64,000 nucleotides of DNA from Vicinamibacterales bacterium (GCA_041947015.1 JBHGBL010000006.1:118675-182674); one strand, 5' to 3'. Positions 1-64,000 are shown, counted from the stretch's first letter. The notes: generated from the sequence alone by a model not told the origin. Numbers and translations are program-made.

Positions 1-29
1 GAAGCGCTGCCTGGTCAAGGCCATAGGTT

Positions 30-49
30 GATGCTATAATGCTAGCATC
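30..49 (+). promoter_or_regulatory. Extended -10 promoter (TGCTATAAT, 32-40) overlapped by a 7-bp inverted repeat GATGCTA-n6-TAGCATC; likely autoregulatory operator of the TA pair
   Basis: Read directly: arms 30-36 and 43-49 are exact reverse complements; ATG follows at 50. Confidence 0.7.
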
Positions 50-304
50 ATGACGGCTAGAACCATGCTCTACCTTGAGCGCGACCAGCTGGAGGCGCTC
101 AAGGAAAGGGCCCGCGCGGAACGAATCCCCGTCACGAAGCTCATCCGACGCCTCATCCGGCAGTACCTGCAGAAGCCGGTCCCGGAAACGCCGCCTGAGG
201 CATGGTCACGGCTGGTCGGGCTTGGTTCCAGCGGGCTCGCCGATACGAGTGAACACCACGATCGCGCCCTTGCGGACGCCCTCACGCATGAGCATCTTCG
301 TTGA
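50..304 (+). CDS. Ribbon-helix-helix (CopG-like) antitoxin, VapB-type
   Basis: 84 aa; N-terminal RTMLYL strand followed by two helices; overlaps the start of a PIN-domain gene. Confidence 0.8.
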   Translation: MTARTMLYLERDQLEALKERARAERIPVTKLIRRLIRQYLQKPVPETPPEAWSRLVGLGSSGLADTSEHHDRALADALTHEHLR

Positions 305-713
305 CACCGGCGCCTGGTACGCCGTCGCCGATCGCTCCGACCGCCATCACGTGGAAGCCGCGCGCTTCTACGGACAGCGGGGGCCTGCAGGCGATCTCGT
401 CACGTCGGACCTCGTCGTCGCCGAGACGTGGACCCTGCTCGCGGCGCATCTCGGACGGGCGTCGGCGCTGGCCTTCTGGGAGATACTGCGAGACCTGAAG
501 GTGCCGATCCTGACGCTGGATCCGGCCGACGTGGAAGCCGCGTGGCGGATCGTTCAGGCCTTTCCAGACCAGGCCTTCAGTTTCACGGACTGCGCCTCGT
601 TCGCGCTCATGGAGCGTCTCGGCATCGACTCAGCATTCGCTTTCGACGCCCATTTCCTCGTCTACCGCTTCGGCTCGGGCCGCCGTCGCGCCTTCCGCGT
701 GTATCCCGGCTGA
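288..713 (+). CDS. vapC: PIN-domain toxin (VapC family)
   Basis: True start ATG 288 (MSIFVDTGAW); acidic PIN motifs VDT, VVAET, SFTDC, AFDAHF. Confidence 0.9.
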   Translation: MSIFVDTGAWYAVADRSDRHHVEAARFYGQRGPAGDLVTSDLVVAETWTLLAAHLGRASALAFWEILRDLKVPILTLDPADVEAAWRIVQAFPDQAFSFTDCASFALMERLGIDSAFAFDAHFLVYRFGSGRRRAFRVYPG

Positions 714-759
714 ACGCGTCGCGACTCAGAGGTGTGCCTGCGGGCGGTGGCCACGTGGC

Positions 760-1430
760 TGTACTTCTGCTCCGCTTCGAGCGCCCGCCTTGTTCGTGCC
801 TCTACGCGCTCGGGCGATTCGCCGTTGGCGGCGAGTCGGATCACGGGCCTGAATACCAGGCGCGTGGAGATCTCTCTGCGAGCGAGCTCGACCAGCTTCG
901 AGAGCCCAAGCTGTAGCCACCCTCCAGCAACGTCCGGACCTGCACGTTCTTTTCTTCGCCTCAAAACAGCTCGAGCTGATGTCGTAGAGGACTAGCCCGC
1001 CCTCTGTCAGGTGACGAGCCGCCAGCTTCTGTTCGGTCGCCTTCTGCCTCGTGAGCAGCCAGTCCATCGCGTCGTTCAGGTCATCCTCGCTGGCGCCGCT
1101 GACGCGGAGGTCCTCAGAGCGCGTCCGCGCCTGCCACCACCTGGTTGTCGCCAGCTTCGTGTGCGGAGCCACCACCCGAGCCGCGACCATCGCCGTGACG
1201 AGGTCGGCCGACGTGAAGGCCGCGAAGAGAGCAAGCGCGAGAACACCAGTCGGTCCAACGCGGTAAGCACCGCGACGGAGGGCCTCGGCGTGGGCGACTG
1301 TGCCGTCAGCCGGGCCGAGCCCGCAGCGCGGTAGTTCCTGCAACCCTTCAGGAGCCTTCGCAGGCTCCCTCGAACTGGCCAGAGGTTCTTGCGAGGATTT
1401 CGCGTGCCGATCGAGGACGCTGTTGTGCTT
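760..1430 (-). mobile_element. Degraded IS1634-family transposase relic (frameshifted, internally deleted)
   Basis: Fragments in different frames resemble IS1634 Tnp: AVLTALDRLVFSRLLSSRPSRR, DLVTAMVAARVVAPHTKLATTRWW, MDWLLTRQKATEQKLAARHLTEGGLVLYDISSSCFE, QVRTLLEGG/LQLGL; no ends recognised. Confidence 0.75.
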
Positions 1431-1466
1431 CTCGGGCACGGCAATCCCGAATTCCACCACGGGCTG

Positions 1467-1910
1467 CTAACGCTGACTGCCAACCCGCTCGAGATTGGCG
1501 AGCACGCGCGCGAGGTAGGCATCCAGTCGCGCGGCGTCTTTCTTGGAGAAACCCTGGTAGAAAAGGCGCGTCATCCCGGCTGAGACATCTGCGTAGAGCT
1601 TGTGCAGGGCCTTGTTCTTCGGCGTCGGCTCGATGACGATCTTGCGGCGGTCGTTTACGCTGCGCACGCGGACGATCTGGCCGGCGGCTTCCAGGCGATC
1701 GATGGTGTTCGTGAGCGTGGACTTGCCCAGCGAAACCCGCCTGGCGAGCTCGTTGATCGTCATCGGGCCTTCCTCCCACAGGACGAAGAGCACGCGGCCA
1801 TGGGCAGGGTCGATCTTCAGGCCGCGTTCGCGCAGCATGCGCGCGAATATGCGCCCACCGATGCGGTGGATCTTCGCGATGAGGAAACCACCCTGCCTGT
1901 GTTCCCTCAT
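1467..1910 (-). CDS. MarR-family transcriptional regulator
   Basis: wHTH with LTNTIDRLEAAG and DRR motif; 4-bp overlap with the upstream gene. Confidence 0.9.
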   Translation of the reverse strand: MREHRQGGFLIAKIHRIGGRIFARMLRERGLKIDPAHGRVLFVLWEEGPMTINELARRVSLGKSTLTNTIDRLEAAGQIVRVRSVNDRRKIVIEPTPKNKALHKLYADVSAGMTRLFYQGFSKKDAARLDAYLARVLANLERVGSQR

Positions 1911-2362
1911 GGCACCCGCAAGTCAAGGTAGAACGGTTCGCTGCCCCACCAGCCGCTGGCTTCCTCGGGCGTGAGACGGACGACGACGCAATCCGGGTCG
2001 GAGGGCCCGCCTGGCCAGTAGACGCGCCAGCCCTCGTCCCAGAGCGCCTCCTTGTACTTCAGGTCTTCCAACACTTCGGTGTCGCCCGCGAGCATCACGC
2101 CCTTGGACTCGCGCGGCAGGGCGAAATAGGCCGCGGCGGAGGAATTGTCGCGCAGGTCGCGCAACTTTCCCGAGGCGGCCGAGGTGCAGAAGTAGACGGT
2201 GAAGCCGGCGGCGCGGGCGAACCGCGAGGGCCCGGGGTAGATGTCCGCGCGCCGATGGTTGACCATGGCGCGAATGCGCGGCGCCGAGCCCTTGACCGTG
2301 GCGAGGTACACGGCGTCGGACCGGTCCATCACGTCGAGGATGTCGTTCCTGCCTATCGTCAT
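1907..2362 (-). CDS. Pyridoxamine 5'-phosphate oxidase-like / general stress protein 26 family FMN-binding protein
   Basis: VYLATV..PRIRAM, YFCTS..SGK, LW..W..YW..GPSDPD pattern. Confidence 0.8.
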   Translation of the reverse strand: MTIGRNDILDVMDRSDAVYLATVKGSAPRIRAMVNHRRADIYPGPSRFARAAGFTVYFCTSAASGKLRDLRDNSSAAAYFALPRESKGVMLAGDTEVLEDLKYKEALWDEGWRVYWPGGPSDPDCVVVRLTPEEASGWWGSEPFYLDLRVP

Positions 2363-2799
2363 TTCGGTGGCTGCGGCTTGATGTACGACCAGTGCGTGTG
2401 AACTATGCGCCAGCCCTCCTCGGTCCTGCGATAGACCTCGGTGGCATTCCAGCGCGGCCCCTTGCCATCCTTGCGCCGGTAGTTGAAGGTCAGGACGGCG
2501 GCGTCGCCCATCACCTGCACGTTCGAATCCAGCATCTCTCCGGCGGCCGGCGTGCCGCTGCCGCCGAACGACTCGTAGTACTTGCGCAGGTTCTCGAGAC
2601 CGACAATCGGCCGTTCCAGAGCGGGATCGATGTAGACGACACCGGGATCGGAGATCTCCAGGAAGCCCTCGGGGTCGAGCTCGTCGGACCGGTCCAGCGC
2701 CGCGCGCTCCATGGCGATGATGGTGGCGGCGGCGGTGGGTTGCGCGGCCGGGGCACCCAGGGGCGGCAGCGGAAGCAGCGAAGGCAGCGGTTCGCTCAT
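2359..2799 (-). CDS. NTF2-like / DUF4440 (SnoaL-like) protein
   Basis: Start ATG 2799 with GAGGT RBS; IIAMERAALD, WNATEVYRR...WRIVHTHWS. Confidence 0.8.
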   Translation of the reverse strand: MSEPLPSLLPLPPLGAPAAQPTAAATIIAMERAALDRSDELDPEGFLEISDPGVVYIDPALERPIVGLENLRKYYESFGGSGTPAAGEMLDSNVQVMGDAAVLTFNYRRKDGKGPRWNATEVYRRTEEGWRIVHTHWSYIKPQPPK

Positions 2800-2826
2800 G
2801 CGCACCTCTTGAAGTTCGATGTAGAA

Positions 2827-2844
2827 TAGTCCGATATCGAACAT
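2827..2844. promoter_or_regulatory. Imperfect 18-bp palindrome TAGTCCGATATCGAACAT, candidate MarR operator between divergent genes
   Basis: CGATATCG core; related half-site AGTTCGAT at 2813-2820; AT-rich patch. Confidence 0.5.
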
Positions 2845-2862
2845 GTTGGCAAGAGAGGCACG

Positions 2863-3420
2863 ATGGCAGATCTCATCACGATTGATGTTCGAACCAGGCA
2901 GGAATGGCGCGCCTGGTTGGCGAAGAACCACGCGTCGTGTCCGGGCATCTGGCTCGTCCGACACAAGGCGCACTCCGGCGTCGAGTCGATGCCCTACGAG
3001 GACGTCGTACGTGAGGCGCTCTGCTTCGGATGGATCGACAGCCTGATCAAGCGGATCGACGACGATCGCTACATGATCAAAGTCACGCCGCGCAGGCCGG
3101 ACAGCAAGTGGTCGGCGATCAACCGGCGGCGGTGGAGAGAACTCGAGGCATCCGGCCTCCTCGCCGCGCCCGGCCTCGCCGCGGCGCCCACCGAGAAGAG
3201 GTACGCCGACAAACCGGCGGTCCCGGAGCTGCCCTCATACATTGCAGAAGCGCTCCAGACCAAGATCGAGGCCTGGCAGCACTTCCAGAAGCTGGCCCCG
3301 ACCTACCGGCGGCAGTTCGTCATGTGGATTCATACAGCCAAGCAGGCGGAAACCCGTGACAGGCGTCTTCGCGAATCGGTTGCGTTGCTGGCGGCGGGAA
3401 AAAGGCTCGGCCTCAAGTGA
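2863..3420 (+). CDS. YdeI/OmpD-associated family protein
   Basis: WRAWLAKNH, EALCFGWIDS, WSAINRRR, F..LAPTYRRQFV.WI..AKQAETR..R. Confidence 0.85.
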   Translation: MADLITIDVRTRQEWRAWLAKNHASCPGIWLVRHKAHSGVESMPYEDVVREALCFGWIDSLIKRIDDDRYMIKVTPRRPDSKWSAINRRRWRELEASGLLAAPGLAAAPTEKRYADKPAVPELPSYIAEALQTKIEAWQHFQKLAPTYRRQFVMWIHTAKQAETRDRRLRESVALLAAGKRLGLK

Positions 3421-3595
3421 GGGACGAGGCTGGATTGGCAGGGATTGATGAGGACCTGTGGTTCAGCTCCACCGACTGCCGCAGGAATTGGGAACGAGAA
3501 GCCGATGAGGTCGAGCGGAGCGAGGACCCTCGCGCTCTCGGCTAGGATTTCGAGGATTCTCCGCCAGGTCGATAGGTGCTATGATTGGGCGTTCA

Positions 3596-4138
3596 ATGCG
3601 TAGCCCTGCTGCGCCGAGCGTCGCCGCGCTGCTCCCGCGAGCGTTCACGCGTCTGGCTGAACGTCTGGCGAGGACCTGCGCAGTGCTGCTGGGCGGCTTC
3701 CACGCGGTGCTGTTCTTCGAGCGGTTGTCCTCAGGTCAGCTGCTCGACCCGATCGCCCTGACGCGGTGGATCGTCGGGCTGGTCTTGGTCGGCGTCCTGC
3801 TGGCCCTGAAGCGGTCCGGGGTTCCCCTCCTCTGGGGCCGCCGCGCCCTCGTGTTCTGGACGTTCGTTCTCTTTCTCCACTGGAGCGCGCGCGCGCCCGC
3901 CGCGCCGATTGGCGGCTTCGACGTTCCCGTCGACAGCACGCTGGTGCTCGTGGTGCTTCCGGCCGCTTGCAGCGCGGCTGGCCTCGCTCTCGGCCTGCTT
4001 GCTCTCCTCGAGGCGACCCGCCGGGGGCGCGTTGTCGCGGCTGCCGGCGCGTGGTCGGCAACGCCTGAGCACGCTTCGGCCGTTCCCGACGATGGTGCGG
4101 CCCACCAACTCTGGGCCCGGCCTCCTCCGCTCCTCTAG
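3596..4138 (+). CDS. Multi-pass membrane protein with a C-terminal RPPP motif (candidate arrest-peptide ORF)
   Basis: 4-5 hydrophobic segments, ends ...HQLWARPPPLL*; the ATG at 3581 lies inside a TGCTATGAT -10, so ATG 3596 is preferred. Confidence 0.65.
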   Translation: MRSPAAPSVAALLPRAFTRLAERLARTCAVLLGGFHAVLFFERLSSGQLLDPIALTRWIVGLVLVGVLLALKRSGVPLLWGRRALVFWTFVLFLHWSARAPAAPIGGFDVPVDSTLVLVVLPAACSAAGLALGLLALLEATRRGRVVAAAGAWSATPEHASAVPDDGAAHQLWARPPPLL

Positions 4139-4247
4139 TTCCACGCCCTTCACAGGTTCTGGCACGGACCCGCTGTACACACTGAAGGCGGCTCCTTTGC
4201 GGGCTCTGCACGGCTGAACGCCGCGCAGCGCCGAGGCAAGGCCCTCG

Positions 4248-5069
4248 ATGGAAAACCTCGTTCGGCTGTTGAATACGCTCCTGCCACTCGGCTATGGCGG
4301 GGCGCTGTCGGCCTACTCGATGGCCTTCTTTGGAGGTCAGCCGCTGGCCTCGCGCCTTGCGCGGCGCGCCATGGAGGCTACGCTCGCAGCCCACGTGCTC
4401 TTTCTCGTCGCCCTGACTGCTGTCGAGCGACACATCCCGCTCTCTTCCGGGCCCGAGATCATGACTGTCTTGGCACTGGCAGTCGCAATCGTCTACGTGG
4501 CGGTAGAGCGTCGCACCGGCGTCGAGCGTACAGGCATGTTCCTCACCCTACTGCCGCTGACGCTGCAGATCGTCTCGTCCTCCTTCCTGGAATTCCAGAC
4601 GGTATTCCCCGCGATCCTGGAGAGCCCGCTATTCGTCCTCCATACCATCGCTGCCGTGGTGGGCTATGCGGGCTTTTGCGTTTCGGCGGTCTACAGCGGC
4701 TTGTACCTGGTCTTGCACCGCTCGCTCAAGCACGGTCGGTTCGGCCTGGTGTTCGACAGACTGCCGCCACTGGAGGTGCTGGCACGCATGAGCGTCGGGG
4801 CGGCCAGAGCAGGTGTGTCCTCGCTCATGGTCACCATCGTGGTCGGGTCCGCCTGGGCGTTCAGTGCGGCTCCCGGATTCGTCCGGGATCCGAAGTTCCT
4901 TCTCACGGTAGCCGTGTGGGGGGGGTACCTGATCGCGATCATGCTGCACCGAAGGTCGTGGTGGAGCGACCGGCGCACGGTCGCGGGCTTCCTTGTCGGG
5001 TTCGTGCTGCTCGTTGGCGCCGCGCTGGCCAGCCGGCTGATCTTCGACAGCTTTCACACGTTCGCGTGA
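4248..5069 (+). CDS. ccsA: Cytochrome c biogenesis protein CcsA/HemX family
   Basis: 8 TM segments, LHTIAAVVGY, DRLPPLEVLARM, DPKFLLT..VW..Y; first gene of the hem operon. Confidence 0.8.
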   Translation: MENLVRLLNTLLPLGYGGALSAYSMAFFGGQPLASRLARRAMEATLAAHVLFLVALTAVERHIPLSSGPEIMTVLALAVAIVYVAVERRTGVERTGMFLTLLPLTLQIVSSSFLEFQTVFPAILESPLFVLHTIAAVVGYAGFCVSAVYSGLYLVLHRSLKHGRFGLVFDRLPPLEVLARMSVGAARAGVSSLMVTIVVGSAWAFSAAPGFVRDPKFLLTVAVWGGYLIAIMLHRRSWWSDRRTVAGFLVGFVLLVGAALASRLIFDSFHTFA

Positions 5070-5077
5070 GTAATCCG

Positions 5078-6370
5078 ATGGAGCTGGTGCTCGTTGGCGT
5101 GAATCACCGCACGGCCGGCGTCGACACGCGAGCCCGTTTTGCGATCGGGCCGGAAGAGGTTGGCGCCCGCCTGGTCGGCCTCCTGGACGACCGGCTCGCC
5201 TCAGAAGCCTTGTGCCTGTCAACCTGCAATCGCTTTGAGATCTACGCTGCAATCGAAGAGGAAGCGGGCGACCACGCCGGTCGTGCACGCACGATTCTCG
5301 CCGCCGTCACAGGGCAGGGCGCCGACAGCGGTGCGCCGCTCTACGTCGTGCAAGGCTGCGAGGTGGGCCGCCACGCCATGCGTGTGGCTTCCGGTCTCGA
5401 CTCGCTGGTCCTGGGTGAACGCCAGATCCTCTCGCAGGTCAAGGAAGCAGTGGCGTTGGCCCGGAAGGCCGGGACGATCGGGCCCGTGCTCGATCGGCTG
5501 TTCAACTTCGCCTTGCACACAGCCAAGCGCGTGCAAGCGGAGACCGAGCTGGCGACGGGAGCGGTGTCGGTGGCTTCGGCAGCGGTGGTGTTGGCCGAGA
5601 AGGTGCTCGGTTCGCTCACAGGCCGCGGCGCGCTGGTCATCGGCACCGGGGACACGGGCAGCCTGGTGGCGCGACATGTCGCCAAGCGCAAGCCATCGCG
5701 AATCTTCCTCGCCAACCGGACGACCGGACGCGCAGCTCCGCTTGCAGAGGAGCTCGGGGCCACCGTGATCTCCCTCGACGACATGGGCCGCGTTCTGCCG
5801 GACGTGGACGTCGTCGTCTGCGCGGCCCGGTCGCCTTTCCCTCTGCTCACCCGCGCGACGGTCCGTGCAGCGCACGCCGGCCGGAGGGGCAGGCCGCTGG
5901 TCCTCGTCGACATATCGGTCCCCCGCAACATCGATCCCGCAGCCGCCGACGGGGACGACGTGTTCCTGTATTCCATCGATGCCTTGACCGCCGTGATCGA
6001 CGGCAGCATCGCCAAGCGCCGGCGCGAGGCCGCGCGGGCCGAGGCGATCGTCGGGCAGGAGGTCGAGAAGTTCGCCAGATGGATGCGGGCACTTTCGGCC
6101 GCACCTCTCGTCCGTCAGCTGCACGATCATTTCGAGCGGGTCCGCTCGGACGAAGTCGAGCGCAGCCTTCGGCACTTCGGCCCCGCCGAGCGCGAGCACG
6201 TCGAGCGGCTGACCAGGGCTCTCGTAAACAGACTGCTGCGCGCGCCAACGGTTCGCCTCCGGGCCGACGACGTGCTGAACGGAACTGGTAGTACCTGGGC
6301 CCAGGCGGTACGCGAACTCTTCGCTCTGCCTGGCGGCTACAACGCCAAGGGGACGGACCATGACCTCTGA
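5078..6370 (+). CDS. hemA: Glutamyl-tRNA reductase
   Basis: VGVNHRTA, LSTCNRFE (catalytic Cys), SLVLGERQILSQVK, GTGDTG, DISVPRNID; start could be GTG 5066. Confidence 0.96.
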   Translation: MELVLVGVNHRTAGVDTRARFAIGPEEVGARLVGLLDDRLASEALCLSTCNRFEIYAAIEEEAGDHAGRARTILAAVTGQGADSGAPLYVVQGCEVGRHAMRVASGLDSLVLGERQILSQVKEAVALARKAGTIGPVLDRLFNFALHTAKRVQAETELATGAVSVASAAVVLAEKVLGSLTGRGALVIGTGDTGSLVARHVAKRKPSRIFLANRTTGRAAPLAEELGATVISLDDMGRVLPDVDVVVCAARSPFPLLTRATVRAAHAGRRGRPLVLVDISVPRNIDPAAADGDDVFLYSIDALTAVIDGSIAKRRREAARAEAIVGQEVEKFARWMRALSAAPLVRQLHDHFERVRSDEVERSLRHFGPAEREHVERLTRALVNRLLRAPTVRLRADDVLNGTGSTWAQAVRELFALPGGYNAKGTDHDL

Positions 6371-7328
6371 ACAGCAGGCGGTCTTCCGAGTAGGTACGCG
6401 CGGCAGTGCGCTCGCACTCTGGCAGACCGATAACGTCATCGCCCGGCTGCTCGAGATCGCGCCCGGCGCAACCGTGAACCGGGTCGTGCTCAGCACGCTC
6501 GGCGACCGGGTTTCCGATCGACCACTCCCCCGCATCGGCGACAAGGGGCTGTTCACCCGCGACCTCGAAGATGCCCTGCGCCGCGGGACGATCGACCTTG
6601 CCGTGCACAGTCTGAAAGACGTGCCCACCGCCGAACCAGACGGCCTCCAGATCGGCGCGGTGCTGCGCCGCGAGGATCCCCGGGATGTCGTGGTCTCACC
6701 GCGCGGATTCACGATGCGCACCCTCCCGCAAGGGGCCATCGTAGGGACATCTTCGCTCAGGCGGCGGTCACAGCTTCTCTCTCTCCGGCCGGATCTCCGC
6801 GTGCGGGACATTCGAGGCAACGTCCCTACAAGGCTCGCCAGGCTCGAGCGCGGCGAGTACGACGCTGCGGTCATGGCCCACGCCGGGCTGCTCCGGCTCG
6901 ATCTTACCCATCAGGTCACGGAGGTGCTCGACGTGGACCAGATGCTGCCGGCGGTCGGTCAGGGCGCCCTGGCGGTGCAGTGTCGACGCCTCGATCGTGC
7001 CGTCGCACAGGTGCTGGCCTTCCTCGACGATGGGCCGACGCGCGTGGCGACGGCCGCTGAGCGAGCGCTGCTTGCCGCTCTCGAGGGCGGCTGTCACGCC
7101 CCGGTCGCCGCCTACGCCACCTTGGAGGGGCCCGTTCTGCGTCTGCGTGCCCTCGTTGCGAGCGTGGACGGTACCGAGGTCCTCAGGGACGAACTGTCCG
7201 GGGAGAGCCTTGACGCCGAGGCTGCAACGGCGCTGGGAAGGCGGCTCGCCGAGCGCCTCGTCGCTTCCGGCGCGTCGCGGGTAATCGCGCGCGCACGCAT
7301 CGAATCGGTTTCTCGAGACCTTGCTTGA
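6360..7328 (+). CDS. hemC: Hydroxymethylbilane synthase (porphobilinogen deaminase)
   Basis: GTRGSALALWQ, GDKGLFT, AVHSLKDVP, GTSSLRR, IRGNVPTRL, LEGGCHAP. Confidence 0.97.
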   Translation: MTSEQQAVFRVGTRGSALALWQTDNVIARLLEIAPGATVNRVVLSTLGDRVSDRPLPRIGDKGLFTRDLEDALRRGTIDLAVHSLKDVPTAEPDGLQIGAVLRREDPRDVVVSPRGFTMRTLPQGAIVGTSSLRRRSQLLSLRPDLRVRDIRGNVPTRLARLERGEYDAAVMAHAGLLRLDLTHQVTEVLDVDQMLPAVGQGALAVQCRRLDRAVAQVLAFLDDGPTRVATAAERALLAALEGGCHAPVAAYATLEGPVLRLRALVASVDGTEVLRDELSGESLDAEAATALGRRLAERLVASGASRVIARARIESVSRDLA

Positions 7329-7384
7329 GTTGATACGGAGGATGCCGCGCACGCCACTGCCCGGCGCCGAGCGGCAGATCGACC

Positions 7385-8692
7385 ATGACACACACAACCC
7401 GACATACGCTGGCGAGCGCGGCTCTTTTCGAGCGGGCGCTGACACTCCTGCCAGGCGGCGTGAACTCGCCGGTACGAGCCTTCCGCGCCGTGGGCGGAAA
7501 CCCGCTCTTCATGGCTCGCGCCGAGGGCTGCCGTGTGATCGACGAGGACGGCAACTCCTACCTCGACTACGTCGGCTCTTGGGGGCCGATGATCGTGGGC
7601 CACGCGCACCCGGAGGTGACAGGAGCCATCGCGGCACAAGCGGCCCTGGGCACCTCGTTCGGCATGCCGTCCCGGCTCGAGGTGGAGCTGGCCGAGATGC
7701 TTCGGGATTTCATCCCCTCGCTCGAACGGATTCGGATGGTGAACTCGGGCACCGAGGCGACAATGGCGGCCGTCCGTCTCGCACGAGGCGCCACCGGCCG
7801 CGAGAAGATCGTGAAGTTCGAAGGCTGCTATCACGGGCACGGCGACTCGTTTCTCATCAAGGCGGGTTCGGGAGCCGCCACCTTCGGCGTGCCCGACAGC
7901 CCGGGCGTCACGGAAGGAACTGCGCGGGACACCCTGACGGCGGTCTTCAACGACCTTGGCACCGTCGAAGAGTGTTTTGCCGCCGCTCCGAGCCAGGTTG
8001 CCGCGGTCATCGTCGAGCCGGTAGCGGGCAACATGGGAGTGGTCGCGCCGCAGGCCGGGTTTCTCGAGGGGCTGCGAGATATCTGCAGCCGGCACGGTAC
8101 AGTGCTCGTGTTCGATGAGGTGATGACCGGGTTCCGCGTCGCGCGCGGCGGCGCACAGGAGCTCTTCCGCACGAAACCCGACCTGACGACGTTCGGAAAA
8201 GTGATCGGGGGCGGGCTTCCTGTCGGTGCCTACGGCGGGCGAGCAGACCTCATGCGACATGTCGCGCCAGACGGCCCGGTCTACCAGGCAGGCACCCTTT
8301 CGGGCAACCCGCTCGCCATGGCGGCAGGTCTTGCAACCCTCCGCGTGATCGACCGCGATCCGTCCTTCTACCGCCGGCTGGATGCCCTCGGTGCGCGGCT
8401 GGAGAATGGAATTCAGGAAGCCGCCGCTCGCGCGGGCGTGCCTTGCGTGGTGGCGCGCGTCGGCTCGATGTGGACTCCGTTCTTCACGAAGGCGCCCGTT
8501 ACCGACTGGGCCTCGGCCGCTGCCTGCGATCGCGCCCGGTACGCCCGTTTCTTCCACGCGATGCTCGACCGCGGGGTCGTCCTGGCGCCCTCCCAGTTCG
8601 AGGCGAACTTCATCTCGGCCGCCCATACCATGGATGACATCGATCGGACGATAGCGGCGGCCGCCGCCGCATTCGAGGCGGCGCGTGCCTGA
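7385..8692 (+). CDS. hemL: Glutamate-1-semialdehyde 2,1-aminomutase
   Basis: [53 protein letters not shown]. Confidence 0.97.
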
Positions 8693-9803
8693 TCCCTCAG
8701 CCGGCACCGTCGCGGAAAGCGGGCCGTCGGTCCCGCAGCCTCGGTTCCTGCGCGCCTGCCTGGGCCTGCCGGTCGACCGCACGCCAATCTGGATCATGCG
8801 GCAGGCAGGCCGCTACCTTCCCGAGTACCGGGCGGTGCGCAGGCGGCACGACTTCCTCACGTGTTGCCGCACGCCGGAACTGGCCTGCGAGATCACGCTG
8901 CAACCCGTACGCCGGCTTGGCGTCGATGCCGCAATCCTCTTCTCGGACATACTCGTGCCGCTGCCGGGGATGGGAGTCGAGGTCAGCTTCGACCCGGGTC
9001 CCCGGATCGAAGGCGCGGTGCGCTCACCCGGCGACGTCGCCCGGCTTCGCGTAGCGGACCCGGAGGAGGCTACAGGCTACTTACTCGACGCGATCCGGCT
9101 GCTGCGCAAAGCACTGCCGCCGGATGTGCCGCTCATCGGGTTCGCTGGCGCGCCGTTCACGCTCGCAAGCTATCTGGTCGAGGGCAGCGGGTCGAAGTCC
9201 TTCTCGCAAGTCAAACGCCTTCTGTTCGGCGATCCGCCTGTCGCCCACCGGCTGCTCGCCACCTGCGCAGAAACCGTCGTGAAGCACGCGGTGGCTCAGG
9301 TGCGCGCGGGCGCGCAGGCCCTGATGCTGTTCGACACCTGGGCCGGGCTGCTCGCGCCCGCCGACTACGCCGCTTTCGCGTTGCCCTACGCGAGGCAAGT
9401 CTTCGACGCTGTCAGGTGCGCGGCCGACGAGGTCCACCAGCAGGTCCCGAAGATCTACTACGCGGGCGACGGAGCGGGCTACCTGGAACAGTGCCGCGGC
9501 ATCGCCGCCGACGTCGTCGGCATCGACTGGCGCATCGACCTCGATGTCGCCCGCAGGCGTCTGGGCCCGACGATTGCCCTCCAGGGCAACCTCGATCCCG
9601 CGGTGCTCCTGGCGCCGCCGCCGGTCATCCGCGACCGCACGCGCCGTGTGCTGGAAGCCGCCCACCGGGCCGAGGGTGAACGCGCGGGCAGCGGGCCGGC
9701 CAGCGGTCATGTGTTCAACCTCGGGCACGGCATCCTCCCGGCTACACCGGCCGAGCATGCCCGTGTGCTGGTAGACGCAGTGCACGAGCTGTCTATGGAG
9801 TGA
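8685..9803 (+). CDS. hemE: Uroporphyrinogen decarboxylase
   Basis: [53 protein letters not shown]. Confidence 0.97.
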
Positions 9804-9807
9804 TCCG

Positions 9808-11262
9808 ATGAGACTCCAGCACACTGGCGACGCCGCTGCGGCAGCGTTGAAGGTCGCGCAAGCAGGCGATGAGGCGGCCGATACCCGGGCTGCAACGCTC
9901 GACCTGCTGCGGAAGTACGACCGCCCCGGACCGCGATACACCTCGTACCCGACCGCGGTCGAGTTCCACGCCCGCTTCGGCCCGGAGGACTACCGCTCGC
10001 GGCTGCAGGAGGCCGCCGGCCGCCGGGACGAGCCGCTGTCGCTCTATGTGCACCTGCCATTCTGCGAGGAGAGATGTACCTTTTGCGGCTGCACGGTGAT
10101 CATCACGAAGAAGCGGGAGGTTGCCGGGCGATACCTGGAGTACCTATATCGCGAAATCGAGCTGGTGTCCGACGCCTTGGGCGGCCGGCGGCGCACCGTG
10201 CAGTATCACTGGGGCGGCGGCACCCCGAGCTACCTCTCACCCGACCAGATGGCCCGGCTGCACGATGCCGTCCTCCGTCATTTCGATGTGGCGCCGGACG
10301 GCGAGCTGGCCGTCGAAGTGGACCCCCGCGTCACGACCACCGACCATCTGAAGACGCTCGGTGAGCTCGGCTTCAACCGGCTGTCGCTGGGCGTGCAGGA
10401 CTTCACGCCGGAAGTGCAGAGCGCGGTAAACCGGATCCAGAGCTTCGACGACACGCGCGCCGTCGTGGAAGGAGCCCGCCGATTCGGGTTCCTGTCGGTC
10501 AACATCGACTTGATCTACGGCCTGCCGCTGCAGACGGTGGCCTCCTTCGGGCAGAGCGTAGAGGCTGTCATAGGGCTGCGCCCCGATCGACTTGCTGTCT
10601 ATTCCTTCGCACACGTGCCGTGGATCCGCGGCAATCAGAAGCGCCTCCGGCCGGAGGACCTGCCGCCGCCAGATCTCAAACTCCAGTTGTTCGCCGAAGC
10701 CCGCGCGCGCTTCCTCGCTGCGGGCTACCGGGCGATAGGAATGGACCACTTCGCGCTCCCGGACGACGAACTGGCCCGCGCGGCGGCCGCCGGTACGCTG
10801 CACCGCAATTTCATGGGGTACACCACCAGGCCTGCCCCGGACATGATCGGGCTCGGCGTGTCGGCCATCGGCGAGGTCGCCGGGGCCTTCTCGCAGAACA
10901 CGAAGAAGCTCAGCTCGTACTACGCCGCGATCGATGGCGGGAACTTCCCCGTGGAGCGCGGCTGCGTGCTCGAATTCGACGACCTCGTCCGGCGCCACGT
11001 CATCACGCAGTTGATGTGCAACTTCCGGCTCGACATCCGCGACGTCGAGCGGCGTTTCCAAGTCGAATTCAGCCGGTACTTCGCGCACGAGCTGGCGGAC
11101 CTTTCCGAGGGCCCGGTCGCTCACGGGTTCCTCGAGCAGAACGACGGGTGGCTGGCGGTGACGCCACCGGGCCGTTTGTTCGTGCGCAACATCTGCATGG
11201 CCTTCGATCGGTACCTCCGCACGAAGTCCGCCGACGTGCCGGTCTTCTCGCGAACGGTTTGA
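9808..11262 (+). CDS. hemN: Oxygen-independent coproporphyrinogen III oxidase (radical SAM)
   Basis: GPRYTSYPTA, YVHLPFCEERCTFCGC (CxxxCxxC), GGGTP, IGMDHFA, LHRNFMGYT. Confidence 0.95.
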   Translation: MRLQHTGDAAAAALKVAQAGDEAADTRAATLDLLRKYDRPGPRYTSYPTAVEFHARFGPEDYRSRLQEAAGRRDEPLSLYVHLPFCEERCTFCGCTVIITKKREVAGRYLEYLYREIELVSDALGGRRRTVQYHWGGGTPSYLSPDQMARLHDAVLRHFDVAPDGELAVEVDPRVTTTDHLKTLGELGFNRLSLGVQDFTPEVQSAVNRIQSFDDTRAVVEGARRFGFLSVNIDLIYGLPLQTVASFGQSVEAVIGLRPDRLAVYSFAHVPWIRGNQKRLRPEDLPPPDLKLQLFAEARARFLAAGYRAIGMDHFALPDDELARAAAAGTLHRNFMGYTTRPAPDMIGLGVSAIGEVAGAFSQNTKKLSSYYAAIDGGNFPVERGCVLEFDDLVRRHVITQLMCNFRLDIRDVERRFQVEFSRYFAHELADLSEGPVAHGFLEQNDGWLAVTPPGRLFVRNICMAFDRYLRTKSADVPVFSRTV

Positions 11263-11263
11263 G

Positions 11264-12268
11264 ATGAGCGAAGCGTGCCGTGCAGCTCCCATCGGTGTTC
11301 TGCTGTTCAACCTCGGTGGACCCGACAGCCTGGCTGACGTGGAGCCCTTCCTGGTGAGGCTGTTCTCGGACCGCGACATCATCGAGCTGCCGCTTGGCGG
11401 ACTCGTGCAGCCCCTTTTCGCCAGGGCGATCGCGAAAGCTCGCGGGCCATCGGTCCGCCGCAATTACGCCTCCATTGGAGGCAAGTCCCCCCAGAAGGAG
11501 TTCACGACGGCACAAGCGGTGGCTCTCCAGGCGCGGCTCGATGACGCCGGCATCAGGCGGTGCGTCGTCGGGATCGCCATGCGTTACTGGCGGCCCGATA
11601 CCGCGACGGCCCTGGCCGAGATGGCGCGGTCGGGGGTCTCGCGTCTGGTGACGCTCACGCTCTACCCTCAGTATTCCCGGGCCACTACAGGCTCGTCGCG
11701 GCGCGAACTGGATCGCGTTCTGGCTCGTGCGGAGTGGCAAGGCAGGTTCCAGGTCAGCCACATCGAGTCCTACCCCGATCATCCGTTGTACCTGGAGGCC
11801 ATGACGGACACCGTCCGCAGCGGCCTCGAACGCTTCCCGCCAGAGAGCCGCGGCGAAGTCGTGCTTCTGTTCAGCGCACACGGCCTGCCGAAGAAGTTCG
11901 CCGACGCCGGCGACCCGTACGTCGAGCACGTCGAACGGACCATCGATGGGATCCTCGCCCGCCTCCGTATTCCGAACCGGCACGAGATCGGCTTCCAGTC
12001 ACGCACGGGTCCGGTCGAGTGGATCGGCCCCGACACCGCAGAAGTGCTGCAACGGCTCGGCGGCGAGGGTGTGAAGCGGGTTCTCGTGGTTCCCGTGTCC
12101 TTCGTCTCCGATCACATAGAAACGCTTTACGAGGTCGACCAGCTGTTCCGGGAAGACGCCAGGCAAGCGGGCATCACCGATTACCGCAGGACGGATGCGC
12201 TCAACACCCATCCGCTCTTCATCGCTGCCCTGGCGGACCTCGTCGAGCACCACCTGGCGTCCTCATGA
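11264..12268 (+). CDS. hemH: Ferrochelatase
   Basis: LFNLGGP, Y..IGGKSP, MRYWRP, LYPQYS, FSAHGLP, FQSRTGP..W, FVSDHIETLYE. Confidence 0.96.
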   Translation: MSEACRAAPIGVLLFNLGGPDSLADVEPFLVRLFSDRDIIELPLGGLVQPLFARAIAKARGPSVRRNYASIGGKSPQKEFTTAQAVALQARLDDAGIRRCVVGIAMRYWRPDTATALAEMARSGVSRLVTLTLYPQYSRATTGSSRRELDRVLARAEWQGRFQVSHIESYPDHPLYLEAMTDTVRSGLERFPPESRGEVVLLFSAHGLPKKFADAGDPYVEHVERTIDGILARLRIPNRHEIGFQSRTGPVEWIGPDTAEVLQRLGGEGVKRVLVVPVSFVSDHIETLYEVDQLFREDARQAGITDYRRTDALNTHPLFIAALADLVEHHLASS

Positions 12269-13674
12269 CTCGCATTGCCATCGTCGGCGGCGGAATCGCG
12301 GGGCTCTCAATCGCCCACGCTCTCTTGCAGCGCGGTGCGAGTGAACCGGGGATCGACCTCGTCGTGCTCGAGCGGGCGGGAAGAGCGGGCGGGAACATAC
12401 GCACGGACGTGATCGACGGCTTCGTCTGTGAATGGGGGCCGAACGGCTTTCTGGACAACGTGCCCGCCACGCTGGACCTGGTGCGGGACCTGGGCCTGCA
12501 GGACCGCCTCCAGCCGAGCGACGAGCGCGCGCGCAAGCGGTACATCTTCAGGCGGGGGATGCTCCACGCCCTGCCCGGCGGGCCGCTCGATTTCTTGAAG
12601 AGCGGCCTGTTGTCGTGGCCGGGGAAGGTGCGGATCGCGCTCGAACCCGCGGCGCGCAGGCGTCCTGCCGGCGACGAGACGATCCACGCGTTCGCGACAC
12701 GCCGCATCGGGAGAGAGGCAGCGGACATCCTCATCGACCCGATGGTTTCCGGCGTCTTCGGCGGCGACGCACGCCGCCTGTCCCTGAAGGCCTGCTTCCC
12801 GAAGATGTGGGAGATCGAGACCGAGCACGGAAGTCTCTTTCGGGCTCTCCTGGCACGCAGTCGCCGGCGTCGACGCCGGGGCGAGCCGGTCGGCTCCCCG
12901 CTCGGGCGCCTGACGTCATTCGTCGGCGGCTCGGAGGACCTGATCCGGGCACTCGTCGCCCGGTTGGGCGCGAGCCTCCGCACGGGAACCGAGGTCCGGC
13001 AGGTCCGCGCCAACGGATCGCGCTACGATGTCGAAATTGAGAATGCTCCTTCGTTCCAGGCAGATGCCGTTGTGCTCGCCGCCGGGGCGAGCGCCAGCGC
13101 GGGCCTGATCCGTCCACTCGACGCAGCCCTGGCGGATACCCTGGACGCGATCCCGACTGTTCCGATGGTGGTCGTTTGCCTCGGTTACGCCGAGCACAAG
13201 CTGCCACGGCCACTCGACGGGTTCGGCTTCCTGGTGCCGCGCGGCGAGGGCCCGCGCCTGCTCGGTGTCTTGTGGGACTCCTCTGTCTATCCAGGCCGTG
13301 CCCCGAAGGGCTGTGCCCTCGTTCGCGCGATGCTGGGCGGGGCGCACGACCCCGATGCGATTGCGCTCGAGGATCGGACACTTCTCGAGATCACCAGGCA
13401 CGACCTGGAAAAGACGATGCAGGTCCGCCTCGAGCCCGATTTCGTGCGCGTCTTCAGGCACCCGATCGGCATCCCGCAGTACACGGTCGGGCACATCGAT
13501 CGGCTTGCGCGGGCGGAGAGTCGCCTGGCCGCACATCCCGGCCTGTTCCTTGCCGGCAACGCCTACCGCGGGGTCGCGATCAACGCTTGCGTCGCCGAGG
13601 CACCAGCAATCGCCGCGCGGGTGTTGGCGCACGCGCTCCGCCGACCGGGTATGCTCGCCCAGGCGGGCATGTGA
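12265..13674 (+). CDS. hemY: FAD-dependent protoporphyrinogen/coproporphyrinogen oxidase (HemY/HemG type)
   Basis: Start ATG 12265 overlaps hemH stop; IVGGGIAGL, EWGPNGFL, GFGFLVP, IPQYTVGH, GNAYRGV. Confidence 0.93.
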   Translation: MTRIAIVGGGIAGLSIAHALLQRGASEPGIDLVVLERAGRAGGNIRTDVIDGFVCEWGPNGFLDNVPATLDLVRDLGLQDRLQPSDERARKRYIFRRGMLHALPGGPLDFLKSGLLSWPGKVRIALEPAARRRPAGDETIHAFATRRIGREAADILIDPMVSGVFGGDARRLSLKACFPKMWEIETEHGSLFRALLARSRRRRRRGEPVGSPLGRLTSFVGGSEDLIRALVARLGASLRTGTEVRQVRANGSRYDVEIENAPSFQADAVVLAAGASASAGLIRPLDAALADTLDAIPTVPMVVVCLGYAEHKLPRPLDGFGFLVPRGEGPRLLGVLWDSSVYPGRAPKGCALVRAMLGGAHDPDAIALEDRTLLEITRHDLEKTMQVRLEPDFVRVFRHPIGIPQYTVGHIDRLARAESRLAAHPGLFLAGNAYRGVAINACVAEAPAIAARVLAHALRRPGMLAQAGM

Positions 13675-13683
13675 CCGCGCAGC

Positions 13684-15036
13684 CTACTTCTTCATGAACG
13701 CCTCGATCTCGGCAACCGTTCTCGGCAGCCCAGGCGTCAGGTTCTCGCAGCCCGTCTCTGTGATGACGACCGTGTCCTCGACGCGCACGCCGAGGTCCTC
13801 CCCGGGAAAGACCGCGTAGATGTCGAGGGCGAAGACCATCCCCGGGCGCAGCGCCCCGCGCGGCCCAGGGCTCACGTCGTGGACCGCCATCCCCACGTTG
13901 TGGCTGATGCCGGTCTGCATCGTCCGGATCTTGAAGATGTCCTTCTCGACGTCGATGCCCTTCTTCTTCAGGATCTCGAGGATCATCGGCTGGACCTTCG
14001 ACGGCTCGAGGCCCGGGCGGTAGATCTCGAGGCAGGCATCGTGCACGGCGAGCGCCGCTTCGTAGATCTCGCGCTGGCGCGGCGTGAACCTGCCGTTGGC
14101 TGGGTAGGACGCCGAGATGTCCACGACGTAGTGGTCCAGGTTCGGGCCGGCATCCACGACGATGAAGTCGCCGTCCGCCAGGATCCTGTCGTGCCGGTAG
14201 TAGTGCAGGTAGGGATGGTTCTCGGCCGAGCTGATGATTGTGTTGTAGGCGATGTCGCGCGCCCCGGCCTTCTTGACCGCGTGGAAGAACGCGGCCGCCA
14301 TCTCGTACTCCGGGGCCCCGACACGGGTCGCCCTCATCATCGCAAGGTGAGCTTCCACGCCGAGGCGGCCGACCTTCCGGAGGTGTGCGATCTCGGCGGG
14401 CGACTTGATCGAGCGCAGCTCCCAGACGAATGGCGACACGTCCCTGACGGTGGCCTGGGGATACCGCTCGCGCAGGTTCCTCACGAACTGGAGCTCGCGC
14501 GTCAGCCGTCCGTCCCACAGGTTGAGCGTCATGGTGTTCTGCAGCGTCGTCAGCTTCTCGGCCGAGTTCTCCCGGGCCAGTTCCTCCGGCTTGAACGAGG
14601 TGTAGATGACCGCGCCCGAGTTCGCCAGCCGGGTGAGGGCCGGCGTGAACTGCTCGATCGGCGAGACGCGCTCGAGACCAGTGACGGCAACCGTGTCGCG
14701 GATCAGTTCGAGGGGGATCCCCTCGTTCCGCGCGCCGGCGTCCGTGATCGTGAAGAAGAGCGTGCTCGTCTTCGACCGCGCGTCCATGATCAGCGCGGCA
14801 TTCGGGATGGCGACACCGGTGAAGTACATCATGTCGTTGTTCTGGACGAACTCGCCGCCGGCGGGCATGGTCGCCCCGAGCACGATGGCCGCGCCATCGG
14901 GAATCTTCTCCATCAGCCGCGCCCGGCGCGCCGCGTACTCGCTTTTGTCGAAGAGGAGCGGACCGGCCGCCGATGCGGCGGAGCTCAGTACGAGAAGGAG
15001 AGCCGCTGCCGTCCCGATCGTGACCCGACACCTCAT
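13684..15036 (-). CDS. Secreted Xaa-Pro aminopeptidase (M24B family)
   Basis: Start ATG 15036 with AGGAGG; signal peptide; IKSPAEI, LHY, VVDAG..YVVDIS, SHNVGMAVHDV, GVRVEDTV. Confidence 0.88.
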   Translation of the reverse strand: MRCRVTIGTAAALLLVLSSAASAAGPLLFDKSEYAARRARLMEKIPDGAAIVLGATMPAGGEFVQNNDMMYFTGVAIPNAALIMDARSKTSTLFFTITDAGARNEGIPLELIRDTVAVTGLERVSPIEQFTPALTRLANSGAVIYTSFKPEELARENSAEKLTTLQNTMTLNLWDGRLTRELQFVRNLRERYPQATVRDVSPFVWELRSIKSPAEIAHLRKVGRLGVEAHLAMMRATRVGAPEYEMAAAFFHAVKKAGARDIAYNTIISSAENHPYLHYYRHDRILADGDFIVVDAGPNLDHYVVDISASYPANGRFTPRQREIYEAALAVHDACLEIYRPGLEPSKVQPMILEILKKKGIDVEKDIFKIRTMQTGISHNVGMAVHDVSPGPRGALRPGMVFALDIYAVFPGEDLGVRVEDTVVITETGCENLTPGLPRTVAEIEAFMKK

Positions 15037-15296
15037 GTCAACCTCCTGCTCCGCGGTCCCGGCTGGACCGCATCCCCGAAAACCGCTCGCCACGCGCGTT
15101 CGAGGGAAGTTTGTACCCGAAGCGGGGGACGTTTGCCAACGCCTGCTGCCTCCGCGCCGCGGCGCCGAGAAAGACCTCCGCCCGCCTGGAGGGCGCTTCG
15201 AACCGCCGCGGCAGGGTCTTTGGTGCACTTGGGCCACACCATGGCCGTGCACCGTTTCGCCGATCCATCGGCGCAGAAGGTTGTGCAAAGGCGTGG

Positions 15297-15872
15297 TCAG
15301 CGAGGTTCGGCGAGCGCCCGTTCGAGCAGGTCGGCGACGCCGAGAACCGGCGCCGACCGGCGGAGATACTCCAGGTCGAGCCGGCCGCCCTGGACGCGAA
15401 CGATAGCTTCCACGTCGCGCCACTGGCGATCTGACACCTCGCCGCCGAGGCGGTACCACCGCAACTTCTGCAGCAGGATGTCCTCCGGCGGATGCACGTA
15501 GAGTCGCCGGTCGCCGCCGAGGTCCACCGCCTGGCGGCGCGCCAGCTGCGTCGCGTCCAGCGGCGTCCCGCCGGCGACGAAGACGTCCACCTTCAACTGG
15601 CTCGCCTGATGGATCAGGTTTGCGCTCGAACGGGCCCGTATGGCCCGCCGCACGGCGTCGGCATCCACGTAGAACTCCGCGGACAACGCGGCGACGAACG
15701 CCTCGACGTGTCGCTCCTCGATCGCCACGACGAAGTCGATGTCCACAGTGGCTCGCGGCTCTCCCGCGAACGAGCTCGCGATCGAGCCTCCGATGGTGTG
15801 TGGGATCTCCAGCGCATCGAGCGCCCGCGACACGAGCAGCGCCGTCGCGATCGGGTCGACCGGTTGCGTCAT
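15297..15872 (-). CDS. Nucleotidyltransferase, DUF1814/MenT-like putative toxin
   Basis: IGGSIAS...EPRATVDIDFVV (GG, DxD), EDILLQKL, RQWRDV; ATGA-coupled to a small upstream gene. Confidence 0.7.
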   Translation of the reverse strand: MTQPVDPIATALLVSRALDALEIPHTIGGSIASSFAGEPRATVDIDFVVAIEERHVEAFVAALSAEFYVDADAVRRAIRARSSANLIHQASQLKVDVFVAGGTPLDATQLARRQAVDLGGDRRLYVHPPEDILLQKLRWYRLGGEVSDRQWRDVEAIVRVQGGRLDLEYLRRSAPVLGVADLLERALAEPR

Positions 15873-16135
15873 GGGGAAAGGAGCCGCGCCGCGTCGGGGT
15901 AGGCCCGGCTTGCGAGCTCAGGGCCGAGAACGACGACGGCGACGCGGAGGAAGACCTCGCGGGGCGATGCGCCCGGGTGTCGCTGTTTCACGCCGGCGGC
16001 CGTCAAGTCGAACGCCGCGCGTGTGAGTCCGGTGACGATTGCGGCCTTGTCGGCGGCCGACATCCGCCGCCACCCCTCGACCTGCCGCCGCTCGACGTCC
16101 GTTGCCGTATCGAGGCTGAGCGACGCGCGCATCAT
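15869..16135 (-). CDS. Small helical protein, putative antitoxin partner (MenA1/Rv0078B-like)
   Basis: 88 aa, DTATDVERRQVEGWRRMSAADK...AGVKQRHPGAS; TATAAT 6 nt upstream of ATG. Confidence 0.65.
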   Translation of the reverse strand: MMRASLSLDTATDVERRQVEGWRRMSAADKAAIVTGLTRAAFDLTAAGVKQRHPGASPREVFLRVAVVVLGPELASRAYPDAARLLSP

Positions 16136-16141
16136 GCCCCG

Positions 16142-16147
16142 ATTATA
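16142..16147 (-). promoter_or_regulatory. Consensus -10 box TATAAT 6 nt upstream of ATG (leaderless promoter candidate)
   Basis: Minus strand reads CGCTATAAT-CGGGGC-ATG with no SD. Confidence 0.65.
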
Positions 16148-16319
16148 GCGCCGGGGGGTGCAGCGAAGCAGCGCGCCTACCGGCCTCGCGGACTGCGCGC
16201 CGGGTCGAGGTGCGTGGCGGTGCGCGGGAACCCGCGCCGCGATCGCTCCGGCGCCGAGCAGCAGCCCGGCCGCCCCGGCGAACTCAGCCCCGTCGGAGCG
16301 TCGGTGGGAAGCTGGTGTG

Positions 16320-16337
16320 TGCCCGCCCAGGCGGGCA
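16320..16337. terminator. GC hairpin downstream of the thioredoxin-like gene
   Basis: TGCCCGCC-CA-GGCGGGCA; no U-tract. Confidence 0.35.
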
Positions 16338-16368
16338 TGTGACGGCCCGCGCTGCCGGTGGGCCCGAG

Positions 16369-16602
16369 TCAAACGAGCATGGCCTTGATGGCATCCACCG
16401 AAGGCACGCGACCAGATACCTTGATCTCGCCGTCGACGACGAGCGCCGGGGTCGACACGACCCCGAAAGCAATGATCTCGTCGATATCTGTCACCTTCTC
16501 GATGGTGCACTCGAGGCCCAGGGCGGCCGCGGCCTTCTCGGCGTGCTCGGTCAGCATCCTGCACTTCGGGCAACCGGTTCCGAGTATCTGCACCTTCTTC
16601 AT
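16369..16602 (-). CDS. Small redox-active disulfide protein (thioredoxin/MTH895-like)
   Basis: ILGTGCPKC, GVVSTPALVVDG. Confidence 0.92.
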   Translation of the reverse strand: MKKVQILGTGCPKCRMLTEHAEKAAAALGLECTIEKVTDIDEIIAFGVVSTPALVVDGEIKVSGRVPSVDAIKAMLV

Positions 16603-16617
16603 GCAACAACTCCAGGC

Positions 16618-17916
16618 CTAGAACAACCAGCCGAAGATCATGCCGCTCGCGGTGGCCATGACGACCACGAGGACAACGAAGACCGCCGTCTTCGCGAACC
16701 CCATCAGGCTCTTCAGGACGAGCATGCTGGGAAGCGACAGCGCCGGGCCGGCCAGCAAGAGCGCGAGAGCAGGACCCTTGCCCATGCCACTCCCCATCAG
16801 GCCTTGGAGGACGGGCACTTCGGTGAGCGTGGCGAAATACATGAACGCCCCGGCCACCGCCGCGAAGAGGTTCGCGCCCAGGGAATTGCCGCCGACCGCT
16901 CGACTGACCCACTCGGACGGGATGAGGCCCTCATGGCCCGGGCGGCCGAGCAGAAGGCCGGCAATCATCACTCCGAAGAAGAGCAACGGCAGGATCTGCT
17001 TGGCGAACTCCCAGGTGGCGGTGAACCAATCCCGCGCCTCGCCCTCGTCGCTGGCGGTCGCCACCGACAGGCCAAGCGCCGCCACCGCGAAGGGGATGAG
17101 AGGCTCGTGCGGAGCAAGGACGACGGCGATGGCCGTCGCAGCCACCGCGACCGCAACCTTCCACCACTTCAACCCGAACCAGGCGACGAGGACGGCGGCA
17201 AGGGCGAGGCCCGCCGCCCCCGTCAGCCACCACTTGTTGTCGTAGACGACCTGCCAGAACCCCGAGACCGACTGCGGTGCGCCCCAGTTCGCGAACACGA
17301 GGATGCCGACCATCGACGCAAAGTAGACCGCGTCCTGCGACAGCGGCCGTGCGACCTCGACAACGGGCAAGCGGCTCTGCTCGTCAGCTCTGCCCCGCTC
17401 CTCCCGCAGGAAGATCAAGTGCATCAGCAGGCCGACCACCACGCTGAACGCGATTGCTCCGACGGCCCGGGCCACGCCCATCTCGAAACCCAGGACCCGA
17501 GCAGTCAGGGTGATTGCAAGGATGTTGATGGCGGGGCCCGAGTACAGGAAGGCTGTAGCCGGCCCGAGCCCGGCCCCGCGCTTGTAGATGCCGGCGAAGA
17601 GGGGCACCACCGTGCACGAGCAGACCGCGAGGACGGTCCCCGCAACCGACGCCACGCCGTAGGCGAGCACCTTGTTCGCGGATGCGCCGAGGTACTTCAT
17701 CACCGACGCCTGGCTCACGAACACCGAGATGGCGCCGGCAATGAAGAGCGCCGGCACCAGACAGAGCAGCACGTGCTCGCGCGCGTACCACTTCACGAGA
17801 TGAAACGATTCCAGAACCGCGCCGTCGAAGCGATCCGTCCCCGCGGGCAGATAGAAGACGACGAGGAAGCCGCCCAGCAGCAGGACCGCCCACTTCCATT
17901 CCTGTTTCCAGTCCAC
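16618..17916 (-). CDS. Permease, ArsP/DUF318 family
   Basis: LAVCSCTVVPLF, FLYSGPAIN, YFATLTEVP, LLAGPALSLP. Confidence 0.9.
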   Translation of the reverse strand: MDWKQEWKWAVLLLGGFLVVFYLPAGTDRFDGAVLESFHLVKWYAREHVLLCLVPALFIAGAISVFVSQASVMKYLGASANKVLAYGVASVAGTVLAVCSCTVVPLFAGIYKRGAGLGPATAFLYSGPAINILAITLTARVLGFEMGVARAVGAIAFSVVVGLLMHLIFLREERGRADEQSRLPVVEVARPLSQDAVYFASMVGILVFANWGAPQSVSGFWQVVYDNKWWLTGAAGLALAAVLVAWFGLKWWKVAVAVAATAIAVVLAPHEPLIPFAVAALGLSVATASDEGEARDWFTATWEFAKQILPLLFFGVMIAGLLLGRPGHEGLIPSEWVSRAVGGNSLGANLFAAVAGAFMYFATLTEVPVLQGLMGSGMGKGPALALLLAGPALSLPSMLVLKSLMGFAKTAVFVVLVVVMATASGMIFGWLF

Positions 17917-17917
17917 C

Positions 17918-18208
17918 TTACCCTCGCTCCCTCAGCACCTGTGTCGCGCAGGTGAAGAAGTTGCAGACGCACGGCATCAGCAACCGGTAGTAGACGACGT
18001 TCCCGTCGCGCCGGTCGTCAACTATGCCGTGAAGGCGGAGGACTCCCAGGTGGCGGGATACCGTCGATATGTCGCTGCCCACTATCTCGGTCAGATGTCC
18101 GACGGAGGCTTCCCCACGGCTCAGACGGTCTACGATCCTGAGGCGCGACTCGTTGGCGAGGGCCTTCAGCACCCGGGCCTGCTGTTTGAAGATGTTCGCG
18201 CGGGGCAT
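17918..18208 (-). CDS. ArsR/SmtB-family regulator with C-terminal cysteines
   Basis: LKALANESRLRI, STVSRHL, VYYRL, PCVCNFFTC. Confidence 0.92.
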   Translation of the reverse strand: MPRANIFKQQARVLKALANESRLRIVDRLSRGEASVGHLTEIVGSDISTVSRHLGVLRLHGIVDDRRDGNVVYYRLLMPCVCNFFTCATQVLRERG

Positions 18209-18216
18209 CCGGGAGA

Positions 18217-18245
18217 AATATTTGCTGATTTGGCCAAATTGTCAA
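18217..18245 (-). promoter_or_regulatory. Sigma70 promoter TTGACA-17-AATATT containing the palindrome ATTTGGCCAAAT (ArsR operator candidate)
   Basis: -35 at 18240-18245, -10 at 18217-18222; palindrome lies in the spacer. Confidence 0.7.
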
Positions 18246-18288
18246 GTACCCTGCGGCACGACCCTCCCGAGCGCCAGGCCGGAGGCCG

Positions 18289-19044
18289 TCACCACCGGGC
18301 GATGGGGATCTCCCTGAGCCACGCCGCCGACAGGATGCCGTCCATCACCATCTTCCGCGCCGCTTCGACCTGATCGACAGTCGCCTGGGCGGCAGCGTCC
18401 GCATCTCCCCTCGCAAGGGCAGACACCAGCACCTCGTGCTCGTGCTTCATTTCCTCGGTCCGGTCGCGCACTGCCAGTCCCAGATGAAACAATCGCTCGG
18501 TTTCCTCGAGCAGCTGCTCCAGGACACGGGCCATGCGGCGGTTGCCGCTGGCCGCAGCAACGGCAACGTGAAACTGGCGGTTGCTCCGAAGGAAGGCGGA
18601 CTCGCTCGCTCGGTTCCCTGGCTCGTACCCGACCCTGCAAAGCTCGTTCAGCTCGGTTAGCAGCACCTCGTCTATCCGGCCGGCCGCCTGCCTCGCCGCT
18701 ACCGGTTCGAGGACGAGGCGCAATTCGAAGATGTCCTGCACGTCCTGGATGGTGACGGGCGTGATCCGGTAGCCGCTTCGCGGAATCGATTGCAGGAGCC
18801 CTTCCTGACAGAGCCTGACGAGCGCCTCGCGGAGAGGCGCCTTTCCCATGCCGTAGCGGGCCGCAAGCTGTCGTTCGGTGACCTCCGAGCCTGGTGACAA
18901 CCCGCATTCGAGGACATCGCGCTTTATTGCTTCGTAGGCGGCGTCAGTGAGCCTGCGGGCAGGCTGAAGGGTACGGCTCCTCCCGCCTTCCACGACCGCG
19001 CCAACCCTCGGCCTGTCCGACGCCTGCCGGACCCTGCTCTGCAT
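18289..19044 (-). CDS. GntR-family regulator (FCD domain)
   Basis: Probable start ATG 19044 (GGAG RBS); AYEAIKRDVL, PLREALVRL, NRQFHVAVA..SGN, EHE. Confidence 0.9.
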   Translation of the reverse strand: MQSRVRQASDRPRVGAVVEGGRSRTLQPARRLTDAAYEAIKRDVLECGLSPGSEVTERQLAARYGMGKAPLREALVRLCQEGLLQSIPRSGYRITPVTIQDVQDIFELRLVLEPVAARQAAGRIDEVLLTELNELCRVGYEPGNRASESAFLRSNRQFHVAVAAASGNRRMARVLEQLLEETERLFHLGLAVRDRTEEMKHEHEVLVSALARGDADAAAQATVDQVEAARKMVMDGILSAAWLREIPIARW

Positions 19045-19369
19045 CGAAGCAACTCCCTGCAGCCGAACCGCCGCCTGCTGCCACTTCAGCCAGTTGCCAG
19101 GCTGGGTTCTAATCATATCACGTGCCTGCGCACGCCAGGTGCGAACAGATTGTCTAAGAACGATTGTTATGAACACGTATAGCTTGTGCTATTATCAACC
19201 GGCCGCGGTCTGGTGTTTCTCGACCCTGGCTTTCGGCTGTCTTCGAGCACCACCATGCAGGCCCGATTAAGCGGATAGGAGGCACCACCAACCGCACGCC
19301 GTGCGTCGGAGGGAGCTCGGTCGGCTCGAGGGAAACTACGGAGGCATGGCAGTCTGCCGGAAGGGAGCG

Positions 19370-19599
19370 ATGAAGATGCTACGGAAGGCTCGGATCGTCT
19401 GGCTCGTCGCTGCGGCAATCGTCATCTCACTGCCCGGGACCGGCCGGGCTCAAACCACGGACCGGGCCGGGATCGAGGGCAAGGTGTTCGACCAGGGTGG
19501 CGGGGTTCTGCCCGGGGTGAGCGTGAGCATCGAAAGCCCGGCGCTTCTCGGAGGCGCCCGCAGCGCGTGGTGCGGCTGGGCGTAAGCTACAAGTTCTGA
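19370..19599 (+). pseudogene. TonB-dependent receptor remnant: N-terminal signal/carboxypeptidase-like domain start fused out of frame to the C-terminal beta-strand
   Basis: MKMLRK...AQTTDRAGIEGKVFDQGGGVLPGVSVSIESPALLGGARS, then in another frame RVVRLGVSYKF* (19564-19599). Confidence 0.8.
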
Positions 19600-19737
19600 G
19601 GAGGGTTCCTCGGGCCGCCCAAGATCGCCGTTCGAGCGCTTCGGGCGGTCCGAGGCATGGCCTGTCGGTGGCGTCGAGGTGAGGTCGAGGAGAGGAAGAA
19701 GGACGCGTTGATTCCGTCTGGACCAAGGAGGGGCGCG

Positions 19738-21621
19738 ATGGCGACTCTTACGACCGCAAGGACGAGCGTGGCCCGCTTCGCGCGGGCCGGCCTGATCGCA
19801 ATCGCGATCGCGGCTGTGGCCTCCGGCTCCGCCGGGCAGGGGCGCCAGGCGCCCGGCTTCGTATCGTCTCCGGTCGATGCCGGCCGGCGCGTCGAGGGCG
19901 CGAACGGCGTGGTGGCGTCCGCCAACGTCCTCGCCAGCGAGGCTGGCATCGAGATGCTCGAGGCCGGGGGCAATGCCGTGGACGCGGCCGTCGCGACGGC
20001 CTTTGCGATCGGCGTCGTCGAGCCGCAGATGTCCGGCCTTGGCGGCAGCGGTGTCGCCAATGTATGGCTTCAGCGCGAGAAACGGCCCATCTACCTCGAC
20101 TTCTATGCGGCGCAACCCGTCGATGCCTGGCGCGGCCACACCGAGCCGGCTGAGGCGCAGCCCGCTCCCGAGGCCGCACCCGGTCAGGAGCCAGCCTCAC
20201 CTGCCCGCAAGCCCGGAGATCTTCGTGTCGTGGCCATCCCGGGCGAGGTGGCGGGCCTGCTGACGCTGCACGGGAAGTACGGCAAGCTCCCGCTGGCAAC
20301 CGTGATGGCGCCGGCGATCCGGCTCGCCGAAGAAGGCTTCCCGGTCGGACAGATCCTCGCCGGGTTCATCGCCGGGTCCGAGGCGAAGTTGAAGCCGTTC
20401 CCCGAGGCTCACGGCCTGATGTTCCCGGGCGGGAAGGCGCTCCAGCCCGGCGAGATCCTGCGGAATCCAGCTCTGGCCGAATCGCTGCGACGGATTGCGA
20501 CCCACGGCCGCAAGGGCTTCTATGAAGGCCCGACCGCCGAAGCGCTCGTCGCCACGTTGAAGGCTGGCGGCCACCCGGCCCGCCTCGAGGACTTGCGCGC
20601 GTTCGAGCCGCAGTGGCGTCGCCCCCTCTGCACAGACTACCGGGGTTACACCGTGCTCTCTGCGCCGCCTCCCGAAAGCGGGATGCAGGTGCTCCATGCG
20701 CTGGAGCTGCTGGAACCGCTCGACCTGAAGGGGCTGGGCCTCCCGACACGCTCCGCCGCCGCCTTCGATGCGCTCGTAACTGCCATGCGAGCGGGACAGT
20801 CCGTGTCGCGCGCGAACGGCGATCCTAACTGGGTAGAGGTCCCTGCGAGGGGCATCACGTCGGAGGCGTTCGCGGCGACGCGCCGGGCCCTGATCGGGGC
20901 GCCAAAACCACCCGCTGCAATGGAGCCGGCCGACGCGCGGCCCTTCGACAACGCGAGCCCCCCAGGGGCATGCGGTCTGTACGACCCATACCCGCCAGCG
21001 CCGGTCGTTCGCAATCCCACTGTCGCAGCAGGAGGGCCACCTTCCGGTGACGTGGCCGGGGAGCGCGGGGGTGAAGATGAGGGAGAGACAACTCACTTGT
21101 CCGTCGTCGACAAGGACGGCAACGCCGTAGCGCTCACGCAAACCAACAGCAGCGTCTTCGGATCGGGAGGCTTCGTCGCCGGGTTCTTCCTGAACGACTC
21201 CGGCTTCCGCTTCTCGAACCAGACGATCGATGCACCGTCGAACAGCCGCTGGCGGATCCGGCAGACCACCATTTCACCGACCATCGTGTTGAAGGGCACC
21301 GAGGTGGATCTCGTGATAGGCGCTCCAGGAGGAGGGCGGATCCCGACCGAGGTGCTGCAGGTGATGGTGTACATGCTGGATTACGGCCTCGACCCTCTCG
21401 ATGCGGTCCGCATGCCTCGCATCTTCCCGTCGGCCGGCAACACGCGCGTGCAGCTGGCGCACGGCTTCCCGCCAGAGGTCCTGAAGGATATTCGCGAGCG
21501 CGGCTACGAGGTGCTCGCGGAGTCGGAAGGCTATGCGCGACTGTACCTGGTGAAGCGAGCCGGAGGGGTCTGGGTTGGCGTGTCCGATCCGCTGCACGAT
21601 GGCCGGCCGCGCGCGTACTAG
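19738..21621 (+). CDS. ggt: Secreted gamma-glutamyltransferase family protein
   Basis: AGGAGG RBS; GGNAVDAAVA, EPQMSGLGG, ETTHLSVVD..GNAVALTQTN (Thr nucleophile), GAPGGGRI. Confidence 0.92.
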   Translation: MATLTTARTSVARFARAGLIAIAIAAVASGSAGQGRQAPGFVSSPVDAGRRVEGANGVVASANVLASEAGIEMLEAGGNAVDAAVATAFAIGVVEPQMSGLGGSGVANVWLQREKRPIYLDFYAAQPVDAWRGHTEPAEAQPAPEAAPGQEPASPARKPGDLRVVAIPGEVAGLLTLHGKYGKLPLATVMAPAIRLAEEGFPVGQILAGFIAGSEAKLKPFPEAHGLMFPGGKALQPGEILRNPALAESLRRIATHGRKGFYEGPTAEALVATLKAGGHPARLEDLRAFEPQWRRPLCTDYRGYTVLSAPPPESGMQVLHALELLEPLDLKGLGLPTRSAAAFDALVTAMRAGQSVSRANGDPNWVEVPARGITSEAFAATRRALIGAPKPPAAMEPADARPFDNASPPGACGLYDPYPPAPVVRNPTVAAGGPPSGDVAGERGGEDEGETTHLSVVDKDGNAVALTQTNSSVFGSGGFVAGFFLNDSGFRFSNQTIDAPSNSRWRIRQTTISPTIVLKGTEVDLVIGAPGGGRIPTEVLQVMVYMLDYGLDPLDAVRMPRIFPSAGNTRVQLAHGFPPEVLKDIRERGYEVLAESEGYARLYLVKRAGGVWVGVSDPLHDGRPRAY

Positions 21622-21670
21622 AGGGCTCGCATGCCGAGAGCGCCGTGGCGCGGCAGGAGGAATTCCGCGA

Positions 21671-23065
21671 ATGGGCAGCGAGGATTTTGAAGCGTTCATC
21701 TCACGGCACCCCGAGTACCTGACATCCGGCGACATCCAGACGCTCAGGGCTACGGAGTTCCGCAGGCTGGACGAGGCCGGCGAGGTGTACCTGGACTACA
21801 CGGGGTCCGGCCTGTACGGGGCCTCGCAGGTGCAGCGCCATCTGGCGCTGCTCAGCCGTGTCGTGCTCGGCAATCCGCATTCTCAGAGCCCGACGTCTCG
21901 GGCCGCCGCGGAAATGGCCGAGAGCGCCCGCCGGCACGTGCTCGAGTACTTCAACGCATCGCCAGACGACTACGCGGTCGTCTTCACGGGCAACGCCAGC
22001 CAGGCCCTGAAGCTCGTTGGCGAGTCCTATCCGTTCGGCCCCGGCGGTCGGTTCCTGCTGACGTTCGACAACCACAACTCGGTCAACGGCATCCGCGAGT
22101 TCGCGCGCTCGCGCGGGGCGGAAACCACCTATGTCCCGGTGATACCGCCCGACCTGCGAATCGACTCCGCCCTGCTTGCCGAGCAGCTAGCGGTGTCCGA
22201 CGGGGGCGGGCACCGGCTCTTCGCCTATCCTGCGCAGTCCAACTTCTCCGGGGTTCAGCACGACCTGGGCTGGATCGCGCAGGCCCACGCCCTGGGCTGG
22301 GACGTCCTCCTCGATGCCGCGGCGTTCGTCCCGACGAACCGCCTGGATCTGAGCCGCTGGCCGGCGGACTTCGTCGTGATGTCGTTCTACAAGATGTTCG
22401 GGTACCCGACCGGTGTCGGCGCTCTCCTTGCCCGGTGGCCTGCGCTCTCGAAGCTCCGGCGGCCGTGGTTCGCTGGAGGGACCATAACCGTCGCGTCCGT
22501 CGGAGCCGACAGCTACCAGCCGGCCGAAGGAGCGGCGGCCTTCGAAGACGGGACGGTGAACTTCACGAGCCTGCCCGCGGTCGATATCGGGCTCGAATTC
22601 ATCGGGCGCGCCGGGCTGGACAACATCCACGCTCGAGTGCAGGCGCTGACCGGCTGGCTCGTCTCGCGCCTCCAGGATCTGCGACATTCCACCGGGCGGG
22701 CGCTCGTGACGATCTACGGGCCGGCATCCTGTGAGGCGCGAGGCGGCACCGTCACGATCAACCTTCGCGATGCCGGCGGCAACTTCATCGACCACCAGGT
22801 CATCGAGGAACGCGCCGCCGCCCGTCGCATCTCGATCCGCTCCGGCTGTTTCTGCAACCCCGGAGCGGGCGAGCTGGCCATGGGGATCTCGGCGGAAGAA
22901 ATGCGCGCCTGCTTCACGCGCTTCGCCGACCGGATCACCTACAACGACTTCCGGCGCTGCATAGACGGCAAGAGCACCGGGGCGGTCCGGGTCTCGCTCG
23001 GGGTGGCCTCGACGTTCGCCGACGTCGCTGCGTTCGCGGACTTCGCGCGGGCGTTCCTTCGCTGA
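21671..23065 (+). CDS. Class V PLP enzyme resembling the NifS-like domain of molybdenum cofactor sulfurase
   Basis: YLDYTG, GNPHS, PAQSNFSG, LLDAAAF, SFYKMFGYPTGVGAL, FEDGT, RSGCFCNPG, GAVRVSLG. Confidence 0.85.
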   Translation: MGSEDFEAFISRHPEYLTSGDIQTLRATEFRRLDEAGEVYLDYTGSGLYGASQVQRHLALLSRVVLGNPHSQSPTSRAAAEMAESARRHVLEYFNASPDDYAVVFTGNASQALKLVGESYPFGPGGRFLLTFDNHNSVNGIREFARSRGAETTYVPVIPPDLRIDSALLAEQLAVSDGGGHRLFAYPAQSNFSGVQHDLGWIAQAHALGWDVLLDAAAFVPTNRLDLSRWPADFVVMSFYKMFGYPTGVGALLARWPALSKLRRPWFAGGTITVASVGADSYQPAEGAAAFEDGTVNFTSLPAVDIGLEFIGRAGLDNIHARVQALTGWLVSRLQDLRHSTGRALVTIYGPASCEARGGTVTINLRDAGGNFIDHQVIEERAAARRISIRSGCFCNPGAGELAMGISAEEMRACFTRFADRITYNDFRRCIDGKSTGAVRVSLGVASTFADVAAFADFARAFLR

Positions 23066-23115
23066 AACGGCTCGAGTCGACGGGTCCGGCGCCCGCGCCT
23101 TCGCTTCTCCGCCTT

Positions 23116-24273
23116 CTACGCTCTGACCGACACCGCGGCAGCCGCCGGGTCAATGGCAAAGTACCGGCGCCGCATCCACAGCGCAACGTTGACCAGACCG
23201 ATCAGAACCGGCACCTCGACAAGCGGGCCGATGACGGCCGCGAATGCCGCTCCGTGGCCGATGGTGAAGGTGGCCACCGCGACGGCGATGGCGAGCTCGA
23301 AGTTGTTCGACGCGGCCGTGAACGAAAGCGTGGCCGCCTGCCCGTACGTCGCCCCGACCTTCTTCGACAGGAAGAAGGAGATGAAGAACATCAGCACGAA
23401 GTAGACGAGCAGCGGGATGGCGATGCGCACGACGTCGAGCGGGAGCTGGACGATCGTCTCGCCCTTCAGCGAGAACATCACGACGATCGTGAAGAGGAGC
23501 GCGACTAGTGTTATCGGGCTGATCCTGGGGATGAACTTGTCGTGGTACCAGCGCTTGCCCTTGACCGCGATCAGCGAGAAGCGCGTCACCACCCCGGCGA
23601 TGAATGGAATGCCGAGGTATATGAAGACGCTCTTGGCAATCTCGCCGATCGTGATGTTGACCGCCACGCCCTCGATGCCGAACCACGTCGGCAGTACGGT
23701 GATGAACACATAGGCGTACACCGAGTAGAGCAGCACCTGGAAGATCGAGTTGAAGGCGACGAGGCCCGCACAGTACTCGGTGTCGCCTTTCGCCAGCTCG
23801 TTCCAGACGATCACCATGGCGATGCACCGCGCCAGGCCGATCATGATGAGCCCGACCATGTACTGGTGGTTCGTGGCCATGGCCTCCGGTGAAGCGCCCA
23901 GCGCCCTGGGCACTACGTCCAGGAAGACAACCGCCAGGCCGAACATCAGGATGGGCCCGATCAGCCAGTTCTGAACGAGCGACAACCCCAGCACCTTGGT
24001 GTTGCGAAAGACCGGGCCCATCTCCTCGTAGCGCACCTTGGCGAGAGGCGGGTACATCATCAGGATGAGCCCGACGGCTATCGGGACGCTGGTCGTGCCC
24101 ACGTTGAACTGGTTCATGAAAGGCACGACCCCAGGGAACAGGTACCCGCCGCCAACCCCGACGGCCATTGCGAGAAAGATCCAGACGGTAAGATAGCGGT
24201 CTACGAAAGAGAGCTTCTTGACGACGCCTTCGTCCGAAGGGATGGCAGCAGTTGTCCGGGGCTCGATGGTCAT
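23116..24273 (-). CDS. acr3: ACR3-family arsenite efflux transporter
   Basis: Start ATG 24273 with GGAGGAG; [50 protein letters not shown]. Confidence 0.95.
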
Positions 24274-24719
24274 TGCGAATCTCCTCCGACAGAACCCGAA
24301 TCCGATAGCTCGCCCGCGGTGGCAGAACGGCCACGCTTCACCCCGACCGCGACGAGGTCGAGGCCCGCACGGCACAGTTCGTCCACTGGAACCGCCCTCA
24401 GGGCACGGATGACTTCCGCGTCGGCGCGCAGCTGGGGATCGCCTTCTACCAGCTGGAGGATTGTCTGCGCCAGTTGCCGGAGCGGGTCGGTTTCCGTCAG
24501 CTGGTAGAACACCCACTTGCCACGCTTCTCCTCGAAGACCCACCCGGCACGGCGCAACTCCGAGAGGTGCTCCGACACGGTCGAGCTGGCCAGGCCCAGA
24601 ACGGACGTGACCTGACACACACAAAGGGGCCCTTCGCGGAGCATTGCCAGAACGCGGAGCCTCGCCTGGTGACCCAACGCTTTCGCCATCTCCACCAGCT
24701 CGGTTGCACCAATCGACAT
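24270..24719 (-). CDS. arsR: ArsR-family regulator with CVC arsenic-binding box
   Basis: [36 protein letters not shown]; start ATG 24719 or leaderless ATG 24773. Confidence 0.9.
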
Positions 24720-24746
24720 CCTCAAGGTCCCTCCACGGCTCCGGCG

Positions 24747-24808
24747 TGTCGTCATTTCGGCATCCGACGACATGAACGAGTCTACTGCGCGGAAATCCAG
24801 CTCGTCAA
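24747..24808 (-). promoter_or_regulatory. Promoter TTGACG-18-TAGACT with downstream 7-bp inverted repeat TGTCGTC-n12-GACGACA (operator candidate)
   Basis: -35 at 24803-24808, -10 at 24779-24784, IR arms 24747-24753 and 24766-24772. Confidence 0.65.
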
Positions 24809-24958
24809 GGAACGCCATCAGGCATGCGAGAACTTCGTCCGCCCTCTCACGGCGAAGCAACTGTCGCGGCGAAGCGGTCGGCGCAGCAGGAGGACAAAGT
24901 GCCAGCCAGCGCAGCCGGCCATGCATGGAGGCGTCGAAGACGCCTGTGAGTGCCGGCG

Positions 24959-25525
24959 TCAGCGGCCGGCAAGGAAGTCGGTCGCGAACTTCTTGAGCTC
25001 GGGCCGCTTCAGGCCCAGGCTCTCAGCCTCAACCATCGCGCGTTCGAGCGTCCACCCATCCTGCCTCACGCGCTTTATGAGCCACATCGTCGCCGCCCGC
25101 GGGCCTTCGTGGCAGTAGATGTAGGCGTGCGAGTTCTCAGGCGCAGCCATCACCTCCAGGAACTTCCGAACCGCAGCCGGGTCGGGTTTCGCGCGAGTGA
25201 ACGGGATGGCGATGAACTTCAGACCCGCCCCGACGGCGGCGCGCTCGGACTCCCGGCGGTCGTAGCCGTCCTCGACGTCCTCGCGAATCGCGATGACGAC
25301 ATCGAAGCCAGCCTTCTTGAGGGCGGGCATCGCCTCGGGTGCGGCGTTGCTGCCGAGAGCGACAGTCGTGGTGACAGGATGGAACGTCTGGATGCCCGGC
25401 ATCGGCAGGTTGACCGCCGGGCGCACCTGCCCCGACACGGGACCTGGCGTCGGGAAGAAGACCAACACGAAGACAGTCGCAATAAGTAACGCCGAAGCTC
25501 GTGTATTCGCCACCGTATACCTCAT
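24959..25525 (-). CDS. Exported DUF442 / PTP-like (beta-lactamase hydrolase-like) protein
   Basis: Signal peptide; GFDVVIAIRE, AGLKFIAIP, YIYCHEGPRA (CX4R). Confidence 0.8.
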   Translation of the reverse strand: MRYTVANTRASALLIATVFVLVFFPTPGPVSGQVRPAVNLPMPGIQTFHPVTTTVALGSNAAPEAMPALKKAGFDVVIAIREDVEDGYDRRESERAAVGAGLKFIAIPFTRAKPDPAAVRKFLEVMAAPENSHAYIYCHEGPRAATMWLIKRVRQDGWTLERAMVEAESLGLKRPELKKFATDFLAGR

Positions 25526-25596
25526 ACCTCTCAGTCGACCCTCAGTTTAGCGTGACAGGCGATCGCCGGGTGAGAATGGAGGGGCCGCTCGCTCCC

Positions 25597-26043
25597 TCAG
25601 CCCGACGGCCTGCCGAGACAATCGACGGCCGAGCGGGCCCGGTTACGGGCTTCTCTCAGGAAGTTGACGAGCTCGCGGGCGTCGCGTGTCAGTGTCGTCC
25701 CCCTTTGCCCGCCTTTGCCGTGGATGTTCTCGGTGAGCCGAATCCCAAGAAGGCGTTCCGCCCGCCGCAGGTACCCCCAGGCATGGCGGTAGGACCAACC
25801 GATGGCTCGTGCCGCCAGGGTCAGGCTGCCTTCGCGCTCGAGCCCTTCGAACAGCTCCAGTGCCCCTTCGCCGATCACGAAGTGCCCGTCGGCTTCCACC
25901 CAGACCTTGGTGCGGACGGCGAGGCGCCCTATGTTCAGCGGAACATGTTGATCGCCGACCTTCGACCGCTCACCATGAGGAGCGATGGAATCGCCGCCCG
26001 CCTCCGTTCTCCTGCCCAGCTCGGGTGCATCGGCGCCCGGCAC
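25597..26043 (-). CDS. ModE-like winged-helix regulator (N-terminal domain only); start uncertain
   Basis: KVWVE...IGEGALELF...GSLTLAARAIGWSYRHAW..L...GKGGQRGTTLT; no TOBE domain; no clear in-frame start near the domain. Confidence 0.7.
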   Translation of the reverse strand: MPGADAPELGRRTEAGGDSIAPHGERSKVGDQHVPLNIGRLAVRTKVWVEADGHFVIGEGALELFEGLEREGSLTLAARAIGWSYRHAWGYLRRAERLLGIRLTENIHGKGGQRGTTLTRDARELVNFLREARNRARSAVDCLGRPSG

Positions 26044-27205
26044 CAACCGCGAGGGGGACTGGCGCATCCGTTTCGATCGCAACGAGCTGGCCGGCGCTTT
26101 CGGTGACATCGGCACTGACCTCCCCCTCCTCGTGGGCGTGATGCTCGCCGCCCGCATGGACGCAGCCGGTGCCCTCATCATGTTCGGCACCATGCAGATT
26201 CTAACCGGTCTGCGTTATCGAATGCCGATGCCGGTGCAGCCGCTCAAGGCGATGGCCGCGATTGTCATCGCGCATCAGGTGGACGCCTCGGTGCTCGCCG
26301 GAGGCGCGTTGGCGATCGGCGTTGCGATGCTCGTCCTTGCATTGACGGGCTGCGTGGATTGGGTCAGCCGTGCAGTTCCGAAGGCGGTCGTTCGCGGCAT
26401 TCAGTTCGGGCTCGGCCTGCAGCTCGTGACTCTTGCGCTGGGCAAGTACGTCGCCGAGGGTGGGGCCACAGGGTATGCGCTCGCGAGCGTCGGCTTGGTG
26501 ATTGTGTTCGCACTGACCGGCAACCGCCGCTACCCCGCGGCTCTGGCGGTGGTTGGCCTCGGAACAGTGTACGCCGCGGTGTTCACGCTGGACGCGCGGG
26601 CCGTACTGGGCGGCATCGGCCTTCGCCTGCCGCAGCCGCACTTCCCGAGCTTTCCTGACATCGTCAGTGGTTTCGTCGTCCTGGCCTTGCCGCAGCTGCC
26701 GCTCTCGCTCGGCAACTCAATCCTGGCGACGCGCCAGCTCTCACGGGATCTCTTCCCGGATCGCGCGCCGACCGTTCGCGCCATCAGCCTGACGTACGCG
26801 GCGATGAACCTTCTCAACCCGATGTTTGGCGGCGTTCCGACCTGTCACGGCTCTGGTGGCATGGCGGGACACTATGCCTTCGGTGGGCGAACGGGCGGCT
26901 CCGTCATTCTCTACGGCGGGTTCTTTCTGGCGACCGGACTCTTCCTGAGCGCTGGCTTTCACGAGCTGGCCAATGCCTTCCCGCTCCCGTTGCTGGGCGT
27001 GCTCCTGGTGGTCGAAGGCCTCACGCTCATGGCTTTGGTGCGCGACCTGCTCGAGGACAGCCGCGAGCTGTTCGTGGCTCTGCTTGTCGGGTCCATCGCC
27101 GTAACGGTTCCATACGGCTACATCGTGGCGCTGGTGGCAGGTACTGCGCTGAGCCGGTTGCCGGCGTCTGAGCTGCGCTCGGGGCGAGCGTTGGACACTC
27201 GCTGA
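25985..27205 (+). CDS. MOT1-type molybdate/sulfate transporter
   Basis: ELAGAFGDIGTDLP, PMPVQPLKAMAA, RGIQFGLGL, PQLPLSLGNS, GGVPTCHGSGGMAGHY.FGGRTG. Confidence 0.88.
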   Translation: MESPPASVLLPSSGASAPGTNREGDWRIRFDRNELAGAFGDIGTDLPLLVGVMLAARMDAAGALIMFGTMQILTGLRYRMPMPVQPLKAMAAIVIAHQVDASVLAGGALAIGVAMLVLALTGCVDWVSRAVPKAVVRGIQFGLGLQLVTLALGKYVAEGGATGYALASVGLVIVFALTGNRRYPAALAVVGLGTVYAAVFTLDARAVLGGIGLRLPQPHFPSFPDIVSGFVVLALPQLPLSLGNSILATRQLSRDLFPDRAPTVRAISLTYAAMNLLNPMFGGVPTCHGSGGMAGHYAFGGRTGGSVILYGGFFLATGLFLSAGFHELANAFPLPLLGVLLVVEGLTLMALVRDLLEDSRELFVALLVGSIAVTVPYGYIVALVAGTALSRLPASELRSGRALDTR

Positions 27206-27273
27206 GGATGCAGCCACGCTCTCGCGGGCGGCACCCACTCGCCGGCGCGGCCCGGAAGCCATAAGATCGACCT

Positions 27274-28497
27274 ATGACGCCCGAGCTGATTCGCCGGCTG
27301 CCGAAGACCGACCTGCACGTCCACCTCGACGGCTCGATGAGGGTCGAAACCCTGGTGGAGCTCGCACGCGAGCGGGGCGTGAAGCTTCCCTCCACGAGCG
27401 AGGAGGGCCTTCGCGAGCTGGTGTTCCGTCCGCACTACGCCAACCTCGGCGAGTACCTCGCCGGTTTCCGCCACACGGTCGCCGTGCTCCAGGATGCGGA
27501 GGCGCTCGAGCGGGCCGCCTTCGAGCTCTGCGAGGACTGCCAGGCCGAGGGCGTGCGATACGTCGAGATCCGCTTTGCGCCGCAGCTGCACGTCCGCCAG
27601 GGCTTCGATCTGCCCTCGGTCGTCAGGGCGGTCGACGCCGGCATCCGCCGCGCGTCGGACGTGTTCAACCGGCGGCCGGAAGTTGCCGCAGGCCACGAGC
27701 CTCGCTTCGTTGCCGGCATCATTCTGTGCGCCCTGCGGTACTTCACAGCCGATTCCTCGGAAGGCTACAGACGGCTGATCGAGGCGCTGCCGGAGGCCTC
27801 GCCGCAGGAACTGCACTCCGCGGCGAGCGTCCAGGTGGCCCGCGCCGCAGCGCGCCTGAAGCACGAGGAAGGGCTGCTCGTGGTCGGCATCGACCTGGCG
27901 GGGCAAGAGAAGGGCTACCCCGCCGAGGACCACCGCGCGGCCTACGACGTGGCGCACACGGCTTTCCTGGGAAAGACCGTCCACGCCGGGGAAGACTACG
28001 GGCCCGAGTCCATCTTCCAGGCGATCGGCGACCTGCACGCGGACCGGATCGGGCACGGCACGTGGCTGTTCGACGAATCGAAGATCACCGGCCGCCGCGT
28101 CACGGACCGCGGGGCCTACGTGGAACGACTGGCCCAGTTCGTCGCGGACAAGCGCATCACGGTCGAGGTGTGCCTGACTTCGAATCAGCAGACGGTTCCG
28201 GAGCTGGGCGAAGACCTTCGCCGCCACCCGTTCGGCGAGATGCGACGCCGTCGCCTTTCGGTGACGCTCTGCACCGACAACCGCCTGGTCTCGAACACGA
28301 CGGTGTCGAAGGAGGTCGAGCGAGCCGCCTCTGCCTTCTCGCTGACCGATCATGAGGTCCGGAACATCCTCATCTATGGGTTCAAGCGCAGTTTCTTCCC
28401 CGGGACGTATCTGGAGAAGCGCGCGTACGTCCGCCAGGTCAGCGACTTCGCCGACAAGATCCTCGAGGGCAGCCGAAGCGCCAGGACCGCGGTGTAG
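27274..28497 (+). CDS. add: Adenosine deaminase family protein
   Basis: DLHVHLDGS, YVEIRFAP, GIDLAGQE, TVHAGE, RIGHG, EVCLTSN, CTDN; TAAGAT 6 nt before ATG. Confidence 0.9.
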   Translation: MTPELIRRLPKTDLHVHLDGSMRVETLVELARERGVKLPSTSEEGLRELVFRPHYANLGEYLAGFRHTVAVLQDAEALERAAFELCEDCQAEGVRYVEIRFAPQLHVRQGFDLPSVVRAVDAGIRRASDVFNRRPEVAAGHEPRFVAGIILCALRYFTADSSEGYRRLIEALPEASPQELHSAASVQVARAAARLKHEEGLLVVGIDLAGQEKGYPAEDHRAAYDVAHTAFLGKTVHAGEDYGPESIFQAIGDLHADRIGHGTWLFDESKITGRRVTDRGAYVERLAQFVADKRITVEVCLTSNQQTVPELGEDLRRHPFGEMRRRRLSVTLCTDNRLVSNTTVSKEVERAASAFSLTDHEVRNILIYGFKRSFFPGTYLEKRAYVRQVSDFADKILEGSRSARTAV

Positions 28498-28560
28498 ACC
28501 GACAACCTGCGCAGCACTGCCGCGACCGGAGTCGCACGTCGCCCGGACCCGGCGGCGAGA

Positions 28561-28818
28561 TCACAACTGCGACGAAATCGTCAGCATCCCTGCGCCCTTC
28601 TCGCGGTTGCGGCCCTTCTTCCAGTCGTCCTGGCTCAAGCCTATGTAGGCCTCGCCGGCCCGCATCGTGACGCCCATTAGGACGCCGTTCGCCTCCCAGC
28701 GCTCCTCGATGCCGAACCCGACAGCCTCGTAGAAACTGATGCTCTGCTGCAGGTCGTCTGCGGTGAAACTCGGCGAAACCATCTTCGCCTGCAAGGCCGT
28801 CCGGAGTTCTGTTGCCAT
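28561..28818 (-). pseudogene. VOC/glyoxalase-family gene apparently missing its second half-domain
   Basis: SPSFTADDLQQSISFYE.VGF...LSQDDWKKGRNREKGAGM joined directly to LTISSQL*; only 85 aa. Confidence 0.6.
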
Positions 28819-28959
28819 TCCATCCTCTCCGCCTGGTGAGCTCGACGTGTGGATGTGTCAGTCGGACCCGGGCGTGGCAAGGGCCCGCCTGGGTGTTCTC
28901 GCGGCGAGGTGCAAACCCGGCCAATCGCGCCAACGCAGCCAGCCACTCGAGCTCCGGCA

Positions 28960-29439
28960 TCACTGCTGGAACCACTTGCCCCAGATGCCCCACCGGAGTG
29001 CTTCGGGAGGGGCGATGCCGTTCTGCTTGAGGGCGAGCACTATCGAGCCGCGATGGTGCGACTCGTGGCTGACCAGGTACGCCAGCAGGACCAGCGGGCC
29101 GCGCTTCCTGACCTGCTCGCCGCCGCTCACGATTCGCTCGAAGAGCGCCTCCACGCCGTGGCTCGACGCCTCCAGGGCTGCCTCGAGCCGGCCGCGCGAA
29201 GGCGGCCTGTCCTTCTCGAACGGCGCGACACCGACCATCAGCGCCCTCTCTGCCGCGCGGAAGTGCGACACCCGGACGTCGACCATGTGTGCGAGCTGTC
29301 GCGTGACGTCGCGGCCCTTGCCCGGCTGGCCGTTCTTGAGGAGAGGAACAGCGCTGAGGCCCTCGTCCGTGATGTTGTCGAGCATGTAGCGGTTGATGCC
29401 GTCGTGAATGCGCCACGCTTCCAGAATCGCGTCGATCAT
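28960..29439 (-). CDS. DinB-family protein
   Basis: QLAHM, YLVSHESHHRGSI His triad; GGAGG RBS. Confidence 0.85.
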   Translation of the reverse strand: MIDAILEAWRIHDGINRYMLDNITDEGLSAVPLLKNGQPGKGRDVTRQLAHMVDVRVSHFRAAERALMVGVAPFEKDRPPSRGRLEAALEASSHGVEALFERIVSGGEQVRKRGPLVLLAYLVSHESHHRGSIVLALKQNGIAPPEALRWGIWGKWFQQ

Positions 29440-29564
29440 CTGAATCCTCCGGAAAACGTGCCTGGCGCAGGCGAACCTGCCCTACTCGCGCCAATCGTCG
29501 ACGACGGCTGGAATCAGCTCCGAAACGACGACCCTGGCCGAAGGGAGAAGGATGGCAGAAAAGC

Positions 29565-29613
29565 AAAAGGGAACACTTTCCTTTCTCGCAGTCAAAGGAA
29601 AGTGTTCCCTTTT
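29565..29613. terminator. Perfect 20-bp AT-rich inverted repeat with 9-nt loop downstream of the TonB receptor
   Basis: AAAAGGGAACACTTTCCTTT-CTCGCAGTC-AAAGGAAAGTGTTCCCTTTT; on the minus strand followed by GCTTTTCT. Confidence 0.7.
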
Positions 29614-29676
29614 CGGTTTCGGGTTCGCTTTTCGGGTTCGGGCTGGCGCTCCCAAGAGCCCGTCAGGCCCGCCGGT

Positions 29677-32600
29677 TCACCAGTTGATCCGCCAGCTCAA
29701 CTGCAGCAGCCTGCCGCCCGGGTCGAGCGCATTGGCGGTGTCGCGGTAGCCGCTGGTCACCTCGTAGGAGCCGAGCGTCGTCGAGCTGCGCGTGTTGTTC
29801 GGGTTGAAGTTGACGTGGTTGAAGACGTTGAAGACCTCGAACCGAAGCTCCAGGTTGGCGCGGCCCGTCAGCGCAATCGTCTTCGCCAGACTCATGTCGA
29901 ACCGGTAGAAGTTCGGCCCGCGCACGAAGACATGGCGAGGCACGCACTGGCCGCCGAAGATCTCGAGGCAGTCCCCCGTGCTGGCGGGCGCGAAGTACCG
30001 CCCGGACGGCGGTCCCATCGGGTAGCCGTCGGGAGCCGCAGTCGGATCGTAGCTGAACGCCTTCATCGTGTTGTCGATCACGTCCTGCGGCAGGCTGTAG
30101 ACGCGCACGAACCCCGCGGCCGGGTCGAACGTCTTCCGTATCTTGAACATGTCCTTCAGGTCGTCCGCGTTGAAGCCCACGAACTTCACGCCCCCGAAGT
30201 CGTACAGGCGGCCCAGGTGGACCCGCGCTGCGCCGTTGAACTGCCAGTCGCCGACGAGGCGGTTCAGGCCGCGGCCCACGCCTCCCAGCCATTTCCTGCC
30301 CTGGCCGAACGGCAAGTCATAAACCCAGTTCGCCTTGAACGAGTGCGGAAGGACGCTCGTGTTGCGAGCGAGCTGGCGCTCCTGTCGAAGTGTCAGCAAC
30401 TCGGACGTGTTCCCGTTCGCGTACACGTAGCTGCCGGTGACGAGGAGCCCGTCCGCGAAGCGTCGGCGCAGCTCGACCTGCAACGAGTCATATCGCGTGA
30501 AGGAGTCGTTGTGGTAGTAGTAGGCTCCGGCGAGGCTCGGATTCATGACCCAGAAGTTCGCCGGCAATCCTGCCGCCAGGGCGTTGTCGCGGAACGACTG
30601 GCGGCCGTAAAGACCCGAATTGGAACCGTTCGAGGCCGGGCTCCACGGCGACGGGTCGATCCAGTACAGCGGGCTGTAGAAGTAGCTGTTCGAAAAATAG
30701 CTCGCGCCAGGCGTCTTCGTCGGGTCGTAGCTGGCCGGGTCCGAAGCGGCCGACTTCGGCTTGCCGGTGAAGTGCGCCAGGTAGATGGGCAGCGGGCTGG
30801 TGTTGGTGCCAGGCCCGAAGTAGGCGAACGTCGTGCCGCGGCCCGCCTGCATGTTGGCGCGGAGATTCTGCATGGCCAGCCTGAACTCGTCCATGAAGCC
30901 GTTCTCGATGAGCGCGGCCTCGTTGAAGTTGTCGGACACCATGCCGTTCCTGTTGCGCGTGGCCACATAGCGAACTTCCACGACCGTGTTCTTGCTCAAG
31001 GCGCGCTGCACGCCGCCCGAGAAAGTGTGGGCGTAGGGCACGGTGTAGTCCGGGTCGATGACGTACACCGAATTGGTCACCAGGCCGGTCATCGGGAAGC
31101 GGGGCGTGGGATCGAAGTCGGGCGGACCCAGACGATCCCGCTGACTCAGCAGGACCGGCAGCTTCTCACCTGGCCGCAGCAGGTTGTTGAGCGTCATGTT
31201 GCGGTTGGTCGTGATGTAGGCTCCCGGGTTGCTCTCGAAGATCCCGCTGTACTGAGCCAAGTCGTCGCGCGTGTAGGCGAGCGAATAGCCGACGCGCAGC
31301 ACCGGGTTTTCGCCGAGAATCCTCTTCAACCAGTCCGGCTGCCGCGACAGCGTGTATGCGACCCCCAGGCTCGGCGCGAGATTGTTCCTGTCCACGTTGT
31401 AGCCGTCGCTGCCCTTCTTGAGCTGATAGAACTGCGGCGTCTTCCCGGTCAGAGTGCCTGGCTTGAAGACGTTGAAGTTGCCGTTGGCGTCGAGGCCCGA
31501 CAGCCCTGCCACGTCCGCCTTCGTGGCGTAGGCCCATCCGCTCGTGAGCGCCTTGAATGGCAGCTGCAGCTCGTAGCGAAGCCCGAGGTTCAGGGTGAGG
31601 TTCGACCGCAGGCGCCAGGAATCCTGGAAGTAGAACCCCAGCTCCCGCTGCGAGCTCTTTCGCGTCCTGGGGCCGAGGTAGACGTACTGGTTCGTCGCCT
31701 CGTCCAGGTACGACGTCGCGTTGATGGAGGTCACGCGGCCTGTGAGCAGCGCGTAGAGGCCGCGCGCGTAGCTGATGCTCGTCGAAGTGGCGCCCGGGAA
31801 GTTGATTGCCCTGTCACGGTCGAAGTAGACCAGCGCCGGGTCTGCCGCGTCGATGCCGAACGATATGCCGGGAACGTAGGTCTTCGACTGCGTCGAGTAG
31901 TAGATCTGCGTCAACGATGCGCCGAGCGTCATGCTGTGGGCGCCCTTGATCCAGTTCAACGTGTCCTCGAACGTGTAAGAGGGAGCGTTGCGCCAGTTGT
32001 TGCCGCTGTTCACGGTGGCGCTCGTCAGCGGGCTCGGGAAACTCAGGTTGAACCCGCCTTGGTTGGCAACCGGGCCGACGAAGTCCTGGTAGCTCACGTG
32101 CGGGTAGAACTTGATGCGCCCTCCCGAACCGCCCAGCCTCACCTCGTTGACCATGTCCTTCGAGAAAACCGAACGTACGTTGATGGCGAACTGGAACCGG
32201 CCCGAAAGGTTGTCGGCGAAGTTCGGGAAGCCCGGGAAGCGGGGATCGCCGTTGTTCAGGACGTCCGGGCTGTCGATGAACTTCTGGTACCACAAGCTGA
32301 AACCGGCCCGGTGCTTCGACGTGAGGTTGACGTCGACGCGGCCCGTCGGGTACTTGCGTGTGGCCACGAAGGAAGGCTGCCAGGTGTAGCGGTTGAAGTT
32401 CGGGTCGGAGGGGTAGGGCTGGATGACGCCGGTCGTCGTCGTCGCCTGCGCGATGTCGCCGAGAAGCTTGACGATGGTCGGATCGGGGGCCCAGGTCTGC
32501 ACGTTGCCCGAGGCGTCGCGGAGCTTGAAGAGATCCACCGTTCTCGGGCCGCTCGTCGTGTTGTAGGTGAAGATGCCCTGGAGCGCTAGCGGCGTGACGA

Positions 32601-33582
32601 CGGTCCTGTCGCGAGCAACGCTCGCCGGGCGCCTGAAGTCCTGGAAATTGAAGAAGAAGAAAGCCTTGTCGTGGCCGTCGAAGAGGTACGGGATGACGAT
32701 CGGCCCGCCGATGCGGCCGCCGAACTCGTGCATCTTGATGTTATCCTTGGGAAGGCCGTTGCGAATGTTGAACCAGTAGTTCGTGTTGAGAACCGGGTTC
32801 CGAAGGGAGTGGTACAGGCTGCCCTGGAGGCGGTTGGTGCCAGAGCGCGTGACGAAGCGAATCTGGACCGCTCCCATGCCGACGCTGTCCGCGCCGGCGT
32901 TCGACATCGAAACCGTCACCGCTTCGATCGCGTCGAGGTTCGGCCTCACGTAGGCGAACAGCGCCTCGTTCGACTTGTACGCGTTGTCCTGGACGTTGAT
33001 GCCGTCGATGGTGATGTTGGTCGCGCTGGCGCGCAGACCCAGGACCACCGAATTGCGGACCGTGCCCACGGTGTCCACACCCGGGAGGTTCGCCATGAAG
33101 TCCAGCGAGTTCTTGGTCAGGAGCGGCAGCTGCGAGATCTGCGTGCTGTTCAGCGTTGCCGCCACGGTGGCGGACTGCGTCTGGATCAGTTCCGAGGTGC
33201 CCTCCACGAGGATCGTTTCTTCGAGCTTGCCGACCTCCAGAGTGACGTTCACTTCTCTTGGCACGGCCGCCAGAAGGGTGACCCCGGAAACCACGGCGGT
33301 CTTGAATCCCATGAGGGATACGGTGACGGTGTAGGTGCCCGGCAGCAGCGCCGGCACGGTAAATCGCCCTTCGCCGTCGGCTACCGCTTCGAACTGCGCC
33401 CCGGTGGCGTCATTCTTGACGACGACGCTGGCCCCGGGAACCACGCCGCCGGAGATGTCCCTTACGATGCCGGACAGCGATGCCGTCGTTGCTCCACCCT
33501 GCGCTCGCGCGGGCGCCACGTTCGCCGCCACCAGCAGGACAAAGACGATGACCCCTGACAACCCTGGATGCCACCTTTTCAT
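29677..33582 (-). CDS. TonB-dependent receptor, Oar-like, with N-terminal carboxypeptidase-regulatory-like domain
   Basis: 1301 aa; signal peptide, SLSGIVRD.SGGVVPGA, NITIDGINVQDN, TRSGTNR..GSLY, LNLGLRYE, C-terminal PGGRLLQLSWRINW. Confidence 0.93.
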   Translation of the reverse strand: MKRWHPGLSGVIVFVLLVAANVAPARAQGGATTASLSGIVRDISGGVVPGASVVVKNDATGAQFEAVADGEGRFTVPALLPGTYTVTVSLMGFKTAVVSGVTLLAAVPREVNVTLEVGKLEETILVEGTSELIQTQSATVAATLNSTQISQLPLLTKNSLDFMANLPGVDTVGTVRNSVVLGLRASATNITIDGINVQDNAYKSNEALFAYVRPNLDAIEAVTVSMSNAGADSVGMGAVQIRFVTRSGTNRLQGSLYHSLRNPVLNTNYWFNIRNGLPKDNIKMHEFGGRIGGPIVIPYLFDGHDKAFFFFNFQDFRRPASVARDRTVVTPLALQGIFTYNTTSGPRTVDLFKLRDASGNVQTWAPDPTIVKLLGDIAQATTTTGVIQPYPSDPNFNRYTWQPSFVATRKYPTGRVDVNLTSKHRAGFSLWYQKFIDSPDVLNNGDPRFPGFPNFADNLSGRFQFAINVRSVFSKDMVNEVRLGGSGGRIKFYPHVSYQDFVGPVANQGGFNLSFPSPLTSATVNSGNNWRNAPSYTFEDTLNWIKGAHSMTLGASLTQIYYSTQSKTYVPGISFGIDAADPALVYFDRDRAINFPGATSTSISYARGLYALLTGRVTSINATSYLDEATNQYVYLGPRTRKSSQRELGFYFQDSWRLRSNLTLNLGLRYELQLPFKALTSGWAYATKADVAGLSGLDANGNFNVFKPGTLTGKTPQFYQLKKGSDGYNVDRNNLAPSLGVAYTLSRQPDWLKRILGENPVLRVGYSLAYTRDDLAQYSGIFESNPGAYITTNRNMTLNNLLRPGEKLPVLLSQRDRLGPPDFDPTPRFPMTGLVTNSVYVIDPDYTVPYAHTFSGGVQRALSKNTVVEVRYVATRNRNGMVSDNFNEAALIENGFMDEFRLAMQNLRANMQAGRGTTFAYFGPGTNTSPLPIYLAHFTGKPKSAASDPASYDPTKTPGASYFSNSYFYSPLYWIDPSPWSPASNGSNSGLYGRQSFRDNALAAGLPANFWVMNPSLAGAYYYHNDSFTRYDSLQVELRRRFADGLLVTGSYVYANGNTSELLTLRQERQLARNTSVLPHSFKANWVYDLPFGQGRKWLGGVGRGLNRLVGDWQFNGAARVHLGRLYDFGGVKFVGFNADDLKDMFKIRKTFDPAAGFVRVYSLPQDVIDNTMKAFSYDPTAAPDGYPMGPPSGRYFAPASTGDCLEIFGGQCVPRHVFVRGPNFYRFDMSLAKTIALTGRANLELRFEVFNVFNHVNFNPNNTRSSTTLGSYEVTSGYRDTANALDPGGRLLQLSWRINW

Positions 33583-33684
33583 TGCGATCCCTCCATGTCC
33601 TGATCCGGGCCCGGCCGCCCCGGAAACGCCTCCACGACGAAGGATCTGACCCGCCCTGCAGTCGAAAGTACGACGAGTGTGCAG

Positions 33685-33713
33685 AATCTACCGCCGCACG
33701 GGCGAGGTGTCAA
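33685..33713 (-). promoter_or_regulatory. Sigma70 promoter TTGACA-17-TAGATT for the TonB receptor
   Basis: -35 at 33708-33713, -10 at 33685-33690. Confidence 0.75.
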
Positions 33714-33869
33714 CGTAATACGGAGCCTGTCATAAGGGTCGACCTCTCAGAGCGGACAGTAGCAGCACGGGGCGGCTCTGCGAGGTGCCAGTAGCAGTCG
33801 GGGCCGATTGAGTGCTTGCGCACGGCGTTTCCTGCGCCTTATGCTGTCACCCACCAGAAGGGTGTCGAC

Positions 33870-35915
33870 ATGGAACTACAGCTCCGTGACCGGAAAGAGC
33901 GCGCAGGGGTGAGGGAATACTTCCGACGGGTCGGCGTCGCGGTGCTTGCGTCGATCCTTCTTGCCGGCGCAGGCGCCGGGTTGGGCGTCAGTCCGAGCGC
34001 AGCGCCGGCGCAGGCGCCGCAGCCAGCCCCGATCGACCCTCAGAAGTGGCAGGACCAGCAGGACATGACGTGGGCCGACTATCGCCCGATTCCGGGCGAG
34101 AACTGGGCAGACCCGGCGAAGGTCCCGGAGCGAAACCTGCGCGTGGCGCTCGTGGCAATCGACTTCCCCGACCAGCCGTTCGTCATCACGCTTCCCAAAG
34201 GGTCCGATCTTTTCGGCAACCCTCAGGTCGAGCCGGTGAAGCGCGAGGACGTGCCGCGCTTCTACGCCGACTTCTTCGGAAAGCCGAACAAGTACAATCA
34301 CGGGCACACAATCAACGGCTTCTGGATGGAGCAGACGCGCGGCAAGGTAGGCATCCAGTCGATCGACGTGTACGGCCCGTACCGCATGCCGAAGCACCTC
34401 TTCCAGTACGGCCTGAACGAGTACGGCCAGGAAGGGGCCTGCCCGACCTCTTTCACTTGCGACGGCCGGATGGAACCGGATGCTGACGCGCTCTGGGCCG
34501 CCGATGCGGGCGCCGACATCAAGAAGAAATACGAGATCGTCCTGCGCATCTACGCCGGCTACGACGAGACAGGCGTGTGGCAGGAGTTCGGCGAGATGAA
34601 ATTCCCCTCGAAGGACGAGATCCCCGCGGAGTGGGGCAACCCGGACACCACCAAGCCGCGATGGGTGGTGACGCGGTACGTGCCGTGGACCTCATGGAGG
34701 GCTGGCGCGCAGCAGTGGGGGCTGTCTTCGGTCCGCCAGGGCGAGAACTCGGGAACGATAACGCACGAGATCGCGCACCTCACGTTCCGCATCGGCGACA
34801 ACAACAACAACCCGTACGTCGAGCCGTACCGGCGCGTCGGTTCGGGCCCGTGGGACCTGATGGACCGCGGCTCGTTCAACGGGCCGGGCGGGCCGCACCG
34901 CCGCTGGGTCGTTCCCGCCGCCGAGGGCGCGTTCATGCCGGCGGGCCTGACGCTGCGAAGCCGGATCCTGCTGAAGTTCCTGCGGCCCGAGACGGTGTTG
35001 ACCGTCAGCCGGGACGCTCTCGCCAGGTCGGGCCTCGTCATCGGCGAGGTGGTCGCGCGCGCTGTCGAACCCGGGCCGAACCAGCTGGCGGGGGTCGTCG
35101 TGAAGCTCGACGGCGCCGCGCCTCAGGACAAGACGCCGCCCTGCGACATCAACACCGACCCGCTCTGCCCGGGCGATCCTGTCTTCAACGATTACACGCT
35201 CGAGGTGGTGCAGCGAATAGGGTACGACTCGTTCACGCCCGACAGCGGCGTACTGCTCGCGAAGAACAAGGACAAGCCGAGCCGCTCGTGCGGCTACAGC
35301 TGCTTCACGTGGGTCATCGACGCCCACCCCGAGGACATCGAGATGGTGGACTTCCGGCGCGCTGACGGGACCACCGTCATGCGCACGCCCGCGGACTACC
35401 GGCAGCTCAACGACGCGCTGTTCCACGCGGGGCTGAACTCGGGAAGCCAGTACGAATGGGAAGACACCCCGAATCGGCTGCACTTCTACGTGGTGGATAT
35501 CCACAAGGACGCTCGCGGTATCCTTTCCTACACCGTCGCCGTGAGGTCGCTCGATGGAGCCGGACCGCACGCCAGGGGAGTGGCCTTGACCGGTCCGGGC
35601 GCGGAGGCGCCGGCCGGCGCGGTCAAGGTGACGCTCAGGAACACCGGCGTTGCCGCCCCCGTCGCAGCCGGCATCCACCCGCAGGATGTGACGCCGTTCG
35701 TCAACGGCGACGTCTATCGCCTCTCGGTCTCGGTCGAAGGCGACGGCTGGTCGGCGAGCCTGGCCAACGCGCTCGCGGCGGCGAAGTTCGGCGAGTCGGT
35801 GACGGTTCCTGTGTTCGTGACCGGAGGCAAGGGGCGCGCGAAGGTGACGCTCAGGGCAACGTCGGAGAGCGACCCGGCAAAGACCGCGACGGTCTCGTGG
35901 ATCGCTCTCCGCTGA
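33870..35915 (+). CDS. Secreted M6-family (immune inhibitor A-like) metalloprotease
   Basis: Signal peptide; VALVAIDFPD, ITHEIAH (HExxH), GPWDLMDRGSFNG, GYDSF.PDSGVLL. Confidence 0.82.
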   Translation: MELQLRDRKERAGVREYFRRVGVAVLASILLAGAGAGLGVSPSAAPAQAPQPAPIDPQKWQDQQDMTWADYRPIPGENWADPAKVPERNLRVALVAIDFPDQPFVITLPKGSDLFGNPQVEPVKREDVPRFYADFFGKPNKYNHGHTINGFWMEQTRGKVGIQSIDVYGPYRMPKHLFQYGLNEYGQEGACPTSFTCDGRMEPDADALWAADAGADIKKKYEIVLRIYAGYDETGVWQEFGEMKFPSKDEIPAEWGNPDTTKPRWVVTRYVPWTSWRAGAQQWGLSSVRQGENSGTITHEIAHLTFRIGDNNNNPYVEPYRRVGSGPWDLMDRGSFNGPGGPHRRWVVPAAEGAFMPAGLTLRSRILLKFLRPETVLTVSRDALARSGLVIGEVVARAVEPGPNQLAGVVVKLDGAAPQDKTPPCDINTDPLCPGDPVFNDYTLEVVQRIGYDSFTPDSGVLLAKNKDKPSRSCGYSCFTWVIDAHPEDIEMVDFRRADGTTVMRTPADYRQLNDALFHAGLNSGSQYEWEDTPNRLHFYVVDIHKDARGILSYTVAVRSLDGAGPHARGVALTGPGAEAPAGAVKVTLRNTGVAAPVAAGIHPQDVTPFVNGDVYRLSVSVEGDGWSASLANALAAAKFGESVTVPVFVTGGKGRAKVTLRATSESDPAKTATVSWIALR

Positions 35916-35923
35916 CCGGCGAC

Positions 35924-36928
35924 TCAGCGCAGCTCGCGCTTTATCGCCGACTCTTTCACGGTGTAATCGGGCGGCACGACGAACAGGGACGGGTCCGGCT
36001 CGGCACGGATGATGTTGGTCAGCCGGAAGGTGGTGTCGCCGCTCCGCGGGTCGGTGTGCTTCGTCAGGACGAGGACGCCGAGTTCCGGGGAAACCCACTC
36101 CTCGGACACGACTCTGATTGGCTGTTCGTTTCCGATTGCCCCGGCCGGGAGCACCTTCGTTTTCCTGGTGCCATTGACAACGACGCCCTCGATGGTCTGC
36201 TGGCCGAGATCTTCGACCGTGGCGTCGCCGGCCTCGAGAGCAATCACCACTCCTCCGCGTGCTACCGGTGTCACGACTCCTCCGGCGCCGGCTGCGCCGC
36301 GAACGGCGCCGGCAACAGCTGCAGGCGGAGGAGGCGGCGGTGGGGGTGGAGGCGGAACGGCGCCGGAAATCGGATGAGCCGCCTGCGGTTCGGCCACCAC
36401 GATCTTGCTGCTTATTGTCGCCGAAGCAACCGCGGCGGCGCGATCCGAATAGCTGAAGGTGATTACGCCTGCCGTGCGGCGCGCGGTCCGCGTCTCCGGG
36501 TCGAGCACCCAGCTCTCACCGGCGACAGGATCGCTGATGCTCACGCTGCGGACGATCCCGTCGCTTCCGATCGTCTCGGTCCTCGTCCGGCCCGCGCTGT
36601 CTCTGTATACCCTCGTGGCCGTTTTTCGAACAATGCGGTTGCCGTCGGCGAGGACCTGCAAGAAGTCCGTCGACGTCTCGGCGGAGTAAGGCTGGCCGCG
36701 AGTGATCTTCGATCGAACGGCGACCATCTCTTCGAGCGGCTGGGCAGCTACATACCCGCCCTGTGCGGCAGGGGGTGCCGCCGGGACGGCCACCCGTTGC
36801 CTTGGTGCGCCTCCACCTCCACCCTGTGCGAAGACGGTGCCCCAGCACAGGAAGGCGGCCGCCAGCCCGGCTGCTGTCGCCGGCACGAACGCGAACCGAT
36901 TGCTCTTCATGACACTACTGCTCACCAT
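35924..36928 (-). CDS. Exported hypothetical protein with a polyproline tract, third gene of the ECF operon
   Basis: AGGAGG before ATG 36928; signal peptide; GQPYSAE, YRDSAGRTR.E, EDLG.QTIEGV...GTR, W.SPEL, EPDPSLF.VP.DY. Confidence 0.8.
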   Translation of the reverse strand: MVSSSVMKSNRFAFVPATAAGLAAAFLCWGTVFAQGGGGGAPRQRVAVPAAPPAAQGGYVAAQPLEEMVAVRSKITRGQPYSAETSTDFLQVLADGNRIVRKTATRVYRDSAGRTRTETIGSDGIVRSVSISDPVAGESWVLDPETRTARRTAGVITFSYSDRAAAVASATISSKIVVAEPQAAHPISGAVPPPPPPPPPPPAAVAGAVRGAAGAGGVVTPVARGGVVIALEAGDATVEDLGQQTIEGVVVNGTRKTKVLPAGAIGNEQPIRVVSEEWVSPELGVLVLTKHTDPRSGDTTFRLTNIIRAEPDPSLFVVPPDYTVKESAIKRELR

Positions 36929-36960
36929 GACACAGCCTCCTGGCGTGACGATCACGTCTA

Positions 36961-37773
36961 TCACCTGAACCTGTCGCCATCTACCGTCTGTGTAACCAGT
37001 CGGATTGCCCTCGGATGACCGTCCTGCCCGACGAGAAGGTCGACCGGGATGGGGTCGGAACCGGCATCCAGAGGTATGTCGAGCCCGAATCCGGGAAGTG
37101 CCGCGGGCGCGACGCTCGTCCTGACGATCTCGCCGCTCTCGAAGGCCGGGAGCGACGCCGCGAGCGGCAGCGGCGTGAAGCCCTCGGCGACGATGATGCC
37201 GCGCGGCAGCACCTGTCTTGCGGGCTGCTGCGCCCGACTCTCCTTCCTCGCGGCTTCGACAACCCGCGGCTCGGGCCCGATCGCGGCACGGGTAGCCTGC
37301 TCCCCCCGCTCTGCCCCGCCGGCGATGGGCTGCTCTGGCGCCGTCCTTGCGGTCGCAGGCCCGCGCGTCGTGGCGTGGGGCGGAGGTGGAATGCGCCAGC
37401 CGGCCATCGCGGCGATGACGAGAGCGGCAGCTGCGGCAGCCGGGATCCAGTGGCGGCGCGCACCAGCGAAGATTGCCGTGGTCGCGCGGCCCCCAGCGGC
37501 GGCCGGGTGTCCGACAGGCGACGGCTGCCGTTCGCCGAACGCCGCTAGCAGTTTCTCCTCGAGAACATCGAGGCGGCCGGCATCCGCATCGAGACAGGCA
37601 TCGTCAGCGCGAACGAGTGCTCTGAACCCGGCCGTCAGGCTGCGCTGCTCCTCGAATCGGCGCGCGCACTCCTCGCACACCTCGACGTGCGCCCGCACCT
37701 CTTCCTCCGCACCGGCGTCCGCGACGCCGCGGGCGGCATCGAGAATCGCGTCACGAAGGTCATGACAGGTCAT
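36961..37773 (-). CDS. Zinc-binding (ZAS) transmembrane anti-sigma factor
   Basis: HVEVCEEC (HxxxCxxC), one TM, C-terminal LLVGQDGHPRAIRL; ATGA overlap with the sigma stop. Confidence 0.85.
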   Translation of the reverse strand: MTCHDLRDAILDAARGVADAGAEEEVRAHVEVCEECARRFEEQRSLTAGFRALVRADDACLDADAGRLDVLEEKLLAAFGERQPSPVGHPAAAGGRATTAIFAGARRHWIPAAAAAALVIAAMAGWRIPPPPHATTRGPATARTAPEQPIAGGAERGEQATRAAIGPEPRVVEAARKESRAQQPARQVLPRGIIVAEGFTPLPLAASLPAFESGEIVRTSVAPAALPGFGLDIPLDAGSDPIPVDLLVGQDGHPRAIRLVTQTVDGDRFR

Positions 37774-38387
37774 GCGTCGCACCTCGCGCCTTCGAGCCGT
37801 CCCGGCGCGGCGGCGCCCTCCCGGCTCGCCCTCAATCTCCTGACCACCAGCTCACGGCCCCTCGACAAGCGTGACCGCACCGTTCCTACCGCGCAGCCGA
37901 GAGCGGCTGCAGCCTCCGCATAGCTCATCTCCTGCAGGTCGCACAGCACGACAACCTCGCGGTAGTGGAGCGGCAGGCGCAGGATCGCCCTGCGAAGGCT
38001 GGCGACGCCCTCCGCGCGCGAAAGACAAGCGAGCGGGTCGTCGTTCGCGGCGGCGCGGGCCACGCTCTCCTCGGCTGCGGTCAACGGCTGGAAGCGCCAC
38101 TCCCGGTCCAGCCTCTGCCTCGCGCAGTTCCTCGCCATGCCGCACAACCAGGCAGCCACCGTCGCCCGGCCACGTTCGTACCGGCCGGCATCGCGCATCA
38201 CGCTGAGGAAGGTCTCCTGCACGATGTCCTCGGCTGCCTCGCGGCGCCCGGTCAGGTGCAGCGCGAAGCGGTAGACGACGTCGCGCCGGCGCCGGAAGAG
38301 CTCGGCGAAAGCAGCGCGATCGCCTTCGGCCACGAGTCTCAGCAGGTCGGCATCCGCCGCATTTTCACCCGAAGGATCGGCGCTCAT
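37770..38387 (-). CDS. ECF RNA polymerase sigma factor
   Basis: DADLLRLVAEGDRAAFAELF, AEDIVQETF, LPLHYREVVVLCDLQEMSYAE.A..LG..VGTVRSRLSRGR. Confidence 0.93.
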   Translation of the reverse strand: MSADPSGENAADADLLRLVAEGDRAAFAELFRRRRDVVYRFALHLTGRREAAEDIVQETFLSVMRDAGRYERGRATVAAWLCGMARNCARQRLDREWRFQPLTAAEESVARAAANDDPLACLSRAEGVASLRRAILRLPLHYREVVVLCDLQEMSYAEAAAALGCAVGTVRSRLSRGRELVVRRLRASREGAAAPGRLEGARCDA

Positions 38388-38399
38388 CTCGACACCGGA

Positions 38400-38428
38400 T
38401 TCGACGCGTTCTCCCTCTATTCGGTTCT
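38400..38428 (-). promoter_or_regulatory. Candidate ECF-type promoter AGAACC-16-CGTCGAA upstream of the sigma gene
   Basis: Matches the generic GAAC...CGTC ECF architecture; 12 nt before ATG. Confidence 0.5.
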
Positions 38429-38541
38429 GGAGGGCCGCGAGTTCCACGAAGTTGCGTAGTGGGTCCGAACCTGCCGGGATTGCAGAGAAACGAGCTACGA
38501 GCCCACGATCGGTGGATAGCCGGTGAAAGCGGTGCGCGATA

Positions 38542-39588
38542 TCACCGCGTTCTCGTCACCTTCTGAAGCGAGCGTGGGCGGTCGGGATCGAGCTCGCGGG
38601 CGCGCGCCAGTTCCATCGCGAGAAGCTGTCCCGGGACGATGGCGACCAGGGGCGAGAGCCACTCAGGCACTGCGGGCGGCAGGTGGATGGGCGCCGGGCT
38701 CCCGGCCAGGGCCGTGGCCCGGTCAGAGACGACGATAGGCCGGCTCCCGCGCGCCAACATCTCCGCGATCAGCGATTCGATCTCTTCCTGCACGGCGCCG
38801 CTCGCGCAGATGACGATCGCGGCAAAGCCTGTCTCGACGAGGGCTATGGGGCCGTGCTGGAAGTCGGCCGCCGAGTACGGCTCGGCGGCGACCTGGGCAA
38901 GCTCCTTGAGCTTCAGCGCAAGCTCGTGGGCCGTCGCGAAGTTGAAGCCGCGGCCCAGGACGACGGCGTGGTCTATCCCGGCCATCGCCTCGACGGCCCT
39001 GGCAACCTGGCCCGGAGCGGCAAGGAGCGTCTGCCTGACGAGTTCCGGAACCGAAGCGAGTTCCCCGCGGCGCCTGCCATCGCCGGCGAGGGCCGACGAG
39101 AGCATCGCGAGCGTCATGAGCTGCGCCGTGTAGGTCTTCGTCGCAGCGACGCTCCGCTCCGTTTCAGCCAGAAGGAGCAGCGTGTCGTCGGCGGCCGAGG
39201 CCAGCGGCGACCCGGGAGCGTTCGTGATGGCGAGCGTCGGGCAGCCCTGCCGCCGGGCCTCCTCCACCACGGCAATCAGATCGGGCGACTCGCCCGACTG
39301 CGAGATGCCGATGACGAGGCTGCCCTGCATCCTGGGCCTGGCGTGGTATCGGGTGAGCACGGACGGGGTCGCCAGAGTTACCGTCATCTCGTTGTGCACG
39401 CCGAAGAGGTACTGGGCGTAGCGGGCCGCGTTGTCCGACGATCCGCGCGCGGCGATGACGACGTGGTGCAGCCCCCTGCCGGAAAGGCGGTCGGCGATCC
39501 TGTCGACGGTGGCGGCGCCGGCGGAAAGCAGCCGCGCCAGTATTGCGGGTTGTTCGTGTATCTCGCTCTCCAACACCGAAACGGGCAT
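38542..39588 (-). CDS. SIS-domain protein (GlmS C-terminal-like sugar-phosphate isomerase/deaminase)
   Basis: EIHEQP, ARGSSDNA, ISQSGESPD, SVAATKTY, LKLKE, FQHGPIA, LQKVTRT. Confidence 0.9.
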   Translation of the reverse strand: MPVSVLESEIHEQPAILARLLSAGAATVDRIADRLSGRGLHHVVIAARGSSDNAARYAQYLFGVHNEMTVTLATPSVLTRYHARPRMQGSLVIGISQSGESPDLIAVVEEARRQGCPTLAITNAPGSPLASAADDTLLLLAETERSVAATKTYTAQLMTLAMLSSALAGDGRRRGELASVPELVRQTLLAAPGQVARAVEAMAGIDHAVVLGRGFNFATAHELALKLKELAQVAAEPYSAADFQHGPIALVETGFAAIVICASGAVQEEIESLIAEMLARGSRPIVVSDRATALAGSPAPIHLPPAVPEWLSPLVAIVPGQLLAMELARARELDPDRPRSLQKVTRTR

Positions 39589-39674
39589 GGCACCATTCTG
39601 CCGCAGAAGGGCCGCGGACGGGGAGAACGAAACCGCTGCGACAATCCGCGTGGTACACTCTCCTGCGTTCGCTC

Positions 39675-40154
39675 ATGCCGGAAACGCCCGACTACTGGAT
39701 GCGTCTCGCCCTGGCCGAAGCCGGGCGCGGCCTTGCCGCGGGCGAGGTTCCTGTCGGCGCGGTGGTGGTCTTCGACGGTCGCGTCGTCGGAGCTGCTTTC
39801 AACCAGCCGATTTCCGCCGCCGACCCGACGGCCCACGCCGAGATACTCGCCCTGCGGCAGGCAGCTGCCACGTTGGGAAACTACAGGCTGACGGGAGCGG
39901 AAATCTACGTCACGGTCGAGCCGTGCCTGATGTGCGCGGGGGCACTGGTGCATGCCCGCATCGCGAGGCTGTTCTTCGGGGCGCCGGAGCCGAGGGCGGG
40001 TGCTATCGTCTCGGCCGTGCGGGGGCTGGAGGTTCCCGGGCTCAATCACCGCGTCGAGGCAAAGGGTGGCATCCTGGAGGCGGAATGCCGCGCCGTCATC
40101 CAGGCGTTCTTCCGCGAGAGACGAGGCAACGGCAGGGTCGGCGAACAGCCGTGA
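39675..40154 (+). CDS. tadA: tRNA adenosine(34) deaminase
   Basis: GEVPVGAVVV, DPTAHAEI.ALR, NYRL, VTVEPCLMCAGA, LNHR; TGGTACACT -10 at 39651-39659. Confidence 0.95.
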   Translation: MPETPDYWMRLALAEAGRGLAAGEVPVGAVVVFDGRVVGAAFNQPISAADPTAHAEILALRQAAATLGNYRLTGAEIYVTVEPCLMCAGALVHARIARLFFGAPEPRAGAIVSAVRGLEVPGLNHRVEAKGGILEAECRAVIQAFFRERRGNGRVGEQP

Positions 40155-40289
40155 GGCTGCTTCTCGAAGGCAGCTGGCCGCTCCCCTGGGCGCGCTTCTC
40201 GAGGGCAAACGACCTCCCTGGGGTGCCGGGTTTCGAGCACGATGTCGGTCGTGACGCAGGTCGCGTTGGCCAGATTGGCGCGAGGCGCG

Positions 40290-40335
40290 GTTACCCGGTC
40301 GGGCCGCGAGGCCGCCTGCGGCGCCGGCCGGTAAC
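40290..40335. repeat. Long interrupted hairpin in a 320-bp intergenic region
   Basis: GTTACC..GGTCGG.GCCGC-...-GCGGC.CCGGCC.GGTAAC nested arms. Confidence 0.55.
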
Positions 40336-40400
40336 TTGTGGCTCGGCGGAAGGGAGGGCCAATGTCTCCTCGGGCCTCTGGCAGCAATCGCCGAGCCTGT

Positions 40401-40420
40401 TACACTTACGTACACTTACG
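40401..40420. repeat. Perfect 10-bp tandem repeat TACACTTACG x2
   Basis: Read directly; AT-rich; each unit contains a -10-like TACACT. Confidence 0.8.
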
Positions 40421-40476
40421 GAAGGTTGGCAGTGAGGCGCGAGGATCGGCCGCGCGCCTGTTCGACGGAGACATCG

Positions 40477-40980
40477 ATGACCTGCTTCACCAATTCAAGC
40501 GTCAGTCGGTTCCGGTTGGTCCGGCTCCTGCCCCTGTTGGCGCTCGCCGCCCTCGCTCTCGCCGGCACGGCAAGGCCTGCCGCTGCGCAGGTGGATCTCG
40601 GCATGAGGGCAGGCGTCAGCATCGACCCCGACCAGGCCTACTTCGGCGTGCACGGCGAAACGAGCCCGCTGGTCGAACGTCTGCGCTTCCGACCGAACGC
40701 GGAGGTCGGGTTCGGCGACGACCTGACGCTGCTGGCTCTCAACTTCGAGTTCGTGTGGAAGTTCCCCGCCAGCCGATCCGGCTGGGTGGCCTACGCCGGC
40801 GCGGGCCCTGCGATAAACGTGTTCTTCTTCGAGAGCCGCGGCAGTAACGACGCGGAAATGGAACCGGGCATCAACTTCGTCGGCGGTCTGGAGGCGCGAA
40901 GCGGGCTCTTCTTCGAGTTCAAGGTCGGCGCGCTGGACAGCCCGGATCTCAAGATAGGAATCGGATACACGTGGCGGTGA
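40477..40980 (+). CDS. Small outer-membrane beta-barrel protein
   Basis: Signal peptide ending AAAQ; alternating beta-strands; C-terminal GIGYTWR; GGAG RBS. Confidence 0.8.
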   Translation: MTCFTNSSVSRFRLVRLLPLLALAALALAGTARPAAAQVDLGMRAGVSIDPDQAYFGVHGETSPLVERLRFRPNAEVGFGDDLTLLALNFEFVWKFPASRSGWVAYAGAGPAINVFFFESRGSNDAEMEPGINFVGGLEARSGLFFEFKVGALDSPDLKIGIGYTWR

Positions 40981-40991
40981 TTGCACGCTCC

Positions 40992-41118
40992 GGTCAGCAA
41001 TCAGCGATCAGCTTTCAGCCATCAGCCGTCAGCTTTCACCGATCAAGCGCCGGAACCTGCGGGCACTCCGGCGATCGCTGACCGCTGATCGCTGATCGCT
41101 GATCGCTGACCGCTGACT
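40992..41118. repeat. Heptamer-built palindrome: (NNTCAGC)x6 - inner hairpin - (GCTGANN)x6
   Basis: Units at 40992-41033 plus two degenerate ones; inner IR CGCCGGA/TCCGGCG; reverse units 41077-41118. Confidence 0.9.
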
Positions 41119-41205
41119 GTCCTCGTTGCCCGTCCTCATCTGTGGTAGTCTTCCCAGACCTGAACACGCCCCCGTCGGCATTGCTTGTCACGGAGGATTG
41201 CCACG

Positions 41206-43992
41206 ATGCGTGTGACCACCCTGCGAGGCGCCGCCCGGCGTTTCACGCCCCTTGCGCCCGCACTGCTGTTCGTCCTGCTGCAGCTGCCGCTGCTGGCGCA
41301 GGCCCCGGGCGCGACCCAGAGCAAGGAAGCAGCCGCCAAGGCCCCAGAGACCTGGGCCGACAAGGTCCTGAAGCAGGAAGGCTACGTCGAGCCGCCAAAG
41401 GAACTGGTGGACGCCGTCCTCGCCCCGCGCCACCTCAACATCTCTTTGACGAACCCGAGCCCCGACAAGAAGTGGTTCCTCGACGAAATAGGCGATGGCC
41501 CGGTGGTCATGGCCGTCTTCTCCAAACCGTTCCACGAGCTGGGCGGGCTGTTCGTCGACTACAAGGCGAACCGCGTCCGGACGCTGACCATCCGCAACGG
41601 CACGGGGATCCAGATAATCTCCGCTGCGGACGGTTCGAAAAGGCAGATCCCACTCCCGCCAGGGACGCGGGTCTCGAACGCCACCTGGTCGCCGGACGGC
41701 TCGAGCATCGCCTACATGGTGCACGGTGAGGACGCGACCCACATCTGGCTGGCCGATGTTGCGACGCTGAAGTCGCGGCAGATCACGCGCACACCGCTTC
41801 TGGCAACGCTGGTCACGAGCTTCGAGTTCACGAAGGACGGCAAGCAGATCGCGGCGGTCCTCGTTCCCGATGGCCGCGCACCGATGCCGGTGGCACCGGC
41901 GGCGCCCACCGGTCCCCAGGTGAAGATCTCGGACGAAAGCGACCGGAACCGGCTGCGGACATTCCCCAGCCTGATGGGCACACCCTACGAGTTCGATCTG
42001 CTGAAGTGGCACACGACCGGTCAGCTGGCGCTCATCGACGTGCAGGCCCAACCGCCCGCGCGCGGTCGGGCGGCCAGGGCGGTGGTGCCCGGCGTGAAGA
42101 AGATCGGACAGCCGGCCATGATCCGCGCGTTCGACCTCTCGCCAGACGGCAAGCACCTTCGCGTCACCCGTATGGTCGAGCCGTTCTCCTACATAGTCCC
42201 GGTCAGCAACTTCGGGTCTATCGAGGAGATCTGGGATCTCGAAGGCAAGGCGCTCGCGAAGATCTCCGATCGCCCGCTGAACCTCGGCGTGCAGGACCCG
42301 AACGCGCCGCCGCCGGACCCGGCCGCCGGAGGTCGCGGCGCTGGCGACACCCAACAGGGCAAGCGCGAGGTTTCCTGGCGCGCCGACGGCCTGGGGCTCA
42401 CCTACCTCGAGCAGGAACCGCCTCCGCCCGGAGCGTCCGATGATGCGGCTGCAGGGCGTGCCGGGCGCGGGACCGCCGGCGCAGCCCGAGGCGGGGCCGC
42501 GCGCGGTGCTGCGGGCGCGGAAGGCCAGGAGCGCTCACAAGCTCCCCGCCGGCTGGACCGCCTGTACCACTGGATGCCGCCGTTCGGCGAGAAGGACGTG
42601 AAGGTACTCTACGAGAGCAACACGCGCATGTCGAACCATCGGTTCTCGCCCGACATGCAGGTGCTCTTCGCGACGGAGCGCGCGGGGCAGGACACGCACG
42701 AGTTCGCTGTGGTTCTGAGCGACCCGAAGACCCGTTACACGCTCGCGCGCTACCGCACCGACGACGTCTACTCCAACCCGGGCTCGCTGCTGATGGTGCG
42801 CGGCGACGGCGGACGCGGAGCGGCGGCGGGTGGAGGGCGCGGTGGCAGCGGCGGTGGCGGCGGCATCGTTCAGCTCTCGAGCGACGCGCAGGCCGTCTTC
42901 TACCAGGGCACCCTCTACGACAAGAACCCGCGCGAGGTCGGCCCGAAGACGTTCATCGACAGAGTGGTCATCAAGACGGGCGAGAAGAAGCGAATCTTCG
43001 AGAGCGACAACAAGGACGTTTACGAGCGCGTCACGACCGTCCTGGACGACGACGTGACGCGCTACATCGTGACGCGAGAAGGGCCGACGGAGGTGCCCCA
43101 GGACTACCTGGTGGCCAACGGGACCCGCGTCAAGCTGACCGACAACAAGGACTACACGCCGGATATCACCTCCGCTCCCAAGGAGCGCTTCGTCGTCGAG
43201 CGCGCGGACGGCTTCAGGTTCCGGGTGACGGTCACCCTGCCGCCGGGCTACAAGGCCGGCACGAAGCTCCCGGCGATCTTCTGGTTCTACCCGCGCGAGT
43301 ACCAGAGCCAGGAGGAGTACGACAGGCCGGATCGCACGTTCAACAAGAACACCTTCCCGAACTTCGGCACGCGGTCGATGCAGTACTTCGTCCGCCTCGG
43401 CTACGCGGTGGTCGAGCCCGACTCGCCGATCATCGGGCCGCAGGGGCAGATGAACAACAACTACGTGCACGACCTGCGGAACAACCTCGCAGCGGTCATC
43501 GACGAACTCGATCGCCGCGGCCTCGCAGACCGCACCCGCCTGGCAATCGGCGGCCACAGCTACGGCGCCTTCTCGACGGTCAACGCCATGGTGCACACGC
43601 CGTTCTTCAAGGCCGGCATCGCCGGCGACGGCGCCTACAACCGGACGTTGACCCCGATCGGGTTCCAGAGCGAGAGGCGCGACCTGTGGGAGGCCCCGAA
43701 CGTGTACCTCGGCATGTCGCCGTTCCTCTACGCGAACAACCTGACCGGCGCCCTGCTGATGTACCACGGCCTGCACGATCAGAACGTGGGCACCGACCCG
43801 CAGAACTCGATAAGGTTGTTCCACGCGCTCAACGGCCTGGGCAAGACGGCGGCGATGTACCTCTACCCGCTCGAGGATCACGGGCCGGCGGCGAAGGAAA
43901 CGCTGTTGGACCTGTGGGCGCGGTGGGCCGCCTGGCTGGACAAGTACGTGAAGAACCCGCAGAAGCCGGAGGCGAAGAAGACCACTGACTAA
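41206..43992 (+). CDS. Secreted S9-family (prolyl oligopeptidase-like) peptidase
   Basis: GGAGG RBS; signal peptide; propeller plus GGHSYGAF (Ser), HG.HD.N (Asp), PLEDH (His). Confidence 0.92.
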   Translation: MRVTTLRGAARRFTPLAPALLFVLLQLPLLAQAPGATQSKEAAAKAPETWADKVLKQEGYVEPPKELVDAVLAPRHLNISLTNPSPDKKWFLDEIGDGPVVMAVFSKPFHELGGLFVDYKANRVRTLTIRNGTGIQIISAADGSKRQIPLPPGTRVSNATWSPDGSSIAYMVHGEDATHIWLADVATLKSRQITRTPLLATLVTSFEFTKDGKQIAAVLVPDGRAPMPVAPAAPTGPQVKISDESDRNRLRTFPSLMGTPYEFDLLKWHTTGQLALIDVQAQPPARGRAARAVVPGVKKIGQPAMIRAFDLSPDGKHLRVTRMVEPFSYIVPVSNFGSIEEIWDLEGKALAKISDRPLNLGVQDPNAPPPDPAAGGRGAGDTQQGKREVSWRADGLGLTYLEQEPPPPGASDDAAAGRAGRGTAGAARGGAARGAAGAEGQERSQAPRRLDRLYHWMPPFGEKDVKVLYESNTRMSNHRFSPDMQVLFATERAGQDTHEFAVVLSDPKTRYTLARYRTDDVYSNPGSLLMVRGDGGRGAAAGGGRGGSGGGGGIVQLSSDAQAVFYQGTLYDKNPREVGPKTFIDRVVIKTGEKKRIFESDNKDVYERVTTVLDDDVTRYIVTREGPTEVPQDYLVANGTRVKLTDNKDYTPDITSAPKERFVVERADGFRFRVTVTLPPGYKAGTKLPAIFWFYPREYQSQEEYDRPDRTFNKNTFPNFGTRSMQYFVRLGYAVVEPDSPIIGPQGQMNNNYVHDLRNNLAAVIDELDRRGLADRTRLAIGGHSYGAFSTVNAMVHTPFFKAGIAGDGAYNRTLTPIGFQSERRDLWEAPNVYLGMSPFLYANNLTGALLMYHGLHDQNVGTDPQNSIRLFHALNGLGKTAAMYLYPLEDHGPAAKETLLDLWARWAAWLDKYVKNPQKPEAKKTTD

Positions 43993-44071
43993 GTCAGCGG
44001 CTGCAGCTTACTGGAACTGGCGCAGTACGGGCGCGATGCGGAACGGACACGCCATCGCGATCCTCTGAGGA

Positions 44072-44101
44072 GGCAGGGGCACCTGAATTCGTGCCCCTGC
44101 C
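44072..44101. terminator. Hairpin between convergent genes
   Basis: GGCAGGGGCAC-CTGAATTC-GTGCCCCTGCC, 11-bp perfect stem. Confidence 0.6.
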
Positions 44102-44179
44102 CCACCGCTCCTCGAACTCAGGTCCCTGCATTCGACCTTCGAACTCTCCGCCAATCTGCGATTCGCGACGTGCGTTTCT

Positions 44180-46675
44180 TCACTCCCACCTGAGTGCACG
44201 CATCGGCTCGATTCGAGAGGCGCGCCAGGCGGGCACAAGGCCGGCGCCAAGTGCAACGAGCGACAGCGTGATGGCCGACAGCGCCAGCACACCCGGGTCG
44301 TGGCTGTCGAGGCCAAAAAGGAGGGAGCGCGCCGCACGGCCCAGCGCGATGGCTGCCAGGAGCCCGACCGTGCCGCCGATTGCCGTCATGAACGCCACCT
44401 GCCTCAGCACCATCGCACGCACGCTGCCCGCATCCGCTCCGAGCGCCATCCGCAGGCCGATCTCGCGAGTCCTCTGGCCGAAGGTGTAAGCCAGGACGCC
44501 GTAGAGACCGATTGCGGCAAGGAGTGTGGCGAGGCCCGCGAAGCCGGCCGAGAAGACGCTGACCAGCCGATCCGTGAACACGTTCTCTCGGATCTGCGAC
44601 TCCATCGTCCTCAGGTTCTCGACGGGCAGGTTTGCATCCAGACGCCTGACCACCGCTGGAATCGCCCCGAGGACCTGGTCGCCCGAACCCGCGCCTCTTA
44701 CGTAGAAGGTGGCGAAGCCCATCTGGTCGTTCTGCAGCAGAGGCAAGTAGAAGGTCGGCGGCGGAGCCTCCTTCAGCTGAGCGTACCTGACGTCCTTCAC
44801 AACGCCCACGATCTCGATCTCGAGCCCACCTTGGCGGCTGGTTCCCATGTGCCGGCCGACAGCGTTCCGCCCGAGGTTGAACTTCGAGGCGAACGCCTCG
44901 TTGACTACAGCCACCTTCGGCCTGCCCGGCACATCGTCGCGCGTGAACTCGCGGCCTGAAAGCAGCGGGATGCCGAGCGTCTCGAAGTACCCGGCCGATA
45001 CCTCCATGAAGAGCGACGAGCGATCGGTGTCCGGCCCGGCCTCGAAGCCCTCGACGCTCACGCTTGTCCCCGACGTGTCGCCGGCGAAAAGGGTAACGGT
45101 GGAAGCGGCGACCGATTCCACCCCTGGCAACCTGCCGAGCTCCTGCTCGAGCCGTTCGAACAGCGAGCGCGACTGGGTCGGGGTGTAGCTGCTGAGAAGA
45201 GGCGTGACCGTGAAGATGACGAGGCCGGAGGTGTCGATGCCCGGCACGATCCGGCTGACGTTGACCAGGCTGCGGGTGAAGAGCCCGGCCGAGACGAGGA
45301 GCGTCATGGCAAGGGCTATCTGCAGTGTGACCAGACCTGTGCGGAAGCGCGCGGCCGAACGCGCGCCCGAGGGCTGCCCGGCCGAGCCCTTGACGATCGT
45401 CACGAGGTCCGCCCGGGTACTGTGCAGAGCCGGAGCCAGTCCGAAGAGGGTGCCCGTGAAGACCGTGACGGCGGCTGCAAAGAGGAGGACCTTCTGATCC
45501 AGTGCAGCGACAAGCGAGCCCGAGAGCCATGCGGGAACCAGCGACGTGTCGAGCTGCAGCGTCCAGCGGGCCACGAGCAGGCCTGCGGCGCCTCCCAGAA
45601 CGGCCAGCAGCGTCGACTCTGCGAGCAGCTGGCGGACCAGGTGCCAGCGGCTCGCTCCTATCGAAAGGCGAACGGCCATCTCGGTCGACCTCCCCATTCC
45701 CCTCGCGAGCAGCAATCCCGCGACGTTGGTGCAGGCGATGAGCAGGACGATGCCCGTCGCGGCGAACAGCAGCAGGAGCGGAGTTCTCGCCTCGGCCTGC
45801 ACGGAGCTCTGGCCGCGAGAGCCGTCAGACAGGCGGATTTCCTTCTCCCTGAAGACGGCGAGCGTCTGCTCGCTCATTCCGCGCTGGAGGGGCACCTCGA
45901 CATCGTTGACAATCGGCTTGTACACCGCGTTGATGGACGCGGCCGCCTGTTCCATCGATACTCCCGGCTTCAGGCGCGCGAACACGTACGTCCAGTAGTT
46001 GCGGCGGTCTTCGAATCCCTTCCATCCCGGCAGCATCAGCCCGTACATCGTGATGGGAACGTAGACTTGTGGTGCCGCCCCCACGGTCGTGCCTCGGAAC
46101 CCCTCCTGTGCAACGCCGACAATGGTCATCGGCTGCCCGTTGACCGTGAGAACCTGCCCGACGATCCCTTCGTCGCCGTTCAACCTCGAACGCCAGAAAT
46201 CGTGCGAAACGACGGCGACGAAGCCGCCCCCGGTGGCCGCGGCGTCGCTTGCGCCGATCACCCGGCCCAAGGCGGGCTTCACGCCAAGAACCGGGAAGTA
46301 GCCGCCCGAGACGGCGAGCCCCTGGCCGGTCGCACTCTCGCCCCTGAACGACACGTTCGCCTGGAAGAGCCTGTGCGCCGCCATGCCCTCGAAGCAGGAC
46401 TGAAGCCGCTCGAGGTCGCGGAACATCGGGTAGCTGAAGATCGAGTCGAGTCCTCCCGAAGTCGTCGCGGACCGCGAGCCGAGTTTCGGGCCGGGCGCAT
46501 CGAGGTTCACGAGTTCGCCCGGACGGACGACCGGGAGCGGTCGGAGCACGAGCTGGTCGAACAGCGAGAACATCGCCGCGTTGGCACCGATGCCGAGCGC
46601 CAGGGACACAACGGCGGCGAGCGTGACGAACGGGCTCCTGGCGAGGCGGCGTGCGGCCAGTCTGAGGTTATCCAT
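44180..46675 (-). CDS. ADOP-family duplicated ABC transporter permease (MacB/FtsX-like)
   Basis: Start ATG 46675; SLALGIGANAAMFS, IACTNVAGLLLARG..R..EMAVRLSIGASR, AAIGLYGVLAY...QRTREIGLRMALGA, P..ALRWE. Confidence 0.92.
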   Translation of the reverse strand: MDNLRLAARRLARSPFVTLAAVVSLALGIGANAAMFSLFDQLVLRPLPVVRPGELVNLDAPGPKLGSRSATTSGGLDSIFSYPMFRDLERLQSCFEGMAAHRLFQANVSFRGESATGQGLAVSGGYFPVLGVKPALGRVIGASDAAATGGGFVAVVSHDFWRSRLNGDEGIVGQVLTVNGQPMTIVGVAQEGFRGTTVGAAPQVYVPITMYGLMLPGWKGFEDRRNYWTYVFARLKPGVSMEQAAASINAVYKPIVNDVEVPLQRGMSEQTLAVFREKEIRLSDGSRGQSSVQAEARTPLLLLFAATGIVLLIACTNVAGLLLARGMGRSTEMAVRLSIGASRWHLVRQLLAESTLLAVLGGAAGLLVARWTLQLDTSLVPAWLSGSLVAALDQKVLLFAAAVTVFTGTLFGLAPALHSTRADLVTIVKGSAGQPSGARSAARFRTGLVTLQIALAMTLLVSAGLFTRSLVNVSRIVPGIDTSGLVIFTVTPLLSSYTPTQSRSLFERLEQELGRLPGVESVAASTVTLFAGDTSGTSVSVEGFEAGPDTDRSSLFMEVSAGYFETLGIPLLSGREFTRDDVPGRPKVAVVNEAFASKFNLGRNAVGRHMGTSRQGGLEIEIVGVVKDVRYAQLKEAPPPTFYLPLLQNDQMGFATFYVRGAGSGDQVLGAIPAVVRRLDANLPVENLRTMESQIRENVFTDRLVSVFSAGFAGLATLLAAIGLYGVLAYTFGQRTREIGLRMALGADAGSVRAMVLRQVAFMTAIGGTVGLLAAIALGRAARSLLFGLDSHDPGVLALSAITLSLVALGAGLVPAWRASRIEPMRALRWE

Positions 46676-46916
46676 TGGAATCTCCACGGGGCATGCACCA
46701 GGCACACGCAGCTCTGGGAGGCATGGCTGCCACTGCGCTGCCCTTCCGTCAGACGAACCTGCCGGAGGTTTCGTTCGACGAAAAAAGGCGGCGGAGGGGC
46801 TGCCGCTGCGGACCGCGACCTGCCCTCGAGGCATCGACGTGCCGCGTTGCGGCCGGCCCGGGTGCATGGTACGCTACTCCGCCCTCTGCCTCTTCAATGA
46901 CCGGAGGATAATAGCC

Positions 46917-49900
46917 GTGTTCAAAACAGCGAGGAAGCCGCTCGTCACGACGCTCGTCGCATTCGCGCTCCTGGGCCTGGCGGTCGCCGCCCAGAATCAG
47001 AGCGCCCCTACAGCGGCCGACTTCGACCAGTTCAGCTGGCGTTGGGTCGGCCCGATGACGTTCTCCGGACGAATCACCGGCTTCGCCGTGCCGCGGGGAC
47101 AGAGCCAGACATATTACGTGCTCACTGCCAGCGGCGGCTTGTGGAAGACGGTTGACGGCGGGATTTCCTACGAACCCATCTTCGACCAGTACGGGACCCT
47201 CAGCATGGGCTGGATGGCGATCGCGCCGTCGAACCAGAACATCTTGTACCTCGGCACCGGCGAGCCGATGCACGCGAGGTCGAGCACTCACGGCAACGGC
47301 ATGTGGAAGTCGACAGATGCCGGGAAGACGTGGACGCACATCGGCCTCGAGAAGAGCTACTTCATCCCCAAGGTCGAGGTGGACAACAAGAACCCTGACA
47401 TCGTCTACGTCGCTGCCGAAGGGAAGCTCTACGACAACGAGATGGACTGCGAGCGCGGCCTCTTCAAGACGACCGACGGCGGGAAGACGTGGACGAACGT
47501 CTTCGCCTCGGTGGCGAAGGATCGCGGCGTCGGCGACTTCGTCATCGACCCACGCAATTCGAACATCGTGATCGCCGCGGCCTACAAGACGTACCGGCGA
47601 GCATGGACCTACATGGACCGGCATCTCGGCAACGACCTCTACAAGACGACCAATGGCGGCAAGACGTGGACGAAGCTGACTACCGGCCTTCCCCAGAACG
47701 TGCCAATCGGGCGCATAGGACTCACGATCTACGAGAAGAACCCGCAGATCGTGTACGCGCGCTTCGACGAGGGCGTCAGCCTCGGCTTTCCGGAGCGCGA
47801 AGGCGTGGCGAACTTCCGCGCCGGCGCCGGCGGCGGGCGAGCGGGTGGCGGCGGCGTCGCGCTCGGCACCGCTCTCTTCCCGACCGGGTTCAACTTCGAC
47901 AAGTTCAAGGCCTACAAGATCAACCCGGAGATGGCCGCGCTCGCGCCCAAGTTCACGCCGGTCACCGCCGCGAACGAAGCGGAGCTCGTGAAGAAGCTGA
48001 ACGAGATGATCCAAGATAAGGACTTCCTGGCGAAGACGGGCGCCGACGTGGCGAAGCTCGCCGCTGCGGCCCGACGCATCCACGCTGCCAACGAAGCCCT
48101 TGTCACCGTCATTGGCGAGGTCGAGAAGCTGGCGAAGAAGCCGGCCGCGGCGGCCGATTCGGCCGAGGCGAAGGCCCGCTCGCAGATCGTCAACCGGGCG
48201 GTCATCGAGATGCTCTACGCGGGCGCGCTCGCCAACCTCACGCCGGTAGTCAGAAGCGGCGTCGTCTACCGCAGCGACGACCAGGGGAAGACGTGGAAGC
48301 GGATGACGGTTTACGAGATGCCTGGCGCCCCGACGCCGCCGACAACGGCAGCCGCCGAGGCCTCCGGGGTGGAAGAGGAACTCGATCCGGCTGCGGCGGC
48401 GCGCGAGAGCGAGAGCGCGCAGGAGCCGGTCCCGGGCGGCCGCGGGCAGGCGGAGCAGCGCGGCAGTGCCCAGGTCAACCAGACTGAGGGTGGCTACTAC
48501 GGCCGGATAATCGTCGATCCGAACGACGACAAGGTCGTCTACTGCGGCGACACGAACACCACCGTGTCGCGCGACTCCGGCAAGACATTCCGCGTGACGG
48601 GCTGGGACGGCAACGGCAAGACGCACGTCGACCACCGTGTCGTGTGGGTGGACCCGCTCAACTCGAAGCACATCCTGAGCGGCAACGACGGCGCCGTTTC
48701 CGAGACATGGGACGGCGGCCAGCACTGGAGCCAGAAGAACACGATAAGCGCGCAGCAGTTCTACGACGTGGCCGTGGACAACGAGCAGCCCTACAACATC
48801 ATGGGCGGCACCCAGGACAACGGCGCATGGATCGGCCCGTCCCAGAACCGCAATCGCTACGGCATGTTCGGGGCGGACTGGCGGTACCTGCCGACCGGCG
48901 ACGGCTTCTATGTCGTCCGCGACTGGTGGAACCCCGATTACATCTACTACGAGAGCCAGTTCGGGAACTCGAGCAGGATGAACCTCAGGACTGGCGAGAC
49001 CAGCCGCCTCGCAGTGCGGTTGACGCCCGAGGAAGTCGCCGCGGGCGAGCCGCCGCTCCGTTACCAGTGGAACGCGCCGATCGTATTGTCGCCCCACAAC
49101 CCGGGCATCGTCTTCATCGCGTCTCAGTACGTCTTCCGGTCGCTCAGCCGAGGCGAGCCCGGCACCTTCGTCAGAATCAGCCCCGACCTGTCGAAGGCGG
49201 ACCCTGTCAAGATAGCCGAGTCCGGCAAGACCAACCTGCAGTGGGCCACCGTCTATACGTTCTCGGAATCGCCCCGGAAGCCCGGCCTCTACTGGGCAGG
49301 CACAGATGACGGCAACGTGCAGATGTCGCCCGACGGCGGCAACACATGGGTGAACATCACGAACCAGTTCTATGACGCGGGAGGAAAGCCGAAGCCCGGC
49401 ATCAAGGGCGATCGGATCCCGTACGACAGGTGGGTGAAGCGGGTCCTCGCCTCCGCCCACGACGAGAAGACCGCCTACGTCGCCTTCAGCGGCTACCGCA
49501 CGCACAACGAGGACAAGACGTGGCTCTTCGTCACGAGAGACCTCGGCAAGACCTGGACCGACATTTCAGGGAGCATGAACAACCCGGTCTGGGACGTCGA
49601 GGAAGATCCTGACAACAAGGACGTGCTCTACCTGGGCACCGACTACGGCATCTTCGTGACGATCGACGGCGGGAAGAACTGGACCCCGTTCTCGACGTCC
49701 GCGCCCGACGTCATCGTCAGGGACATGGCAATCCAGAAGCGCGATCGCGAGATGGCGATCGGCACCTATGGGCGCGGCTTCTACGTGGCCGATATCGGGC
49801 CGATCAAGGAGTTCACGCCGAAGGTCTTCGAGGAGAACGCGCACCTCTTCGACGTGAAGGAGACGATCCGGTGGAACCGCTACGAGCAGCGCGGCGACAC

Positions 49901-50264
49901 GCTCGGAGAGATGGCCAAGGCGGAGAACCCGCAGGTCGGGGCCACCATCTATTACTACCTGAAAGCCGACGCGAAGTCGGTGAAGCTCACGATAAAGGAC
50001 CTCGAGGGGACGACGCTCATGGACATAGCGCCGAGCAGCAGGAAGGGGCTGCAGAAGGCGTTCTGGAACCTTACTAGGGCAGCCGCCGGCGGGACGGGCG
50101 GACGCGGTGGCGGCGCCGCCGAGCCTCAGGCAGGTTTCGCCGCAGGCCGTGGAGGCAGGGGCGGACAGGTCGACCCGGGCGTCTATAAGGTCACCCTGAC
50201 GGTCGACGACAAGGAGGTCGCCACCAAGAAGTTCACGGTGAGCCCTGACCCGATGTTCAAGTGA
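46917..50264 (+). CDS. Large secreted BNR/VPS10-type beta-propeller protein (glycosyl-hydrolase-like)
   Basis: GTG 46917 after GGAGG; WRWVGPM..SGRI, repeated K(S/T)TDGGKTW Asp boxes, GTQDNG, GTYGRG. Confidence 0.88.
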   Translation: MFKTARKPLVTTLVAFALLGLAVAAQNQSAPTAADFDQFSWRWVGPMTFSGRITGFAVPRGQSQTYYVLTASGGLWKTVDGGISYEPIFDQYGTLSMGWMAIAPSNQNILYLGTGEPMHARSSTHGNGMWKSTDAGKTWTHIGLEKSYFIPKVEVDNKNPDIVYVAAEGKLYDNEMDCERGLFKTTDGGKTWTNVFASVAKDRGVGDFVIDPRNSNIVIAAAYKTYRRAWTYMDRHLGNDLYKTTNGGKTWTKLTTGLPQNVPIGRIGLTIYEKNPQIVYARFDEGVSLGFPEREGVANFRAGAGGGRAGGGGVALGTALFPTGFNFDKFKAYKINPEMAALAPKFTPVTAANEAELVKKLNEMIQDKDFLAKTGADVAKLAAAARRIHAANEALVTVIGEVEKLAKKPAAAADSAEAKARSQIVNRAVIEMLYAGALANLTPVVRSGVVYRSDDQGKTWKRMTVYEMPGAPTPPTTAAAEASGVEEELDPAAAARESESAQEPVPGGRGQAEQRGSAQVNQTEGGYYGRIIVDPNDDKVVYCGDTNTTVSRDSGKTFRVTGWDGNGKTHVDHRVVWVDPLNSKHILSGNDGAVSETWDGGQHWSQKNTISAQQFYDVAVDNEQPYNIMGGTQDNGAWIGPSQNRNRYGMFGADWRYLPTGDGFYVVRDWWNPDYIYYESQFGNSSRMNLRTGETSRLAVRLTPEEVAAGEPPLRYQWNAPIVLSPHNPGIVFIASQYVFRSLSRGEPGTFVRISPDLSKADPVKIAESGKTNLQWATVYTFSESPRKPGLYWAGTDDGNVQMSPDGGNTWVNITNQFYDAGGKPKPGIKGDRIPYDRWVKRVLASAHDEKTAYVAFSGYRTHNEDKTWLFVTRDLGKTWTDISGSMNNPVWDVEEDPDNKDVLYLGTDYGIFVTIDGGKNWTPFSTSAPDVIVRDMAIQKRDREMAIGTYGRGFYVADIGPIKEFTPKVFEENAHLFDVKETIRWNRYEQRGDTLGEMAKAENPQVGATIYYYLKADAKSVKLTIKDLEGTTLMDIAPSSRKGLQKAFWNLTRAAAGGTGGRGGGAAEPQAGFAAGRGGRGGQVDPGVYKVTLTVDDKEVATKKFTVSPDPMFK

Positions 50265-50281
50265 AGACCGAACTTGGACGC

Positions 50282-50372
50282 GATCAGCTATCAGCGGTCA
50301 GCCGACAGCGGTCAGCTATCAGCCAGGGCGAAATCCGCTGACTGGCTGATGGCTGAAAGCTGACCGCTGAGT
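50282..50372. repeat. Second heptamer-built palindrome: (NNTCAGC)x6 - 13-nt loop - (GCTGANN)x5
   Basis: Forward units 50282-50323, reverse units 50337-50372 (one 8-nt unit). Confidence 0.9.
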
Positions 50373-50404
50373 TCTCGTTGCTCAGTCCTGTCAGCGATGG
50401 CACC

Positions 50405-51397
50405 ATGCCTGACGCAATCGTCCTGCGGCGCCTCACGAAGACGTTCGGCCAGACGGTCGCGGTGAGCGATCTCGATCTCGTGGTGCCGCAGGGCGCCTTG
50501 TACGGCGTCATAGGACCGAACGGCGCCGGCAAGACAACCGCGATCAGGATGATTCTCTCGATCATCCTCCCGGACAGCGGCGATCTCGCTGTACTCGGCC
50601 ACCGATCGGCTTTGGAAGCAAAAGATCGAATCGGGTACCTGCCGGAAGAGCGCGGCCTCTACAAGAAGATGCGGGTCGCGCAGTTCCTGACCTACCTGGC
50701 GCAGCTCAAGAACGCGGACGGCGAGGATCTGCCGCGGAGGATCGAGCACTGGCTGGAACGGGTCGGTCTGGCCGGCGCGGGCAAGAAGCGTTGCGACGAG
50801 CTTTCGAAGGGGATGCAGCAGAAGGTCCAGTTCGTCTCGGCAGTCCTCCATCGGCCCGATCTGCTGATCCTGGACGAGCCGTTCTCGGGTTTGGACCCGG
50901 TGAGCCAGCGTCAGCTGCGCGACCTGGTACGAGAAGAGCACCGGCGGGGGGCGACGGTGCTCTTCTCGACCCACGTCATGACGCACGCCGAGCAGCTCTG
51001 TGACCACGTCGTCATGATTCACCGGGGTAAGAAGGTGCTGGATGACGGGATCCAGTCCATAAGGGCGCGGTACTCGCCGCGTTCGCTGTTGTTCGAGCCG
51101 CTGAACCCGGACGCCGACCTGCAACCGCTCGGCGGTCTGCGCGGCGTGGCACGGGCGCGGCAGGAAGGGTCGGCTTGGGAGCTTTGTCTCGCCGAGGGCG
51201 CGGACCCGGCGCGCGTCATCCGTGACGTCGCGATGACCGTGCCGCCGGCGCGCATCGAGCTCCGGCGCCCGACGCTCGAGGACGTCTTCGTCGACATCGT
51301 CACCGGAGGCGATGAAGCCGGCGTCGAGGACAGCATGCTTCGCGAGGCTGTCCGTGACGATGCGGACGGCACGGGGGGGAGGGAGGCGCGGCTGTGA
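50405..51397 (+). CDS. ABC-2 type transporter ATP-binding protein (NatA/YhaQ-like)
   Basis: GPNGAGKTT, LSKGMQQK, LILDEPFSGLDP, FSTH. Confidence 0.93.
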   Translation: MPDAIVLRRLTKTFGQTVAVSDLDLVVPQGALYGVIGPNGAGKTTAIRMILSIILPDSGDLAVLGHRSALEAKDRIGYLPEERGLYKKMRVAQFLTYLAQLKNADGEDLPRRIEHWLERVGLAGAGKKRCDELSKGMQQKVQFVSAVLHRPDLLILDEPFSGLDPVSQRQLRDLVREEHRRGATVLFSTHVMTHAEQLCDHVVMIHRGKKVLDDGIQSIRARYSPRSLLFEPLNPDADLQPLGGLRGVARARQEGSAWELCLAEGADPARVIRDVAMTVPPARIELRRPTLEDVFVDIVTGGDEAGVEDSMLREAVRDDADGTGGREARL

Positions 51398-52800
51398 AGA
51401 AGCTGCTGCTCGTGGCCCGGCGCGAGTTCCTGGCGACAGCCGCCACGAAGGCCTTCATCTTCGCGGTGCTGATTACCCCGGCCATCATCCTGCTGCTGAT
51501 CGTGATGGTGCCGCGGATGATCGCACAGGGCCCGCCGGACGTTCGGGGTGAAGTGGCCGTGCTGGACCCGACGGGTCAGGTGGCGAGCGGGGTCCGCGAT
51601 TTCCTGCGCCCGGATCGGATTGCTGCGCGCAGGCAGGAAGTGATCGAGAGGATGAACCGGTCGCTGCCGGCCGCGCTGAGGTCCGTTGCGCCGAAAGGCC
51701 GGGGAGCGGTCCCGGGCGACCAGATGGACAGGGCCATGACCCAGGCCCTCGGCGCGGTTCCGAGACTCGACGTGGTGTCGCTCGAGCCTGGGCGAGACGT
51801 CGAGTCCGAGAAGCGACGGCTGGCGGCTCCACGGGGCGGGCAGCCGGGCAGGCCCGACCTGCTCGCCCTCGTCGTGATCCACCGTGATGCCGTGGCTCGC
51901 GAGGGAAGCTCGGGCGAGCTCGGCGCCTACGATCTTTTCGTGCGGGGGAAGCTCGACGACCGCATCACGGACGAGGTCGAGGACGCCGTCAGAACGTCCA
52001 TCGTGGATGCCCGCCTGCGCGTGTCGGGACTCGACCCCGAGGCAATGGAGGCCCTGACAACCGTCGAACGCGTGACGCCGACGGCCGTGACCGCCCAGGG
52101 GGAGGGCATGAGCAACGAGGCGCTCAACACCTTCATACCTGCCGGGTTCATGGCGCTTCTGCTCGTCTCGGTGATGATGAGCGGTCAGTACCTTCTGACG
52201 ACAACCGTGGAGGAAAAATCGAGCCGCGTGGTCGAAGTGTTGCTGTCGGCCGTCTCGCCGATGGAACTGATGGCCGGCAAGATCGCGGGGCAGCTCGCCG
52301 TCGGCCTGGTTGTCCTGGCGCTCTACCTCGGGCTGGGTATCCTGGCTCTCATCTCGTTCGCCTCGCTCGGGCTCCTCGACCCGATGCTCATCGTCTTCAT
52401 GCTCGCGTTCTTCCTGCTGGCGTACGTTTCGGTGGGTGCCTTCATGGCGGCGATCGGGGCGGCCGTGAACGAGATGCGGGAGGCCCAGGGGATGATGACG
52501 CCGGTAATGGTGGCCATCATGATCCCGTGGATCCTGTGGATGCCGCTCAGCCGGGACCCGAACTCGGCGATGGCGGTCGCGCTCAGCTTCCTGCCGCCGA
52601 TAAGCAACTTCGTGATGATGCTGAGGCTGGCCTCTGCAGCACCGCCGCCGATCTGGCAGCCGCTCCTTGCAATCGTGGTGGGCGCGGCGGGCGCGTGGGC
52701 GTCGCTCTGGTTCGCGGCGAAGGTGTTCCGGATCGGGCTCTTGATGTACGGCAAGCCACCGAACTTCGCGACGCTGATACGGTGGGTCCGGTTGGCATGA
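51394..52800 (+). CDS. ABC-2 type transporter permease (NatB/YhaP-like)
   Basis: VARREF, EEKSSRVVEVLLS.VSP.ELM.GKI, C-terminal YGKPP. Confidence 0.92.
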   Translation: MKKLLLVARREFLATAATKAFIFAVLITPAIILLLIVMVPRMIAQGPPDVRGEVAVLDPTGQVASGVRDFLRPDRIAARRQEVIERMNRSLPAALRSVAPKGRGAVPGDQMDRAMTQALGAVPRLDVVSLEPGRDVESEKRRLAAPRGGQPGRPDLLALVVIHRDAVAREGSSGELGAYDLFVRGKLDDRITDEVEDAVRTSIVDARLRVSGLDPEAMEALTTVERVTPTAVTAQGEGMSNEALNTFIPAGFMALLLVSVMMSGQYLLTTTVEEKSSRVVEVLLSAVSPMELMAGKIAGQLAVGLVVLALYLGLGILALISFASLGLLDPMLIVFMLAFFLLAYVSVGAFMAAIGAAVNEMREAQGMMTPVMVAIMIPWILWMPLSRDPNSAMAVALSFLPPISNFVMMLRLASAAPPPIWQPLLAIVVGAAGAWASLWFAAKVFRIGLLMYGKPPNFATLIRWVRLA

Positions 52801-52813
52801 GCAGCATCTGCTC

Positions 52814-53239
52814 CTACTGGCTCAGCAGATAGACCGCCGCGACGGCCAGCAACAGCCCGGCGACCCTGGTGCCTGTCAGCGCCTGCCCGCCGAAAGTAAT
52901 GCTCCAGATCGCCGCAACCGTCACGACCGAAACGTTGAGGATCATTATTCGCATGCCGACCACGGCAGGCGGGGCCTCGAGGAGCCTCGGCAGGAGCACC
53001 ATGCCAACCCCGTTGATGCATGCGGCGAAGAAGCCGACGACGAGCGCGACCGGAAGGCTCCGGTCTGCGAGGAGGAACGGCTCCGGCCGGAAGAGGAAGT
53101 ACCATGGGGCGGTGACGGCAAAGGTGCCGGCGAGGAGCATCATGGCCACGCCGCCAGACCTCAGGCCGCTGAGGCTCATGATGAGTGACCAGAGACCGAA
53201 TGCCGCACCAGCGCCCATGGCTGTAAACGTCGCGTTCAT
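52814..53239 (-). CDS. Small multi-pass membrane protein (EamA/DMT-like half)
   Basis: 4-5 hydrophobic segments; TGCTAGAAT 6 nt upstream of ATG. Confidence 0.65.
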   Translation of the reverse strand: MNATFTAMGAGAAFGLWSLIMSLSGLRSGGVAMMLLAGTFAVTAPWYFLFRPEPFLLADRSLPVALVVGFFAACINGVGMVLLPRLLEAPPAVVGMRIMILNVSVVTVAAIWSITFGGQALTGTRVAGLLLAVAAVYLLSQ

Positions 53240-53252
53240 GGGGCGATTCTAG

Positions 53253-53301
53253 CAGGACCGAGGTGCGAGGACCGAGGACTGAGGTACGAGGACTGAGATT
53301 G
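53253..53301. repeat. Heptamer tandem tract (GAGGACY-like x7) abutting the queE start
   Basis: CAGGACC GAGGTGC GAGGACC GAGGACT GAGGTAC GAGGACT GAGATTG. Confidence 0.85.
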
Positions 53302-54141
53302 GCTTACTTCGTGAAAGAGATCTTCTACAGCCTGCAGGGTGAAGGCGCCAACGTTGGGCGGCCGGCCGTCTTCTGCCGCTTCTCCGGCTGCAACCTCTGG
53401 TCCGGGCGCGAACAGGATCGGGCAACGGCCGTCTGCCGGTTCTGCGACACCGACTTCTTCGGGATCGACGGAACCGGTGGAGGCCGCTTCGATTCCGCGG
53501 CAGACCTTGCGGATGCGGTATCCGTCTGTGGCGGAGACCTGACGGCGACAAGAGATCAGCGTTCGACCATCAGTTCCTGGCCACCAGCTCTTGTCGGACA
53601 GCGGGCAGCCGAGATTACGGCCGGTCGTACTGAACGCACTCGATGGAGTTGCAGGGTGGCACCTGGCGGCGCGGCGAATGGCGGCGCACGAGAGGAACAG
53701 AGCAGCCCCTGTGCGACATGCGATCTGCAACCTGCGGACGACAAGGGGCGCCCGCCATCGCCCCTCCTAGTTTGCACCGGCGGAGAGCCGCTCCTCCAGC
53801 TCGATGACGCGCTGGTCGAAGCGTTCCACGATCGAGGCTTCGAGGTTGCCGTGGAAACCAACGGCACCCTCCTCGCTCCCGCCGGCGTGGACTGGATCAC
53901 CGTCAGCCCGAAGGCCGGTGCTCCGCTCGTGTTGAAACACGGGAGCGAGATCAAGATCGTCTACCCGCAGGCGGGGATCGATCCCTCGGAGTTCGAGGCG
54001 CTCGACTTCGGGCACTTCTACCTGCAGCCGATGGACGGCCCCGACGTCGATCGCAACCGGAGGCTCGCCCTCGAGTACTGCCTCGCGCATCCTCTCTGGC
54101 GATTGAGCCTGCAGGTCCAGAAGTACCTGGGGATCCGCTGA
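53299..54141 (+). CDS. queE: 7-carboxy-7-deazaguanine synthase with a ~70-codon in-frame insertion
   Basis: Probable TTG start 53299 (xAYFVKEIFYSLQGEG); CX14CX2C (CNLWSGREQDRATAVCRFC), CTGGEP, ETNGT, VSPK, WRLSLQ. Confidence 0.92.
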   Translation: MAYFVKEIFYSLQGEGANVGRPAVFCRFSGCNLWSGREQDRATAVCRFCDTDFFGIDGTGGGRFDSAADLADAVSVCGGDLTATRDQRSTISSWPPALVGQRAAEITAGRTERTRWSCRVAPGGAANGGAREEQSSPCATCDLQPADDKGRPPSPLLVCTGGEPLLQLDDALVEAFHDRGFEVAVETNGTLLAPAGVDWITVSPKAGAPLVLKHGSEIKIVYPQAGIDPSEFEALDFGHFYLQPMDGPDVDRNRRLALEYCLAHPLWRLSLQVQKYLGIR

Positions 54142-54283
54142 AAACCCGTTGCCGGCGCTTCGCCTGCGTCGGGCGCCGCACATGCCGAAGCCTCGGGAAT
54201 TCCTTTCGTTCTTCATTCTGCGCGGCCCCCGCTGGCCCGCGACGACAGCTTTGGAAACGTTGCGCACGGTCCTCAGAAACTGA

Positions 54284-54364
54284 TTGACCTCCTTCCATCG
54301 GGTGAATAGACTCCCGTTTACCTATCTCACCTTACAGACCGGGAAACCATGAGAACCTGCATGG
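54284..54364 (+). promoter_or_regulatory. Promoter TTGACC-17-TAGACT plus leader palindrome CCATG-N8-CATGG
   Basis: -35 54284-54289, -10 54307-54312, IR 54347-54364; same layout at 62193-62273. Confidence 0.75.
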
Positions 54365-54411
54365 GACCCGTTCCGGCGACCGGCGTGGCAGCCAACAGAG
54401 GAGGACCTGTT

Positions 54412-57400
54412 ATGTCGCGACTGCGGTGGTGCGTGCTCGTTGCGCTGGCGATGGTGGCGGCCGGTGCGTCCGACGTCGGCGCGCAGGGGACTGCGTCGAT
54501 CTCCGGCGTGATCCGGGATTCCGGCGGCGGCGTCGTTCCCGGCGTCACGGTGATCGTCAAGGAAGACAATTCGGGTACCACCTTCGAGGTGATAACCGGG
54601 GCCGACGGCTCCTACACCGTTCCCGCCCTGCGGGCCGGGACGTATACCGTCACAGCGTCTCTGACCGGCTTCAAGACGGCGGAGGCGAAGAGCATCGGGG
54701 TGGCTATCGGGCAGCCCGTAACCGTCTCGCTCGTCCTGGAGGTCGGCCAGCTCGAGGAGACGGTGACGGTCACGAGCAGTTCCGAGCTGATCAATGTGCA
54801 GACCGCAACTGTCGCCGCCACGCTCAACGCGGACCAGCTGAACCGGATGCCCACGCCGACCAGGAACGCCCTGAACGCTTTCACGTTCCTGCCCGGCGTC
54901 AACGTGGCGGGCATCAACCGTGATGCGACCATCAACGGCCTGCCGCAGTCTTTCATAAGCATCACGCTGGACGGCGTGAGCAACAGCGACAACTTCCTGA
55001 AGTCGTCCGACGGGTTCTTCGCGACGGTCACGCCGCGGCAGGACGCCGTCGAGGCGGCGGCCGTAACGCTGGGAACCGGGAGCGCTGCACAGAACACGGC
55101 GGGCGGCGTGACGATGGCATTCCAGACCCGGTCGGGTGGCAACAGATTCGCCGGCAGCGTCTACGAGTACTACCGCCACTGGAACATGAACTCGAACTAC
55201 TACTTCAACGAGATCAACGGCCTGGGGAAGAACCAGATCAAGTTGAACCAGTACGGCGGGCGGGCCGGCGGCCCGATCCTGATCCCGGGCCTGTACGACG
55301 GCCGCGGCAAGGCGTTCTTCTTCTTCCACTACGAGCAGGTCCGCTTCCCGAACAGCACGACGCGGACACGGACGCTTCTGAACGAGCGGGCTGTCGACGG
55401 TTGGTTCAGGTACCAGTGCGCGACGGGGGTCTGCGAGGTGAACGTCCTCGAGCTGGCCCAGAAGAACGGACAGATCTACCAGAAGGACCCGCTGGTCATG
55501 TCGATGCTGGCGCAGATCGACGCCGGCACGAAGATCACCGGAACCCGCAGCGCGTCGGCCGACCCGCTGCTCGATCAGTTCGTGTTCCTCAGCCCGGCGA
55601 AGCTGTTCGAGCACCAGCCCACGGTCCGTCTCGACTACAACCTGACGCAGAACCACAGGCTGGGCGGCTCCTTCTCGCAGATCATGGCCAGCCGTACGCC
55701 GGACTACCTGAACGGGTACGACGTGCGCTTCCCGGGCAAGCAGATGCAGGCCGGCAACTTCAACTCTACCCGCCCGATCATGTCCATCTCGCTGCGGTCG
55801 ACGCTGTCGGGGTCGATGGTCAACGAAGTGAAGGGCGGCTTCACGTCGATGTGGGGCTTCTCGCGGTTCGGCACGCCTGAGAGCGTCGGGATTCACACCT
55901 ACGAGAACCAGGGAGGCTACAGCTTCGACTTCGACCAGAACATCGGGCTGACGGGTCTGACCTCGAGGGGAACTCCCACGTGGCGGCAGGCGCCAAGCTA
56001 CAGCATCGACGAAACGCTGACCATGCAGCGCGGCAGCCACAGCATGAGCATGGGTGGAGGCATCACGATCACGACGGCCCAGGACTGGGCGCGGCAGACG
56101 GTGGCCGGCATCAACCTGGGATTCCACAACAACTACGATCCTGCGACCCCGTTGTTCAACACGACGAATTTCCCGGGAGCCTCGAGCTCGCAGCTCAGCG
56201 ACGCCAGGGACCTCTACGCGCTGCTCACGGGTCGCGTCTACAGCATCACCGGCACGGCTGCGCTGGACGCGAAGACCAACAAGTACGTCGCCTTCGGCCC
56301 GCGCGTCAGGCAGGGCAAGATCGGCACCTACGGTGTATTCATCCAGGACTCCTGGAGGGTGAATCCGACGCTGACATTGACCGGCGGTATCCGCTGGGAC
56401 GTGCAGTCGCCGTACTCGCCGATGAACGACGTCATGTCGGCCGCCACTCTCGAGAGCGTTTGCGGCATATCCGGGCTGGGACCGAGAACCGGGCTCTATG
56501 ACAAGTGCAACTTCCTCAAGCCTGGAGCCACGGGCGGCAAGGTGCCGGAATTCATCCAGCTGAAGCGAGGCACCGAGGGATACGACACGGACTGGGACAA
56601 CCTGGCACCCGCACTCAGCGTTGCCTGGCGCCCGAACATCAAGGACGGGTTCCTCCGGAAGCTCTTCGGCGATCCGGAAATGGCAACCATCCGCGGCGGC
56701 TGGACGGTGGCCTACGAGCGGCAGGGAATGCAGGAGTACAGCTCGGTTTACGGCCCGAACCCTGGCGCGACGCTGTCCCTCAGCCGCGGCCGTGACACCG
56801 GGCTCGTCCTTCCGGGGGAGTCATGGCCGGTGCTCGTGAGCCAGAAGGAGCGGCTCTACAACCAGCCTTTCCCTGAAAGCCCCACCTACCCGATCCCGAT
56901 TCGTGACGCGAGGGCCGACAGCATCTACGCCTTCGCGCCGGACGTGAAGATTGGCAAGGCACAAAGCTGGACGGTCGGTGTCCAGAGAGCCATCACGACC
57001 GACATGGCGCTGGAGGTACGGTACCTCGGGACGCGCGGCAGCGACCAGTGGTCCGATCTCGACTGGAACGCAATCCGCGGCGAGAACATCGTCGCAAACG
57101 GGTTCCTCGACGAGTTCAAGCTCGCCATGAAGAACCTCCAGGCGAACAACGCCTCGGGGGTGTCGAGCCGGCGGGGATCGTTCGCCTACTTCGGGCCGGG
57201 AACGGGAACCAATCCGCTGCCGATCTATCTCGCGTACTTGAATGGCAGCGCCGACTACAACAACCCGTCGGCCTATACGGGCGGTTCGTCCACCTGGACG
57301 AGCAGCACGTTTGCCGGCCGGCTGGTGGCCAACTCGCCGGCGCCGGTGAACGCGGCGGGAGATCTGGACGGCGATGCCGCGCGCCGTGCGAACGCCGCGA

Positions 57401-58302
57401 AACTCGGCTACCCTGCCAACTTCTTCGTGCTGAACCCGCATGCGAGCTCGGTGACGGTGACCGACAGCGGAGCGTTCAGCGACTACCACGCCCTGCAGAT
57501 TGAGCTGCGGCGCCGGTGGTCCCGTGGCCTGTCGGCGAACATCAACTACCAGTACGCCATCGAGGGCGGTTCGGCCTTCGACGGCTTCAGCTTCGGCCGC
57601 GTGATGGTCGGCACTGCCAACGTCAGGCACTCGATAAAGACACAGTGGGACTGGACGCTGCCGGTCGGCCGCGAGCACAGGTTCGGAAGCAGCCTCCACC
57701 CGATCCTGAACGGAATCGTCGGCGGTTGGAGCATCAACGGGGTCGGCCGCATCCAGGCGCGCGTCTACAACTTCGGCGGCGCGCGGCTCGTCGGGATGAC
57801 GCAGAAAGACCTCCAGAAGATGTTCAAGTACTACTACACGAAGCACCCCGATTCCGGCATCACGCAGGTGTGGATGCTGCCCGAGGACGTGCGCATGAAC
57901 ACCCGGCGCGCGTACAGCACGAGCACCACGACCGTCGATGGCTACTCGACCAGCCTCGGGGCGCCGGAGCCGGGCAGCCGTTACTTCGCGCCCGCGAACT
58001 CTGCCGACTGCATCCAGATCAAGGGCGGCGACTGCGGTGTGCCGCGCACTCTCATGGTCCGCGCCCCATGGTTCTGGCGGTTCGACATTGGGGCTACCAA
58101 GCGGTTCAATCTCGTCGGCCGCACCAACATAGAAGTCAGGATCGATGTCCTGAACCTCTTCGACAACGTGAACTTCTACCCGACCGCGTCGCCAGGGTCG
58201 GGAGCGAGCATCTTCCAGGTCACGTCGGCCTACACGGATCCGAGCAACACATACGATCCGGGCGGCCGCCTGGGCCAGGTGATGATTCGGTTCAACTGGT
58301 AG
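54412..58302 (+). CDS. TonB-dependent receptor, Oar-like
   Basis: ATG 54412 after AGGAGG; signal peptide; carboxypeptidase-like domain; C-terminal PGGRLGQVMIRFNW. Confidence 0.93.
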   Translation: MSRLRWCVLVALAMVAAGASDVGAQGTASISGVIRDSGGGVVPGVTVIVKEDNSGTTFEVITGADGSYTVPALRAGTYTVTASLTGFKTAEAKSIGVAIGQPVTVSLVLEVGQLEETVTVTSSSELINVQTATVAATLNADQLNRMPTPTRNALNAFTFLPGVNVAGINRDATINGLPQSFISITLDGVSNSDNFLKSSDGFFATVTPRQDAVEAAAVTLGTGSAAQNTAGGVTMAFQTRSGGNRFAGSVYEYYRHWNMNSNYYFNEINGLGKNQIKLNQYGGRAGGPILIPGLYDGRGKAFFFFHYEQVRFPNSTTRTRTLLNERAVDGWFRYQCATGVCEVNVLELAQKNGQIYQKDPLVMSMLAQIDAGTKITGTRSASADPLLDQFVFLSPAKLFEHQPTVRLDYNLTQNHRLGGSFSQIMASRTPDYLNGYDVRFPGKQMQAGNFNSTRPIMSISLRSTLSGSMVNEVKGGFTSMWGFSRFGTPESVGIHTYENQGGYSFDFDQNIGLTGLTSRGTPTWRQAPSYSIDETLTMQRGSHSMSMGGGITITTAQDWARQTVAGINLGFHNNYDPATPLFNTTNFPGASSSQLSDARDLYALLTGRVYSITGTAALDAKTNKYVAFGPRVRQGKIGTYGVFIQDSWRVNPTLTLTGGIRWDVQSPYSPMNDVMSAATLESVCGISGLGPRTGLYDKCNFLKPGATGGKVPEFIQLKRGTEGYDTDWDNLAPALSVAWRPNIKDGFLRKLFGDPEMATIRGGWTVAYERQGMQEYSSVYGPNPGATLSLSRGRDTGLVLPGESWPVLVSQKERLYNQPFPESPTYPIPIRDARADSIYAFAPDVKIGKAQSWTVGVQRAITTDMALEVRYLGTRGSDQWSDLDWNAIRGENIVANGFLDEFKLAMKNLQANNASGVSSRRGSFAYFGPGTGTNPLPIYLAYLNGSADYNNPSAYTGGSSTWTSSTFAGRLVANSPAPVNAAGDLDGDAARRANAAKLGYPANFFVLNPHASSVTVTDSGAFSDYHALQIELRRRWSRGLSANINYQYAIEGGSAFDGFSFGRVMVGTANVRHSIKTQWDWTLPVGREHRFGSSLHPILNGIVGGWSINGVGRIQARVYNFGGARLVGMTQKDLQKMFKYYYTKHPDSGITQVWMLPEDVRMNTRRAYSTSTTTVDGYSTSLGAPEPGSRYFAPANSADCIQIKGGDCGVPRTLMVRAPWFWRFDIGATKRFNLVGRTNIEVRIDVLNLFDNVNFYPTASPGSGASIFQVTSAYTDPSNTYDPGGRLGQVMIRFNW

Positions 58303-58375
58303 TCTTCGCGTCAGGGCCCGTCGTCCAGCGGTGACGGCGGGCTCCTTTCTCAGTCCTTCTTCGGCGGGGGCTGAA

Positions 58376-60241
58376 ATGAAGCCTCGGAGTGCGCGCGGTC
58401 TGGCCTGCCTGGCTGTCTCGTTCCTGATCGTCGCGGCCGGAGAGCGTGCAGGTGCGCTGGACGAACGGCAGCGCACCGCCGCCGAGCACACACCGGGCTT
58501 GCTGGTTGACTTCCTCGCTGTCGCCGCCGACGGCATGCCTGTCGCCGAACTTCAGGCTTCCGAGGTGGAGGTGCGGCTCAACAACCGCGTGAGGAAGCTC
58601 CGATCGCTGAAGCGTGTTTCAACCGCACCACAGCCTTCCTCAGCCGCAGCCGCCGCTTTGCCTCCTCCGTATGGCACCAACAACGGGGTCACGGTCGGCC
58701 GCAGCATGGTCCTCATCGTGGACGAGGAATCGTTCATCGGCGGCAGGGAGCAGCCGCTGCGAAACGCCGTCGACGGCCTTCTCGACGCTTTGACGCCATC
58801 CGATCGCGTCATGGTCGTCGCCCTGCCCTACGGGGGGGTGAAGACCCCATTCACCTCGGACCCGACGCGGGTCCGTCTCGCCATGGCCGGCCTTTCAGGG
58901 CAGGCCTCGCGCGACGAAACCGGGTCCGACATGGCCTGCCGGACGCGGACGTTTCTCGAGACTCTCGATGGCTTCCTGCGGGGCCTGGCTGCGCGCTCGA
59001 CGCCACTCACAGTCGTCGTGTTCACTGGAGGGCTCTCGGCGCCGCGTCGTGACGCGCCGATGGCGCTCGCCCCGGGAAAATGCGAGGTGCTGGTCAACCA
59101 CTTCGAGAGGGCGATGGTAGCTGCCGGCGCTGCAAGGGCGAACTTCTACGTGGTGCAGCCCCCGGAGATGACGACGAGGCCGCCCGGCGCCGCGAAGCCG
59201 ACCGATGCATGGACCACGGCAAACAAGCAGGGCCAGCGGGGATGGACCGAGGGGATAGCCGGCACGGACTACCTGGGGTCGGACAACCCGCTCGAAGGCA
59301 TCGAGCACCTCGCTGGCGCGACAGGCGCCGCGCGGCTGGCGCTCGACGCCACCGGCAAGGAATCCCTCGTGCCCGTCGCGACGGAAACCTCGGCCTACTA
59401 CGTTGCAGAGATCGAACCCGAGCGCGGCGAGATTTACGGCCGGAGCCGGCCTCTGGGAGTGCGCGTGCTCCGTGAGGGCGTGATTGTCCGCGCCAGGCCC
59501 GAGATTACCTTTACAGAACCGCGGCGAGGCGAAAAGGCGCTGCGCCTCGCCGTGGAGGACCTGCTGGTTTCCGGGGAGGCCTTCACAGATCTGCAGCTGC
59601 GCGTTGGCGGCTTCACCGTGCGCGACGCCAAGGGGCAGCTTCGTGTCGGCATCGTCGTCGAGACCGTCGATCCCGCCTCATCGCTCAGCTCCGTCGGCGC
59701 CATGCTGGTCGAGCCCACCGGTCGGATCGTGGGTCGATGGTTCGCCCCAGATGCTGCCGAGCGCCCGCTTCTCGGCGCGGTGGCGGCAACACCGGGCACC
59801 TACCGCCTGCGGGTCGCCGCCATCGACGCCCAGGGCCGGCCGGGCGTGGCGGAGGAGGTAGTCGAGGCAGGGCTCGTAACGGTCGGACCGCTGTCGCTCG
59901 GCTCCATGATGTTCGGCGTGTCGCGCAAGGAAGGCATGTCGCCGCAGCTCGAGTTCACGACCGAGCCCACCGCCATTGCCTCTTTCGACATCTACGGCGG
60001 TGCCGCCGGTATGGGCCTCGCGGCCATCATCGAGGTCGCGCGCACCACCGACGGCCAGCCAATAGTCACACTGCCGCTGTCCCTGTCGCGCGCCGGCGAA
60101 GACCGCGTGTCGGCCACAACCGGAATCCCCATCGGCGCCCTCCCACCCGGCGACTACATCGTCCGCGGGGTCATCCAGCTCCAGGACGGCTCGCAGGGCC
60201 GCGTGCAGCGGACCCTTAGAAAGGCGCCAGGCGGGTCCTGA
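58376..60241 (+). CDS. Exported VWA-related (Acidobacterial-type) protein
   Basis: Signal-like N-terminus; DG.PV.EL..SEVEV, SMVLIVDE, VVVFTGG, LAGATG, SAYYV..IEP, V.VRARP. Confidence 0.7.
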   Translation: MKPRSARGLACLAVSFLIVAAGERAGALDERQRTAAEHTPGLLVDFLAVAADGMPVAELQASEVEVRLNNRVRKLRSLKRVSTAPQPSSAAAAALPPPYGTNNGVTVGRSMVLIVDEESFIGGREQPLRNAVDGLLDALTPSDRVMVVALPYGGVKTPFTSDPTRVRLAMAGLSGQASRDETGSDMACRTRTFLETLDGFLRGLAARSTPLTVVVFTGGLSAPRRDAPMALAPGKCEVLVNHFERAMVAAGAARANFYVVQPPEMTTRPPGAAKPTDAWTTANKQGQRGWTEGIAGTDYLGSDNPLEGIEHLAGATGAARLALDATGKESLVPVATETSAYYVAEIEPERGEIYGRSRPLGVRVLREGVIVRARPEITFTEPRRGEKALRLAVEDLLVSGEAFTDLQLRVGGFTVRDAKGQLRVGIVVETVDPASSLSSVGAMLVEPTGRIVGRWFAPDAAERPLLGAVAATPGTYRLRVAAIDAQGRPGVAEEVVEAGLVTVGPLSLGSMMFGVSRKEGMSPQLEFTTEPTAIASFDIYGGAAGMGLAAIIEVARTTDGQPIVTLPLSLSRAGEDRVSATTGIPIGALPPGDYIVRGVIQLQDGSQGRVQRTLRKAPGGS

Positions 60242-60580
60242 TCCGCTCGGGGCGCAGCATTCAGACCAGCGTACGAAGCGGCGTCAACGCAGGCGCGACA
60301 CGGATGCCTTCCGGCGTCATGAAATCCCTCGTGCAGATTGCCGAAATCCGCCAGCGTCGGACCTTCACCACCCGAGGCCACCGTGGAATTGACCTGCGCC
60401 CGCGACATGAAAGCCGTCCTGTGCCCCGCGGCCCGAGGCGGGCGCTGACAGCCCGACTTCATGCGGCGCGCGAGAGCGGAAGCACGGCTGTCCGATGGCG
60501 AGGGCCGTGTGCTCGACAGGCGGCAGGCGCTCTTCAGCTGGTATGCTGTCTGACCATTCGTAGTCCTTCCGGAGGGTTGC

Positions 60581-62026
60581 ATGTCCTCTAAGCGCTCGCC
60601 AGGCTCCGGTCCGGTCGGCATTCGCACGGCCAAGTGGTTGGCCGCCGCCGTCAGCGGTCTCGTGCTGGCGACAGTGCATGCGGCTCAGCCGGTGACGGAC
60701 CTGGCCGTAGAACGCTCGGCTGCCGCGGCGGTTTCCGAGGCGCGGATGGTGGAAACGGTGAGACGGCTCGTAAAGTTCGGGCCTCGCATGGCAGGCACAC
60801 CATCCAACCACGAGGCCGCCAGGTGGCTCGCAGGCGCGTTCCGTGAAGCAGGGCTCGAGGCAGCCATCCGGGACGATCAGCCTCGTGACTGGTACCAACC
60901 CGATTCGTGGGAAGTGCGGGTGGCGGCAGAGGGCGAGCGAAGTGGAAACATCCTGAAAACCGCATGGCCGAGCACCGGCTCGCCTTCCGCCCGCGGCGCC
61001 GCGCTCGTGGCGCTCGGCGCTGCCCCGGGCGCTGTGTGCCTGGTTTCACAGAACCCGACGCCGGAAACAACCACCGGCTGCGCCGCAGTCCTCTTCGATG
61101 GCCGGGCCACGCCGTCCGGCTGGCCAAATGTCGGCAGGCTTCGGGGCGCCGGCTGGAAGATACCGGTCTTCGTCGTGTCGCCGAGCGAAACGGAGTCAAT
61201 CCGGGAGCGGCTTTCGAAGGGCGGAAAGGTCAACGTGTCTTTTTCGCTCGAAGCAAGAAGCGGCAGCGGCCCGCCGCAGACCGTCATCGCCACGTTCCCG
61301 GGACGAGACCGTTCCAGGCATATCCTCTTCTGCGCGCACGGCGACTCGGACTCGGGCGGCCCGGGCGCCAACGACAACGCCTCCGGAGTCGCCATCGTCT
61401 TGGAGATCGCCCGCACCGCTGCGGCGCTCGTCAAGGCGGGCAAGCTTTCGCCAGCATGGGACTTGCGCTTCGCGGTCTGGGGCGGCGAGATCTCGTCGAC
61501 ACGCCAGTACGTCGCAGCAATGGGTGAAGACAGGTCGATGCTTCGAGCGGTCTTCAACTACGACCAGTCGGGCTACGGGACTTCGAAAGACGCCCTTTAC
61601 GTCGAACCCGACGATGTCGCCGCCAACAAGGAGCTCATCACGCTGGTCCGCGCGGTGATGAAGGATCATCTCGGCAAGGACGGGTTCCCCGCGCGGGCCG
61701 CGAGCGTCAAGACGCAGGGCGGCACGGACTCTTACGCCTTCCAGAGCTCGAAGACTCCTGGCGCCACGGTCTACCCTGCGGTTACCCTCTACACTTCGGC
61801 CTGGGACCGCGAGCGACCGCAGCCCCTCACCGAGGGATTCCCTCCGCTCAACTGGTACCAGGAGGATAAGCCGGGGATGGTGACGGTGGACGGGGACTCG
61901 TTCTATCACTCGGCCGGCGACCGCCCGGAGAACACCACCGACAGGGAGCCATCGAACATGGGCTGGTGCGCGCGCGTCGGGCTTCTGAGCGCACTGCGCC
62001 TGATGAAGACGAACATGGGGAAGTGA
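60581..62026 (+). CDS. Secreted M28-family peptidase-like protein
   Basis: Signal peptide; PRMAGT, AHGDS, GANDNASGVA, WGGEI, NYD, YHSAGD; TGGTATGCT -10 near 60540. Confidence 0.85.
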   Translation: MSSKRSPGSGPVGIRTAKWLAAAVSGLVLATVHAAQPVTDLAVERSAAAAVSEARMVETVRRLVKFGPRMAGTPSNHEAARWLAGAFREAGLEAAIRDDQPRDWYQPDSWEVRVAAEGERSGNILKTAWPSTGSPSARGAALVALGAAPGAVCLVSQNPTPETTTGCAAVLFDGRATPSGWPNVGRLRGAGWKIPVFVVSPSETESIRERLSKGGKVNVSFSLEARSGSGPPQTVIATFPGRDRSRHILFCAHGDSDSGGPGANDNASGVAIVLEIARTAAALVKAGKLSPAWDLRFAVWGGEISSTRQYVAAMGEDRSMLRAVFNYDQSGYGTSKDALYVEPDDVAANKELITLVRAVMKDHLGKDGFPARAASVKTQGGTDSYAFQSSKTPGATVYPAVTLYTSAWDRERPQPLTEGFPPLNWYQEDKPGMVTVDGDSFYHSAGDRPENTTDREPSNMGWCARVGLLSALRLMKTNMGK

Positions 62027-62100
62027 GGGCGGTCCCAAACGCGCCGCGCCCTGCCAGTCACAGACGGAACACACTCTCCGCCGGCCTTCACCTCACGCTG

Positions 62101-62144
62101 GCGTGTCGCCGCGACCGCTCCCGGGAGCGGTCGCGGCGACACGC
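62101..62144. repeat. Perfect 44-bp palindrome with no spacer
   Basis: GCGTGTCGCCGCGACCGCTCCC|GGGAGCGGTCGCGGCGACACGC. Confidence 0.95.
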
Positions 62145-62192
62145 GAGACGGCACGCCTGCATCCCGCGCACAATCCCGCGTGAAGATTCCGT

Positions 62193-62273
62193 TTGACGAG
62201 CGCGCTGGCCGCGAGTAGACTCCCGCGTACAACCGTCAAATTCCGGCCGAGAGGACCATGGTCGAATGCATGG
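62193..62273 (+). promoter_or_regulatory. Promoter TTGACG-17-TAGACT plus leader palindrome CCATG-N8-CATGG
   Basis: -35 62193-62198, -10 62216-62221, IR 62256-62273. Confidence 0.75.
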
Positions 62274-62316
62274 GGCCTCTCTCTACTTGCGGTTCACGCT
62301 GTGCAGGAGGATGCGT

Positions 62317-64000
62317 ATGTCGCGAATGCTGTGGTGTCTCGGCGTGGCGCTGGCGCTCGTCGTGGCCAGCGCGTCCGACGTCGGCGCGCAAGCGGCTGCC
62401 TCCATCTCCGGGGTTGTCCGCGACTCGGGCGGAGGTGTGGTACCCGGGGTAACCGTGATCGTCAGGGACGACAACTCCGGCACGACATTCGAGGCGGTGA
62501 CAGCAGCGGACGGCAGCTACCTGGTGCCAGCCATTCGGGCGGGGTCCTACACGGTCACGGCTTCGCTCGCGGGTTTCAAGACAGCCGAAGCGAAGGCGAT
62601 CCGGGTTGCGCCTGGCCAGCCAGTCACCGTTTCGCTGGTCCTCGAAGTCGGGCAGTTGGAAGAGACCGTGACGGTCCAGAGCAGCTCCGAGCTGGTGAAC
62701 GTGCAGACTGCCACGGTCGCGGCCACGCTCAACGCGGACCAGCTCAACAGGATGCCTACCCCGACGAGAAACGCGCTCAACGCGTTCACGTTCCTCCCCG
62801 GGGTGAACACCACGGGCACGAACCGTGATTCGACGATCAACGGGCTGCCGGAGTCGTTTCTCAGCATCACGCTCGACGGGGTCAGCAACAACGACAACTT
62901 CCTGCGCTCGTCCGACAGCTTCTTCGCGTCGGTCACTCCCCGGCAGGATGCCGTGGAGGCCGCGTCCGTGACCTTGGCGGCGGCCGGCGCCCAGGCGGGC
63001 GGCGGTGGCGTGACGATGGCATTCCAGACGCGTTCCGGGGGCAACCGGTTCGCGGGCAGCGTCTACAACTACTACCGCCACCCCAGCCTGAACTCGAACT
63101 ATTACTTCAACGAGGTCAACCACCTCCCGAAGAACGACATCAAGCTGTATCAGTACGGCGCGCGCGCAGGAGGCCCGATCCGGATCCCGGGCGTTTACGA
63201 CGGCCGGGGCAAGGCGTTCTTCTTCGTGCACTACGAGCAGCTGCGCTTCCCCAACAGCTTCACCCGGACGCGCACGGTTCTCAACTCCCGGGCGCTAGAC
63301 GGCTGGTTCCGCTACGAGTGCGCGACCGGCGTGTGCGAGGTGAACGTGCTGGAACTGGCCCGGAACAACGGCCACATCTATCAGAAGGACCCGATGGTCA
63401 TGTCGCTGCTGGGGAAGATCGAGGCAGCGATGAAGACGACCGGCACGCGGAGCGCCGCGACCGATCCGCTGCTCGACCAGTACGTCTGGCTCAGCCCCGG
63501 GAAGCTCTTCGAGCATCAGCCGACAGTCCGCCTCGATTACAACGTGACGCAGAACCATCGGCTGGGCGGTTCGTTCTCGGTCATCACGGCGACGCGCGAT
63601 CCCGACTATCTCAATAGTGCCGACGGCCGCTTCCCCGGCACACCGAACTACCGCCTCTTCACCTCCACTCGACCGCTACTTTCCGCCTCGCTGCGGTCCA
63701 CGCTCTCACCGACGATGGTCAACGAGCTGAGAGGCGGCCTCACCGCCTTCTACGGCTATTCGCGATTCGGTGCCATGTCTAGCAACGGGCCGCAGACCTT
63801 CGAGGATCAGGGCGGCTATGCGATCGACTTCGATCAGAACATAGGCCTGACGAACTGGTACACGCAGCTCACGCCGAGCTGGCGCAGGGCGCCTACCTAC
63901 AGCCTGGACGACACGGTCACGTGGCAGCGCGGCCGCCACAGCATGAGCTTCGGGGGCTCGCTCCTGGTTTCGACCGCGGCCGAGTACGCGCAGCAGATGG
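62317..64000 (+). CDS. TonB-dependent receptor, close paralog of 54412..58302; runs off the window end
   Basis: ATG 62317 after AGGAGG; shares long near-identical stretches (ATLNADQLNRMPTPTRNALNAFTFLPG, CATGVCEVNVLELA, SPGKLFEHQPTVRLDYN); no stop in window. Confidence 0.92.
   Translation, partial: MSRMLWCLGVALALVVASASDVGAQAAASISGVVRDSGGGVVPGVTVIVRDDNSGTTFEAVTAADGSYLVPAIRAGSYTVTASLAGFKTAEAKAIRVAPGQPVTVSLVLEVGQLEETVTVQSSSELVNVQTATVAATLNADQLNRMPTPTRNALNAFTFLPGVNTTGTNRDSTINGLPESFLSITLDGVSNNDNFLRSSDSFFASVTPRQDAVEAASVTLAAAGAQAGGGGVTMAFQTRSGGNRFAGSVYNYYRHPSLNSNYYFNEVNHLPKNDIKLYQYGARAGGPIRIPGVYDGRGKAFFFVHYEQLRFPNSFTRTRTVLNSRALDGWFRYECATGVCEVNVLELARNNGHIYQKDPMVMSLLGKIEAAMKTTGTRSAATDPLLDQYVWLSPGKLFEHQPTVRLDYNVTQNHRLGGSFSVITATRDPDYLNSADGRFPGTPNYRLFTSTRPLLSASLRSTLSPTMVNELRGGLTAFYGYSRFGAMSSNGPQTFEDQGGYAIDFDQNIGLTNWYTQLTPSWRRAPTYSLDDTVTWQRGRHSMSFGGSLLVSTAAEYAQQM

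What the first reader, a model, noticed from the sequence alone, without database searches (positions are those of the whole stretch)
3596..4247. Membrane ORF ending in RPPP directly upstream of the ccsA-heme operon: possible ribosome-arrest sensor for heme supply
Seen: a 180-aa multi-TM protein with its own extended -10, ending HQLWARPPPLL*, 109 nt before ccsA-hemA...hemY on the same strand. Established: C-terminal RAPP/RGPP/RAGP-type motifs stall ribosomes in ApdA, ApdP, SecM and the DUF2946 uORF CruR, which control downstream genes. Inference: RPPP is a variant arrest motif, and stalling released by membrane insertion or ligand binding (His residues in FHAV, FLHWS) could gate the heme pathway. 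I know of no arrest peptide described for a heme biosynthesis operon.
Basis: partly seen in the sequence, partly recalled or inferred. Interest (0 to 1): 0.7.

Follow-up and report, generated by a model that had tools for sequence, protein, structure and literature searches.

The report
Ribosome-stalling leader protein before heme operon
A four-helix membrane protein that heads the heme-synthesis operon ends in the ribosome-stalling motif Arg-x-Pro-Pro. About 370 soil-bacterial relatives keep that motif, always in front of heme-synthesis or heme-receptor-like genes, so it is probably a nascent-chain switch for heme supply, a target not yet described for such switches.

Summary
ORF 3596-4138 (180 aa, 4 predicted TM helices) ends ...LWARPPPLL*. 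It lies 109 nt upstream of a HemX-like Cytochrom_C_asm gene followed by hemA-C-L-E-N-H.

One such ending is no more than chance in this genome (4 seen, about 5 expected). The family makes it significant:
- It is an unannotated Acidobacteriota/Vicinamibacterales family of 609 clusters at 50% identity.
- 367 of 382 fetched proteins carry R-x-P-P in the last 25 residues (RPPP 276, RAPP 86, RGPP 3). The 15 exceptions look like truncated or frameshifted calls.
- R, P and P are invariant, and x is P, A or G, which are published arrest-competent residues.
- The motif codons vary synonymously.
- Spacing from the two invariant histidines is fixed.

In every locus inspected the gene comes first, with a -10-like hexamer 12-16 nt before its start codon. 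It is followed by hemA, by hemX-hemA, or by a TonB receptor closest to the heme/hemoglobin subfamilies.

The best reading is an RxPP arrest leader working like CruR. Heme sensing through the histidines is inference, and stalling itself is untested. This is a new variant of a known kind.

The parts
3577..3585 (+). Extended -10-like element TGCTATGAT (hexamer TATGAT at 3580-3585), 10 nt before ATG 3596. It implies a leaderless or very short-leader mRNA.
   Evidence: sequence. A TAnnnT hexamer lies 12-16 nt before the start codon in at least 17 of 29 homologous loci. It was not listed by the two-hexamer scan.
3596..4138 (+). orfX: a 180-aa protein with four predicted TM helices, N-terminus and C-terminus predicted cytoplasmic. 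It is the first gene of the heme operon and has no Pfam or NCBIfam family.
   Evidence: Homologues.
3701..3703 (+). Codon of invariant His in TM1 (H41 in 185-aa numbering, H36 from ATG 3596).
   Evidence: Invariant column in alignments A1, A2 and A3.
3878..3880 (+). Codon of invariant His in TM3 (H100, or H95 from ATG 3596). It lies 59 residues after the first His across the family.
   Evidence: Spacing 58-59 residues in 341 proteins.
4118..4129 (+). CGG CCT CCT CCG = Arg-Pro-Pro-Pro, the RxPP arrest-type motif, followed by Leu-Leu and the stop codon.
   Evidence: R, P and P are invariant, and x is P, A or G. Codons vary synonymously among loci.
4136..4138 (+). TAG stop codon of orfX, two codons after the motif.
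   Evidence: The tail is 2 aa in 181 and 1-5 aa in 334 of 367 family proteins.
4060..4180 (+). C-rich, G-poor stretch centred on the motif (27 C against 15 G in the central 60 nt). It is a candidate Rho-loading region by analogy with CruR.
   Evidence: C exceeds G in 25 of 25 loci in the windows centred at -30, 0 and +30 nt. Rho is encoded in the genome.
4110..4124 (+). 5' arm of a predicted pairing with the ribosome-binding region of the next gene. It would be covered by a ribosome stalled on RPP/P.
   Evidence: duplex with 4233-4248, -22.5 kcal/mol. Only 4% of synonymous recodings pair as well.
4139..4247 (+). 109-nt GC-rich spacer with stem-loops at about 4166-4195 and 4202-4232. It has no U-tract terminator and no Rfam match.
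4233..4248 (+). GAGGCAAGGCCCUCGA: Shine-Dalgarno-like region up to the start codon of the HemX-like gene, the 3' arm of the predicted pairing.
4248..5069 (+).
   Evidence: The same gene follows orfX in L022 and L035.
5078..6370 (+). hemA (glutamyl-tRNA reductase), followed by hemC, hemL, hemE, hemN and hemH.
   Evidence: GlutR_N, Shikimate_DH, GlutR_dimer.

Best explanation
orfX is the leader gene of the heme-biosynthesis operon and a member of a new family of RxPP translation-arrest regulators. Inferred sequence of events: the mRNA starts at or just before ATG 3596, so the first ribosome follows RNA polymerase closely. TM1-TM3, carrying the invariant His pair near the outer face of the membrane, are already inserted when the ribosome reaches Arg-Pro-Pro with the last Pro codon in the A site, two codons before the stop. 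Peptide-bond formation is then blocked as in RAPP/RGPP/RAGP peptides, while the end of TM4 is about 28 residues from the catalytic centre. The stalled ribosome sits on the C-rich end of the ORF and on the sequence that can pair with the next gene's ribosome-binding site. That keeps hemX-hemA expression on, either by shielding the transcript from Rho (as in CruR) or by freeing the Shine-Dalgarno region (as in SecM). A pulling or folding force on the nascent chain releases the stall and turns the operon down. The force would come from insertion of TM4, possibly promoted by heme bound between the two histidines. Shown here: the anatomy, motif conservation, spacing and gene neighbourhood. Inferred: the stalling, the direction of control and the ligand.
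For: (1) Motif conservation. R180, P182 and P183 are invariant in a family with 24-55% identity whose C-terminal tail is otherwise unconserved. 367 of 382 fetched proteins have RxPP in the last 25 residues, and the 15 exceptions look truncated or frameshifted. All 27 homologous proteins first inspected (24 read from relatives' genomes plus the window's own and two database proteins) end this way.
(2) The variable position is P (276), A (86) or G (3). RAPP and RGPP are proven arrest motifs, A-to-P substitution keeps partial arrest, and RxPP with x = G, A, S or P came out of random-library screens (PMC12992588). The conserved unit is therefore R-x-P-P, not poly-proline.
(3) Motif codons vary synonymously (CGG/CGC/CGT/CGA/AGA; CCT/CCG/CCC/CCA), so selection acts on the peptide.
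(4) Fixed geometry: His to His 59 residues (58-59), second His to Arg 77 (5th-95th percentile 74-80), last hydrophobic segment to Arg median 28. The tail after the motif is 1-5 residues in 334 of 367 proteins.
(5) Position. orfX is always co-oriented and first, 57-192 nt upstream of hemA (L002, L003, L017, L034, L036, L037), of hemX-hemA (window, L022, L035), or of a TonB receptor, with or without a conserved membrane protein.
(6) The receptors score best against the heme/hemoglobin subfamilies: TIGR01785 at 181 and 177 bits and TIGR01786 at 167 and 166 bits, against at most 81 bits for any other type.
(7) A conserved -10-like hexamer lies just before the start codon.
(8) There is a C>G bubble on the motif in 25 of 25 loci, and Rho is present.
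(9) The Shine-Dalgarno region of the next gene is predicted to pair with the stall footprint (mean pairing share 0.29 against 0.015 for upstream control footprints). Natural codons pair better than synonymous recodings (mean z -0.56, p about 0.01-0.02; window z -2.1).
(10) The closest experimental model, CruR, has the same layout and logic (PMC9426467).
Against: RPPP is a weaker arrest core than RAPP/RGPP in published tests and could be relieved by EF-P. The body of the protein (TM1-TM3) is far better conserved than in typical leader peptides, so the mature protein may have a job of its own. In an equilibrium model, forcing the stall footprint to be unpaired did not raise predicted Shine-Dalgarno accessibility (0.35 against 0.34). 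The pairing control is confounded by distance, and the loci are not all independent. The strong hairpins in the spacers have no fixed distance from the motif. The receptor matches are below NCBI's curated cut-offs (317 and 324 bits), and I saw no His between the FRAP-like and NPNL-like boxes, where I recall heme receptors carrying one (read by eye). The window's own ending is within chance expectation for this genome.
Confidence: 0.6

Rival explanations
1. orfX is an ordinary functional membrane protein of heme handling, for example a b-type heme-binding or heme-chaperoning four-helix protein, or a partner of HemX/HemA or of the receptor. In this reading its conserved C-terminal R-x-P-P tail is an interaction, sorting or degradation motif of the mature protein, with no cis-regulatory role.
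For: TM1-TM3 are strongly conserved, with invariant H41, W63, W93 and H100 and nearly invariant G86 and A89. The His pair sits 59 residues apart at similar predicted membrane depth. The protein is 150-200 aa long with four helices, larger and more structured than most leader peptides. It co-occurs with heme genes.
Against: No known bacterial tail motif of this form exists. RxPP is reported to be strongly avoided in bacterial proteomes because it impedes translation (PMC12992588), yet it is invariant here. The allowed x residues (P, A, G) match arrest-competent ones. The motif always lies 1-10 residues from the stop, the gene is always first in the operon, and it is followed by a long structured spacer, as for known arrest leaders. 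A function of the mature protein and a leader function are not mutually exclusive.
Confidence: 0.25
2. The proline run is an EF-P-dependent translational pause. It only slows the ribosome so that TM4 can insert, or it throttles orfX's own yield as the PPP in CadC does, without controlling the downstream genes.
For: 276 of 367 members have three consecutive prolines. The last hydrophobic segment ends a median of 28 residues before the motif, so a pause there would coincide with emergence of TM4.
Against: A quarter of the family has RAPP or RGPP with only two prolines, while the Arg is invariant, which fits RxPP arrest rather than poly-Pro pausing. Published RAPP/RGPP arrests are refractory to EF-P (PMC12992588, abstract). 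A pure folding pause does not explain the constant first-gene position before heme genes, the long spacers or the C-rich stretch.
Confidence: 0.1
3. The ORF or its ending is a chance product of a GC-rich genome (Pro, Arg and Ala codons are common) and has no function.
For: In this genome, endings with R[APG]PP within 10 residues of a stop are as frequent as chance predicts (4 against about 5).
Against: The codon-position GC pattern is that of a gene. There are 609 homologous clusters with E up to 0.001. The motif is invariant with synonymous codon changes, and synteny is conserved.
Confidence: 0.01

Closest known systems
CruR (Bp2923, DUF2946) of Bordetella pertussis, the copper-responsive upstream regulator (Roy et al. 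2022, PMC9426467)
   Same: [quoted passage not shown] It has an RxPP motif a few residues before the stop, a long GC-rich spacer (162 nt there, 57-192 nt here) and a C-rich 3' end. The downstream genes are a TonB-dependent transporter plus an inner-membrane protein, which is the layout of this family's receptor-type members. A ligand-binding motif lies at a fixed distance from the arrest motif.
   Different: There is no sequence homology (no Pfam hit). orfX has four TM helices instead of a signal peptide, a His pair instead of CXXC, and mostly RPPP instead of RAPP. The targets are heme synthesis or heme-type receptors instead of copper genes, and the phylum is Acidobacteriota. Rho dependence and ligand release were shown for CruR and are only inferred here.
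ApdA, ApdP and ApcA, the RAPP arrest peptides upstream of Sec/YidC genes (Sakiyama 2021, PMC7897499; Morici 2024, PMC10951233; Fujiwara 2024, PMC10987492)
   Same: They share the R-A/G-P-P core with Pro-tRNA in the A site, an N-terminal localisation signal, and a motif near the C-terminus upstream of the regulated gene.
   Different: They monitor protein export or insertion and regulate secDF or yidC. They are unrelated in sequence and are short single-anchor peptides. Their arrest has been shown biochemically and structurally.
RAPP/RGPP small-protein survey (Fujiwara et al. 2025, EMBO J, PMC12992588)
   Same: It established that RAPP/RGPP-ending small secretory and membrane proteins lie upstream of TonB receptors and metal genes in many phyla, including Acidobacteriota proteomes. 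It also showed that A-to-P substitution retains partial arrest.
   Different: The survey extracted only RAPP and RGPP, so the RPPP majority of this family was outside it. Glutamyl-tRNA reductase, hemA and cytochrome c assembly do not occur in its held supplementary tables (some files were cut when stored). Its TonB-class uORFs mostly have signal peptides rather than four TM helices.
SecM of E. coli
   Same: It is about 170 aa with an arrest core (RAGP) four residues before the stop. The stalled ribosome opens a hairpin that masks the Shine-Dalgarno region of the next gene, and a pulling force on the nascent chain releases the arrest.
   Different: It is a secreted protein with a different upstream arrest sequence. 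It regulates secA and is not a homologue.
HemX of Staphylococcus aureus and Bacillus subtilis (Choby et al. 2018, PMC5801465)
   Same: By that paper's title, HemX modulates glutamyl-tRNA reductase abundance to regulate heme biosynthesis. I did not read the paper, and I recall, but did not check, that HemX is a Cytochrom_C_asm-type membrane protein encoded next to hemA. On that recollection the window's second gene (4248-5069) is of this type.
   Different: HemX acts post-translationally on the enzyme. It is not orfX and has no arrest motif. Here the HemX-like gene lies upstream of hemA and behind orfX.

Membership tests
RxPP (RAPP-like) translation-arrest leader proteins (ApdA/ApdP/ApcA/CruR class) | C-terminal Arg-x-Pro-Pro core with x from the arrest-competent set (A or G; S, P or D partly) | tested here: met
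   The window has RPPP at 4118-4129. The family has RPPP 276, RAPP 86 and RGPP 3, with R, P and P invariant. Competence of x = P comes from PMC12992588.
RxPP (RAPP-like) translation-arrest leader proteins (ApdA/ApdP/ApcA/CruR class) | Motif close to the stop codon in a small (<300 aa) secretory or membrane protein | tested here: met
   The tail is 2 aa in the window and 1-5 aa in 334 of 367 proteins. Proteins are 150-200 aa with four predicted TM helices.
RxPP (RAPP-like) translation-arrest leader proteins (ApdA/ApdP/ApcA/CruR class) | Encoded upstream of, and co-oriented with, the regulated gene, separated by a non-coupling spacer | tested here: met
   The spacer is 109 nt in the window and 57-192 nt in 28 loci. 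orfX is the first gene in every locus inspected.
RxPP (RAPP-like) translation-arrest leader proteins (ApdA/ApdP/ApcA/CruR class) | Ribosome demonstrably stalls at the motif (toeprint or peptidyl-tRNA) | not testable with these tools
   This needs in vitro translation or ribosome profiling.
RxPP (RAPP-like) translation-arrest leader proteins (ApdA/ApdP/ApcA/CruR class) | Expression of the downstream gene depends on the motif and responds to a signal | not testable with these tools
   Only indirect evidence is available: predicted pairing of the footprint with the next Shine-Dalgarno region and a C-rich region plus Rho genes.
CruR / DUF2946 family | Sequence membership in DUF2946 | tested here: not met
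   No Pfam or NCBIfam family matched at E up to 0.1, and precomputed Pfam is '-' for all listed homologues.
CruR / DUF2946 family | Invariant CXXC copper-binding motif at fixed spacing from RAPP | tested here: not met
   There is no conserved Cys pair. The invariant residues are H41, H100, W63 and W93. The fixed spacing is analogous.
CruR / DUF2946 family | Operon layout of uORF, TonB-dependent transporter and inner-membrane protein | tested here: inconclusive
   The layout is met in receptor-type relatives: orfX, then the receptor, then a 223-259 aa membrane protein. It is not met in the window, where heme-synthesis genes follow.
EF-P-dependent polyproline (PPP) pause motifs | Three or more consecutive prolines as the conserved element | tested here: not met
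   Position 181 is not conserved (P, A or G), whereas Arg180 is invariant. The window itself does have PPP.
   TIGR03144 scores 60.2 bits against a cut-off of 187.6, while Pfam Cytochrom_C_asm scores 62.8 bits against 29.9. It is a HemX-like member of the superfamily.
TonB-dependent heme/hemoglobin receptors (for the receptors next to orfX relatives) | Score above the curated cut-off of TIGR01785 or TIGR01786 | tested here: not met
   The scores are 181 and 177 bits (cut-off 317) and 167 and 166 bits (cut-off 324). These are the best hits by a wide margin, with the next type at no more than 81 bits. The nearest solved structures match mainly in the plug domain.

The most novel reading that the evidence does not exclude
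orfX is a co-translational heme sensor. Heme (or a late tetrapyrrole) would be ligated by the invariant His pair of the already inserted TM1 and TM3 and would promote packing of TM4. The resulting pull on the nascent chain would release the RxPP arrest, and the operon for heme synthesis, or in relatives for heme-type uptake, would be shut off by Rho or by re-masking of the ribosome-binding site. That would be the first nascent-chain sensor for a tetrapyrrole and a new answer to how bacteria feed heme levels back onto hemA.
Probability: 0.25. Interest if true: 0.85.

Novelty: new variant of a known kind. Interest (0 to 1): 0.66.

Why it matters
Feedback control of bacterial heme synthesis at hemA is understood in only a few model organisms. 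From my own knowledge these are proteolysis of HemA, HemX in Firmicutes and Irr in rhizobia; only the HemX paper's title and abstract were seen here. Nascent-peptide switches have so far been tied to protein export, antibiotics, amino acids and copper. A conserved RxPP leader with a polytopic, His-bearing sensor body would extend the arrest-peptide principle to cofactor homeostasis, because it sits in front of both heme-synthesis operons and heme-type receptors. It would show RPPP as a natural, widely used arrest core. It would also give a directly testable hypothesis in abundant but poorly studied soil Acidobacteriota. Finally, it gives a name and a probable role to an unannotated family of several hundred clusters.

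Tried and rejected
- The search for related loci with alignment A1 failed because no conserved 7-10-column stretch was found. I used the genome search and the look-up of encoding contigs instead.
- The sigma-70 and terminator scan found no promoter. Its only terminator-like site lies inside the next gene, at chance level.
- The Rfam scan of 3300-4500 at E up to 1 gave no match, so no known riboswitch or leader RNA is present.
- The whole-region fold is not more stable than shuffles (z = -0.87 and -0.28).
- In an equilibrium model, blocking the stall footprint does not raise Shine-Dalgarno accessibility. A simple unmasking model is therefore not supported thermodynamically, although partner-specific pairing and codon choice point that way.
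- I searched for a stall-proximal hairpin at a fixed distance. Strong hairpins are present in most spacers (-15 to -33 kcal/mol in 25 of 28), but their positions vary from -12 to +57 nt relative to the stop.
- The Foldseek search of the model against the PDB gave no match.
- PDB sequence matches of the receptor are mostly confined to the plug domain and do not indicate the substrate. I recalled the FRAP/NPNL heme-receptor signature and looked for it by eye in the translation, and saw no His between the two boxes.
- Poly-proline as the conserved element was rejected because position x varies while Arg does not.
- DUF2946 membership was rejected.

Full report
**What is in the window.** An ORF runs from ATG 3596 (an alternative ATG lies at 3581) to TAG 4136-4138 and encodes ...AAHQLWARPPPLL*.
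- GC by codon position (0.77, 0.56, 0.82) matches the neighbouring hem genes, so the frame is coding.
- It matches no Pfam or NCBIfam model.
- The next gene starts 109 nt downstream at 4248. It is a Cytochrom_C_asm protein scoring 60 bits against a 188-bit cut-off for CcsB, so it is HemX-like rather than a true CcsA.
- That gene is followed by hemA (5078-6370), hemC, hemL, hemE, hemN and hemH.
- There is no terminator-like site or sigma-70-like promoter in the spacer and no Rfam family in 3300-4500.

**Is the ending more than chance?** Taken alone, it is not. Among coding-like ORFs of the window's own genome, 4 end with R[APG]PP within 10 residues of the stop, and about 5 are expected. The evidence comes from relatives.
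- A first search found three proteins. Two of them were distant and ended ARPPPQR* and SRAPPACCLA*.
- Searches of related genomes found homologues in 10 of 61 relatives and 18 of 401 genomes of the phylum, one copy per genome.
- All 27 proteins inspected at that stage (24 read from relatives' genomes, plus the window's own and two database proteins) end in R-[A/P]-P-P followed by 1-10 residues.
- Profile searches then gave 191 and 142 proteins, all 'hypothetical', without Pfam domains, from Acidobacteriota/Vicinamibacterales.
- An exhaustive search of 1.84 billion representatives gave 609 clusters at E up to 0.001 and 478 at E up to 1e-10.
- Of 382 fetched sequences, 367 have RxPP in the last 25 residues: RPPP 276, RAPP 86, RGPP 3. 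Among the 15 exceptions, those with a listed alignment match the profile only over its N-terminal part, and several others read through into hemA or a shifted frame, so they look like truncated or frameshifted calls.
- In the alignments the invariant columns are H41, L44, G52, W63, W93, H100, R180, P182 and P183, while the 40 residues before the motif are otherwise variable.
- The residue three positions before Arg is F or L in 213 of 232 proteins, and the residue just before Arg is P, S or A.
- The motif codons differ synonymously between loci, so the peptide is what is conserved, not an RNA word.

**What the variable position says.** Only Arg and the last two prolines are invariant; the second position is P, A or G. 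RAPP and RGPP are the experimentally strongest arrest cores. Replacing Ala by Pro keeps partial arrest in ApdA and ApdP, and random-library screens recovered RxPP with x = G, A, S or P (PMC12992588). The same paper reports that RAPP-like words are strongly avoided in bacterial proteomes but are enriched near the C-termini of small secretory and membrane proteins, upstream of TonB receptors and metal genes. The family therefore fits the definition of that class by sequence features. It does not fit a plain polyproline pause.

**Geometry.**
- The AlphaFold2 model has four long helices (pLDDT 73).
- Charged loops follow the positive-inside rule for an N-in, C-in topology. This is my own reading of the sequence.
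- That topology places both invariant histidines near the outer end of TM1 and TM3.
- Across 341 proteins, His to His is 59 residues (58-59). The second His to Arg is 77 residues (5th-95th percentile 74-80). The last hydrophobic 19-residue stretch ends a median of 28 residues before Arg.
- When the ribosome sits on RxP/P, TM4 is therefore just leaving the exit tunnel. From my own knowledge of translocon force-profile work, this is the range in which membrane insertion pulls on a nascent chain.
- A fixed spacing between a ligand motif and RAPP is also a feature of CruR.

**Neighbourhood.** orfX is always co-oriented with, and upstream of, one of two gene sets.
- *Heme type:* hemA directly (L002, L003, L017, L034, L036, L037), or a HemX-like gene then hemA (window, L022, L035). 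In the longer contigs hemC-hemD-hemB-hemL-hemE-hemN follow.
- *Receptor type:* a TonB-dependent receptor with a CarboxypepD_reg-Plug-barrel architecture, plus an unannotated 223-259 aa multi-TM protein. That protein is 46-48% identical between loci and lies after the receptor, or between orfX and the receptor.
- Two full-length receptors score best against the heme/hemoglobin and hemoglobin/transferrin/lactoferrin subfamilies (181 and 177 bits; 167 and 166 bits). Other receptor types reach at most 81 bits. All these scores are below the curated cut-offs.
- Spacers are 57-192 nt long.
- A TAnnnT hexamer lies 12-16 nt before the likely start codon in at least 17 of 29 loci, for example TACAAT, TAGAAT and TAGACT. 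In the window it is TATGAT, within TGCTATGAT.
- This implies that orfX has its own promoter, a leaderless or near-leaderless mRNA, and ATG 3596 as its start.

**How the stall could act.** There are two known routes, and neither is settled here.
- *Rho route, as in CruR.* The stalled lead ribosome shields a C-rich Rho-loading region (PMC9426467).
  - C exceeds G around the motif in 25 of 25 loci, including the 60 nt upstream window that excludes the motif codons.
  - The genome encodes Rho.
- *Shine-Dalgarno unmasking, as in SecM.*
  - In the window, 4110-4124 (codons L-W-A-R-P-P) can pair with 4233-4248 (GAGGCAAGGCCCUCGA) at -22.5 kcal/mol.
  - Across 25 loci, the share of Shine-Dalgarno pairing that goes to the stall footprint is 0.29, against 0.015 for upstream control footprints. 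This comparison is confounded by distance.
  - Natural codons pair better than synonymous recodings (mean z -0.56, p about 0.01-0.02; the loci are not all independent).
  - Against this route, blocking the footprint does not raise predicted accessibility.
  - The strong spacer hairpins have no fixed position.

**Ligand.** Heme is an inference from three observations:
- the two downstream gene sets, synthesis and heme-type uptake, should both be turned down by heme sufficiency, whereas iron would be expected to drive them in opposite directions;
- the His pair is invariant and sits at equal predicted membrane depth;
- the analogy with copper sensing by nascent CruR.

I give the heme hypothesis about 0.25.

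**Comparison and novelty.**
- The principle (RxPP arrest leaders, including ones before TonB receptors) is published.
- The family is not DUF2946 and has no CXXC motif. It is polytopic and mostly uses RPPP, which the 2025 survey did not extract.
- Glutamyl-tRNA reductase, hemA and cytochrome c assembly do not appear in that paper's held supplementary tables.
- Literature searches found no arrest peptide linked to hemA.
- Earlier notes of this scan describe an unrelated Bacteroidales RAPP leader before a TonB receptor-hemN-hemG operon and an RPPP uORF before a metal operon. I treat these as leads only.
- I therefore file this as a new variant of a known kind, with the stalling and its direction of control still to be shown at the bench.

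Noticed in passing
It is probably a HemX-like modulator of glutamyl-tRNA reductase rather than a cytochrome c synthase. The same gene follows orfX in L022 and L035.
   Followed up: partly
L029 12206-12877; L031 12378-13079; L008 2012-2791; L026 673-1407 (minus strand): An unannotated 223-259 aa multi-TM protein (conserved HYIP..TT, HLLWW..G.A.YG.GTL.E and ILPGIGG motifs) travels with the orfX-linked TonB receptors. It lies either after the receptor or between orfX and the receptor. It is 46-48% identical between loci and has no Pfam or NCBIfam family. It occupies the position that PepSY_TM has in CruR operons.
   Followed up: partly
L028 2045-3340: The membrane protein and the TonB receptor lie in one open frame with no stop between them. 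A signal-peptide-like stretch (AAIALLLFAASSVSAQT) sits at the junction. This is either a real fusion or two genes in the same frame.
   Followed up: no
own genome, contig C31 minus strand, ORF ending near 8644 (outside the window): A 116-aa ORF with a hydrophobic N-terminal stretch ends ...KLAVARTGFRPPPP*. It may be another RxPP-terminated leader candidate in the same genome.
   Followed up: no
own genome, C2:132369-133610 and C31:379069-380304: Two full-length rho genes score above the curated cut-off (729 and 711 bits) in one genome.
   Followed up: no
window 50-713: A ribbon-helix-helix (RHH_1) gene and a PIN-domain gene overlap, forming a VapBC-like toxin-antitoxin pair at the start of the window.
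   Followed up: no
window 3683 (GTG): The public gene call for orfX (P0001, 151 aa) starts at GTG 3683, which removes most of TM1. Homologues and the conserved -10-like hexamer favour ATG 3596.
   Followed up: yes
L010, L020, L021, L031 (upstream of orfX, divergent strand): A Trp_halogenase/FAD-type oxidoreductase gene lies divergently upstream of the receptor-type orfX in several genomes.
   Followed up: no
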